Positions 1-64,000 of a DNA stretch of 64,000 nt are shown here, piece by piece. This DNA comes from Chrysomallon squamiferum. Lineage: Eukaryota; Animalia; Mollusca. The position numbers and the translations under genes were made by a program. The notes under the pieces were generated by a model that saw nothing but the letters and a program-made list of their open reading frames with translations, made no database searches and was not told the origin of the DNA. Numbering within the stretch: position 1 is the first letter of the stretch; every line of letters starts with the position of its first letter. The stretch lies in the NCBI GenBank assembly GCA_012295275.1, contig CM022665.1, positions 6,014,001-6,078,000 of the forward strand. Direction: 5' to 3'.

Positions 1-747
1 CATTTCTTATTGTATTAATAATAGAGGTTGTTGATAATTTGTCATATGTTTATTTTGCAATATGTTTATATTGAAAAACATTTACATATTTAGACAGCAA
101 TGATGATTTTTGTTTTCCATATTAATAATTCACATATCAGTAGTGATATCAATTAATAAATCACTAAAATTGGGGGAGGGGAATAAAAAAAAAAAAAAAA
201 ACCCATTATAAAAAGCTTTGTTTTAATATTACTAGCAAACTATTGAAAACAATACCATATCTGTCTCTTTATCAGGGTTCTTTGCATTTATATGTAAGAA
301 TGCAGCATCCATTTTGTTTTCTGTTTGTGATAATATTATCTCATTTTATCACTAACTGTGATTGGTCTACAGGGGGGAAAAAAGTTTTAATATATTCCTA
401 TCACAACTACGCTTAACATTTAATTGGTTATGAATGTTTTTGCCTTTGTTTTTTTACTGTGACAGTTCTGAAATTAGACCATTATCATGTTGCTTGTTGA
501 TTTTTATTCTTCTATAATTATTTATATATTTATTTATTTATATTTTTAATTTTGTTTTTAATTTTTTTTAATTTTGTATTTATTTTTATTTTTAAAAAAT
601 TTTAATTTCTTCTTCTTGTTGTTTAAATAAATGTAGTTTTGATTGCATATTTTTAATGCATTGTTATATAATATATTAAATATTTTTCTTATTGTTGACA
701 TAGAGCAGGAATAAGAATTTTTTATGTGGTTTTTTTTTTTTTTCCAG

Positions 748-2296
748 CCAATCCCATCATCAAATATAATTTGTTTGTATGGTGTCCATGAACGATACTT
801 GAACAATCTGTTACAGAGATTTGATGAAGGTCTCATTACTGACTTCTACACGTATGTGCACTGTTTTTCTTTTAAACTGGTTTTATTAATCTTCAGTTCA
901 TATTATTTTTACTTTAAAAATATTTTTATTTACCATTATGTTTCTTTTGTTTTCCTTTTAAACTACTTTTTTTTTTCCTTACTCTCCGTTTTGTCTTTCT
1001 GATGACAGATATATAAAATTTATAGGTACAGTTGATTCAAATAATAGACTGTTTTTTGTATTACTCATTACATTTTACCTTTAATATAACTGATATTATT
1101 TATTTATTTATTTATCATTGTTATTGCTTTTGATTCTGTTCATTTTTCTGTGCTGAAAATTTAAAACAATATTGTTGTATAACTTTTCAGTTTAATAAAC
1201 TAAATTCCAAAGCAATATTTCACACTGAGATTATGAAAGAGGAAAATGTGTACATAATTTTATTTATAATAATTACTTAATAATTTTTCATTTCAGATTT
1301 TTCCAGGAAACATGGTGTTTGGCAATCTACCATGATCGCTTCCCAGATTTTAGAGATGAGATTCGTGAACTACTTATTACCAGTCCTGTAAGTTTCAAAA
1401 ATTTGTTTATTAATCTTTAATAAAATTTTCAGGCGAAGAATTTTCAAAAATGCAAACATTAAATAGGTTTAAATACTTCTAGAGTATAATGATTTTTTTT
1501 TGTCCTGCTCTAACTGCTTTTCTATCTATAAAAATTAAGTTTAAATTTAATATTTTACATAAGCTGTGTAATGATTTAAGATTTTACAAGAGTTGAGTAT
1601 TAATTTAAGGTTTTATAATGTAAGATAATTTTCTTTTAATTCACAGGAGGCTAATATTGAAGCACTGGAAGAGAAAGTCCGTCAAGTTGTGGATGATGAA
1701 ATTACGGTCAGTAAAACAAAACATTTAAATTTTCGATTTTTAAAAATTTGGAATAAATATTTAACAATACCTGAAAACATTTTATTAATAACAGTTATTA
1801 GGAATCAGAAACATAATATTTGTATAATTATGAAACAAAAAAAAAGAAACTCATTGACATCATTCAAAGGATTTTTAATTTGTTGCAAAGCACTGTCCCA
1901 CTGGCAGGGAAATACATACCATGTTATTTGATAAAACAGGCCTGGGAAATAACTCAATTGGTGCTCAAATAAGATGATCTGTGGCCTAAACAATGAGTTA
2001 CACACAGTCTGTGTCTAATTGACAACAGATATCTATTTTTAGCATTTTAAATATGTTGTTTGGTTTCCCAAGCTAAACAACATACTCAGAGTACAAACCA
2101 GTTTTGTTAAGTAATTGGAATTACTTTTATTCAGTTTTTATTTTAATAATTAGGTTCATGCAAGTTGAAAATCATGATATATTTAAATACAGTGAGGGTA
2201 TTCCTCATTATTTGAAAATCAACATCTTGTAAATTTCTGTCTTTCACAGTAGTGCCATAATTTCTGATAGTGCTGATATTTAATCATTCATTTATT

Positions 2297-2332
<36 letters not shown>

Positions 2333-3722
2333 GCTTTTATTAATAAAGGTAGAAATAAAAATAAAATATTTTTGTTACAGGCTTATACTTCTGCTTGGGC
2401 TGTCGACTGTCAAGTTGTAATTGTCATGATTTTAAAATTTTATTTATTTTTAATTACACTTTCTGTTATTATAATTTATTAAGTATTATATTTATTATGT
2501 TTTCATGTTTCATTTCTTTGTTATTTGTTTATTTATTTTATGTTTGTTTTATTTTGGTTTTTTGTTTGTTTGTTTTTAATTTTTTATTTTTAAAAATTAT
2601 ATTGTTCCTTATTAAGTTTTGTTCATATTGACAGTATTTAATTTGTTAATTTGTTACTTCAAAATTACTTGTGAAAATGTTCTAGGTTTGTGAGACAAAA
2701 TAAGGATCTTGATCCCACAAAATAAATATCTTGATCTTAATAAATAAATAACATTGTTCCTTTGTAATATAATTATCACTTTTGAAATATATGTACTAAA
2801 ATGTTCAATATTTCATCTATTATTTTGTGTGTGTGTGAGAGAGAATGTGAGTGTGTATGAGTGTGAATGTTTTTGTATGTATATAAAAAATACTAGTTAC
2901 AGTATTTTCTCACTATTTAAACAGTCTTACTGGAAATTGATACTCAAGTATGTACTTCACACATGTAAAGTCTTAAATAATGCAAGAATATACATTTAAA
3001 AAAAAAGAATAACCCAGGATTTTTTTAAGTAAAGAAAAACAAAAAAAGACTCTTAAATCAGTGTATTCATTATAGAAGAATCTTGAAAGAAAATATTAAA
3101 TGATAGGAAATGGTTGTACAGACACAGAAGTGTTTATTTTAATTTTCTTATTTCTTTAGAAGATTATGTTGCATTATCAGTTAATAGGTTTATAATAACA
3201 TAAATTTTAAGTGTCAGATTAAACAACAAAAAAAAGAGAAAAAAAGATGAGAATACCTGTTATAAACCTACACTTGAGAGTTAATCTTATTTTTACTGTT
3301 CTTATTCTTCTTCTTATTATTATTATCCCTTTATTTATTTATTTATTGTATAAAATCAATTCACACATTGCCAAAATTTTAAATAAACTATCAGTGTTTC
3401 ATTACATATCTATCAATATCCATGCTTACAATAAAATTTATTGCTAATGAATTCTACGAAAACCAATAAAGAAGAAGTAAGAAACTAAAAATAATCAAAT
3501 TAGCATAACTGACTTAAGATGCATTAATGTTTTCCATACTGATATTTTAAACGTATTAATTTGTGTTGGATGTTGTTACAGATGGCACCTGCACAGAGGA
3601 AGGAGTTGTTTGATGCATACACAACATCTGGTGTCAAACGTGCTGTGGAAACTCGCCTCCTCAGCTTCATCAGCTACAACTACTACCACCTGCCGATGTA
3701 TGCCAAGCCAGGAATGGTGTGA
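748..3722 (+). CDS. CFAP61: Cilia- and flagella-associated protein 61, last four coding exons (gene starts upstream of window)
   Basis: GT-AG exons 748-851, 1297-1387, 1647-1706 and 3582-3722 join in frame (phases 2,0,0): PIPSSNIICLYGVHERYLNNLLQRFDEGLITDFYT-FFQETWCLAIYHDRFPDFRDEIRELL...VETRLLSFISYNYYHLPMYAKPGMV*. This matches the characteristic CFAP61/C20orf26 C-terminus (WCLAxxHDRFxD...YNxYHLPMYAxPG). Confidence 0.93.
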
Positions 3723-5206
3723 TCAGACAAATTTTAATAAAAAGAAAGAAAGGAGAGATACCGTGGTATATTAAACACTGAAATTTAACATTTTGTTATA
3801 GAAATAAGACTGTGATTTTGTTTCTGTTTCTGTTTTATTATGTGTATGAGACATGTAATACAAAAATTAAATTTGTTTTACAAAGTAAGTTTTAAAAACT
3901 AAAATAATCTTTAGTATATTTAATATTAATTTTTGAATTTCATTTTATTGTATTCCAGGGATTACACTGTGTGCACATGTGTTAATTTACTGCATGTATA
4001 AAGTAATTATTTTAAGATGAAAGTTATTAATTCAGTTAATTTGTATTTAATCTGTGTATAGTTTGTGACTGTTTATGTCCTTGTTTGAACTCAGATTGAT
4101 ACCACAAAGATTTCATGAACTTAACTATAGCGTAAGTAATTTGGATATTAAGACAGACACTAACATACACATAAAATTAATCTGCTTTGATTAACTATTA
4201 AAAGTCTATTAAAAGACAGTTAACAACAGTTTCAAAATATATAAAACATAATTAATGTCACAATGGGTTTTTTCTTGGATCTAAAGTAAACCATCATTGA
4301 AAATGGTAATATTAGATTTGAATATTAACTGACCTGTATGGGTCATGTCATTAACAGCAGTATACTCTAACTTGAAAAACAATCTTAAGAAAAACCCAAT
4401 AATATGGGGTTTTCTCTGTATACATATATAAACCTTAATTACATATACTGTAAAAATATATATATAAAAATATAAAAAGATTAATTCTTACTTCTTAGCC
4501 ATTACCATCTTAATTCACCATCATAACTACTTTAGAAGAGAATAATTTTTCTTCATTTTCTTCACAAATATTTTGTGATATATTTGTCCTCTCTAGGATT
4601 TACTTTATACATAAACATGCAGCACAATGTCATTTACATTCTGTGAAATGTACAGTTATATATTTACTGCTAGAATTTTGTCTGTGATATGTTATGTCAT
4701 TTTAACATTAAAAAAAAATATTATTTAATTTTTATTGTGCACTTTTAATATATTTATCAGTATGAAAAATTTCTTATTATCATTAAATTATTAAACATTT
4801 ATTTTAAAATTTAAAAAAATGGAATAAAATAAAGTGTTTGCATTTGAATCATTTTTGCCTTTGTTTTAATATTTTGTTTCATATATATATAATCATCAGT
4901 GAAAAACAAAACCCATAAAAGGTATTTAGTTATTAAAACAGTTATAAAGTGAAGGGAAGCAACTCTTCTCAGATTAAAGTACTGCTACCTTCAAGAGTGT
5001 TTGATTTTATTTCATTATACACTGACTGTACACAGAGTAGATTTATTTATATGAAGTTTTATTGTCAAATATATTATTAATTATTATTAATGAACATTTT
5101 ATAAATCAAAGAGTAATTCAGATCTTTCACTTTTTCCCTTTTTCCAGTGCACTTGCAAGCTTATACATTTTGTTTTGTAGTCATGTGTATATCATTATTA
5201 TCATCA

Positions 5207-5264
<58 letters not shown>

Positions 5265-5584
5265 GTTTAAAAAATAATAATAATAACAAAATGATTAAAG
5301 TAATTTTATTTTCTGGAAATAAATGGATTTCATCATCGAAAAACAAAAGAAACAAAAAGTATATATTTTAATTTAGTCAAACCTATGCCATTACCGTATC
5401 TGTTTGAAAAATGCTCATGTCTTTGCACTGTTACTCGTGAAGAATATGATTAAAACTAAAAATAATATATTTAATTAAAAATTACATGCAGACTAACAGT
5501 CTTAAGTCAGTGTGTGCAGATTACATCTCAGTGTATTCTAAACTGAAAGACAGTTACACCCTCTCAATGTCATCTTGTAATATT

Positions 5585-6347
5585 CATGCTAACACTGATA
5601 GAAAATGACCATAATTCATAGACCCAAAGCCCAGAAAATGTAAAGTTTGAGTCACACACAAACCTAATTACAGAATATATGCACTAACTAATTCTGTAGC
5701 ATAAAAGGGATAACTATTCATTAAAGTAACCAAACCTGAGATCAATATTTTACGAGTTAAATAAATAGTTAATTATAACTGACTATTTTTCTTTGGGTTT
5801 TATCTTTCAAGTAGCTAGCCTCCTACATGTGTATGCATGTTTGCATTTATGTAGTATATATGTAAAAGAATATGCATATGCATATTGGTATGTATGTTAT
5901 TATTGTTATTATTTACAATGGAATAAAAGAATAAAAATTAAAATTAAAAAGAATAAAAATTTAGGATAGATCCTAAAATGCAGTATAAAATAATATCTAT
6001 AAATAAATAAATAAATAAATAAATAAACAATGCTTCATATCTTTTATTAATTTAAATAAAAATGTACACGTATCCGACTACAGTATATTATTATGTTTTA
6101 TGTGAATTGATAATATGCTGTTGACTATAAATTTCACGAGATAAAACGGAAACTAACGATAATCAACGATATTTCTGTATTTATCTCATCGTTTGTTTTC
6201 GTTCTATCTCGGTTTTGCACTAAAGATAAAATGGATGTCGTTTAGAGGATGGAAACCAACAACTACGGATAAGCCGAAGCTGAACAGCAGCAATATTTTG
6301 GTCTGAAAATAGAGAAAACTTGTGTAAGACAAACGTTTCAGTAATTT

Positions 6348-6384
<37 letters not shown>

Positions 6385-6590
6385 ATTTCACTAACAACTT
6401 TAAAATTTAGAAAGTAATGTGCTAAATAATTTGTAAGGTTGTACAGTCTACATTTTTACAGGTGCTTTCAGTACATGTGTTTATGGAGTGAGAACTACAG
6501 TGAAAGACGAGAGCGTATCAAATAGTGAATAACATAATGAGAGACAAATAATAAGGATACAGAATATATTATAGGTGTGCATATATTCGA
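5585..6590 (+). repeat. Left arm of long diverged inverted repeat
   Basis: Reverse complement of ~8755-9710. Examples: gtgagaactacagtgaaagacgagagcgtatc (~6488) vs gatacgctctcgtctttcactgtagttctcac (~8800); gagatcaatattttacgagttaaat (~5738) vs atttaactcgtaaaatattgatctc (~9555). Ends approximate. Confidence 0.85.
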
Positions 6591-6821
6591 GTGTCTGTGA
6601 ATGCGTGTGTACATGTGTGTGTGTGTTATGTGTGTACATGTGTGTGTGTGTTATGTGTGTACATGTGTGTGTACATGTGTGTGTGTGTGTGTACGTGTGC
6701 GGGACATGATGCAAAACGAAAAGTAGGTAAATCATGTTTCACTTCTCGCATTCACATGCTAAGCAGTGTGTGCGCATAGACAGAATCATACTTTGGAAGA
6801 CATTTTCTTGCCGTCTCAAGA

Positions 6822-6824
<3 letters not shown>

Positions 6825-6878
<54 letters not shown>
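6825..6878. repeat. (GT)n microsatellite
   Basis: Uninterrupted gt run. Confidence 0.95.
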
Positions 6879-6879
<1 letters not shown>

Positions 6880-7559
6880 GAAGACCTAAGTACATATGCA
6901 CGTACATAACTACCTACCTATGTACATACACACCTGTCTATCTTCCTACCTATTACACACATATACACATATACGTACGTACATATGTACATTTTCTTAC
7001 ATGCATGCTCAGAATTAAATTGATAAATTGAAAATGGTCAGTTATAATTAATTATTTATTTAATCAGTTTGCAAACATCGATCTTAAGATTAGCTGCCTC
7101 AACGGGAAAAATCATCTTTGTTAAACTGACCACAATAATGATAGAAACTGTGTTTTTAATTTCTGTTCATTATTGTTGTTGTTGTTATTGTTAATATTAT
7201 TACTATTATTGTAGTTGTTGGTAGTGGTGGTGGTGGTGGGGGTTTGTTGTTCTTGTTATTGGTGGTCGTCGTGGTATTGTGAATGTGATTACTACTGTAG
7301 TAACAATAGTAGCAGTAGAGAAGTAATAGCAGTACTTCCAAACAAAAATGCTGCATCTTGATAAATGTTTTCATTGGCATAAGTTACTGAGAATAATGGT
7401 GACATGGTGGCAGATGAAGAATACAGTTTTATTGGATTTACGTCGAACACGGGATGATATGGAACGTGTCTATACCCTGTTTATACCAAAGGTTCAAAAA
7501 TGAAACCTTCTTAGCCTCTTTGTAATTATTTTCAAACAGTGTCGATTCTTATAACCTGT

Positions 7560-7716
7560 TAAATTATTCCATTAACCCTCTTCATTCATTGATTCCATCA
7601 TAATAATATTGCACTATCTTTATTCATTTAATGTTGGCAATACACCAAATTGTAACTCAGTTGTATCGTTTATGAATAATTTAAATAAAAGTGTACCGCA
7701 GAACAGAGCCCCTGTG
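7560..7716 (-). mobile_element. Degenerate non-LTR (CR1/Jockey-like) reverse transcriptase fragment
   Basis: Minus strand reads, with frameshifts, Q-G-S-V-L / G-T-L-L-F-K-L-F-I-N-D (7716-7664), resembling the RT motif PQGSVLGPxLFxxFIND. Followed by degraded sequence. Confidence 0.55.
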
Positions 7717-8035
7717 ATTTAACTGTGAGTGCACGTCTTGAAAACTGCCCGAACGTACACGTCATTATTTGTTAATCAGAAGTCACGCATCAGTTCGAAC
7801 GAGATTTCCTGAAATCTTTCATCCGCTCAAGTCTTTTTTTTTTTTCCTTCTGTAAATACAAGTGATCTTTACACCAGGTGTTTTTATGTTTTTACTGTAA
7901 ATAACAGACAGAGAAATTTTTTTTAAATAAGATAAAACCAAAAAGAACAACAATAACAACCGTAATTACATGGTTTTATGTCAGTTTACAATACATTGTT
8001 TTTGTGACTTATTTATAATAAATAGAATTATTTTA

Positions 8036-8090
<55 letters not shown>

Positions 8091-8477
8091 TTATTCCACT
8101 CAGACATTAAAGATATCGTCATGCTATGATATTTTTAAGATCAGTACACTACTTATTTGGAACTGTAAATCTTTTACCAGTGTCCATTCATTAATATCAC
8201 AAACGTGTAGCCTTAGGCTGTAGAGGCGCCGTGCATCATCGCTATTGATTGTTACACGTACAGCCAGATTAAATTAGCTTCGAGTGTTTTACCGGAAAAC
8301 AGCGGTGTCGTAGTTGTCATTCATTTATTCATGAGTATCGAGCGATGTTATCAGTAATGATGGAAAAAGTAAGATTTGCTCAGCACAGACAACGTATTTG
8401 TTCTATCGACAGATCACGGAGGGACAATGCAATACATTTCTGGCAACAGAGTTAGGGTCTATATTGTATGATTTCCG

Positions 8478-8513
<36 letters not shown>

Positions 8514-8754
8514 TGCTATTATTGTGATGAACATAATTTATAAGATGAAAGTTATTTTTACCATAAAGGAAAATCAAATCATTCGTCAATGTGGTAGGAT
8601 CGTGATCGGGTGTATTTAAAAAAAAAAAAAAATTTTTTTTTTTTTATAATTGTTACTAAATAAACCAGGTGAAAAAACAAGGATCACAAACTGTTGATGA
8701 AATAGGATAATATTTAATAGACCGATTTCAAGTGTCAGTTATTAGACTTGTGTG

Positions 8755-9001
8755 TGAATATATGCACACCTGTATTATTTTTCTCTCATGTTATTCGCCG
8801 ATACGCTCTCGTCTTTCACTGTAGTTCTCACTTGTACTGAAAGCACCTGTAAAAGTACAAATGTAGACTGTATGACCTTACAAATTATTTAGCGCATTAC
8901 TTTCTAAATTATAAAGTTGTTACCGGACGTGTGCTCGAAGGATCAAAAATTATTTTAAAACTGTTTGAGAAAAATGTGTTTTTTTCAACATACTCTTTGA
9001 A

Positions 9002-9043
<42 letters not shown>

Positions 9044-9338
9044 ATTATATAAAATTACTGAAACGTTTGTCTTACACAAATTTTCTTTCTTTAGTTTCCG
9101 TTTTATCTCTTGTGAAATTTACAGTATATACATATTATCAATTCTGATTAAACATTATAATATATTATAATCGGAAACTTGTAAATTTTATTTTAAATAA
9201 ATAAAAGCTATCAAATATTACTTTTTTTTCTTTTTCTTCTTTTTTTTTAACATTTATTTATTTACACTTTTGTTGTTATTTTGTTTTTTGTAATTTTACT
9301 GCTTTTCATGTATCCTAAATTTGCACTGTTTTTCATTA

Positions 9339-9402
<64 letters not shown>

Positions 9403-9710
9403 TAATTCCATGACCACTGCAAACAATTACCAATATACGTGTACATATACATACATATACATGTACACAGTACAATATACATACATGCATGCACAGTAGG
9501 CTGGCAACTTGAAAGATAAAACAAAGTAAAATGGTCAGTTATAATTAACTATTCATTTAACTCGTAAAATATTGATCTCGGGTCTTAATGAATAGTTATC
9601 TCTTTTACGCTACACATATATTCTGTAATTAGGTTTGTGCGTGACAAAAACTTTACTGTCTCTGGGATTTGGTCCCTTAAATCATGGTAATTTTCTGTTA
9701 GTGTTAATGA
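8755..9710 (-). repeat. Right arm of long diverged inverted repeat
   Basis: Colinear reverse-complement match to 5585-6590 with substitutions and indels, including matching (TAA)n/(TTA)n tracts. Confidence 0.85.
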
Positions 9711-12425
9711 CTGTTTTACAGGATTAATTAGAAAATAGAGGTCTTTCATTATATATATTTATATTTATATATATACAGCGCAAGCATGCATTTTCATACT
9801 ACTGTTGAAAATTTAGAGTGTTTTTCTTTTTTCTTTTTTTTTAAAAAGTATTTAAATATTAATATTAACTAACAATGAAAAGTCTTAAAAGTTTTGTTTA
9901 CGTTGCCAATCGTAACAAGAAAGATAATTAGATATGTAACAGCAGCAAAAGCAAAACTAAACACAGTCTGATAGAATCAGAAACGTAATCACAGAATGTT
10001 CTACATTAAACAATATTTTAATATTACTGTTTTTATTTTCCCTCCAACTGTTAGTCGTATCGATTAGCAGAAGGGAATATTTTATATACACCTACCCACA
10101 GATAGTAATAATTACCAAGGCCTTAGATTATCTATCCATCCATCCGTCCGCAGGTTTCTACGGATGAATAAATAAATATACGTTTACTTAAATATTACCT
10201 TTAACCAAATGAGAAATTAAATGCATTTTTAAATGTAATATTAATTCTGATATTAATTACTGAAATATTACCCGTTGTGACTATATTAAGACAATGCTGC
10301 TGTTGTTGTTGTTGTTAAAATGTATGAAAAAAGAGAAAGAAAAAAAAAAAGAAGAAATTTTCCACTTTCTGTATGTAACAGAAATATTTTTTAAATTATT
10401 ATATTTTGAGAATCAGATAAATTTAATGCATCGTGTACATGATAGTAAACTTTTGCATTCGCAGTAAATAAATAAATAAAATATTTAAAAGAAAAAGAAA
10501 ACAAACTAAGACTACGTTTATAGTAAGTGCACAAGGTCATGTTAATATTTAACTAAACGGCAACACTATTTAATCATTACGTCAACATGGATGTTTGCAA
10601 AAACAATCCCAGCCTTCAAGGTTCTGTTTGAACAAACCGAGACAATGACTAAACAAAATGGCTTCTTGTACAATGACTTAAATTACCAGCAAATCTGTCC
10701 TTCGGTATGGCTTTCTGTGGAAACCACTCAGGCACCACCATTATCCGGATTAATGTTCTGTTGTTGATGGAATCGGACGTAGAAGAAGGTGATTGCTACT
10801 ATTGATGTATTCCGAATCACAATAAAACACAACGTGGAATAGAAACGAATACTGTTTTATGTATTTTGGTGGATTACCTTTTGCCGGTCACAGATGTATA
10901 CTTTTAATGACGTTGTTAAATTATATCCGTATAATGACAACCATGAGACAACGGCTAGTGAAAGATTTAATATGAAAAACAGGCAGATTAAATTACCTCT
11001 AATATTGATCTAAACGTCAAAGCAGCGTTATTATACATTTAAAAAAAAAAATAAAACACGGTGATCAAGATTATGATTATTATTGCAAACAAAGAAAGCC
11101 TACAGTCAAATAATAAATCGTTAATAATTTTGAGTCCGTTAATTAAAATGTAATAATCAATAAATAACTTAAACTATAACAATTTTAATATTTTCCATCA
11201 GACTTCATTGATTTTACTTCTTCTAATTATTATTATTATTATTATTATTATTAAAGGAAACGTCATACTTGAAAACATAATAATAATAATAATAAAATAA
11301 AATAAAAAATAAAAAATTGAAGGATGGTGTATAAAAAAATAATAAAAAGAAGAATAAAGATGTGTTTATTTTTTATTGTAGTTAATCCAGTAACACAAGC
11401 GAATTTTTTTTACATATGAAGAAAAAAATAAAACGAAATGAATACTATTTCTTTTTAAAACAAAAGAAAAAGTATAACACTTTTGTTTCAAAATGTTTGT
11501 GGACGGTGGGAGCGGCAGCAATATCTTTTGGCATGCTTGTCGGAGTATACGTTATGTTTGTTGTAAGACGGCGTAATAAGGCAACAAAGTGAAATTATTT
11601 ACCAGACACAAGTCTAATACATGTACTCGGTTATCTCATTCAGCAATGTTCCAGAAAGTAGATTAACAATGTAACCAGGCATGTGCTTCGTAACCTTATC
11701 CAACACTGCTTCAGTTCTCCTTACGTTCAGTGTAATCGTCTGTCTTAATGATCGATAATTAGAGATCTTCTGACGGCAAGCATTTAGATGGTGCGTTATT
11801 TTTGTCTGTTATATTACTTTTCTTTCTTTTACTCTTCCCCTCCCCCCACCTTTGCTATTACTATATCTTTTCTGCTTCAAAAGATCTCTTTTATTATATC
11901 TCATTTTATGAAATGCGTTTAGTAAACATAAATAAAGAAAGAAAGAAAAAGAAAGCGTTATAAACAATTATTCTAAATGCATTTGGTAACTTCAGTCTAC
12001 TCTTTTTGTGTACAGTTATTTCATTGATGTCGTTGTACATGCATCAACATATCACATTAATATTTCATTAATTTCATCTTAAGCACCAATAAACAAACTT
12101 GTGAATATAAACTAATCCTGTGAAACGAAACTTCCAGTACATAAAAACACATAAAAAATGTAATAAACCTGGCGTATTTGACTTACAGTTATAACAGATC
12201 TTTCATCTATATAATAAAATGGCAATTGTCTAAAGAAAATATTTTAAACCTGCTATAAAACCAAGACATTCATGTCTTCTACAGTTTTAAATATTTTCTA
12301 CACCGAAGTGAAAATTAAAATCTTTAGATCTTTAAAGTAGTCGGAAGGCTGGTTGGTGAAGACGGTATGTGAATCTAATTTAAACTATGTCCAAATGACA
12401 AATACAAACTAAACGTGCTACAGAA

Positions 12426-13409
12426 TCAAGATCCAACACGGTGCAGTGTCCCCACACGTCTTGTTTCTTCTCTGTATCTAGCTATACAGTGCAACCAGCA
12501 GTTAACACTGAGTCGCTGACTAGCACTAAACCAATTACTGGCATAGGCTGTGGCCAAAAGCATGTGGACATCGTGCTCAAATTCTGTCCCACTTCGAAAG
12601 TATTGTTCATAGCACTTCTTTATAGCCAAAAATATCCGATCACTATCAACATACGTGGGTTTCTTTAGGAGAAATCTGGCAATAAGAAGTGACAGTCGAG
12701 CAATGCTTTGAGGTGTGTGGCCATAATCATATTTGGGATCGAACTCTGAGAACTGTAGTTCGTGAATCTCCTGTTGTTTTTCAGCCAGATCTTTTTTAGC
12801 TTTCTTGTATTCTCTGTCCAAAAACTGATTGCGGGCATCAGTAACTTGCAGTTCTCTTTTGAATGTGTTCACGTGCATTTCCAAACAATTGATTCTGTAT
12901 ATTAGTTCGGCCATATCAACATCGGCCATGGCATCACTGTCTCTGAAAGAACGACGTCGACGAAACCAGGTCAAATCTGCTTCATCATCATCCACAGAGG
13001 CAGCAATAGCCTGACACTGGATTTGATGAGTGGCCAGTTCAAATCTATTTACAGTTTCGCTGCATCCAGCGCACACTACAGGAAAATAGGGGCATACGTC
13101 CAAATGAGTCTGCAACATTTCCAGTTTAACCAGCACTTTACATCCTCGTTCAACATTATCACATTCTACCTGAAATCCGTTGATAAGATTTCGCAGCGAA
13201 TGGATGGGTTTTGCTTCCTTTGGATTGACGACGGCGCGACATTCAGGACAGGTGTCTGTATTAGGTCGACAAAGCCATGTCTCCAGACAAGGTGAACAGA
13301 AACTGTGGCCACATGTTGTGAGAACAGCATCTTCCAACACGCAGCTGCATATTCCACACAGAAGATTGGGGTCTACTGGTCCCACAAATCTTGCTGTTCC
13401 GTAACCCAT
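12426..13409 (-). CDS. Intronless RING (C3HC4) + TRAF-type zinc finger + coiled-coil E3 ubiquitin ligase, RNF41/RNF151/PDZRN3-N-terminus-like, 327 aa
   Basis: Single ORF. Start MGYxxxRFxGxVDxxLLCxIC is typical of NRDP1/PDZRN3/RNF151. RING CGIC..CGHSFC..C..CPEC; TRAF-type Zn finger CDNVERGC..HLDVC..CAGC..HQIQC; heptad-rich coiled coil follows. Confidence 0.9.
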   Translation of the reverse strand: MGYGTARFVGPVDPNLLCGICSCVLEDAVLTTCGHSFCSPCLETWLCRPNTDTCPECRAVVNPKEAKPIHSLRNLINGFQVECDNVERGCKVLVKLEMLQTHLDVCPYFPVVCAGCSETVNRFELATHQIQCQAIAASVDDDEADLTWFRRRRSFRDSDAMADVDMAELIYRINCLEMHVNTFKRELQVTDARNQFLDREYKKAKKDLAEKQQEIHELQFSEFDPKYDYGHTPQSIARLSLLIARFLLKKPTYVDSDRIFLAIKKCYEQYFRSGTEFEHDVHMLLATAYASNWFSASQRLSVNCWLHCIARYREETRRVGTLHRVGS

Positions 13410-13806
13410 CTTATTTCAGTACACACTTTATAACAGGAAAAACTTCTCTTCACACACACACACACACACACCACTTGAAGATATCACACGATATATTCTG
13501 AAAACATTTTCTCTCAGAAATCTTGACCATATCACACAAAAAAGTAATTTCTGTTAACTGTTACTGCGACTTGTTTGTTTTCATACATCACACATAACTG
13601 TTACTCGACAGGTTTGTTCTCATAGATCACACATAATAACTACTACAGCTTACCGTATTGCAAACTTCACCTGTAATCAGAACAATTTTTCTGAACTGCT
13701 TTGTCGAAATATACGTAACTAAAGATCTTAAAGCGGTTTCACTCTTCACTGCCTAGCCCGTTAAGGTTTAATCTTCTTGTTGCATACTTCAGCCAGACAT
13801 CGACTC

Positions 13807-14038
13807 AACGTGTAGAGAAAAAAATAGCTTTTAACGTGGCTCGCTCCGTTAGTAACCTGTATTACACTACACCTCCAGCATCTGAAAGATATAGCAGAAG
13901 ACACGTGAACTTTGCCGGGCAGGTACTGGTGTTACTAATTTCAGAACCTAGGTAAATCAATACATCCAGTCTGCGCATGTGCGTTGCTCATCTTCGTTTC
14001 ATTCTCAAGTCAATTGAAGTCTGCTTTGATCAAACGTG
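13807..14038 (-). promoter_or_regulatory. Putative proximal promoter of the RING gene with E-box/E'-box cluster
   Basis: CACGTG at 13902-13907; AACGTG (=CACGTT) at 13807, 13833 and 14033; NRF1-like tgcgcatgtgcg near 13972; all 400-630 bp upstream of the ATG. Confidence 0.45.
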
Positions 14039-16462
14039 CTTTCATTTATGTTTAACTTTGTCAGTATGTAATTCAGATTTATAGTTTCCTATCAGGATTC
14101 ACAGACAAATAAATACATACGCGTTTCTTTTTTGTCATGTTATTGCAAGCTTTGAATGTGAATAACCGACGTGTTTACAAAAGGACTTGGATAAATGGGT
14201 GTTCATGTAGCTTAAATTATCTTCATTTAAAATATATATATGTGTGTGTGTATGTATGTAATATAATATATATATATAACAATCAGTTAAGTATAATAAA
14301 CAATTTTTATTAATAGCACAACAATAAGATAATAAAGACAAATTAATCAAAACATCAACGCATAAAGATAAAAAGCAAATAGGTGTGATTACGTCTTTAA
14401 TTCGATTCTGCTACAACTGAAATAATTCATTAATATACATATATATATATATACATACATACATACATACAATTTTGTATAAAAATTAGTTTAAAAAACA
14501 GTGTTGATGTTAGTTATTAAAACGTTTATATCCTTTTCCATTTCACACTTAAATATTAAAATATATGTATGTGTCTGTATGTATGTATAATCATTTAAAA
14601 TGAAGAAGCTGAAATGATTTAAATATATTTGCTTGTTGTTGGTCTTTAATTTGTATATTTAATCGCTCTGTAAATTGCTGTGCTGTTTAGTACGTGATAA
14701 ATTACGTTAAGACAATATATTATTCTTAATACATTATACGAATATGAAAATAATTACTAGTAAATATAATTTTAAAATATACCTTATTCTCATTATTTAT
14801 TAGCAATATGTAATTTCAAAAATAAAAATGTGCTGGCCATTAAATCAAAAGGCTTAAGTTATGCAGCACTGTAATACAGTTATTATGGCATAGGTTTAAG
14901 ATTAGTATCAACAAAATAAAAAAAAAGGCAACCGATAATTCTGTTATTAATATACTAATAGCATTAGTAATACAATTTATTATAAGGTCACACTTCGGTA
15001 TATAATGCATGTTTTAATATTATTATTAATGGTTCTGAACAAATTTGCTAACTTTGTAATAACCAAAATAACCTTTTATTTTTTAAAGAAGAGAGGGTCA
15101 GCTCTACAGTCAGAAATTAATTTACTATCTACATATATAAAATAACTGTAATATTTACCTGTTATGCAGTACTGCTCGGAGTTTATTACTAATTCACATT
15201 CTTTCATTACACTATTAATTCCTCAAGGGGGAAAACACATATATTATTTACTTACTAATTATACACCTTCTGTTGCTGAATAACTTTACTCCAGTCAGAT
15301 TAAGATCAGTTCTAAATCAAATATCAAGTACGTACAAATGAAACACACGCAGGCGCAAACGCGCGCGCACCCGCGTCTGCACACATACACGCGCATTCTA
15401 ATACACATGGGTTCCTGCTGCTGAGAAATAATAGGTCTTATCTAAATAATTAATTACCCAATCTCGAAATCTCGACTGTTTGCTCTACCACATTTATTTA
15501 AATGTTCGAAATTTTATTACCAATCTCTAGCTCTTCCATACAGGTTCTGTTAACTGCGCTTGAAGTATTAAGTATATTAACAAAAAGATCATTAGGCATT
15601 TATTTTGTCCCAGTATAATTTGTTGTTAGAATCAGTTCAATCTGTAGTTGATTTTAGCTATCATTTAGTATCAAATGTTCTTTATTCTTCACACACACAC
15701 ACACACACACACACGCGCGCGCATTTCATGTCTTAGACACAAAGTATTTTGCAATTTTTTGCCAAATTACACTGGACTTGTGTGTATGTGTATAATATGT
15801 GTGTTTTTGTACATAATGTATTTTGGAAGAATTTTTTTTTTTTACTTTTAAAAATTTATCAGTGCTCATGTAGAGATGGAACTTTCATTTGTAATGACTG
15901 ACAAAACCATAGCAATAGATTTAGAAAGAAGACATGATAATCTTCACAAATGTACAGCAGACATACACAAACACATAAAAATTACATAAATACGTGAACA
16001 GATCACTGGAATGTTATCTATGTTTCATAAAAGAATTATGGAGTCCAGAGAGAGACAGAGACAAAAAGGGAACTGCTAAAAGTTTAAAATTTATTTCAAG
16101 AAATGCATTATCACAAATATTTCTAAAGTCTCACTAATAAGCATTATAAACAGGACATGAACATGAACTGCAAGATAGCAGCAATACTATTCAAAAATGC
16201 AAAAAAGGATAAGAATATATAAAATAAAAAATAAAATAAAAAAAAGAGTTAAAAGAGAAAACTTTTTTTGTTGTTTTTTAAAATTATTTTTGCCTTTTTA
16301 AATTTTTTTTTTTCAAAATATTGCTGGCATAATAGTTTGGTTCTGTTAATTGTATTCCTCTCACAAAATGTTATCCGTTATTTTTACTGGATTCTAATTA
16401 ATTAACAAATGTTTATTTTGTGAAATATGAAAAAACATTTCTTTCATTCCGATACACTTTCT

Positions 16463-19400
16463 TCACTTGCAGAAATACTGCACTCCATGTCCAACTTTTT
16501 GTTTTTTCCGTGCATTTAAATCCTTAAAAAATTCATGAATGTCCTCTTCTCTGACCACCTACAACAAAAATATTGTAAATTAATTTAAAAAAAAAAAAAT
16601 AAAAAAAAAATCTTGTATTATAAACAAATAATAAAACATTTTCGAGCCTTTTATATTAAACTATTAAGTAAAAGCTTTTCTTAACTGTATTATATTATCT
16701 CACTAAATATAAATAACTTTAGACTACACCTGTTGTTAGCTAAAATAATCTGTCATTGTGTTGTATTAAAAAGGTACATAAACCTAGCTGACCAGAAAAT
16801 TAAGAGAAACAATAATCATTCAACTGAATTTTATTTTCCAAATACAGATACACACAATTTATACTCAAATCATTACCTTTCCATTTTCAGCAAACTTTTT
16901 CAAATAATCTCGAAGTTCTGATTTCAGATCATTGTATCCTGAAAAAGAAAGAAAAAAAAAAAGAAAATAATTTTTATGCTAGATGATGAAAAAAAAAAAA
17001 AAAAAAAAAATTTTTTTTCTTGTTACAACCAACATAGTTTTTATACCAAATACATCAAAGTGAAAAGATCTAGACAACAATATACACTTAGAAGGGTTAA
17101 ATTAGAAAATATGAAATGTTAATTTTTAGGAGGGGTGCACTGTCTTTTTCTTCTTTTAACAAGTTGCAGTTTTCTTCAGCATCAAGGTTCAATTCTGGTG
17201 CTAGTAAAGGCTACATAATAATAAAATTGACTTGCTGAGTATCCTTTCCCCCTGAGAACAGGGCTCAAAGCACTTTTCAGTGAGAGTATGTTAAGAACTC
17301 AAAGACAAAAACTGAATGGATAAAGAATTACATCTAACAGTACTTAGAAAAATTACAAGTTTGGTGATGCCAATGAAAATGGAGCAGAAGCTGAATTTCA
17401 CTGGGATAAGATTTAAGAAGTAACTTTTGAATGCATGTTTCTGAGAATCTGTTTGAATGTGGGACTGGATTTTATGAAGTAAAAATGTCAAACCATAGAG
17501 GACACTGAATAAGGAAATTTGTACTGTGTGACCTATTATGTTATTATTTATTATATGTGTAGCATGTTTAGAACCAAGTCTCCAACATAACAAGCTTAAT
17601 TTTCCCTACTAACACTAATTAAACACCCATCTTCTACCATCATTTCCAATATTGTCTCCACAGCATTGCCATAACCTCAGACAATCAAACAAAAAAGTTA
17701 AATACTAAAGAATAAACAATCACAAATGAGAAGGCTATTTTTAATTTCATGAGGTTCAACTGACATCTTAAGAAAAGAATGATCATTTTTGCTCACAAAC
17801 AATCTTCAAAAAAAAGAAGAAATGAGACAGTTCCATTGCAGAGAATCAGTTTGTCCAGTCACCTTCTGACACCTGAGTGAATCGGCTTCAGGAGATGTCA
17901 CTCTCAGGTCAGGTGAGCGATCGTGTAGTTGGCTTTAAGCTTCAGTTCTATTGTTCTTTTAAAGATGAAATATTTGTCTTTTCAATGTATCTTTTTGAAA
18001 GGGGTCTAATGCTAGGAAATAGTGAATAGACTTTACTGATGTTTATCATCAACAGTTTCTATTGCACTGGTATAGCAGATCTTTTTATATTGGTCAAACA
18101 CATGAAGCTAAGATACTGTCTTGTTTGTGGTTGTTTCTTTGCTGAATGAAAGCTCGTAGAGTTAAGCATGTGAGTGTAAACAATGTTCATGATATATGTT
18201 TGTAGAAACGTCTGAGCTGTCAGCTACACCAAGGGACTTCTGACTGAAATTAAATACTTTTTTCACAATACATTGCAACTTTTGTGCAATAAAAACAAAA
18301 ACAAGTCTTCAAATTTTCCATTTGGACCACAAACAGAGAATAAATCAAGCATTCAAAAGTCAGTAAAAATAGGTCAGAACAGTATGGCAGACCAAAAACA
18401 GAGACACATCTGAGTACCTCTACAACTGTTAATGATCATTTTAAAAATGTTTCATGCTTCAGTTAAACAAATATTAATTCATTAATTTAATATTTCTGAG
18501 ATGAGAGGTCTGAATGAATCACTGAGAAAATGAATATTAAAAATTCCATTACTTATGACAATATTTACCTTGGATTACTTCCACTTGTTGTACATGATTC
18601 ATCTGTGACAATGCTTGTAACTGACTGTTGTCCTGTGAACTCTGCTCTGACTTTGTCCGTCCTCGCTCTTCATATGCATGAACTGTGTCATTGACATCCA
18701 GCAAGAAACTCACTCCTTTTTCTTCATACATAATCTGGAAATGAGTGTAATTTTTCATATCACATCTATCACTTTTCACTCTGTTGAATCACTAATAATA
18801 CAAGATCACTCTGCATAAAGGTATTAAGTTCTGAATTTGTTTTGTAACAAACATTATCATTTCAAACATAAATACTGTGGATTCAAAATACAGATTCCTA
18901 AATACACTGTATCAGAAATGTAAACTGACAGTAAAGCTTGTAAAAGTCTTATGTCTTATACTAACAAAACCCAAATTTATATATAACATTACTTAGATAT
19001 CAATTGTGCTTATTTTACATGAAAAGCAAGTATTAAAAAAGACATATATCTGTGCTCAGCAACCTGGGCACTAGTGACCACCAGTGACTTGACAACCATA
19101 ACAAAATTTTCTCCAAATGGTTTGGCACTTTCTAAAAAACATCAAACTCAGGGAATACAACAAGTAATATCATAGGTGTGTGCTTAGTTTTTTCGGTTAT
19201 AATTCACAAATAAATGGATATCTGTAGAAAGAAAACAGTTCTGTTTCTCTTGCATCTTCATTCTCAATTTGAACAGTTAAAACTTCAGTGAATAATTTAA
19301 TATATCATTCGTGATTATTCTGTTAATTCTAAAAGTATTGTAAGTTTGGTGGATTTTTCAACTTTACAATGTTTGAAAATGGGATGCATGAAAAAAAATG

Positions 19401-22400
19401 AGGTCACCACACACTGATATATATATATACATAAAAAGAAGAAAATAACAAATAACTTACTCTACACTCTGGACATCTGCACAACTTTGTTCTGAATCCA
19501 CGAGGCCAAAATACATTAGAATCTGGAACAGTTACTTCCCTTTTCTGTAGTTCTTTAAGTTTACAAACTAAAGTATTTTCTGCAGCAGATGTTGTTTCCT
19601 CAGTTATCTAAATTACAATCACATCATTTATGGTTTTTAGAAGAAATGTATATAAAAAATATATTAACCAGCTTCTTTTTTCACTGAGCATTGGAATTAA
19701 GAAACATAACAAACAAAAATTCACATCATGCCGCATTTTCACTTCAGAAATATAAAAATATATGCATCATTAATGATGAAATTACTGTTTTACAAAGCTG
19801 TTATAATACTGAATATTTTGAAACAGACACCAGACATTAGCACAAATGTTTCTGAATTTCCACTGTGATAACAAATAAGTGTGTCATGTTTTCAAAAATT
19901 AAGTCTGAAGTTGGCAAAACACATTGTGAGTACATGCCATTTTTTTGTGAAAAAAAAATGGCAAAGATCAATTTTAAGATTTTCCCTGTAAGCAATTCTT
20001 TGTTATGCTTTTATCTATTTTCACTGTTGTTAGTGTCTAAATAATATTTTTTCCTCGATTATTAAGTGACTTCTTTAAAGGGATGAAAATTCATTTGCTA
20101 ACCTGCCTTAAATACATGCTGAAAATGGCTGATTGCCATGCATTTTGTTTCAGTAATTTTGAAACAATCCCTGACAAACTAGCATCACTGGACAGCTTGA
20201 AGTGTCATTTTTCCACATATGGGCATGAAAATGTTAACCTATTAATATCTGTGCTTTTCAACCTCTTAGACTGTTTAGACCCCCTGTGAGGTTCAGCTGT
20301 ATAAACTACTTTGATCACATAACAACATGGTCATTCCCCTTGCTGTTAATTTAATTTAATAAACCTATAAATAAATACATACACATCACATAGCAGCTGA
20401 CTTAGATAAAAGAAAAAGAAACAATAGCATTCATGTTGCCAGAATGCTGAACATGATGTTTACAGTTCGATAGTTTGACTGAAGAATAATTTTTTGGAGG
20501 ATTTGACAGTGAGACCTAGGAGGACAAGACAATTAAATAAAATATGAGACAGACAAAAATGACCATTTCGATTTAGGGAAAATGACTTCCAATTTACTAA
20601 GGACGCTAAAGAAGAATACACCTGTTACAGCATTGGGGCTGGGTAGGGATCTTCCTTATCATCTGTACCATGTCAGTGTAAAAGTCTTAAGTAAAAATAT
20701 ATCAGTTATTTAAAATAATAGTTAGTTTTCATTACTGTTTAGAAGTGAAAGCAATACTTGTTACTGTTACTGTTCAGTGATCAAACAGTGATTCCTGACC
20801 TCAAAAATTTTCATACTTACATAAGTAGATATTGTTGTGCAAAGGAATGATATTTTCTTTTTTTCCTGTTCTTAGCAAAATTAATTAATTTTATTTCTGA
20901 ATTGTCCAAATTTAGTCCATCTGAGCCTTTGTAACCAAACATGGCAATTACATAAACAATTATTTTTCAACATAAAAATACTCAGAAATTATTATCTTTA
21001 AGCTGTTAGATCAACCCATTTAATTTTCTCTATCTGAGTAACGTATTTTTCCTTTTTAGTAACAGTGATGGAAATTACACAGGGATAATTAATTATTTTA
21101 TGATAAATTATTTCTAACAAGAATGTTATTTAAATATTAATACAGTATCAAGAAAAAGGCATTGACTGGTCTAAGTCTGGTGTCATGTAAACTAAAGAAT
21201 AATGGTAGTGCAGGTTCTTGATTTTTCTTAATGATGGTAGGAACCATAAAATAATTAAACAATCTGCTTTTTTTTTTTTTTTTTTTTTAAATAAAGATCT
21301 TGTATTCATATTAGCAGAATGTTGTAACAATGTTTGATATCTTTGAACCTGAGCAGCCAAAACACTGACTATGAACTAAAGGCACATATTATACCTACAG
21401 TTTCCCCAAGACCAAAAAAGAAGGATTAAAAAAAAAAAAAAAATGTTTCATATAACCTTTCTTCAAAAGGACAGAAATGACAAGGTCTTGTATGTTATAC
21501 ATTTTGATCTGGAAGTTTACAAAGTTTCAAGAAGTTTGGAAAAATCTGCAGATGGCAAAATTAAATGGTTGGTTGTTTACTGAGGACTCATCAACTCATT
21601 ATATCCTGTAAATAAATGCATTCATCTGTTGAGAAAATTGGTAAAATAGGTGAAATCAGTAGACAGCACTAAAGATATAGTGCAGTTAGTTAAAATCATG
21701 GAAATTGATATCTATAGCAAAGGTAATCTTTGGCCTAGGCTACATACACAACAGGACATATCACAATCATGACAATGTCAGTGTAAATCAGTGTATTCTG
21801 GATTATATCTGCAGGCTAAACAAACAGAAGTAACACAAGACTTGGAATAGATTCAGACAATACTGCAATAATTATTGGCATGTTTTACTGAAAATTTAGG
21901 AAATGAAGGTAGACATTCTCTGAATTTTGGGCACAAGTGCGACCACAAGAAGGGGCAGGGTGGGCCACCCTCCTATTCCTGCACAGGGGAAACACTACAC
22001 CCAAATTAGAAAAATACTTGCCTGAACAGATGAATCAGCCAAGTTTTTCTGTTTAAACTATGCTATTGTCTAGAAACAAAGCAGCCCATTAGTAATCTCA
22101 TACTGTCTTAGACACATGTGCTCAGGCATAAGCTCCCAAATCAGTTCTCATTTATGTTCAATCTACTAAAGCAGTGATGAAGAGATTCCAGACTTTGGAT
22201 CAAGTTTTTTAGGATGATGAAACTAGAGATGATTATGTACATGGGAGTGACTTTGAATCAGAAAACGATTGCTCAGGAAATAAGTAATGATACAGACGAT
22301 GTGTTATAAATACTAAGATAAATGTTTTACAAAGTGAAACATAACCTATGGAAGAACTTTACATTTTTGTAACAGGAACCCAGGATGGGAGAACACCCTT

Positions 22401-25400
22401 CCTTAAAGATCTTTGGGTTCAAGGGGTTAAATTGGTCAGATTTGAACAAGCGATTCATTTTGTGAGAACATGTCACAAATATATGTTATTATCCACTTAC
22501 AGTTATTTAAATTGGAACAATTTCCTAAATCCTAACAATATTGATTTTTGGTAATTTTCACAAATTCTAATTGCTAGGACAGTACTATGATTAAAACTTA
22601 AACAGGCAAGTTGTACCTTAGTATCTTCATTATCAACAATCTTCTCAGATGACATATCAGTTGTGCTGACATCTGGGGTCTCCTCTACATCCAGAATGCT
22701 TTCATGACTGCTCTCATTCTGTATAACAACCTCTGAAAATACAAAGTTTACTTTTAAAACTAAGTAAATTTTCTTGTTAATTAAATTTAACTGAATGTCA
22801 AAAATTTCAAAAGATAGTTATATTCTTTTTTTTTTTTTTTTTTTTTTATGGCTTTAAAATATTTACTGATTGCTCTTCTTAAATCAAAAAAAATAATAAT
22901 AATAATAAATACACAAATGTATATATAAAAAAAAAGGATAAAATAATTTAGTTTTTGAAAATATTTACCTTCTGAAATAAACATAGTACACTTCAAATTC
23001 ATAAAGATACACACATACATTAAATATACACTCAAATAAAAAATGAATTATAATATAAAGAAAAATAAGTAAAATAAAATTAAAAAGGTAAACCTTCTGA
23101 TAGAGTTGAATATGCCATTAAGAAATCAAACTTCTTTACGCATGCAGAACACACCAATTCATCAAAATCCAAATTGTCAGGAGGTGGAGATTCCAGATGC
23201 TGTGAATACAAAATAGTATTCTGTTTAATCAAAACTAAGTAATTTAAACACAACTTTATATAAATTATAAAACAAGACATAAATACTATAAAAACATTGC
23301 TTAACCACCTTAGGTGTTACCCACTGGTTTATTTCCTCATTTCAGTGCTTGTCTAGAATGGTTTATAAATATAGCATCTAGTTACATAATAACAATATTC
23401 ATTTATTTATTAATGTTTTTCTTTTTCAATCTCCGACGTAATACAAATCATAAGAATGAAAACCTTTGAAGATGCTTGTATAATGAATTAAACTGTTTGT
23501 GTAAATGTACTTAAACAACAGCACTCAGTTAACCATACAATAAATCACTCTACTTTGTTATTAGATCTGGACAAACACATGTAATCTGGTTTGTCTACAT
23601 TAGCAGTATCTCTCAAACTGAAATCACATGCATTCAAAGAAAACACCTGAAAACTTACCAAGCCATGATACCAGTCTTCACATATAATACACTGGATCAT
23701 CTCATCTTCTACCTGGAATTACATTTAATGAAACATCAACATCACCAATAGTTTAATGAAATCTGACAAAAGTAAAAGACCAAAAATTAGTAAGATAATT
23801 TAAAAAAAAAAAAATAATAATAATAATAATTTTTATTTGTATTTGTTACATGTTTATCAAGTGTGTGACAGTAGGTATGTGTTAGGGTGGTCTTATAGAC
23901 ATTACATGCTATTAAGAGTGACTTGACAGTATACTGTTACTTACGTCATTCTCTGGATCAGGGTATGGTCTGTGACAAGTACAGTATAAACCTCTGAAAT
24001 TCTGGTTGTATACATTTTCTGCGTTAATTTCATCTTTGAACTAAATAAAATTAAAATTAATGTTATTTTTTTTTACAGAAAATGGATATAACAGAAACTG
24101 AAAATGGAAAAAAATCAAATCAAATATTAAATTTTTTTTTAAGTTGCTTTGATATATGAAATGAATAATGCTATTTTGTTTTTAAAACATAAAGGTTTAA
24201 TTATCCAACAAAAGTGAAAATACATTAACACAGAAACATTACAATGCAAAGGAGGTTATTCATAAAATCAGTTTTATACAAAATTGTTGAGTCTTTCAGT
24301 AGTTTTTAAGTCAACGTATACCTATTTATAAATAAACATTCATATAGATACATTAGATATTATGAAACTGAACTGAATGCCTGAAAATTAACAGTAGAAA
24401 AATTATTTGCATTAGATCCAAAATACATACCTCATAGAGTTTACAGCTAAATCCAGGAAATTTACTGTTTCCACAATCACATCTGAAGTTTCTGTTAAGT
24501 AAAAATAGCATTTTGAAAGTATGGTATAATGGTATTACTATGATACATTTATATGTGATATTAGCCTAAACTATCAATAATAGAAATATTTTCTCTAGTC
24601 ATAATTTACAGACTCACTGATGTGCGGTTTAAAACCTGGAAGTTAATGTTTTAAACATCTAGGTATTAGGTAATGAAGGCGATTTTGACAAGAGAGGAAA
24701 AACATCTATCCTTATAAGCACAACAAAACATAAAAGCTGATTAAGAAACATGCAGTAAAATAAATCACCTTAAATATGGATGTTGTTTTTCAATTTATGA
24801 GGAAGAAGACTGAATAGGAGAATCACTACTAAGGTTTGAGTTATATATTTATTTATAACAACTATTACCTTTTCGTGTAAAGTTCTAGCAGATTATGGCC
24901 TTCATGACACTCATAACTGCATGCTAAACAAATGCCAGCTAACCCAGTCTCCTCTGATGAACATGTCTGGCATGCATACAAGGCTTGTCGGTTAACATAA
25001 CCCTGGAAAATAAAAATAATAATAATAATAATATATATATATATATATGTACACACATCAAATATATATAAAATTAATGAGTGTGTGTATTACCCAAATC
25101 TGTATCTATCTCTCTACATATATATTGTAGATAAATGCACGTTACACCCATGTTTCATTATTAACATCTTTATTTGTTTGTGAAACAACTTTCATTTACT
25201 GAATATTCAGATATGTATTGGATTTATACTAATACTGACTATATTTTGAGAATGTTGGCAGTTCTGATTAATGACAAAACAAACTCTTTTTTTTTTGCAG
25301 GGGGATGGGGTTTAAAGTTAGGACAATTTTGTAGTTTTTATATTTTTCAGGTGGGAAAGAAAGAGATGAAAACCAAAAAACAAATATAAAAAACGGTATT

Positions 25401-28400
25401 GAACCTAACCAATAATGCAAACTTGACCTCTAACCTTAATACAAAATATACACATGTACCCTAAATATAACCTATTTTATATTCTATAACTGAACTTCAA
25501 CGTATAATGAATACACAAATCCTTATCAGAAAGACAAAATCTTGGTCCTAAATGTAATAACTCAACCCTGTTATTTTAATATACAAGTATATACCATCTT
25601 TAAACAGGTATCAAGTCAATGCAGGATGCACAGACGTCAACAGTTAAAGCAGCAGTTGTTTTCATACAAACTGAATAATCTGTAATCATAACAATCACTG
25701 AAGAGACTTCAAAATGTCTAAATATACTATCTTTTGAGGACACTTAAAGCTAGGGTAGTTACCAAGAATCAATATTACAAAATAATATGTTATTATATAT
25801 ATATATATATATATTAATAGTTATATTGAGTTTGCACTAAATACATGTTATACAATCTATATTTTGACCAACCTGTACATTTAAACATTAAACTATGAAC
25901 AGATAAAGGAATAAATGAGGGAGTCTGAGCTGTAAAATAATTTCTTATATGCAGGTATCTCAATAGCCAATGTTTTTGTTATGGGAGATTAGTGGAAATT
26001 TATAAATAAAATTTGTTTTCACATATACTGCTGTATCTTGTATTTATTCCATTTTCCATCCTTCCAAACTAATGTTATCCTTTTTAAACATTATGAATGT
26101 ACATATTTTTTGCTGAATCCCTGTATTTCCTGTATATATCAAATTTCTTGGATGCTTTTTCTGTCCAAGTTTTCTTGCTAAGGCAGGTATTTTCAGTTAT
26201 ATTGCTGTCCACTGGTCAATAAAATGAGTTTGGCTGTTGGTTCCTTGTGCTTGTACTTCAAAGAATTCATGAATACCTGTCCTCTAACTTTCAGTCTTTG
26301 AATTCCAAGTCATTTTTGCCATCTGGTACAACTGCATTGATTTGTCCTGTTCACAGTTCCCTTCCCCATAAAGTATGTATTGTATGTCCTTGTGTTGAAT
26401 TCAAGTCACACTATCCCTTTCAGTCTGTTAATAAGATCATTAATTTGTGGTTTCTGTTTCATTTTTAGTTTCAATATGTTGTTCACAGACCAGCAATTAT
26501 TATTTGTCCATTTCCTTTTGTGGCCTGAAGATGTTATCTCGTAGCACTTGAATCAACTTGCTAGTGAAGTATCTAGTCAATTCTAGCAAGTGAGCATAAC
26601 AATCCACATTTTTTTAGCAACGGTGAAGGACTCATCTGCATATATCATTATCATGGATCTCTTCAAACCCTTGTTTCTGGTTTCTTTTGGTGTGTTATCT
26701 TCTAAATGTCTTCTGCATTAGTGCAGGGCTAAGGTCAGGTGAATGCTTTAATTACAGCCTTCTTGTTATCTGATCCAGTAAGTTGGTAACAGCCAACTTT
26801 ATCACTGCTGCTGATGTTATGTGCATGAGAAATCGGCCACAAGTGTGGAAACCTGCATACAAGTGAAGGAAAGTTAATGCCAATAATGGTCCACTGTTGA
26901 AATAATGTCATACAGATGTGTTGAAGATGCTTGTTCTGTTCCTTTCTATCTACAATAAATAGGTATGAGCAAATAAACCATTTTGCTCTTGCAAGATTTC
27001 TGCATGATCCTTGCTGGGTGGTTGCAGAGTGCACAGCATCAGCAAAGTGCGATCTTCACAAATATGCATCTGTTGGTCCATTTGAAAAATCTTTTTAAAG
27101 AAACTTAGTTTGATGACAGAGTATACATATCTTGCTACAACCTTGCTTTTGATTTTTTAATATTGATCAAGGAGTAGTTTATCAAATTTTTGATGAAAAA
27201 TCTTTCTGAAAAGCTCAACAAAGTCATCGATCATTAGAAAAATCTTGGGTAAGTCCTTCAGTCAAAATATGTTCTCCTTATAGATCTGCTATTAACTACT
27301 ACTGTGGTTACTTTCAAAATATTTTATGTTGCAAGTGATGATTCTATGGTTGCAAAAACCTGCATATGCAATGTGGATACACAACCAGCGCTTCATAAGA
27401 TCAATAATGACAAGGCAGTTCAGGTCAACAATGTTTTCTGACTGACTCAGACCGATGTTGACAAACTTTGGTATGTGGTACATTTCAGCAAATTAGCTGA
27501 GTTCATTAATTAATTAAAATTTATGAGAATTAGCAACTTGCTTAAAAATACAGCACAGGTTTAGAACTTATAAAAAGCTTTATTTTGATATATAATACAT
27601 GTGAAGTGGATTGAAGCTGTACGAAATATTCAGCTGCAAAATGAGAGAAACGGATAAGAATTTCTCAGTAGATTATGAAGGAAAAATCCCTGGAAATTTT
27701 ATTCTGATAAAAATTCATAACTTTTTTCATATGAATGCTATCAAAGAGATCATAGTGTCATTTTAATGTGCATTTTTTCTCTTTCTAAAGATGCATAATG
27801 TTTCAGGAAAATATTTTGTAAATTTTGTCACATACCTACAATAAATGAAGGCATATGCCTATTTGTATGTATGTTTGACATACATAAACACACAATTTGT
27901 TGGTATATAAACTGTCGGATAACTCATCTGAGACTGAATCATTCAAAGACACTGATACTTACATATCAGATATAAAACTACATCTATTTTATTAAAGAGC
28001 AATAAAATTGAGTATAAACATTACTTCATCTTGTCAGTCATTTTGAACAACTTGTCGGCTCTTATTGGTTATTTGTGAGACCCATTCATTGTAATTTTTA
28101 AATAATTTTATTCGTAGGCCTGTTTCCTACGATTAAATGAAATTCACGTCAGACAATAATGAAAGAAAATTAAAATAAACTGAAACTGTATGATGTTTAT
28201 CGTTTTCTAAAGAAAAGCTGTAAGAATCATTATATTTAGAATCAATAATGGATTAACATTAACGTTGTAACTACCCGAGAATATGTGCAGTTTTTATCAT
28301 CACTATCTCCTAAAACAGCATGCGCATCAGCTTCCAAACGTTCTTCTTCTTCGATGATGTCAACCATCGACACACCAAGATCTTCTTCACTAGCGTTTCC

Positions 28401-28424
28401 GTTCAAAATGGTGTTATCAGACAT
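16463..28424 (-). CDS. UBR7: Putative E3 ubiquitin-protein ligase UBR7 (UBR-box + PHD), 11 coding exons, 395 aa
   Basis: Exons 28424-28275, 25002-24869, 24491-24431, 24040-23945, 23712-23659, 23199-23094, 22732-22617, 19607-19461, 18734-18569, 16938-16877 and 16558-16463 are all GT-AG and phase-compatible. Motifs: CTYSRGYVNRQALYAC, CLACSYECH..LELYTKRNFRCDCGN, YNQNFRGLYCTCHRPYPD, MIQCIICEDWYH, YNDLKSELRDYLKKFAENGKVVREEDI. Confidence 0.96.
21540..22430 (+). mobile_element. Degenerate piggyBac-like transposase remnant in UBR7 intron
   Basis: Frameshifted fragments resembling piggyBac core motifs (KW..DSSTHYIL, GLG, GH-IT..DN), an acidic stretch near 22210-22300, and a terminal-like ...AAGGGGTTAA at 22421-22430. 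Confidence 0.35.
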
Positions 28425-28440
28425 TTTCTTAACCGACCGT

Positions 28441-28498
28441 TTACCCGCGACTTCAGATTTCCGCACGCGCTAACGTTCACGGGATTGACGCGGGAAAA
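28441..28498 (-). promoter_or_regulatory. CpG-rich UBR7 proximal promoter with E2F site
   Basis: TTTTCCCGCG on the minus strand (28498-28489) ~65 bp upstream of the ATG; second E2F-like ttacccgcg at 28441; local CpG enrichment. Confidence 0.5.
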
Positions 28499-28631
28499 TT
28501 AAAATATTGTTTGGAAGGGATGGAAACGAAAAGACCTACCAATACCGTGGTCATACTGCGAAAACTATCACTTTAGGGACAATTTTCAGATTTGAGTCGT
28601 ACATTCCTTCAGTTTTTGAAATATGCATTAG

Positions 28632-28702
<71 letters not shown>

Positions 28703-28868
28703 TCTGACACTGAAAATAAAATAAGACTTATGACAAACATCCATTAATATTACAGCTGTAGTAATTTATTATTGTTGTTGTTAAATTTAAAATAAATTTT
28801 ATTTTCTTCCTCTTATTATTTAATAATAATAATAATTACAACAACAACAAAAATATTATTATTATTAT

Positions 28869-28913
<45 letters not shown>

Positions 28914-28966
28914 TAGTAGTAGTACCAGTAGTAGTATTAGTAGTAGTATTTTAAAGTAACCCCAGT

Positions 28967-29018
28967 TTTATCGACGGTCATGTATAGAGTGATGAGAATC
29001 TGACATAACTGCACGGTG
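28967..29018 (+). repeat. 52-bp sequence identical to 62306-62357
   Basis: TTTATCGACGGTCATGTATAGAGTGATGAGAATCTGACATAACTGCACGGTG is present exactly at both loci. Confidence 0.9.
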
Positions 29019-29143
29019 ATCGCATGCGCTCCGAAGAACAATCAATATTTACCTAGTGTACACGACAAATAATGTTAGGTAATCGGACCCAAAATTTCAT
29101 CTTAGAAAATTGTCATGTTTCCTTTGTTATAGATCTTCTTACA

Positions 29144-29198
<55 letters not shown>

Positions 29199-29643
29199 TT
29201 GACAATAAATAAATAAATAAATAAATAAACCATCCTACAAAAGTTGATAAAGACTGAAAACGTTCTCCAATTTTTCAATAAAAAACATTAAAATTAAAAA
29301 AAAAAAATGCTGATTTTGTCAGATCATAATTTTCATAATTGTATACACAAAAGATTGAACATGCATAGATATGTAGACATCGCTTTATTATTATTATTAT
29401 TATTATTACCAGATTCATCTCATGTTCAGATCTGATGCAGTGACTTACCAAAAATGGCTCTTAAATCTCCATACCGGACGGATATATTTCAGGTTGTATT
29501 TCTCAAGGAAACTATCAAGTCACTGATGACTGTCCAGTTTCCACATGCGACCATTTGATATTGATATCTGAGAACTTTCAGCAAGTGCCACTTTATCAGA
29601 TGCTAAACAAAGAGCTTTTTCTACTCATTTCCTTCAGCTTGAC

Positions 29644-29689
<46 letters not shown>

Positions 29690-31198
29690 CTTTTTTGTTT
29701 TTGTTTTAATCATAGGAAAAACATTTATGAAAATGTGCAATTAAACACCACTGAAATGTAGGCTAATGTTTAAGTCAAACTCAAACTGATCATAACCAGC
29801 AACACAGCGATTACAAATTACCTCCCTTGGAATTACTAATATCGAAACTTTCCCGAATAAAAAAAAAAAAGAAACAACAACAAAAAACCAAAACAAAACA
29901 AGAGTATGTGTCTGTTTAACATCTGGAGATAAAAAAAATTAGTAATAATATATTTTCATTTTTTTATTTTTTTTATTTTTAAATTAATGCCCTTGTATCG
30001 TTTCGTTTCAATCTATTAATCTTAAGGTAAGTATCATAATATACATTCGTCCATCGTAGTGAGAGCGTAGATTGTTGAGGAAAGATAGCAGTTTTTACCT
30101 GATTCAGATTTTGTGTGCAGCTGCGCAGTACGGGCCAAGTACTAGTTACGTTAAATTGGTGTCTCAGTTAAAAAATTGTTTTGCATACGTGCAGATGTGT
30201 GACGAAAGTGGAACTTACTTATGGAGATTGTGAAGATTTCTGCGAATTTTTTTTTTTTTTTTTTTTTAAATTATTGTACCTTTTTTCTCTGTGTAATAGC
30301 ACATGCGTCTTTGTTTCGACGGGTTTGATCGCTTCCATCGCCATTTCAGAAATCAAATTCTGGACGGATGATTATTTCTGTATTTAGTTATTTTAAGCAT
30401 CGACCAGCCATTTTTTAATTCACTATTTGAACCTCACCCTGGGACCTGACCATTGACAGAAGGGCGGATTTATAATGGTCAAAGAGGCTCCCCTGACAGA
30501 GGGCCACCTCGACTTCTTACATATATTTAAAACAGGAATTTCAAAACAAGTTTTATTATTAAGAAGACTAAACCGTGAATAGGGGTAGGCATCATATAAC
30601 AGACACTAGACCTGGGTGCCTGTCCATCTCTTTGAATAACTTGATAAATTGATAACATTCTGCTGCTCGGCTGTTGAATATAATAATTAATGTCTTGTCG
30701 GTCAGTATATAATATATATGTGTGTGTGTGTGTGTGTGTATGTACTATGTATGTATGTATGTGTGTGTGTATGTGTGTGTGCATCTATACTTTTAATAGT
30801 TATTATTTAGTTTTGAACATTTATCATGTCTGAAATTAACTGACTGTTAACAGAAATGTCCTACTTAAAAGGTCATCACTAAGTATAATTATTACCATTT
30901 ATATATTTATACAGTTTAAATGGATATTGTCAACATCACAACCCGATTTCGGATTTCGGATAAAACAGAATTTATTTGTTAAATAGATAATAATAAACGA
31001 ATGTTTAAATAAAAATATTCTGACAGTTTTTCACCAATTACTTCGTAGAAGTGATAGTATCACAATTTATTTATAAATTATTTTTCAACTTTCTGAGATG
31101 GGAGAATGAGCAGTCCAGACGTAACGGTGTTGTCGTAGTAGAAGCATCCTTCGTATTAGTGACAAGCGTTGTCTGCGTTACTCCAAACAGTCCCAGTC

Positions 31199-34272
<3,074 letters not shown>

Positions 34273-36478
34273 CACTAAGATCGTCTGATTCGTTAGCAAA
34301 GCTTCTTCGTTTCGAATTTATTGAATTTCGCCTGAAACAAAACGCGTCACGAATTTTAAATAGATAAAGATTCTTACTACATATATAAAATGTTGTAAAC
34401 ACAAATTTTGAATCTGATCTGACTCATATAGGTATCATTTCTATCAATATATGCATTTTATTTTATTATTTTTTTTACTTCTGGATAAATTATAAACAAC
34501 AAACAAACAAACAAACAAACAAACAAAACGAAATAAATAAACAAATAAAAATGAGAAAATACGAAAACAGTTTGATTTAAAATAAATAAATAAATAAAAT
34601 TTGAAATGTCTGATAAATACAAAGGGAAAGATATGTATATAAAAAAAACAGTCACTAAATTACGAAATTCCATTAAAAAGCAGAAGAAGAAGAAGAAGAA
34701 AATGAAAAAACAAAAGCACATGCCAAAGTTATATACTGAAAAATGTCGAATCATAATTATTTTATAAGTGAGTGTTAATATGTGACTCAAGCTTCGGATT
34801 CTTTACCAGACAGACACATTTAAAATTTCATTCCCAGTATAAGTTATACAGATCTTATTTTACAGGTTTTTGATACTGATGGTAACAAATTTCTTTTGTT
34901 TTATAACACATCATATATGAATATATGAATACACAAAATTATTAATTATAATAAGAACAGTTTACCTCAGTTACGAAATATCAACAACTTTATAAACACT
35001 GAACGAAAATATTTAAAATTGTGTTTCCCGAGAATTAGAATGTCTTCGTCAAATGTATTTGAGCAGTTATTCACGCTGTTTTACTTTCAGTATACAACTA
35101 CTTCTGTTAAGTGCAAATTTATAATTTATCAGTACATTTTCAAGAATTTCCAAACGTCTCTCTGTTATTGATTCTGTCTAACACAGTTAGTTCCCAAGTT
35201 AGCAATAATTTATACACTTGAGAGAAATGAACCGATAACCATAACATTTTTATTATTTTTTTTTCAGTTAAATTTTAATTTTAAAATATTTCTATAATTT
35301 AATCCACCTGACTTTTTTTATTTTTTCACTTCCACTTGCAGTTTTGAAAAAATATGCTATTTTGAAAGTGCTAAGCCATGTCAAAACGTAAAAAACGATA
35401 ATTATAATAACAACATCGACGACAAATCGAATAAAACCAGCATGAATTAATAAGAAGTTCCCTCGTTAAGTCATAGCAGTCGGGAACACAGGTATAAACA
35501 AAAACTAGAAAATCAATTTAACCACGGAAAGCTATCTCTTAATTATTTAAAATAATTCACTTGAGTAGTGTTAGTACTTCCATATTTCAGAATAACACAT
35601 AAATAATTGCAGCAGAAACAGCTTTAAAATGTACAATGTTTGTGCATTCATGCGTGTGTGTGTGTGTGTGTTATTTAGAATACTTATTTCATGATAAACA
35701 TTTTTTTCTTTTATCCTGTGAAAAATAAGTATGCAATGCTTAGAAAATTTAATATGACGTTCTAATTGAAATGATGAAGTATAACCTCTAATTCAATAAA
35801 ATTAAGCCATTTGTTTTATCCGTTGAACTTATTATTTTTATTTCAAAAACAGTTTATTTTAGGAGTCGTGTTGAATATTCAATTTCTGTTGGGTATAAAT
35901 TAGTATATTGATGAGAAATTCACATAGATGACTGTTTTTATATTATATAAAATATGGTCAAATATGTGTATTCACATAAATGTTTTATATTGTATGTCTG
36001 CCAACAACAACAACAAAATATGAATAAACATATAACATTCCTTAATGCATGCAAAAATCTTCCATCCATAGAAACGTTCCCCCCCCATAGACACACATAT
36101 ATTCATACACAATAACAATAACACCAGCATACATGCTTTCGTACGTACATTCATACATACACAATAACAATAACGAAAACAAGAGTATACACACGTACGT
36201 ACATACATTCACCCCCCACACACACACAAGTGTTTTATTTAAAAAATATAAATCTCTATTCCGGTGGAAACGATATCCACTGAATGAATGTGTTTATGTC
36301 TACGGTTACCGTTTGAAGTCTATCGACATCGTTGCGATGAAGGACATGACTTCAAACATATCAGTTTCTGCCTCATTTCAAAGTCTTGTTACAGCCATGA
36401 GTTATCTGCAGATGTTATGTCACTGTCGCTCAACACATAAACGCGCGCGCAAGCACACACGCATACCAATTATTATTA

Positions 36479-36517
<39 letters not shown>

Positions 36518-38572
36518 TTAATTTTTAGTACGACAACAAAAACAACAATTGCCCACTGAGAAGACACCAGTTATAAAAAATTTGGTGGTATATCCACTGA
36601 TAACGATTTGAATATTTCTTACAGCACGATTTAAACTATTAGTGAATGGTTGTGTCCCTTCGATTTCTGTGGCCTTCGTGAGTTTAATTTTAGTCATACG
36701 ACGTACGATAACATTCTCCAGGACAAGGTACATAATTTGTAATTGTTCTCATTTTTGTTAAATACCACAAATTATACATTGTAAACGCTTTTTGGGGTTA
36801 AGGTTGTTTTAATTTTTTAATGTGGTCTGACAAAACTATTAAACCAAATGCAATAACCCGGTGCTTTTTGTACCATTGCGAGAACGCCCCTTTTTTTTCA
36901 TTTCACTTTTCAAGGAAGATAACTATGCGAGCTTAACATCAGGTGATTATTATTTCGTTAATGCTACATGTTGTTACAAAAATGCAGCATCGGTATGACA
37001 CATCATTTCATATAATTATTAAATATGTTTAGAATTAATGTGATGAAGTGCCTAATACAGATTAATTTTTATTAATTTTATTTTATATCATTTTATTTAT
37101 TTATTTATAGATTATCATTTAATGAGGATTTCATAATCAAGTGATTTACAGCATAGTAAGTCAATTATGATGTAAAGAATTTATCAGCTTAGAAATGATA
37201 ACCAGAAGCAGACAGAGGATAATGACACAGTGATAACTATGTGATGACAAAACACTTAAACAGTTATTCCTGCTCAGTGACAACTTTGCTAAAAGCCACG
37301 GTATCAGGGTTACTGTTTTATGTGAATGTGCATATAAAAAAAGCCTTTGTGCTAACAACAAAATAACACACACAGAGAGAGATGTCATTTAACCACAGCA
37401 TTGCTGTTTAAGGTGCACAGCTGCAGTAGCATATCTAAAATCTGAACATGTTACAAATATTTGCATCTGTAAGTGTATAAAAACGAAGTATCACTTGGCC
37501 AAAAAATACCACATAAAAATGATGTTTCCTTGAGACTATTAATATCTAGTAACTCAGTGCTTGTTCATCATGCTTTTCATTGGGTATATGACTGCAAGAT
37601 CATCTTTGTTGAAGATTTTAATGGAATGATAAAAAAACTCTATATTAAACTATATCATATGAAACATTATTATTTGTGTAGTTTCAGTGTATGTCTTAGT
37701 AAACATGTTTGGCATGATTAATAATACAAATTATTATTTTCCAACAAACAAATGAAGCAGGTTTACAAATTTAAACAGTCATGACATATAACAGATAAAA
37801 TCTCTGTTTGCCAGTGGAGATAACAGTCGACATATTTAATATATTTACAGAATTACAGACTGAATATTCAATCCACAAAACATGCAGTATTAGAAATGAA
37901 ATTATCAAATTATAAATCAATTACAGACACATTTTTAATATGTATTACAATAATGGTTATTTCCAATAAAGCTGATTTTGTTGCTAAGCAACAAAATTGT
38001 TATATCCAATGACAGAAACAAAATAGCTGTGCGGATGCACACATGAATAAAAAATAATTACAACCAGTAAAACAAAAATATTCTGTTTCAGCTGCATCAG
38101 ACATATGCTTATCAACCTTTTTATTTTGGGTGTATTTTAAAAAAAAAAATCCTTTTTATCTATATTGAATTCTGCTCTTTTTAAAACTATTAATTTATTA
38201 TGACTATTTTTTATAATTAAAAGTTTTGTTGTTGTAGATGATTTTTCAAATTATTATAGATATGGTGGATCAGAGGTTTAAGTAGATGTTTTTAACTAGT
38301 TTTCTGTTATAAAGAAATTAAAATACATATAGTCCACAGAGTTGAAGTAATTTTGATTTTAAAATGCTTATCATTTTAATGATGTATTTAATTAAATTAT
38401 TTTCTGCTGTTAAACAAGTTAATATGTGCATTAGTTGTATATGCACAGTAGTTATGACATGGCATACAGTAGCTACCCTTTGAAACTTAATGAAGACATA
38501 TTTTTAATATTATACTTTTTTTCTAAATCAGGAGTTGTATATGTGTTTATAAAAAGAAGCTAAGGCAGAAAT

Positions 38573-40307
38573 ATGAACCAGGACAGTCAGTCAAAACTGG
38601 TAAGTAGTCCCTGATAGCAGTAATATTACTAGCATCAGTTCATCTTTGTACTTGGACATTTTTCTTTTCAAAGACATTAATTATGTTTATCTTTAATTTT
38701 ATTCTCTAAGTGTCTTCTTGCAGGAATTGGTCTGTGCAACATCCACAGAAATGAGCCAGATAAAATGTTTCATACCTAAACTAAAGAGTGCTCCAAATTA
38801 GTTTAGATGAAAGTGAAAATGAATAAACAGTTAATATATATTCAAAAGATTGGCTTATGATATCACATCTTCATTTTTCAGAATTGACTGAAAAAAATAT
38901 GTCGATGAATGAAGCTAAAATATAAAGGATTACCTTCAAACAGTTAAGAACAGATGATAGAAAAAATAAAATGAAGTGAACAAAAGAAAGAACAGATGTT
39001 GACCAAGTACCAAAATTTCATGTATTGTTGTTTTAACCATGATCTGTTTCAGTTTCAGATGATCATGAATATGACTCATTTTACAGAGTAATTAATATAC
39101 AAACAATAAAACTGTACACAAACTGAAAATATATGTATAGAAACATATGTATCTGTCTTTGTCTCTTAATATAAGACTGATTATTGTTATTTAAAGGTTA
39201 GGTTAGGGTTAGGTAGTATTCAGTAAGTAATATAGAAATAATCACATACAAGTGGACAGGAGACAGTTTGAAGTGGGTTTTTTCTCATTTTCCAATTACA
39301 TGTATCAGAATGTGTTTGTAACAAACTATTTTTGTGAAATGATAGTTGCTGTGTGTGTCTGTAACATTTTAGTTAACTGTTACTGTTAGAATAATTATCA
39401 GTAATGACAAAAAACAATATTTTTCATCATTACAAAATCACTGTTAATATTAGCAGTTTTATTTTTCTCTCTTGTTTAATGTTACATTTTGTAAGTAATA
39501 TATTCTGGGCAGGATTAAATTGAGACTGTGATGATTTATTTAAGATATCTGGTACCATGAATTGTTACCCCTTGAGATTGAAACCAGGCCAAGAACTGCA
39601 GTCTGCCTTGCTGAAGTTTGTAAAAGAAAATAACCTGGAGTCAGCTTTTGTCCTCACCTGTGTGGGAAGTATTACTAAGGCAAAACTGAGAATGGCCAAT
39701 GCTAAAGAAGTTAGTTACTATCTCAAATTTATATTACTTGATAATAATGTGAAAAATAAATAATCTGAAAAGAAAAAAAATGATTGTTTTACACACATAC
39801 ATATAAATAAGCACCAACACTTACATATACCACTGCACCTATAAACAAATGTTAAGAAGCCTCCACATCCATGCACTCAAAAAGATAATAACCCATCCAG
39901 TTATTAATTCACACAACAGAACTGTGGAAAACATAATAATGAGCACATGCACATGCACACACACACGCACACACACACAGATTTCAGTACAATATTCCAA
40001 ACTGCTGGTTTTATTTTGCACAATAAACTTCTCTGGTTGTTATATTCAGATAAAACTCATCGAAGGTCCGTTTGAAATAGTGTCGCTGGTTGGGACACTG
40101 TCAGGTGGAGAGACGGGACATCTCCACATCTCACTGAGTGACAGGGACGGCCACGTCATCGGTGGTCACGTTGTGAGTGATCTTACGATATACACCACTG
40201 CGGAGGTGATGATAGGCACATGTCGCAACGTGAAGTTCACGCGAGAGTTTGACGAACAGACTGGTTACGATGAACTGGTCATTTCACAAACTGGTGCCCA
40301 ACAATAA
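38573..40307 (+). CDS. PPC/DUF296 domain protein (often annotated 'bifunctional protein GlmU-like'), ~149 aa
   Basis: Exons 38573-38599, 39545-39709 and 40050-40307 (phases 0,0). Motifs LRLKPGQEL, AFVLTCVGS..A.LRMA, GPFEIVSLVGTL, HLHISLSD.DG.VIGGH, TTAEV, TREFDEQTGYDEL are typical of stand-alone PPC proteins. First exon is less certain; an alternative ATG lies at 39557. Confidence 0.9.
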
Positions 40308-41651
40308 CATTAATTTTTAATGTCTGCCGTAGTTTTTATTATTTAATATCTGACATGAAATAAAGAAAATATCCTTTACAATATAATGATAATTATTATA
40401 TCTTGATTATTATTTATTTGTTTGATCATTTTTATTTATTTATTTATTTATTGTTATTATTATTTCAAAATATAAGTTATTAACATGATGAAATATCCAT
40501 CAAAATTTTGATTCTGTTTTAATTAATTCTAAAAATATGCAGGTTATTTAAGAACCCAATATATACAAATATATATATATATATATATAAATTAGCTTTT
40601 TGTATTTAAATTTATATAACCTAGATGATAATTGTTGTATCATTCACTGTTTGGAGAATTTTTAAAAAAATAAAAATTAAAAATTATTGAAAATTATTAG
40701 TGCCTTATGAAGTATTACTCTTTTTCAGTTAGCTGAAAAGTATATTATATTACAACTTTTGATAAAACTAGTCATGGGGCAATACATTTGTCTCAGATTT
40801 ATGATGTTCTAAAATAATTTCTGAATACATATATGATTTGTTTAAACTTTACATTTGAACTGGTGAATATCCACTGGTTTATTTCAGTGTTCATTATTTA
40901 GTTTTAATCCATTATTGAATAGCACTAAAAATTTAAAACTTAAAATTTAAAGTCATTCAGAATAAAGGGGATGTATCTGAAATTTAATTTCACCTTGAAC
41001 CAGTGAATCATTATTTTATTTTTTTTATTAATTTGTTTCTTAATGATTTCTATATGATCCAAAAGCTGTTGGTAGACAGATGTTGAGCTAACTGTGATAC
41101 AAACAATCTGGCCATGATTTTAACCATGTCATTACCAATCTGTCAGAAGATTTTTCTTGAATATTTCGTTTTTCAGGAATATCTCACAATACTCATTATT
41201 TCTAGTTAGGAACCAGTCATAAACAATTATATACTTCTGTATACAAAATATATATTTGATGGGGCAAAAAAAAAAAAAAAAAAAAAAAATGAAATTTGAA
41301 TACCTCCTATCTATAAAACCACATTTCAAAACTGGATTTTAATTTTGGTCTCTTGTAGTAACTACCACAGATAATAAATAAAAAATTTAACCAGTAATGG
41401 ACAGTATGGTATCAATGTCTTTGTTAATATAAATCGCTAGAAATTTTAGAATGTTAGAATTATTTATTTATTTATTTTTATTTAAATTTTATTTTATTTT
41501 TTCCTTTCAGATATGAGACGTTAAGATTCACCGCATATTTTTTATTTTATTTTATTTGTTTTAATTTGGCCACCCATTACTAAATATGTTGCTGCTTAAA
41601 ACGTACCCGTGGAGAAATAGTCAAAATGTATTCTCCATTCATCAAAGTCAT

Positions 41652-41686
<35 letters not shown>

Positions 41687-41789
41687 CCCTTCGTAATAAT
41701 GAAGTATAACAAGAAACAAGGACAATTTTAAAATGTCTGCGAGATGACATGTTTTTGTAGTCGCGCAAAGGGCTAATCTATTTGCTCTA

Positions 41790-41880
41790 AAGCAGGCGTC
41801 AACCATTTTGAACATGAGAGCTACTTCATAGGTACTGAATCATGCGAAGGACTATCTGTTTATTACACTCTTCCAAAGCT
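41790..41880 (+). mobile_element. Short hAT-like DNA transposon terminal fragment
   Basis: caggcgtcaaccattttgaacatgagagctacttcataggtactgaatcatgcgaaggacta resembles a hAT (Charlie-type) terminus CAG..G..CAACC..GAGCTACTTC..GGTACTGA..ATGCGAAGG recalled from memory. Confidence 0.4.
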
Positions 41881-43063
41881 TGTAGAAAAATGCAGCTATC
41901 AGTCCACCATGTACGCGATGACGTCACGGTTCGATTATAATGGGGTAAAATGGCGACGTACTTTAATGCCATGTTTTATTATGTGTGTTGATAGCGCGCG
42001 CGAAACAACAAAATAATAGCTTGGAAGCATAAAGAATATTATCGTTTATTCATATCGCTAAAGGTGCACTTTAAATTAATTTTCATGTCTGTACGTGCGT
42101 ATGTGTATGCCTGTATATGTATTGTTTTCACTGCTAATAAATATCTACTTAAAAAAAAACACTGAAATTATAACAAAAATTCAAAAATTTATAATGTTTA
42201 TTTCTGCGCAACCAGGACATTGTTTGTGCATACTGACTTACAACGAACAATGCTCATTACTAAAAAAAACGATGTACATAATCAAATATGAATAAGACCA
42301 AAATAACCTGCTGTTAATACTGTTAAATATAATGAAGTTTTATAATGTTACATACAGCACTGTAATACTGTAGCTGAAGAATATAAATGACTGAAATGAA
42401 TTTCTTTTAAAATGTCTTTTGTCTTTTTTATATTTGATTTAAATCACAGTTATCGTTAGTAACCTTGTATATGTTATTTCATTAACATTTTCAAGGAATT
42501 AAATACTGTTTTAAAACCATTTTTCAATCCTTCCGTTCTGTTACCTTTTGTCACAAACTGTCCATAGTAGATATTAAATTATAGACCGCTTTTAGAGAGC
42601 ACCTGCTCTTGAACCATCTACAATATAATATTTACAGCCACATTTCTGTGGAATGGTTGTGAATATTATACACAGTGATTTCTGAATTAAACTGAATAAA
42701 TAAGTACAAGATCGTTTCTTAATACTGACGGATTATTCTGTTAACATAAATATTAATAGTAGTTGTTTCCTCACACTAACCCGTAAAACCGAGTCTAGTT
42801 TTTAATACTAACAAATATGACAATAATACAACAATGCATGGAAGCTTTTTTCATTCATTTTATACACATATGTTTCGTATTTTAAAATTAAAATGTAGAC
42901 ATGGTGCCAGATATTTTGTAACCGTACTACATTTATACAGAGACTACATTTTATTTATTCATTTGTAATTTACTTCATTTGTATTTTCCCTATTTATGTC
43001 CGTTAAAGCGAAAGGTCACGCAAATACTAAATGATGTCCCGATTTACAAATACACTGACCATT

Positions 43064-45655
<2,592 letters not shown>

Positions 45656-45996
45656 TTTTCACAGGTTCTTCTTCACGATGCAAAATTTACCACACAGTCT
45701 TACCGGCTAAGCCACACTAACGTAAATGACGAAACCCTGTTACTTCAAAATAAAGACGTAATAAGATGAATAACGCAGAGAAAAAGCAAAAGTAAAATAC
45801 TTTGTTAAAGTCGAGATGGAGATTGTTTTGTATAATGATTATAATCTTCGGACTAGGTCAGGTGTTAGTGGAATATTAAAATTTCAGGTTGCAGATCTGC
45901 TGGACGAACCGGCAACATGTGCCAAAGTAAGTAATGAAGACACTGTTTCAACAGAAAGCGAATTTTAATGAAGAATGAGATGGTTTATACAAACTA

Positions 45997-46028
<32 letters not shown>

Positions 46029-46496
46029 ACTTTAATACAAGATTTACATCGAATCCCCACAGCGTTTTTTCAGTGTCCAAGAGAAACAGTTCTTGTTAAA
46101 TTTTTGCTTTGCGTCTCGACACAGTATTATCCACAGTTTTTGTCCATTCTTCGTCTGAGGTACTTCTTCCAAACAATCGCCTTAAATCTCATTTGAATTA
46201 AAATAGTCGTTAAATTCATGTCAAATTACGTGCCGATATATCACATGTCTTTAGAAACTATACTTTCCTTCTTGATCAGTTTAAGCAAATTTTTACTAAT
46301 TTTTTTCTTTACGTGGATTTTTTCCCCTTTAAATAACAACAACAATAATAAAAATAATAATGAAAAAAAAATCTAGATTTATTTCCCACTGAATCCTTCT
46401 ACAGATTTCATTCGCACCGAATTATCAGTAAATCCTGCTGTTTGAAACGAAGTCCTGAAAAAACCGAACGAAACTGAATTGTAGACCCACACGAGA

Positions 46497-48095
46497 CTAT
46501 GTAACAGAGAGAAGATTTTTGTTTTTATAAAGCCTCAGACGGTATTGTCCAGTTTGCCATGTGACAGAGACCACACCGCACAGCACGCACGTGTCAGAAG
46601 AACAATGCTAGGCAAAGAATCGTTCTGTCACGAAGGGAAACACTGAGACGGACTGCACAAAACACGTGACGAGACAAATTCGATTCGTGTCCCTGTTTGC
46701 CAAGAGCATTGCGGGACATTTCGAACAAACAAAACTGAACTGTGGCCATGACTTTGAAAAGCAAACCGCTAAGCGCCTCAACAACATTTTCAAGAAATGT
46801 TTTTATTTATTAATTTTTTTTTTTTTTTTTATTTAAAAAAAAAAAATTTTGGGTTCACATTTGTGGGGGTTTTTTTTGGTTTTTTTTCAGCAAAATATTT
46901 ACGATCGTCTTCGAAATCAAAATTTTTAAAAATCGGTTAAGGTTTTTGTGCACGCTATTGTCGCAGTAGTCGTAGTAGTAATGGTAGCAGTAGTAGTTGC
47001 TGTTGTTGTTTAGTAGTAGTAGTAGTAGTAGTACATGTTTATATGGAGGAAAGGGGTTATTTTCTGAAGTAGATATTTCTTTAAATATATTGATCCTTTC
47101 TGAATTTTAAGACCTATAAAAAATAAAATGAAATTTTTTATCTATCTGTCTATAATATCACAGTAATTATAATTTATTAATTCTTTCTTTCTTTATTTAT
47201 TTATTATTAATATTATTATTGGTCATTGTTGTTGTTACTGTTGCTGTTATAATTTTACGTGATCCGGTTTTATAGGTGAAAGGGGATATATACTGAAGTA
47301 GATAATATTTTTCTTCGTTATATATTTAACCTTTCTGAATCTTAATATCAAGACCAATAAAATAAAGTTATATAATGAACGAACGTACAATTTCCAAGTT
47401 ATTAACAATTTATTATATTTATATTTTCAATCAATCGTCGAGTTTATTCCATATTAAATTACCTAGATAAGATCGTTTTATCCGTTATTCAGTTTTACAT
47501 TATTATTATTATTATTTAGTTTATAAAATATCTTCACGTATTGGTCGGAGAAAAGTTCACTGTGTGGTTTCTGCTGATAGGAGAAGTGTGGTTTCGTAAA
47601 CAGAAGAGCACGTGGCTGGAAAAGATAATATTGAACCTAGGACAGCACCACGTGACAGAGGCAAACTGATAAGACAGGACAAACACATTTTGTATTTACC
47701 ACTCGCCTTATTTACTTCTGAAAAAGAACAAAACAACAAATATTTTTTAAACAAAGAAGTGATAAAATAATAATTATTATTATAATGCAATAAGAACTGT
47801 TTATGTAAGCAAACGTGATACTCGTATGAAGTTATAAACGAGTTGAAAGCAGTAATAAAAAAAAAAAAAAAAAAAAAAAAAAATTGTCAAAAATTGTCAG
47901 AAATAAATAAATAAATAATAAAAAAAAGTTACGTGACATATCCCATAGTTAATCAAAAACCAGCGTGTTTGGTATTTTAATATTTATTTCACGGTGATGA
48001 ACTATAAATAACAGATAATCCTATTGTTAAAGGTGATTAATTACTGATTCTTATAGTCACATACTAATCAGGGATAACAGTTGCTACATAACGTG
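46497..48095 (-). promoter_or_regulatory. Circadian-type promoter/enhancer of the CIPC-like gene (E-box and D-box cluster)
   Basis: CACGTG at 46588, 46663, 47609 and 47649; E'-box AACGTG at 47812 and 48090; D-box TTATGTAA at 47801; TATA-like TATAAAA on the minus strand ~46528-46522. Confidence 0.6.
47038..47370. repeat. Degenerate ~100-bp direct duplication (47038-47135 / 47268-47370)
   Basis: aaaggggttattttctgaagtagata..cctttctgaattttaagacc vs aaaggggatatatactgaagtagata..cctttctgaatcttaatatcaagacc. Confidence 0.65.
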
Positions 48096-48290
48096 TGACA
48101 GTGTTTGACGCTTGACGAATACAAATGAAATATTACACTGTAAAATATGTTAATATAATAATGAACCTAACATAACATCTCTGTTACAATACTTTCATTC
48201 TCGCAGATTTGCAATAATGTTTTAATAATCAAAAATATAATCTTGACTGTCTTGATAATTAAACTGATTAAAAGAAAGAATACGACAGAG

Positions 48291-48364
<74 letters not shown>

Positions 48365-48373
48365 ATATATATA

Positions 48374-48406
<33 letters not shown>

Positions 48407-48463
48407 TCCGAGTCAGAGAGAGAGAAAAAGTGAGAGACGTAGAGAGAAAGTGTCAGAGAAAAC

Positions 48464-48496
<33 letters not shown>

Positions 48497-49234
48497 ACAA
48501 GATAATGAATAACAGATTTGTTATTTTTATACTACTTTTTATTTTACACAGTCTATTTAGCACACGGTTCAGTCACATTTAATTTTTGTCAAAATTCATG
48601 GTTCAGCAACCATCAGTATTCACATACTTACAAGTACTTAAAAAGCTCTAAAACGTGTCTGTTTAATACATATAATGGCTAGTTATATTTTTTCTTCTTT
48701 TTTTTACCTGCTGTGTCTATTTTCACCGAACCCTAACACTACAGCAGACTGTTGCTTGCGTTAAATATTCTTAGAAATTCACAAGTGGGTCATAGCGCCG
48801 AACTCAAAAGAAGCGAGATTCAAGATCACATATTTTTGTTAGACCCGATTCACTTGCAAACAGTAGACTGACTACTACTTCACTGGTTATCTGTAGGCCT
48901 GTGATAAAATGTTCTCCTGTTTGGTGAAATTGGTATAAAAGACAGTTCGCTGATTCATGTATAAACAATTAAAAGTTTATTTGTGTAATCCAGCTGTATG
49001 CTAAACAAAACAGACGTAAAAGTCATGAATTAATGAGGCAATGATAATAATAATAATAACAGTAGTAGTAGTAGCAGTATTAGTGGTAGTAGTAGTAGTA
49101 ATAATAATAATAATAATAATTTAAAAATAATAATGACGGTGATGATGGTGATGTCAACGTTAATAATAAATAAATATGTTCTCTCGATCAGAGCAAGCTA
49201 CTCTCATTGAAATTATATCAAGGAATGGTGGCCC

Positions 49235-50478
49235 TTATTTCTTGCAAGCGGAATCTTGGTTCCTGGCAGTAGATTTGGATCTGTCGTCATTCGCTGAACT
49301 GGTCATGGACTTCATATAAAGAAGTAAAATTATGCAGACAAGGAGCCAACCGCCGGCTCCCAGTGCTGTAACAGTGAAAGCAAAACCTAGCGAGAACTTC
49401 GATTCAAACTGGTCGACAAAGAATGCTGAACAGTTGAAGCCATACACCAAGTTGCCGGTTGCAATGAAAAGCACTGAATTAAAGAAAAAAGACAGCAAAT
49501 AATAAATGATACGTTGCAAAAGAATGTTAGTAAAACACCTCGTTATAAGGCTTCAGTAACGAAATAATCTTAATATATCTGATTAACGAGTTAATGGTTT
49601 TAATCAACATCTGGCCTAAAGTTTTATGAAACAGTAATATCTGTTCAAAGTTAATTTAATTTAATTATGGAAAAAAAACCACGCCGAATAAACCAATATA
49701 TATACACACAAGGCAAAAATACATATTAAATTAACAGCAGTATCTTCTTTTTGTTTTTATTTTTGTTTTTCTTTATTATTATTATTATTTACCTTTTTTT
49801 AAAATTTCTTTTCTTTTCTTTTCTTTTTTCTTTTCTTCTTCTTATTATTTTTTAAATTTTATGCTCATATTTCGTTTCGTTTTGTTTCATGTTTGATATA
49901 ATACTGAAATCATTTTTGATGTTCTATCGAAAGGCATAAAAATTCACTGTAACATAAAAGTAAAACTGTTAGAGTAGATAAACGAATCGTCTACAGTTCG
50001 GAATGCAAAGAACTCGTCTTATATCAACTTATAATGTTTACTCACTTGTAGAGAATGACAGAACTGTTGCTGCTGTCAGGGTAACTGTGTTGTGTGACAG
50101 TTCTACAACAAACAGCTGTATGAAGACAAGAACTATTGTTGCTGTGGCAGTTACAATCGCCAGAGTCTCCATAACTAAAACAGCTTTAAACCATACTTGA
50201 TCTGAAATACAAATAACATGCTTAAATAGTTTACAGTCAGAAAAAAAATATAATAATCATAAATCTAAAAAAAAACCGACAACAACAAAACACACACACA
50301 CGCACAAAGACAACAAAAAAAATAAAAATAAAAGTAGAAAAATAAAAATCTCCCAAACCATTAAGGTACCTTAAATCTTGGCCAGGTTGTCATATTTTTA
50401 TCGGCTAAAAAGCATTCAATTTATTTTTGGTTCTGTGATAGCCAGTTATATCTAAAATATCTTCATTTTATTTTTTCA

Positions 50479-50518
<40 letters not shown>

Positions 50519-50900
50519 TTTAAACAAAAGAAACACAACAGTTTCAGCGTACCTCATTTAAGTACTGCTAAGTGTTATTAACAATCATTACAAATCAGTA
50601 CGAATATAACTGAATAGTGGGTTTTTTTTTTTTTTATCTTCATAAATAAATGAATTAACGGACAAACGCTTCGATATGATACAGAAAACGTACGCACACA
50701 TTAAACTCACCAGAAAGAAGTGAGAAATCTAAGGATGATGAACAAACGCCATTTTGACAAACCTCCCACAGCCCGCCTCTGAAAGTTGAGGTGTGGCTCC
50801 AGTACGGGGCGCTGTATCCTGTCAGATGAAGAAGAAATGTTACTATTACCAGCGTCGCCGCGGTTCTTAGCAGAGGCAGCGTTTTGTGACAGCAGCACAT
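49235..50900 (-). CDS. Claudin/PMP22/EMP-family tetraspan membrane protein, paralog A (~194 aa)
   Basis: Exons 50900-50711, 50201-50046 and 49473-49235 (phases 1,1). TM1 followed by the signature PYW..GLWEVCQNGVC; WFKAV; GFAF before TM4; four hydrophobic segments. Confidence 0.88.
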
Positions 50901-51254
50901 TATCCCAAATAAAACAGCAAAACTTCGGTGACTTGAAGTCTGGGTTTGTTCAGTCGATGTTCACAATTCCACTCACGTTCAGTGTTCTTAGTATTCATGT
51001 GGTGAAACACTGAGTAGAATTATAAGTAACATTTATAATTTTTCGTTTTGTATATAATGATTAATTAGAAAGGTCATAATTTTGATTTTGTGAATAAATA
51101 ATATATAGCTTTTTCGTAAAATAATGATGGCTAAAGAGGAAAATAGACAGATAGAGAGAAAGACAGACAAACAGACATATAGATAGAAATAGATAAGTAG
51201 ATAAATAGATAGATAGATAGATAGATAGATATATACCTACATACAAATATATAT

Positions 51255-51285
<31 letters not shown>

Positions 51286-51917
51286 GATAGATAGATGAAT
51301 ATATGAAAAATATATATATATATATATATATATATGAATATGTATCAATAATTCCTAATAGAAAAGCTGCTACTATAGTGACAGACAAATATGCAGTTAA
51401 GTTTAATAACGAATGACAAAGCACAACATTTAACAGCACGTATTTTATTTACTAGTTTCAAAGGCGCAAGAACATTCATACCTCAGGTAATGTTTAGGTT
51501 TACTCACCTATTTAACTATTTTTACATTTTTTATTACTATTATCATAAATTACCACTTTATTCTTAGTAATATATATATATATATATATTTTTTTTTTTT
51601 TGTGAAATTTGTTTTCATTTTAGTTCTACAAACTGTTTTACACAAGTGTAAATATTTATCAGTTTTCTTTTTAAGTAAACGTACTAACATGTTTTATGTG
51701 TTCCTAATTAGGCTGCACGACAAAATCATTTTATGTAAATAAAAGTATTATGTCATGTTTCACTGTCATTCGACACTTTAATAAACAAAGGCATCATCAA
51801 CATGTGACAAAGCTTGACTGTCCCAGTCGCCTACTTGGTTGTGTAATTAAATATGATCAACGTGAAAGATGTAGTCTGACTGCGATACTGCGTGGTCGTA
51901 ATGACGATAAAGAGAAT

Positions 51918-52050
<133 letters not shown>

Positions 52051-52097
52051 CACTTTTTCTCTCTGTCTGACTCGGAATGTCTTTGTTTTTTCCTCTG

Positions 52098-52138
<41 letters not shown>

Positions 52139-52168
52139 CTAGGTTAGAGCCAGAAGGTCTTAAGTGCT

Positions 52169-52200
<32 letters not shown>

Positions 52201-53330
52201 CCTGGCTCTGATTCCTCGATATATGTATGAATGCTCTAAACAATAAGTACTAATATGGTTGCTGATATTAAAATGACATAAGCATTATATCAAACAGTTG
52301 TCAACAAACACATGATGGAGTAATTATGTCGGTTGATGTCTTTAGAAAAAGTAGTTTAGCTCCGATTTTGTGAGTATTTTACTAACTGATGTGGAACAAA
52401 AAAATTCAACAGCTAATACTGTAAGCGCTGTCTGCAATGGCTTCAACTTATGTAGCTTGGGAGCCATAATCTTTAGTATACTTTATCTATCTGTCTGTCT
52501 AGTATTGACCTCGATTTCACAGGCTAAGAAGGGAGAGCACTTGTCCAGAAAATGCGAGTGTAAACATTAACTCTAAATATACCGAAACATTAAACTTTAG
52601 TAAACGTAACAGCTACATAATAATTAATATAATAGTATAAGAACAATACACAGACATAAAAACAATGTAAACAAATGTCATACAGTTTACGTAAAGAAAA
52701 ATGTACAGTCTATCTGTATGTCTGTCTGTCTGTCTGTCTGTCTGTCTGCCTGAGGCAGTCTCTGTCTTTGTCTCTCTGTCTATCTTTCTGTCTGTCAGTA
52801 TGTCTGTCATTCCATCTCTCTCTTTCTTTCATATATACACACACATACACATCTGCACCAGTAAATTAGACTATCACTGAAACAAATCGATACAGGTGCT
52901 GTATGCCACGAAAAAAGATTCGAATACGGTAATGTTTTGTAATATTTTTATTTCATTTTCCGTACATTTCTAGATAAACAAAAGAAAAAAATAATAATAG
53001 ATATCACGATTTATGAACTGAAATACATTTTTCTAGTCCATATGGTAGCTTTGATAGTAGATAAAAAAAAGAAAAAATAATAACAATGCTTCATTCACTG
53101 TTTTAATCTTATCTTGCTTATTAAATAGTTCAAAAATAAACATATTAGTAATCCGAATCCATTTAACTTGCTTGTATAGAATGTCAGTTTTCTTCGTTAT
53201 AAATATCACAAGTATCAGTTGAAATAGTAGGTGTGATTGTATGTATTTACTATATTTTTTCTCTCTCTTTTTTTGTTCACAGTTGTAATAATATAGGTAC
53301 ACTGGATGACACTTCAAGATATGTGTTTGT

Positions 53331-53332
<2 letters not shown>

Positions 53333-53401
<69 letters not shown>
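53333..53401. repeat. (GT)n microsatellite
   Basis: Uninterrupted gt run. Confidence 0.95.
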
Positions 53402-53402
<1 letters not shown>

Positions 53403-53879
53403 TATCTGTGTGTGCTTTATTAAGTGTTTTTGCATGCACTGAATGATTAGTAATAATTTAGATATATATCAGAATCTGGCGTTTTGGAGTTATAAAGATT
53501 TCTTCGATTCGTAACTCTTGATGGCTGTATTAAAAATTACAATAGAACCGTAACAGAATAAAGACTTAAAACATTCTGTTTGAAGGTAAATATTTAATAA
53601 CTAAAGTTCCCAGTCAACTAAATTTCAAGCAATAACAACAATTTTACAAAGCTTAATTTGGTTGATTTGTATATTTTATTCCTGAAAGGTATAGCTTCGT
53701 TTTAATCACGATTGCACCATTCCCCAAAACACATATAATAGTTATCCATCTAACAAAATATCATTAACCGAAATAAATATAAAGATCGGAATACGTGAAT
53801 TACTGTGTACATAAAACTGTACTAAACTCCTGATTAGGTATTTTATTTATAACAAATATAATAATTAATTAGTCAGCAT

Positions 53880-55355
53880 TTATGGATGATCAGTTTTAGG
53901 TTCATCTGCTGGCCGAACCATTTCATGGTGGTTGTCTGCAAATTTATTTCTTCGTTCCTCCAGTTTGTGGTCGAGATCTACAGCAAGTAATATCGCTGTT
54001 ACCAGCCAGCCGACCATAGACAGGTTCATGAGAATATAGGCGAAACCAACGAGAAAATCAGTGGCGAACACAGCCTCGAAAAACACAGAGCCTTTAGTAG
54101 CATAGATGACAATTCCAGCTAGGATGAGTACCACTGCAAATAAACAGAACAATAACGAATGAAATCGTGATCAAATGAATGCAGAAAAGAATGAGGTCGG
54201 ACGAATGACTGAAATAGTGTTTAACGATATTTTAAAATATTTCATCATTAATGGGCAATAACTGTTAATATTATAGTACAATTATATTTCAGAAAATAAA
54301 TCCTATGTTGTCACTCGAGTTGCTAGTCTTGTGATTTAGCATGAAGATTTTTTTTGTTGTTTTTTGTTTTAGATCTACCCTGTCAGAAACGTTTTGGTCT
54401 TAGTAAGACAGAAAAGAGAATGTTAGTCTGGTGATAGGATTACGAAGTGTCGTTGTTTTACCTGTTAGAAATGACAGAACTGTTGCCACTACCAGGAACG
54501 ATTTGCTCTGAGCCTTTGAGCTGGAAAACAGTACAACGAGGACGAGGATGGTAGTTGTGCCAGCACTGATCACTCCTATAGCTTCCACAACCTGCACTAC
54601 TCGAAACCACATTTGTCCTGAAGGAAAAGAATACCTTAGGTCCGATGATTCAGAATACAAAAACATAAATAACCATTAGCATGGCCATCATAAACATAGG
54701 CATCACTGCGATCGTACTCATCATCATATCATCATTATCATTATTATCGTTTTCATCATTATCGTTAGTGTTGTCGTTGTAGTTGTTGTTATGGTTATAA
54801 TTATTATTATTATTGTAATCATTAATATTATTATTATTATTACTACTAGTACTACTACAACTACTACTACTACTATTATTACTATTATTAAAGTATTCCT
54901 ATGCTGATAAGTACGAGTTTATTATATTTCTGTCATATTTCATTGTTGACAAAGATCATCGCTTTATGTATATAAGTAATTACCACCAAAGCTATTCTTT
55001 AAAATAAGCACGTTATAAAGTTTTATTTAGCAAAAATCAAAACAGACAAAATCAAAAATTCTCGGTTTAGCTATATTCGAAGAATACTTTAATTCCTAAC
55101 AAACGTTAACTGTTCTAGAAACAAAACATGAAGTATCGTTTAAAACAATGGAATCTACTAACCACTGAGGGCGGGCGAATCCAGCGACGACACGCACATT
55201 CCGTTCTGACAGACCTCCCACAGACCTTCGTTAGAATTCGTTCTCTGACTCCAGAACGGCGACGTGAAACCAATCAGATGAGAAAAGAAAGTGACGAAGA
55301 TCACCAAGGCTGCGAGCTTCAACGCGACTGAAGTTTTACCACACTGGAACACCAT
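53880..55355 (-). CDS. Claudin/PMP22/EMP-family tetraspan membrane protein, paralog B (~200 aa)
   Basis: Exons 55355-55163, 54617-54462 and 54133-53880 (phases 1,1). PFW..EGLWEVCQNGMC; WFRVVQ; GFAY. Same intron positions and the same 156-nt middle exon as paralog A. Confidence 0.88.
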
Positions 55356-55751
55356 ACTGATACTATTTTAGTGATCACTTGGCACACAACGGAAACCTTA
55401 TCTTGTGATGATGATCAGTTGGTCGTTTCGTTTAAATAGACACATTTCTACACGTTATGCAAGACGGCGTGAGGCACATACCTAAACGATTCGGAAAAAA
55501 GGCTTCTTGTAATGCGCTAAGTTTATGCACAATGGTTATGGGTTTGAATTTTGTCTAGGAATAATAATCGATATGATAATATTGCAGCTAATATGACGGG
55601 AAAATGTAATTAAATCAGAACTAGGTGAGAAATTATTCCACCAATGCATTATCAATTCAGACATAACCTCTGTTAAGCTATAATGTTTCGGGAAATAATA
55701 AGTAAGTAAGTAAGTTAAGGAATGAAGGAAGGAAGGAAGGAAGTAAATAAG

Positions 55752-55782
<31 letters not shown>

Positions 55783-56144
55783 ATGTTAATTTTAAAAATC
55801 CCGGTTTTCAAACGTTCATTCGTCTGAGAAAATATACTCCACTTGTATAGGCTGTATTTTTTAAATATTTGTTTATAACAGAAACAATACTGTTATTATT
55901 ATTATTAGAACCACTACGATTCCTGTTGCAGCTAGTAGCAGTAGTAATAGTAGTCTTGTTGTTGCTGTTGTTTTTGTCATGTCTGTAATTATTGTGGCTG
56001 GTTTTGCTGCTGTTGCTGTATTTGCTATTTTTTTTTTTTTTTAATTGTTTTCTCTAGTTGTTTTTGTAAACTGCTTATTTGTAGTTGCTGTTGTTGTGAT
56101 TGTGTTGTCATTGTTATTTTTGTTTTGTTTTTGTTACTATTAGT

Positions 56145-56186
<42 letters not shown>

Positions 56187-56319
56187 ATTATTATTATTAT
56201 TATTATTAACACAGTGGTTTATTAAACGCAAACAAACAGTGGAGTAATAATGTTCATTTCTGAGCTTTCGTATTTGGTACTAGGTGTGGAAATTAGCTGT
56301 TAATTTAGAACAGTCTGTT

Positions 56320-56357
<38 letters not shown>

Positions 56358-58180
56358 CACTAATCCCAAATTTGAGAAGCTCAGCAACAGTTTCAATAAC
56401 AAATGTAACTATCAGCCAGTTCAGAACGTCCTGAACGATAATAAAAAAAAAAAAAAAAAAAAAAAAAATCACGCCGCCACTGTCCATTACGTCATACCTT
56501 TTCAAATTTTAAACACGGATATGTTTCAAGTATTCATTACATAACGTCCACTGTTACGTCTATTTCTGTAACTACGAATTGAGTTACTAATCGAAATAAA
56601 TGTTAACTGGAGTGTAATGACCATGCACTTTTTTTTTTTTGCCATGTTTAAATGAATGTGCAAATGGGTGTACGTACGAATGTGTATACTATGTTCGTAG
56701 GTACGTATGCACTTAATTTACATCATTGCACCAGTAGTTGGTGGGCATGTTTTTATGCTCTTGTGGATCTAATTATCACAAGTATGACATTGTTCGACAC
56801 GTCTGGTGTAGTGTTACATTAGAACGTATTGGCCACGTCTCATTACGTTTCAGATAATATTACACTAATGAATTTGTGCATTGTTTAAAGAGCAGATTTA
56901 AACACTTGTCTTTCTCCACTGTTTATTATATAGCTGATACGCTGACGATAAGCTTTCTTTTCTTTCTGTTTTTTTCATATATAGGAGGGAAAATATGTTA
57001 CAAAGAAGAAAAAAAAATAAGAAAAAGATAAAACAACAGAAAGAGGATTTACAGTGGCGAAATTTCAAGCAGCTTTTCTGTTTATAGGTGGTGGTATTGT
57101 TTTTCTTTTCTTTTTCTTCTTTTTTTTTTTTTTTTTATAAAGTCTACCGTTAATTTTAAAAGTTGATACAAACAGTGTTAATAAAAGAACAAGGTGTCAA
57201 GTAATATTATTATAACAGTTTCTAAAATTTGTGTTTCATAATCTAGCTTGACTATACATTAAAAACAATATCATCATCTAACCTGTTAAAAATAATATAT
57301 TTTTATTATTATTATTGTCGTTTGTTGTTGATGTTGTTATTATTATTATTATCATTATTATTATTTTAAAATTATGATAAATTGGGAAAGTGTTTACTTG
57401 TTTAAACGTATCACTCTGTTGACTGAAAAATCTGCCTGGCACATGAAGTAGAGTTAGGTTTAGTTACTGAGGATAGACGTTTACATTACTGTATATTCTG
57501 TTCTACAATAAAGTTACAGTAGTTGCCAAAATGCTATCTTGATATTTCCAAGCCATAAAGCCAATGGTTTACCTTTATGGTTTTCGTGTTAGATAATCTA
57601 TTTAGTCTCTAGGTAATTAGGACTGCACAACGTGGCATGTGCCTTGGTCAAAACTGTGTGGGCCATTTTGTCAAGACGCCTACGATTTCACTCAAATTTT
57701 ATAAAGCGCTTTCTGGGTTTTGGTGGGGGTTTTTCACAATTAATTATTCAGGTATTTCTCTTCCAAAAAGTGTGAATAGACTTTTATCTAAATTCTGAAG
57801 TTACTTGTAATATTAAGAGGTTTATTTAGTTAAATCTGATGTTATTTCGTTTCAGTAGCTGTCTGTACGAGAGTAGACCGTTGCTTGGCGGCAGCATATT
57901 TTCATTTTCTTATTGTTTGCTGCTAATATTAATTAAATTTCCAGAACAATTTGTTATTATTATTATTTTATTTTGTCTGGGTTTTTTGTTAACATCACCA
58001 AAATAAAATAAATAACTAAATAAAATAAACAAACAACAATAACTTATTTGTATTCTTAAAAAAACAGAATACATATAATTTCCTGACCTGATTACACAGT
58101 AATCAAACAACAGCATTCTGAGATATAGAAATAAATATATTAACTTTATCATACACTTTACCTTCAACAATAACTCATAC

Positions 58181-60165
58181 CTATGTTATGTCCATGGCAT
58201 AAATTTCAGCCACGTCTCTAATAAGAGCTAAGTCAATTATTTTTATTTGTTCATCGTCATATTGTCCATTTGGTGTAGAATTCCTGTTTGCACTGCTCTG
58301 TGCGCGGAAAGAAGCATTTTCATTCCTTTCTAGTCTTGCATTTTCTTTAGACGCGTGTTTCACTGTATTATAACAGTCCTCCATAGCAATGTGACTGGAG
58401 TGTTCAAAATGTTCGATGGCAGATATTATGTTATTGAAACAACATGTGTGCGTCTTGTCAAAGTCTTCACTTTTTATTTCTTGATTTGTCACATATTCTG
58501 CTGAGAAGTCACGACTGAAAACACTGTCTTGTTTCCTTCTGTCAGAGTATTCTATTCGATTGGGAAAATCAAAGCCGTTATTTTCGAAGTACTCTTGAAG
58601 ACCCGTTGATCTTTGCTGAGTCCTTGCGCTGTACGAATTCTGATCATGATTCTGATCTGGTTTCAGAAAGAGAATTTGTTTCAACACACTGTCGTCTACA
58701 CCCGTCTCTTCGACTACTTTCCCGTTGTTGTTATCATCCACTTCCTCAACTACTACTTCAGGATGGGTTGTGTTAATTCCCAACTGTGATAAAAATAGCA
58801 CATTTTCATTGTTATTTTTGTTAATCGGAAATTCGGTGCAAGCATTCTCTGTGGCTACCAGATTAACATAGCTATTACCCTGGCCTGGGACTGTGTAGTT
58901 ATCGGTCATCCTTTCCTGGTTGCTGTCTGTGGAACACGACGGTCTTTTCAAAGAGCTGTGTCCACCAGTATTCTCACTAGTAAGAAGCGACAGCATGTTT
59001 TCAATTTCGGAGGTTGTCAGAAACGGTTCAGGAGGTTGCGTATACGGAGCAGGTGACAGTGGTTTTGACAGTGTTTCTGATTCGAATGAAAGTGATGATG
59101 ACGATGATGAATATGACGCCGAGTTCGAAAACGGAGATGATCCGGAGGCTGGTGACGCCGCTGCAGATGATCCGGAAATTGGCGAAATCGCCGCTGGCGA
59201 CAGCGTAACCGGTGAAGTTGGCGCCGGTGATGATGATGAATAGGATGATGATGATGATGATGATGATGACCTTGATGAAACGGATGCTGACCTAGATGAA
59301 AGAGATGATTCTGGTAGATAAGTCGACGTCACTTTTTGATCCGATGGTGATGTTGTTGACAACGGCGTCAACGATTCTAACCGTGCAGAGAACATGTTTG
59401 TCACCGAGTCTGGTTCTGAGCGGAAGACGTTCTGGCTGACTGACGAAAACGCAGAGGACAGCGGTGGCAGAGACGACGACATCATGGATGACGTGGCTGA
59501 GTGAGAACGTTCTGAACAGTCTGGTAGTTCGGGTGCGAGGTATTCTGTTGACGTTGGTGCACGCACATTTTCATCAGAAGCGTCCAGCACGTGCGATCTG
59601 TGGTAGTTTCCGGGACACGGTAAACCCAACCCTTGATTGTCAGCAGTGTTTTGGTAACAACTTGACAACTCCTCGGAATTTAAACCAGCGTCAGAGCTTT
59701 CGAAATATTTGCCTTTTTGTGAGTGCGAAGGAAACGATTTAGTAAGAAGTGAAATGAGGGATAACGAAGAGTCTCTGGACTCGTCCACAACAACGGACTT
59801 CTGACTGTCCGTCTGTGCTGAACGTTGTTGTTGGTCTTCCTTCTGGCTGCTCATTTTGGCTTCGTGGCAGTATCTTAAAGATAATTTCCTTAAATTATCA
59901 TTTTCTGGGCTAAATGTTTTTCTTGGACGACCCATTTTGATGGCTGAAAGAACAGTAACTAAACTGTCATATACAGTTTTCTCTAGACAATGAAATCTCA
60001 ATTTTAAGGTGAAGCTAATATAATTGTAAAAAAAAAAAAATAATAATAATAATAATAATAACAAATAAATACAAACATTGTAATCTTAAAAATAACGGTA
60101 TATTGTGAATCTTACTGAATATAGATGTCACTGTTAACATTTTATCGTTAATCATAAATGAACTG

Positions 60166-60196
<31 letters not shown>

Positions 60197-62357
60197 AAAG
60201 TAATAATTATTATTAGTTTAAGAAATAAACCTACCATCACGTGACATGCCGAGTGACACACATTTCTGGTAACGACAAAAACGACAGTTGTTACGATTTC
60301 TAGGATTGATCACGCAGGAATGTTTCTGGGTACACAGGTAAGTTTTGTGTTCTACAAGTCCTCGCCGAAAGAATTTCTATATTGAGATTACCAAATATTT
60401 ATAATAAAAATACAGCAATTAAAAAACCCCAAAACATTATAAATTGCCTTTACACTAACTGTCAAGCCTATGTAAAAATATTTTGAAAGTAAAATCCAAA
60501 CATGTTTCTGTATTAAAAGAGTTACAAAATATTTTCCAATTGTTTTAAACTTTCCTTCATCAATATCAACGTTTTTCTTTTAATAATACTTCGTGAATTT
60601 CCATATTTTTCGTTCGTTAAACTTTAAATTCGTAATCTGAGTTCGCTTAATACATTTTTTTGTTTTGCAAATGCGATTTGAAAACTTAAAAACAGTATGT
60701 AAAACGTTTTGCATTTGTTTCTTGCAATGTAAGCCATGAAAACACTACAAAATTCTGAACTGAGCCGAATTAAGGTTATTATTAACAAACTGATTTAATG
60801 TTTCTTACTTTACATCCTTCGCAAGTTTTGATTCCAAAATGAGTCCCGTTAGCGATGTCACCACAAACCAAACATAGGATCTGACCGTCCGCGGGCTCAA
60901 CTTTCTCCGGTTTTTCTGTTCAAAAGCAATTATTACTTAGCACGAACAATCACATATTCATTATTCTTATTTCTACCAAAACAATGATACTGAATAATAA
61001 AAGTTACTGCATAACATCTCACATGGTGTTGCACGCCAATAGTTTAGTTCTGTTACGCAGTGAAACTACTTGACTATTTTCGTTAAGAAAACATCAAAAT
61101 GTCTATATAATCAAAATTACTTTTCTTTAAGAATAATTTTCACCAATAACAAATGATTATTTATTATGTTAAATATGATTTGTTAAAGAACATAATTTAA
61201 AAAAATCCATTAGAAAAGTTTTCTCAAATTACTTAGATCATAAAATAAAACGTTTAATTATTGAAAGACGAAACTGCTTCTCGGTAGTCTTGTAGATATA
61301 CGTTTCAATGAATTTACGACAGTCTAGAATAATATTTTTCCAAAAGGCTTTTATTTTTAATTTCTGACAAACAAAGATTTCCTCGCAACTATATTACTTA
61401 ATGCATGTTATGGATTCTCCTTGGAACAATATTTGTAAAAAACATATTTTTGATGATTGTGGTTTAACATATACATGGACTTATCACAAATTTGATAATG
61501 TTAAATGGTTACGTGAAACGACATCCAAAATATTTCATGATCAACAAATACTGAAAATTGAAACTGAAATGTCTCCAAAGGATATTAATTATACATTTTG
61601 TTTTAAAAATGAATTGAATTTAGAAAATTATCTTACTGTGCAGCCTCAAAAGAATGTTAATATAAATTTAGAACCTCTAATGTTACACTTCCTACTGAAA
61701 CTGGATGATGGTTTAATATTCTAAGAGAAAATAGAAAATGTCATATTTGTAGACTTGACAAAATTGAAGATGAATATCATCATATATTTGAATGTGATGA
61801 TCCTATATTATTAAATGCAAGAAAAGGTATACGAGATAAATATACGAGACATCCAAATATATTTTCATATAATAATATTAAAAACGTTATGTTTGTTAAT
61901 AAGAACTATATACGTGAGAGAATATGTCATCCACGTTAAACTTCCGCGCATGTGCAGTTTGATTTTGTTGTTACATGTCTGTAACACATTCTTCTCTGTA
62001 CTGTAATTCAACAGTTCATGAGAATAAAGTCGCTGTCATTGACATTGTCACATACAGTAGACCAATAAGCTTGGACTGCTCGCTTATGGAAGGTGATTAG
62101 GGATCGGTGTGTTTTAAAGTGTTCGAGTCACTGACTGGGGATTGCCGCTCTGAGAAAAAGAAACTCAACAGCTGTTTTGTACCAGAGATAGCTAACAGCT
62201 GTGTGCAACCCGTATGGGAACTGACCCTTCGTGAAAAAGTACTTCATAAATGTGTGACCGACACCTTCACCTCTGGGTCATTCGAGTGCTAAGTGATTCA
62301 AAGACTTTATCGACGGTCATGTATAGAGTGATGAGAATCTGACATAACTGCACGGTG

Positions 62358-62411
<54 letters not shown>

Positions 62412-62690
62412 AAAGAAACGATTATTTCAAACCATCGTCAGAATAAGGAATTTATTTCATGTTTTATTTCGGAAAACAATATTAGCACTCGTTAACGCGG
62501 AGAGTAAAGCAGAATCCTTATTTCTTCCATTCCAGAAAGTAACATCGAACCGTTTTATCCAAAGAGCCTGTGATGTTCATCAACAGCAGGAATCCAAGAA
62601 ATGACGACAAAATTTTCCTCTCTCTTTTAATACTGCTGTTATTACTATTATTACTATTACTGCTGTTACTACTACTACCATTAATAACAA

Positions 62691-62747
<57 letters not shown>

Positions 62748-62971
62748 TAATAATAGACTATTGACATATTATTATTACCGTTTATATTAATAAAAATAAT
62801 ATTTGCTCAGCTTAGTTTGCTTTTCTTTCAGGATTAGAATAATAAATAAATAAATAATAATAATAATAATAATAATAATAATTTAAAAAAAATAATAATG
62901 ATAAAAATAATAATAATAGTAATAATAATAATAATAATAATAATTAAAAAATAATAATAATAATAATAACA

Positions 62972-63004
<33 letters not shown>

Positions 63005-63267
63005 GTAATAATAATAATTTTTAAAAAATAAATAATAAAAATAATAGTAACAGTAATAATAATAACAATAATAACAAATAAATAAATAAATAAAAATCGG
63101 ACAGGTGTAATTAACCGTTTACCTTTCCTGACCATTCCCACCGCCAGACATTTGAGATATCGACACTTCTGACAGCGAATCCTGCCACGTTTGATGACAC
63201 TGCACGAGCTGTCACACTGACCCGGCGTGTCACTGTCTCTTGTCTTCTTACAGCGAATGAAAAAACT
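58181..63267 (-). CDS. Nuclear receptor with two tandem DNA-binding domains (2DBD-NR, delta/B-type-like); 5' end outside window; no LBD seen
   Basis: Exon 63267-63123: [29 protein letters not shown]. Exon 60915-60809: [36 protein letters not shown]. Exon 60376-60235: [40 protein letters not shown]. Exon 59943-58181: AIKMGRPRK plus Ser-rich tail to stop. All GT-AG, phases 1,0,1; 718 aa within the window. Confidence 0.93.
62306..62357 (+). repeat. 52-bp sequence identical to 28967-29018, followed by (TTA)n
   Basis: Exact match; lies in an intron of the 2DBD receptor. Confidence 0.9.
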
Positions 63268-63460
63268 CTAAAATCACAAAACAACAAAAACAGATTACAC
63301 AGTTTTAACTGTCACTAACATTTAACCTCACTGTGCCCGCAGTCTGTACGGATTAGCAAGGGATTAACTGATACGGCTTAATGCTTCAATCGCTATAGTC
63401 AGTGTCATTAAAGTGAACAGTTACTCAGAATCCAAACCCATCTAGAGCATCCACAGACAA

Positions 63461-63660
63461 ATCTGGAACCATTTCGAAACAAATGGTGCCGCTACTATGA
63501 ATCATATTGAGGGAAGGCATTCAAAACTGAAGACGATGGGAAGCAATCATCCCAACATTTTTAAACTTCATAAATATGATTAAGAGAGAATATGATTAAA
63601 AGAGAACATGAGGCCTTTGTTGAAGCTACAGTTTTACTAATAAGAGCTGGTGGAAGGTTG
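63461..63660 (+). mobile_element. Mutator-like (MULE) transposase remnant in 2DBD-NR intron
   Basis: Reads IWNHFETNGAATMNHIEGRHSKLKTMGSNHPNIFKL, then after a frameshift INMIKRE..EHEAFVEATVLLIRAGG. Matches the MULE C-terminal pattern WN....RTNN.xEGWH.xLK....HPNIF..I..IK.E. Confidence 0.75.
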
Positions 63661-64000
63661 GCAACTTGACTCTGAAATAAGCCAACAGCAAATGCTTCTC
63701 CTGACAGGACAAAAATCTGCAACAGAATATGCTGATTCCGTCTCCCGTTTCGTTGGACTGAAATGTTACAAGTCCATTGTGGGGTGTTTTTTGGGGAAAT
63801 AAACTATACTGTAATCCCCTATTGTTTCATCATCTGCTTCAGTAACATGTAACAATAGGTGCGGGCTCAGTGAGGTGACCGAGTCATTAAGTCTTTGACT
63901 TGTTTTTAAGACACAAATAAATTCCGTTTTTGAGAAAGTGTATGAAAAAAAAAAAAAAAAAAATAATAAAAAGATAACTTACATGTGAATAACAATTTTA

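Follow-up and report, generated by a model that had tools for sequence, protein, structure and literature searches.

A 2DBD-NRB1 nuclear receptor gene of Chrysomallon squamiferum without a detectable ligand-binding domain

The window analysed here is a stretch of 64,000 nucleotides from Chrysomallon squamiferum (GCA_012295275.1, CM022665.1, 6,014,001-6,078,000), in which a nuclear receptor gene occupies positions 58181-63267 of the minus strand (Table 1). It had been predicted from the sequence that three small exons are spliced in frame onto a long open reading frame, and this was found to be correct. Exons A-D carry AG acceptors and exons A-C carry GT donors, and after joining only one of the three frames is open, encoding 718 aa plus stop, while the other two contain 31 and 52 stops. 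The long open reading frame comprises 634 codons from stop to stop, the first 48 of which are intron. Exons A, B and C each exceed the curated Pfam cut-off for zf-C4. Read-through of the stop was ruled out, as the frame closes one codon further on. The neighbouring gene downstream starts with an ATG at 55355, leaving 2.8 kb beyond the stop of exon D as originally described.

Table 1. Features of the receptor gene (positions within the window)
Feature	Position	Strand	Description	Pfam zf-C4 E-value
Exon A	63123..63267	-	145 nt; DBD1: last P-box residue (S), recognition helix, second zinc finger	3.6e-8
Exon B	60809..60915	-	107 nt; main part of the 17-aa linker; DBD2: first zinc finger, up to CEGCK	1.9e-8
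Exon C	60235..60376	-	142 nt; remainder of DBD2, completes P-box EGCKK, C-x5-C-x9-C-x2-C finger	8e-14
Exon D, coding part	58181..59943	-	G-box KMGRP, then 586-aa tail without LBD; TAG stop 58183-58181	
LxxLL motif	59744..59758	-	Tail residues 62-66; aligns with Gigantopelta LxxLL; not subfamily-wide	
Acidic amphipathic helix	58982..59014	-	Tail residues 310-320; retained in both LBD-bearing and LBD-less NRB1 proteins	
C-terminal block	58184..58447	-	Conserved with Gigantopelta to the identical last residue; not LBD-like	
Likely 3' UTR	57826..58180	-	Contigs reach 58082, 58055 and 58040; AATAAA at 57972 and 57826	

The RNA evidence consists of assembled contigs from four runs (X1-X4) of one study, and such contigs lose rare isoforms. 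The joints 59943/60235 (D-C) and 60376/60809 (C-B) are present in all four runs, and the B-A junction was found in at least one of the four, among the loose ends listed, as a loose end in X3 whose 30 letters equal 63125-63154. Contig 17 of X3 extends 382 letters past exon B, contig 10 of X2 joins exon C to exon D and reaches 58082 with a single differing letter (at 59690), and contig 15 of X3 spans the stop with none. The stop is crossed without splicing in X2, X3 and X4, and the X1 contig stops short of the stop codon. The locus is therefore confirmed as a real spliced gene with the exons of both DNA-binding domains (DBDs) in one transcript, as had been proposed. The first zinc finger of DBD1 and its P-box are absent from the window according to a six-frame motif scan. 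The initial S and the acceptor at 63267 are taken from the frame and the orthologue rather than from reads, and contig coverage reaches neither this acceptor nor any DNA beyond 62650 on the upstream side.

The 2DBD-NRB subfamily was defined by the P-box pair LPCKS-EGCKK, by 17-22 aa between the DBDs and by the G-box KxGR(P/H) (Wu and LoVerde, 2023, PMC10497141). The window protein possesses tandem C4 DBDs in three zf-C4 exons linked by RNA contigs, a spacing of 17 aa and the G-box KMGRP. EGCKK and the final S of the P-box pair are seen in it, the orthologue carries LPCK, and LPCK of the window gene would sit in an upstream exon. In a quick DBD tree of 46 rows it falls inside a 42-row NRB group (SH-aLRT 96), and in a careful DBD tree of 20 rows it is sister to Ga2DBD-NRB1 at 98/89; the branches of this lineage are longer than those of the bivalve orthologues. 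The trees, the linker and the G-box all agree with the original assignment to the 2DBD-NRB or oyster delta type. Judged from its sequence, the gene has its orthologue in Gigantopelta aegis, namely 2DBD-NRB1 (XP_041351328). Both are 72% identical over 142 DBD columns, and their tails are collinear (177 of 559 positions identical) down to the same last residue, the Gigantopelta protein also having no ligand-binding domain (LBD). RefSeq lists it as 'serine-rich adhesin for platelets-like'. It was entered as a 2DBD-NR in PMC10497141, and no remark on a missing LBD was found in the parts consulted; the LBD lists S3 and S4 do not include it, nor did a name search of S5 find it. Word-indexed searches with the tail (7981 candidates) and with exon A (1 candidate) found no relatives, which carries no weight because the true relative from Gigantopelta was also missed. 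A metagenome scan gave two loci that match only 24 residues at 54%, and these were not used.

By descent the window protein is thus an NRB receptor, yet it does not show the DBD-DBD-LBD layout: canonical 2DBD receptors have one LBD after the hinge, bearing a Ti signature and AF-2, and no such domain was found in it. An NRB LBD profile built from 11 seeds matches neither the window protein nor XP_041351328, and against 3462 six-frame pieces of the window its best score is 4.2 bits, which 34 of 36 held-out LBD pieces of 40 aa exceed. Profile-profile comparison of the tail with the LBD gives a probability of 0.2%, whereas the positive control reached 100% and the helix-1 remnant of abalone 52%; these figures come from tails alone, as whole proteins aligned only in the DBDs. 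The best tblastn hit of the 11 seeds in the window (E 0.033) lies at an unrelated place, and the 60 matches listed, of 88 in a PDB search, are all to DBDs of other receptors. The original prediction had proposed Pfam as the check. Its expected outcome was obtained, with zf-C4 in three exons and no family for the 586-aa tail at E<=1, but Pfam is a poor test for this LBD because Hormone_recep failed on 9 of 17 NRB proteins in which it is complete. Since the window and Gigantopelta tails are collinear with the same stop residue, the loss is old and not an assembly error, and we consider it very probable that the LBD is truly absent from the main product.

An LBD could still be produced if, in some other tissue or stage, exon D were spliced to distant exons, or if it were encoded by a separate gene, the short form being an isoform or an annotation split. 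Such a split is seen in Mytilus galloprovincialis, where VDI78403 (no LBD) and VDI78402 (LBD only) contrast with a full-length model from that species, and the view taken here covers only 58 kb on the downstream side and a single RNA study. A good donor-like GTATGAG, a motif found at 0.4% of sites, directly follows the stop. However, no joint was observed there, the donor is crossed unspliced in three runs, and its use adds no coding sequence because it lies behind the stop. No LBD exon is found within the window, other genes begin within 2.8 kb, and Gigantopelta shares both the C-terminal block and the position of the stop, so that we regard this explanation as unlikely.

The long open reading frame had been described as serine-rich, which holds strongly only for tail residues 131-305 (38% Ser), whereas the other parts of the tail contain 9-17% Ser. 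Structure prediction was uninformative, with a mean pLDDT of 33 for the AlphaFold model of the tail and of 32, even over the DBDs, for a single-sequence model of the Gigantopelta protein. The block around the LxxLL motif scores 38, a value reached by 2 of 1000 shuffles, while some LxxLL occurs in 16% of shuffled tails. The acidic helix is the highest-confidence stretch of the poor AlphaFold model; a profile built without the window protein scores the window tail at 7.3 bits (E 0.038), compared with 2.1 for the best shuffled tail. This helix is present in 37 of 59 NRB tails (a redundant set), both LBD-bearing and LBD-less, is weaker in acidity in the window protein than in bivalves and was not found by profile search in the LBD-less Patella protein. 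It is a candidate cofactor-binding or activation motif. The C-terminal block aligns with a score of 125 (shuffled 28.7 +/- 5.3), which none of 1000 shuffles reached, and tail residues 400-586 gave no usable match in the protein atlas. The conservation of the last 100 residues, for which three helices are predicted, could indicate a fold, either a substitute for the LBD or derived from it, in which ligand or partner binding is retained. We consider this very unlikely: no profile or profile-profile match was obtained, though the abalone remnant is detectable by the same approach, hydrophobic residues make up 28%, and the block has less than half the length of an LBD.

A gene that is still transcribed but decaying towards loss would also be consistent with the longer branches and with the polymorphism of exon D, where 24 variants are listed, none creating a stop; 8 in the tail are synonymous and 16 non-synonymous (pN/pS 0.59, p 0.16), so that purifying selection is not significant. 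None of the visible zinc ligands is lost, though, the G-box is intact, and a 1.76-kb frame is open in two species with conserved blocks, which makes decay highly improbable.

Whether related gastropods retain the LBD had been raised as a check, and the Gigantopelta orthologue shows that its absence extends beyond this genome; the domain is also missing from several further mollusc NRB proteins. Among 44 NRB relatives, 33 have a full LBD, four a remnant and seven none. The 2DBD-NRB1 of oyster, mussel and clam (Cg2DBD-delta, XP_011428801) resembles the window protein in the P-box pair type, the 17-aa linker, the G-box and an acidic hinge helix, but keeps a full, divergent LBD of ~250 aa and has a C-x5-C D-box in DBD1, whereas the window protein has the short C-x3-C form, like the gastropod NRB rows in the published alignment. 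Scallop 2DBD-NRB1 consists, like the window protein, of two DBDs without LBD, but with a different C-terminal sequence, and one LBD-less end is common to four genera (Pecten, Argopecten, Ylistrum, Mizuhopecten). Abalone has one NRB paralogue with LBD and one without; the latter carries two DBDs and the helix-1 remnant, again with a C-terminal sequence different from that of the window. To judge by species relationships, the scallop loss is likely independent, but a single clade is compatible with the DBD tree, as AU tests reject none of three single-loss groupings (p-AU 0.18-0.27).

LBD-less receptors were described from arthropods and nematodes, and 2DBD receptors were defined as DBD-DBD-LBD (PMC10497141). 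A literature search found no mention of LBD loss in the 2DBD-NRB family, which is itself known, and supplements of a Lymnaea paper gave no match in the 12 of 26 files searched. NR0A proteins (knirps, knirps-related, eagle, ODR-7) possess a DBD without LBD and are ligand-independent, as proposed here, but they have one DBD and another ancestry, whereas the window protein has two NRB-type DBDs. Under the formal NR0 rule (DBD present, LBD absent, of any origin) it qualifies as NR0, while the NR0A hallmark, a single knirps-type DBD with co-repressor motifs, was not found in it.

In our preferred reading (probability roughly 0.55), this is a 2DBD-NRB1 gene without detectable LBD, a state common to the Gigantopelta orthologue, and its protein is likely a ligand-independent monomeric transcription factor. 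It is probably a functional transcription factor, and the chances are about even that it is an activator acting through putative tail motifs. The two DBDs, 17 residues apart, would read two half-sites, DBD1 via the predicted LPCKS P-box and DBD2 via EGCKK and the G-box, so that one chain would act like a dimer. It was reported for Sm2DBD-alpha that homodimerisation resides in the LBD and that its DBDs do not bind AGGTCA repeats in EMSA (PMC1810520). With the LBD, the ligand pocket, AF-2 and the surface for homodimerisation would be lost, and output would then come from the disordered tail, most likely as activation via the conserved acidic helix recruiting cofactors, with activity governed by expression or modification and not by a hormone.

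The same LBD-less gene could instead encode a constitutive repressor of the NR0A type, or a dominant negative that blocks the sites of other receptors, which we hold to be possible but doubtful. Knirps represses via CtBP and Groucho. LBD-less NR0A proteins do exist, short amphipathic helices are also able to bind co-repressors, and EGCKK of DBD2 is one residue away from the NR1-type EGCKG, so that an overlap with NR1-type sites is possible. Against repression, PxDLS, terminal WRPW and eh1-like patterns are absent in all five LBD-less tails scanned. The original prediction had named ligand independence, which is a fair inference, and dominant negative action, which finds little support and is less likely because 2DBD receptors dimerise through a surface of the LBD (PMC1810520), the domain that is lost here, making the poisoning of partners by dimerisation impossible, and because no LBD-bearing or second NRB paralogue is entered for Gigantopelta or scallops in Table 1 of PMC10497141, whereas abalone has one.

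Beyond the single gene, it may equally well be true or not that an LBD-less four-zinc-finger receptor class, so far unrecognised, arose repeatedly within mollusc 2DBD-NRB1 (Gigantopelta lineage, scallops, abalone, limpet), in which the second DBD would make the LBD dimer surface dispensable and the one-chain dimer would act without ligand via the conserved hinge helix. Caution is needed in searching for such genes, as Pfam overlooks about half of the NRB LBDs and RefSeq conceals the genes under names like 'serine-rich adhesin' or 'FLO11-like'. DBD-DBD without LBD would represent a fifth nuclear receptor layout. Natural pairs are available for a direct test, oyster and mussel with LBD versus scallop without, and abalone with one paralogue of each, and these can show if tandem DBDs replace dimerisation and what an orphan LBD does. 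The receptor inventories of farmed scallops and abalone change as well, since neither ligands nor pollutants could target this gene.

A two-DBD nuclear receptor (DBD, DNA-binding domain) without a detectable ligand-binding domain (LBD) is real in the window. Its exons A to D (table) splice into 718 residues with one of three frames open, which, together with the joints of RNA contigs, bears out the original prediction that three small exons join the long ORF in frame. As expected from the prediction, each small exon exceeds the curated cut-off for Pfam zf-C4, and the 586-residue tail encoded by exon D after DBD2 matches no Pfam family at E<=1. The 64-kb window does not contain the P-box and first finger of DBD1. 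In the second finger of DBD1 (exon A, 63159-63200) C-x3-C replaces C-x5-C; this C-x3-C spacing also occurs in gastropod 2DBD-NRB (NRB) rows of the published alignment, while bivalve rows retain both cysteines (PMC10497141).

Features of the receptor gene and of its surroundings
Feature	Position	Strand	Remarks
Exon A	63267-63123	minus	canonical AG/GT ends
Exon B	60915-60809	minus	canonical AG/GT ends
Exon C	60376-60235	minus	canonical AG/GT ends
Exon D	59943-58181	minus	canonical acceptor (AG), ends with stop
Small membrane-protein gene, GLWxxC first exon	55355-53880	minus	downstream of receptor gene, tandem with similar gene
Small membrane-protein gene, GLWxxC first exon	about 50830-49235	minus	similar to tandem neighbour at 55355-53880
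PCC-domain exon	39807-40307	plus	Pfam
Sushi-domain exon	31386-31832	minus	Pfam
RING + TRAF-zinc-finger protein, 329-codon ORF	12426-13415	minus	Pfam

The full HMMER search with exon A returned 42 proteins, and 44 were found with the DBD pair of its best two-DBD match, P0008. This is Gigantopelta aegis XP_041351328, the Ga2DBD-NRB1 of Wu and LoVerde (PMC10497141), which shares 72% identity with the window protein over 142 DBD columns (second best 68%) and is its sister in the tree (support 98/89). The 17-residue linker, EGCKK and KMGRP match the NRB definition in PMC10497141. The proposed 2DBD-NRB/oyster 2DBD-delta type was supported. The DNA probably comes from a gastropod closely related to Gigantopelta. 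Five other proteins from the exon A search (P0007, P0018, P0022, P0026 and P0027) carry between 4 and 11 stretches of zf-C4 each, and Hormone_recep matches none of them.

The stretch is represented in five public runs, of which four (X1-X4) are recorded as RNA from a single study; the contigs of these four, which are not single molecules and drop rare isoforms, were placed on 52100-62650. The C-D and B-C joints lie at the predicted bases in all four RNA runs. An X3 contig with D, C and B continues for 382 letters past exon B, more than the length of exon A, and the 30 letters listed directly beyond exon B equal 63125-63154, the end of exon A. DBD1 and DBD2 are therefore on one transcript, and separate transcripts for the two domains were not borne out. 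All three junctions are seen in RNA, the B-A junction in one of the four runs. The stop is crossed unspliced in X2 to 58082, by the contig that also contains the C-D joint and differs at a single letter well away from the stop, in X3 to 58055 (no differing letters) and in X4 to 58040; in X1 the contig stops short at 58288. Copies of AATAAA lie at 57972 and 57826. Directly after the TAG lies a donor-like GTATGAG (58180-58174; such a motif is found at 0.4% of sites), at which no splice joint was found in the contigs examined and splicing would gain no coding sequence; as a guess, it may be the relic of a donor that once led to LBD exons.

In one of the four runs, an X1 contig (depth 6.8, short side 33 letters) joins the exon B donor 60809 to an AG acceptor at 55481 (minus), upstream of the neighbouring gene's ATG, skipping C and D; the receptor frame ends 8 codons on, leaving DBD1 and half of DBD2. 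This may be read-through transcription giving the neighbour a receptor-derived leader. X1 also holds a joint 54133/54462 within this neighbour. By motif we take the tandem genes to be claudin/PMP22-like; Pfam on the single exons tried found no claudin match. The A-B intron contains a dispersed repeat (61300-61950), where many contigs pile up that differ in sequence or have loose ends; a plus-strand ORF of 118 codons in it matches no Pfam family above the cut-off.

Pfam is unable to settle the absence of the LBD, because Hormone_recep misses 9 of 17 full-LBD NRB proteins tested, the oyster protein included. A profile made from 11 NRB LBDs scored 189-280 bits on six held-out LBDs and matched neither the window tail nor the Gigantopelta protein. 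When the entire window was cut into 3462 six-frame pieces, the top score was 4.2 bits, a value exceeded by 34 of 36 held-out 40-residue LBD pieces (27 at E<0.01). In profile-profile comparison the positive control reached a probability of 100% and the helix-1 remnant of abalone 52%, against 0.2% for the tails of the window protein and Gigantopelta; structure models were of too poor quality to weigh on the question. The predicted absence of the LBD held in these tests.

It is shared by the Gigantopelta orthologue, whose tail aligns end to end (177/559 identical, last residue at the same place). The last 100 residues score 125 (shuffles 28.7 +/- 5.3, 0/1000 reach it); with the 57 other NRB tails they score no higher than 49. 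Neither an error of assembly nor a nonsense allele private to this genome would yield a conserved collinear tail and a shared end, and both were rejected. Among 24 listed exon D variants, 8 are synonymous and 16 non-synonymous (pN/pS 0.59, p 0.16), which counts against strong constraint on the tail, though none makes a stop.

From 66 representatives, 44 with both NRB P-boxes and >450 residues were kept (22 were fragments or other receptors): 33 have a full LBD (11 being profile seeds), 4 match it in part or keep a remnant, and 7 lack it, namely Gigantopelta, Pecten, Mizuhopecten, Patella, Physella, one Nucella paralogue and Tegillarca. Part of these may be annotation splits, of a kind demonstrated for Mytilus galloprovincialis. 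Abalone NRB1 ends after helix 1 in two species. Judged by sequence, the scallop case looks real: proteins of four genera, and one protein derived from a transcript, share the same conserved end. This loss is likely separate, because Solemya, oysters, mussels and clams retain the LBD and there is a single NRB gene in bivalves (PMC10497141); from the DBD tree alone this is not demonstrable (three groupings, p-AU 0.11-0.27).

The NRB family and the Gigantopelta orthologue are already in print. The literature searched, which covered few subscription journals and included passages of PMC4070562, PMC4388693 and PMC8363021, contained no report of 2DBD receptors losing the LBD. In the accessible text of PMC10497141, two DBDs without LBD are not among the four receptor layouts, and the 17 NRB rows of the LBD-signature list lack the Gigantopelta, Lottia, abalone B1 and scallop entries.

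Sm2DBD-alpha was reported to homodimerise through its LBD, and its DBDs not to bind AGGTCA repeats (PMC1810520); loss of the LBD therefore takes away pocket, AF-2 and dimer surface together. The receptor would act as a monomer and recognise a two-part site with its pair of tethered DBDs. An acidic amphipathic helix (tail 310-320) is retained across NRB1, LBD present or not: a profile made without the window gives at least 6.8 bits in 37 of 59 redundant tails (best of 59 shuffles 2.1) and 7.3 bits for the window copy. The helix may be akin to acidic activation motifs. An LxxLL at tail 62-66 is common to the window protein and Gigantopelta. Activation via the tail ranks first, at a probability of roughly 0.55. 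Repression or site blocking ranks second and appears rather unlikely; the five LBD-less tails scanned contain no CtBP, Groucho or eh1-like pattern, which speaks against repression. An LBD hidden elsewhere is improbable. Expression of the oyster orthologue at metamorphosis (PMC7827873) and of the Lymnaea NRB gene at gastrulation (PMC11589774) hints that the receptor may have a role in development.
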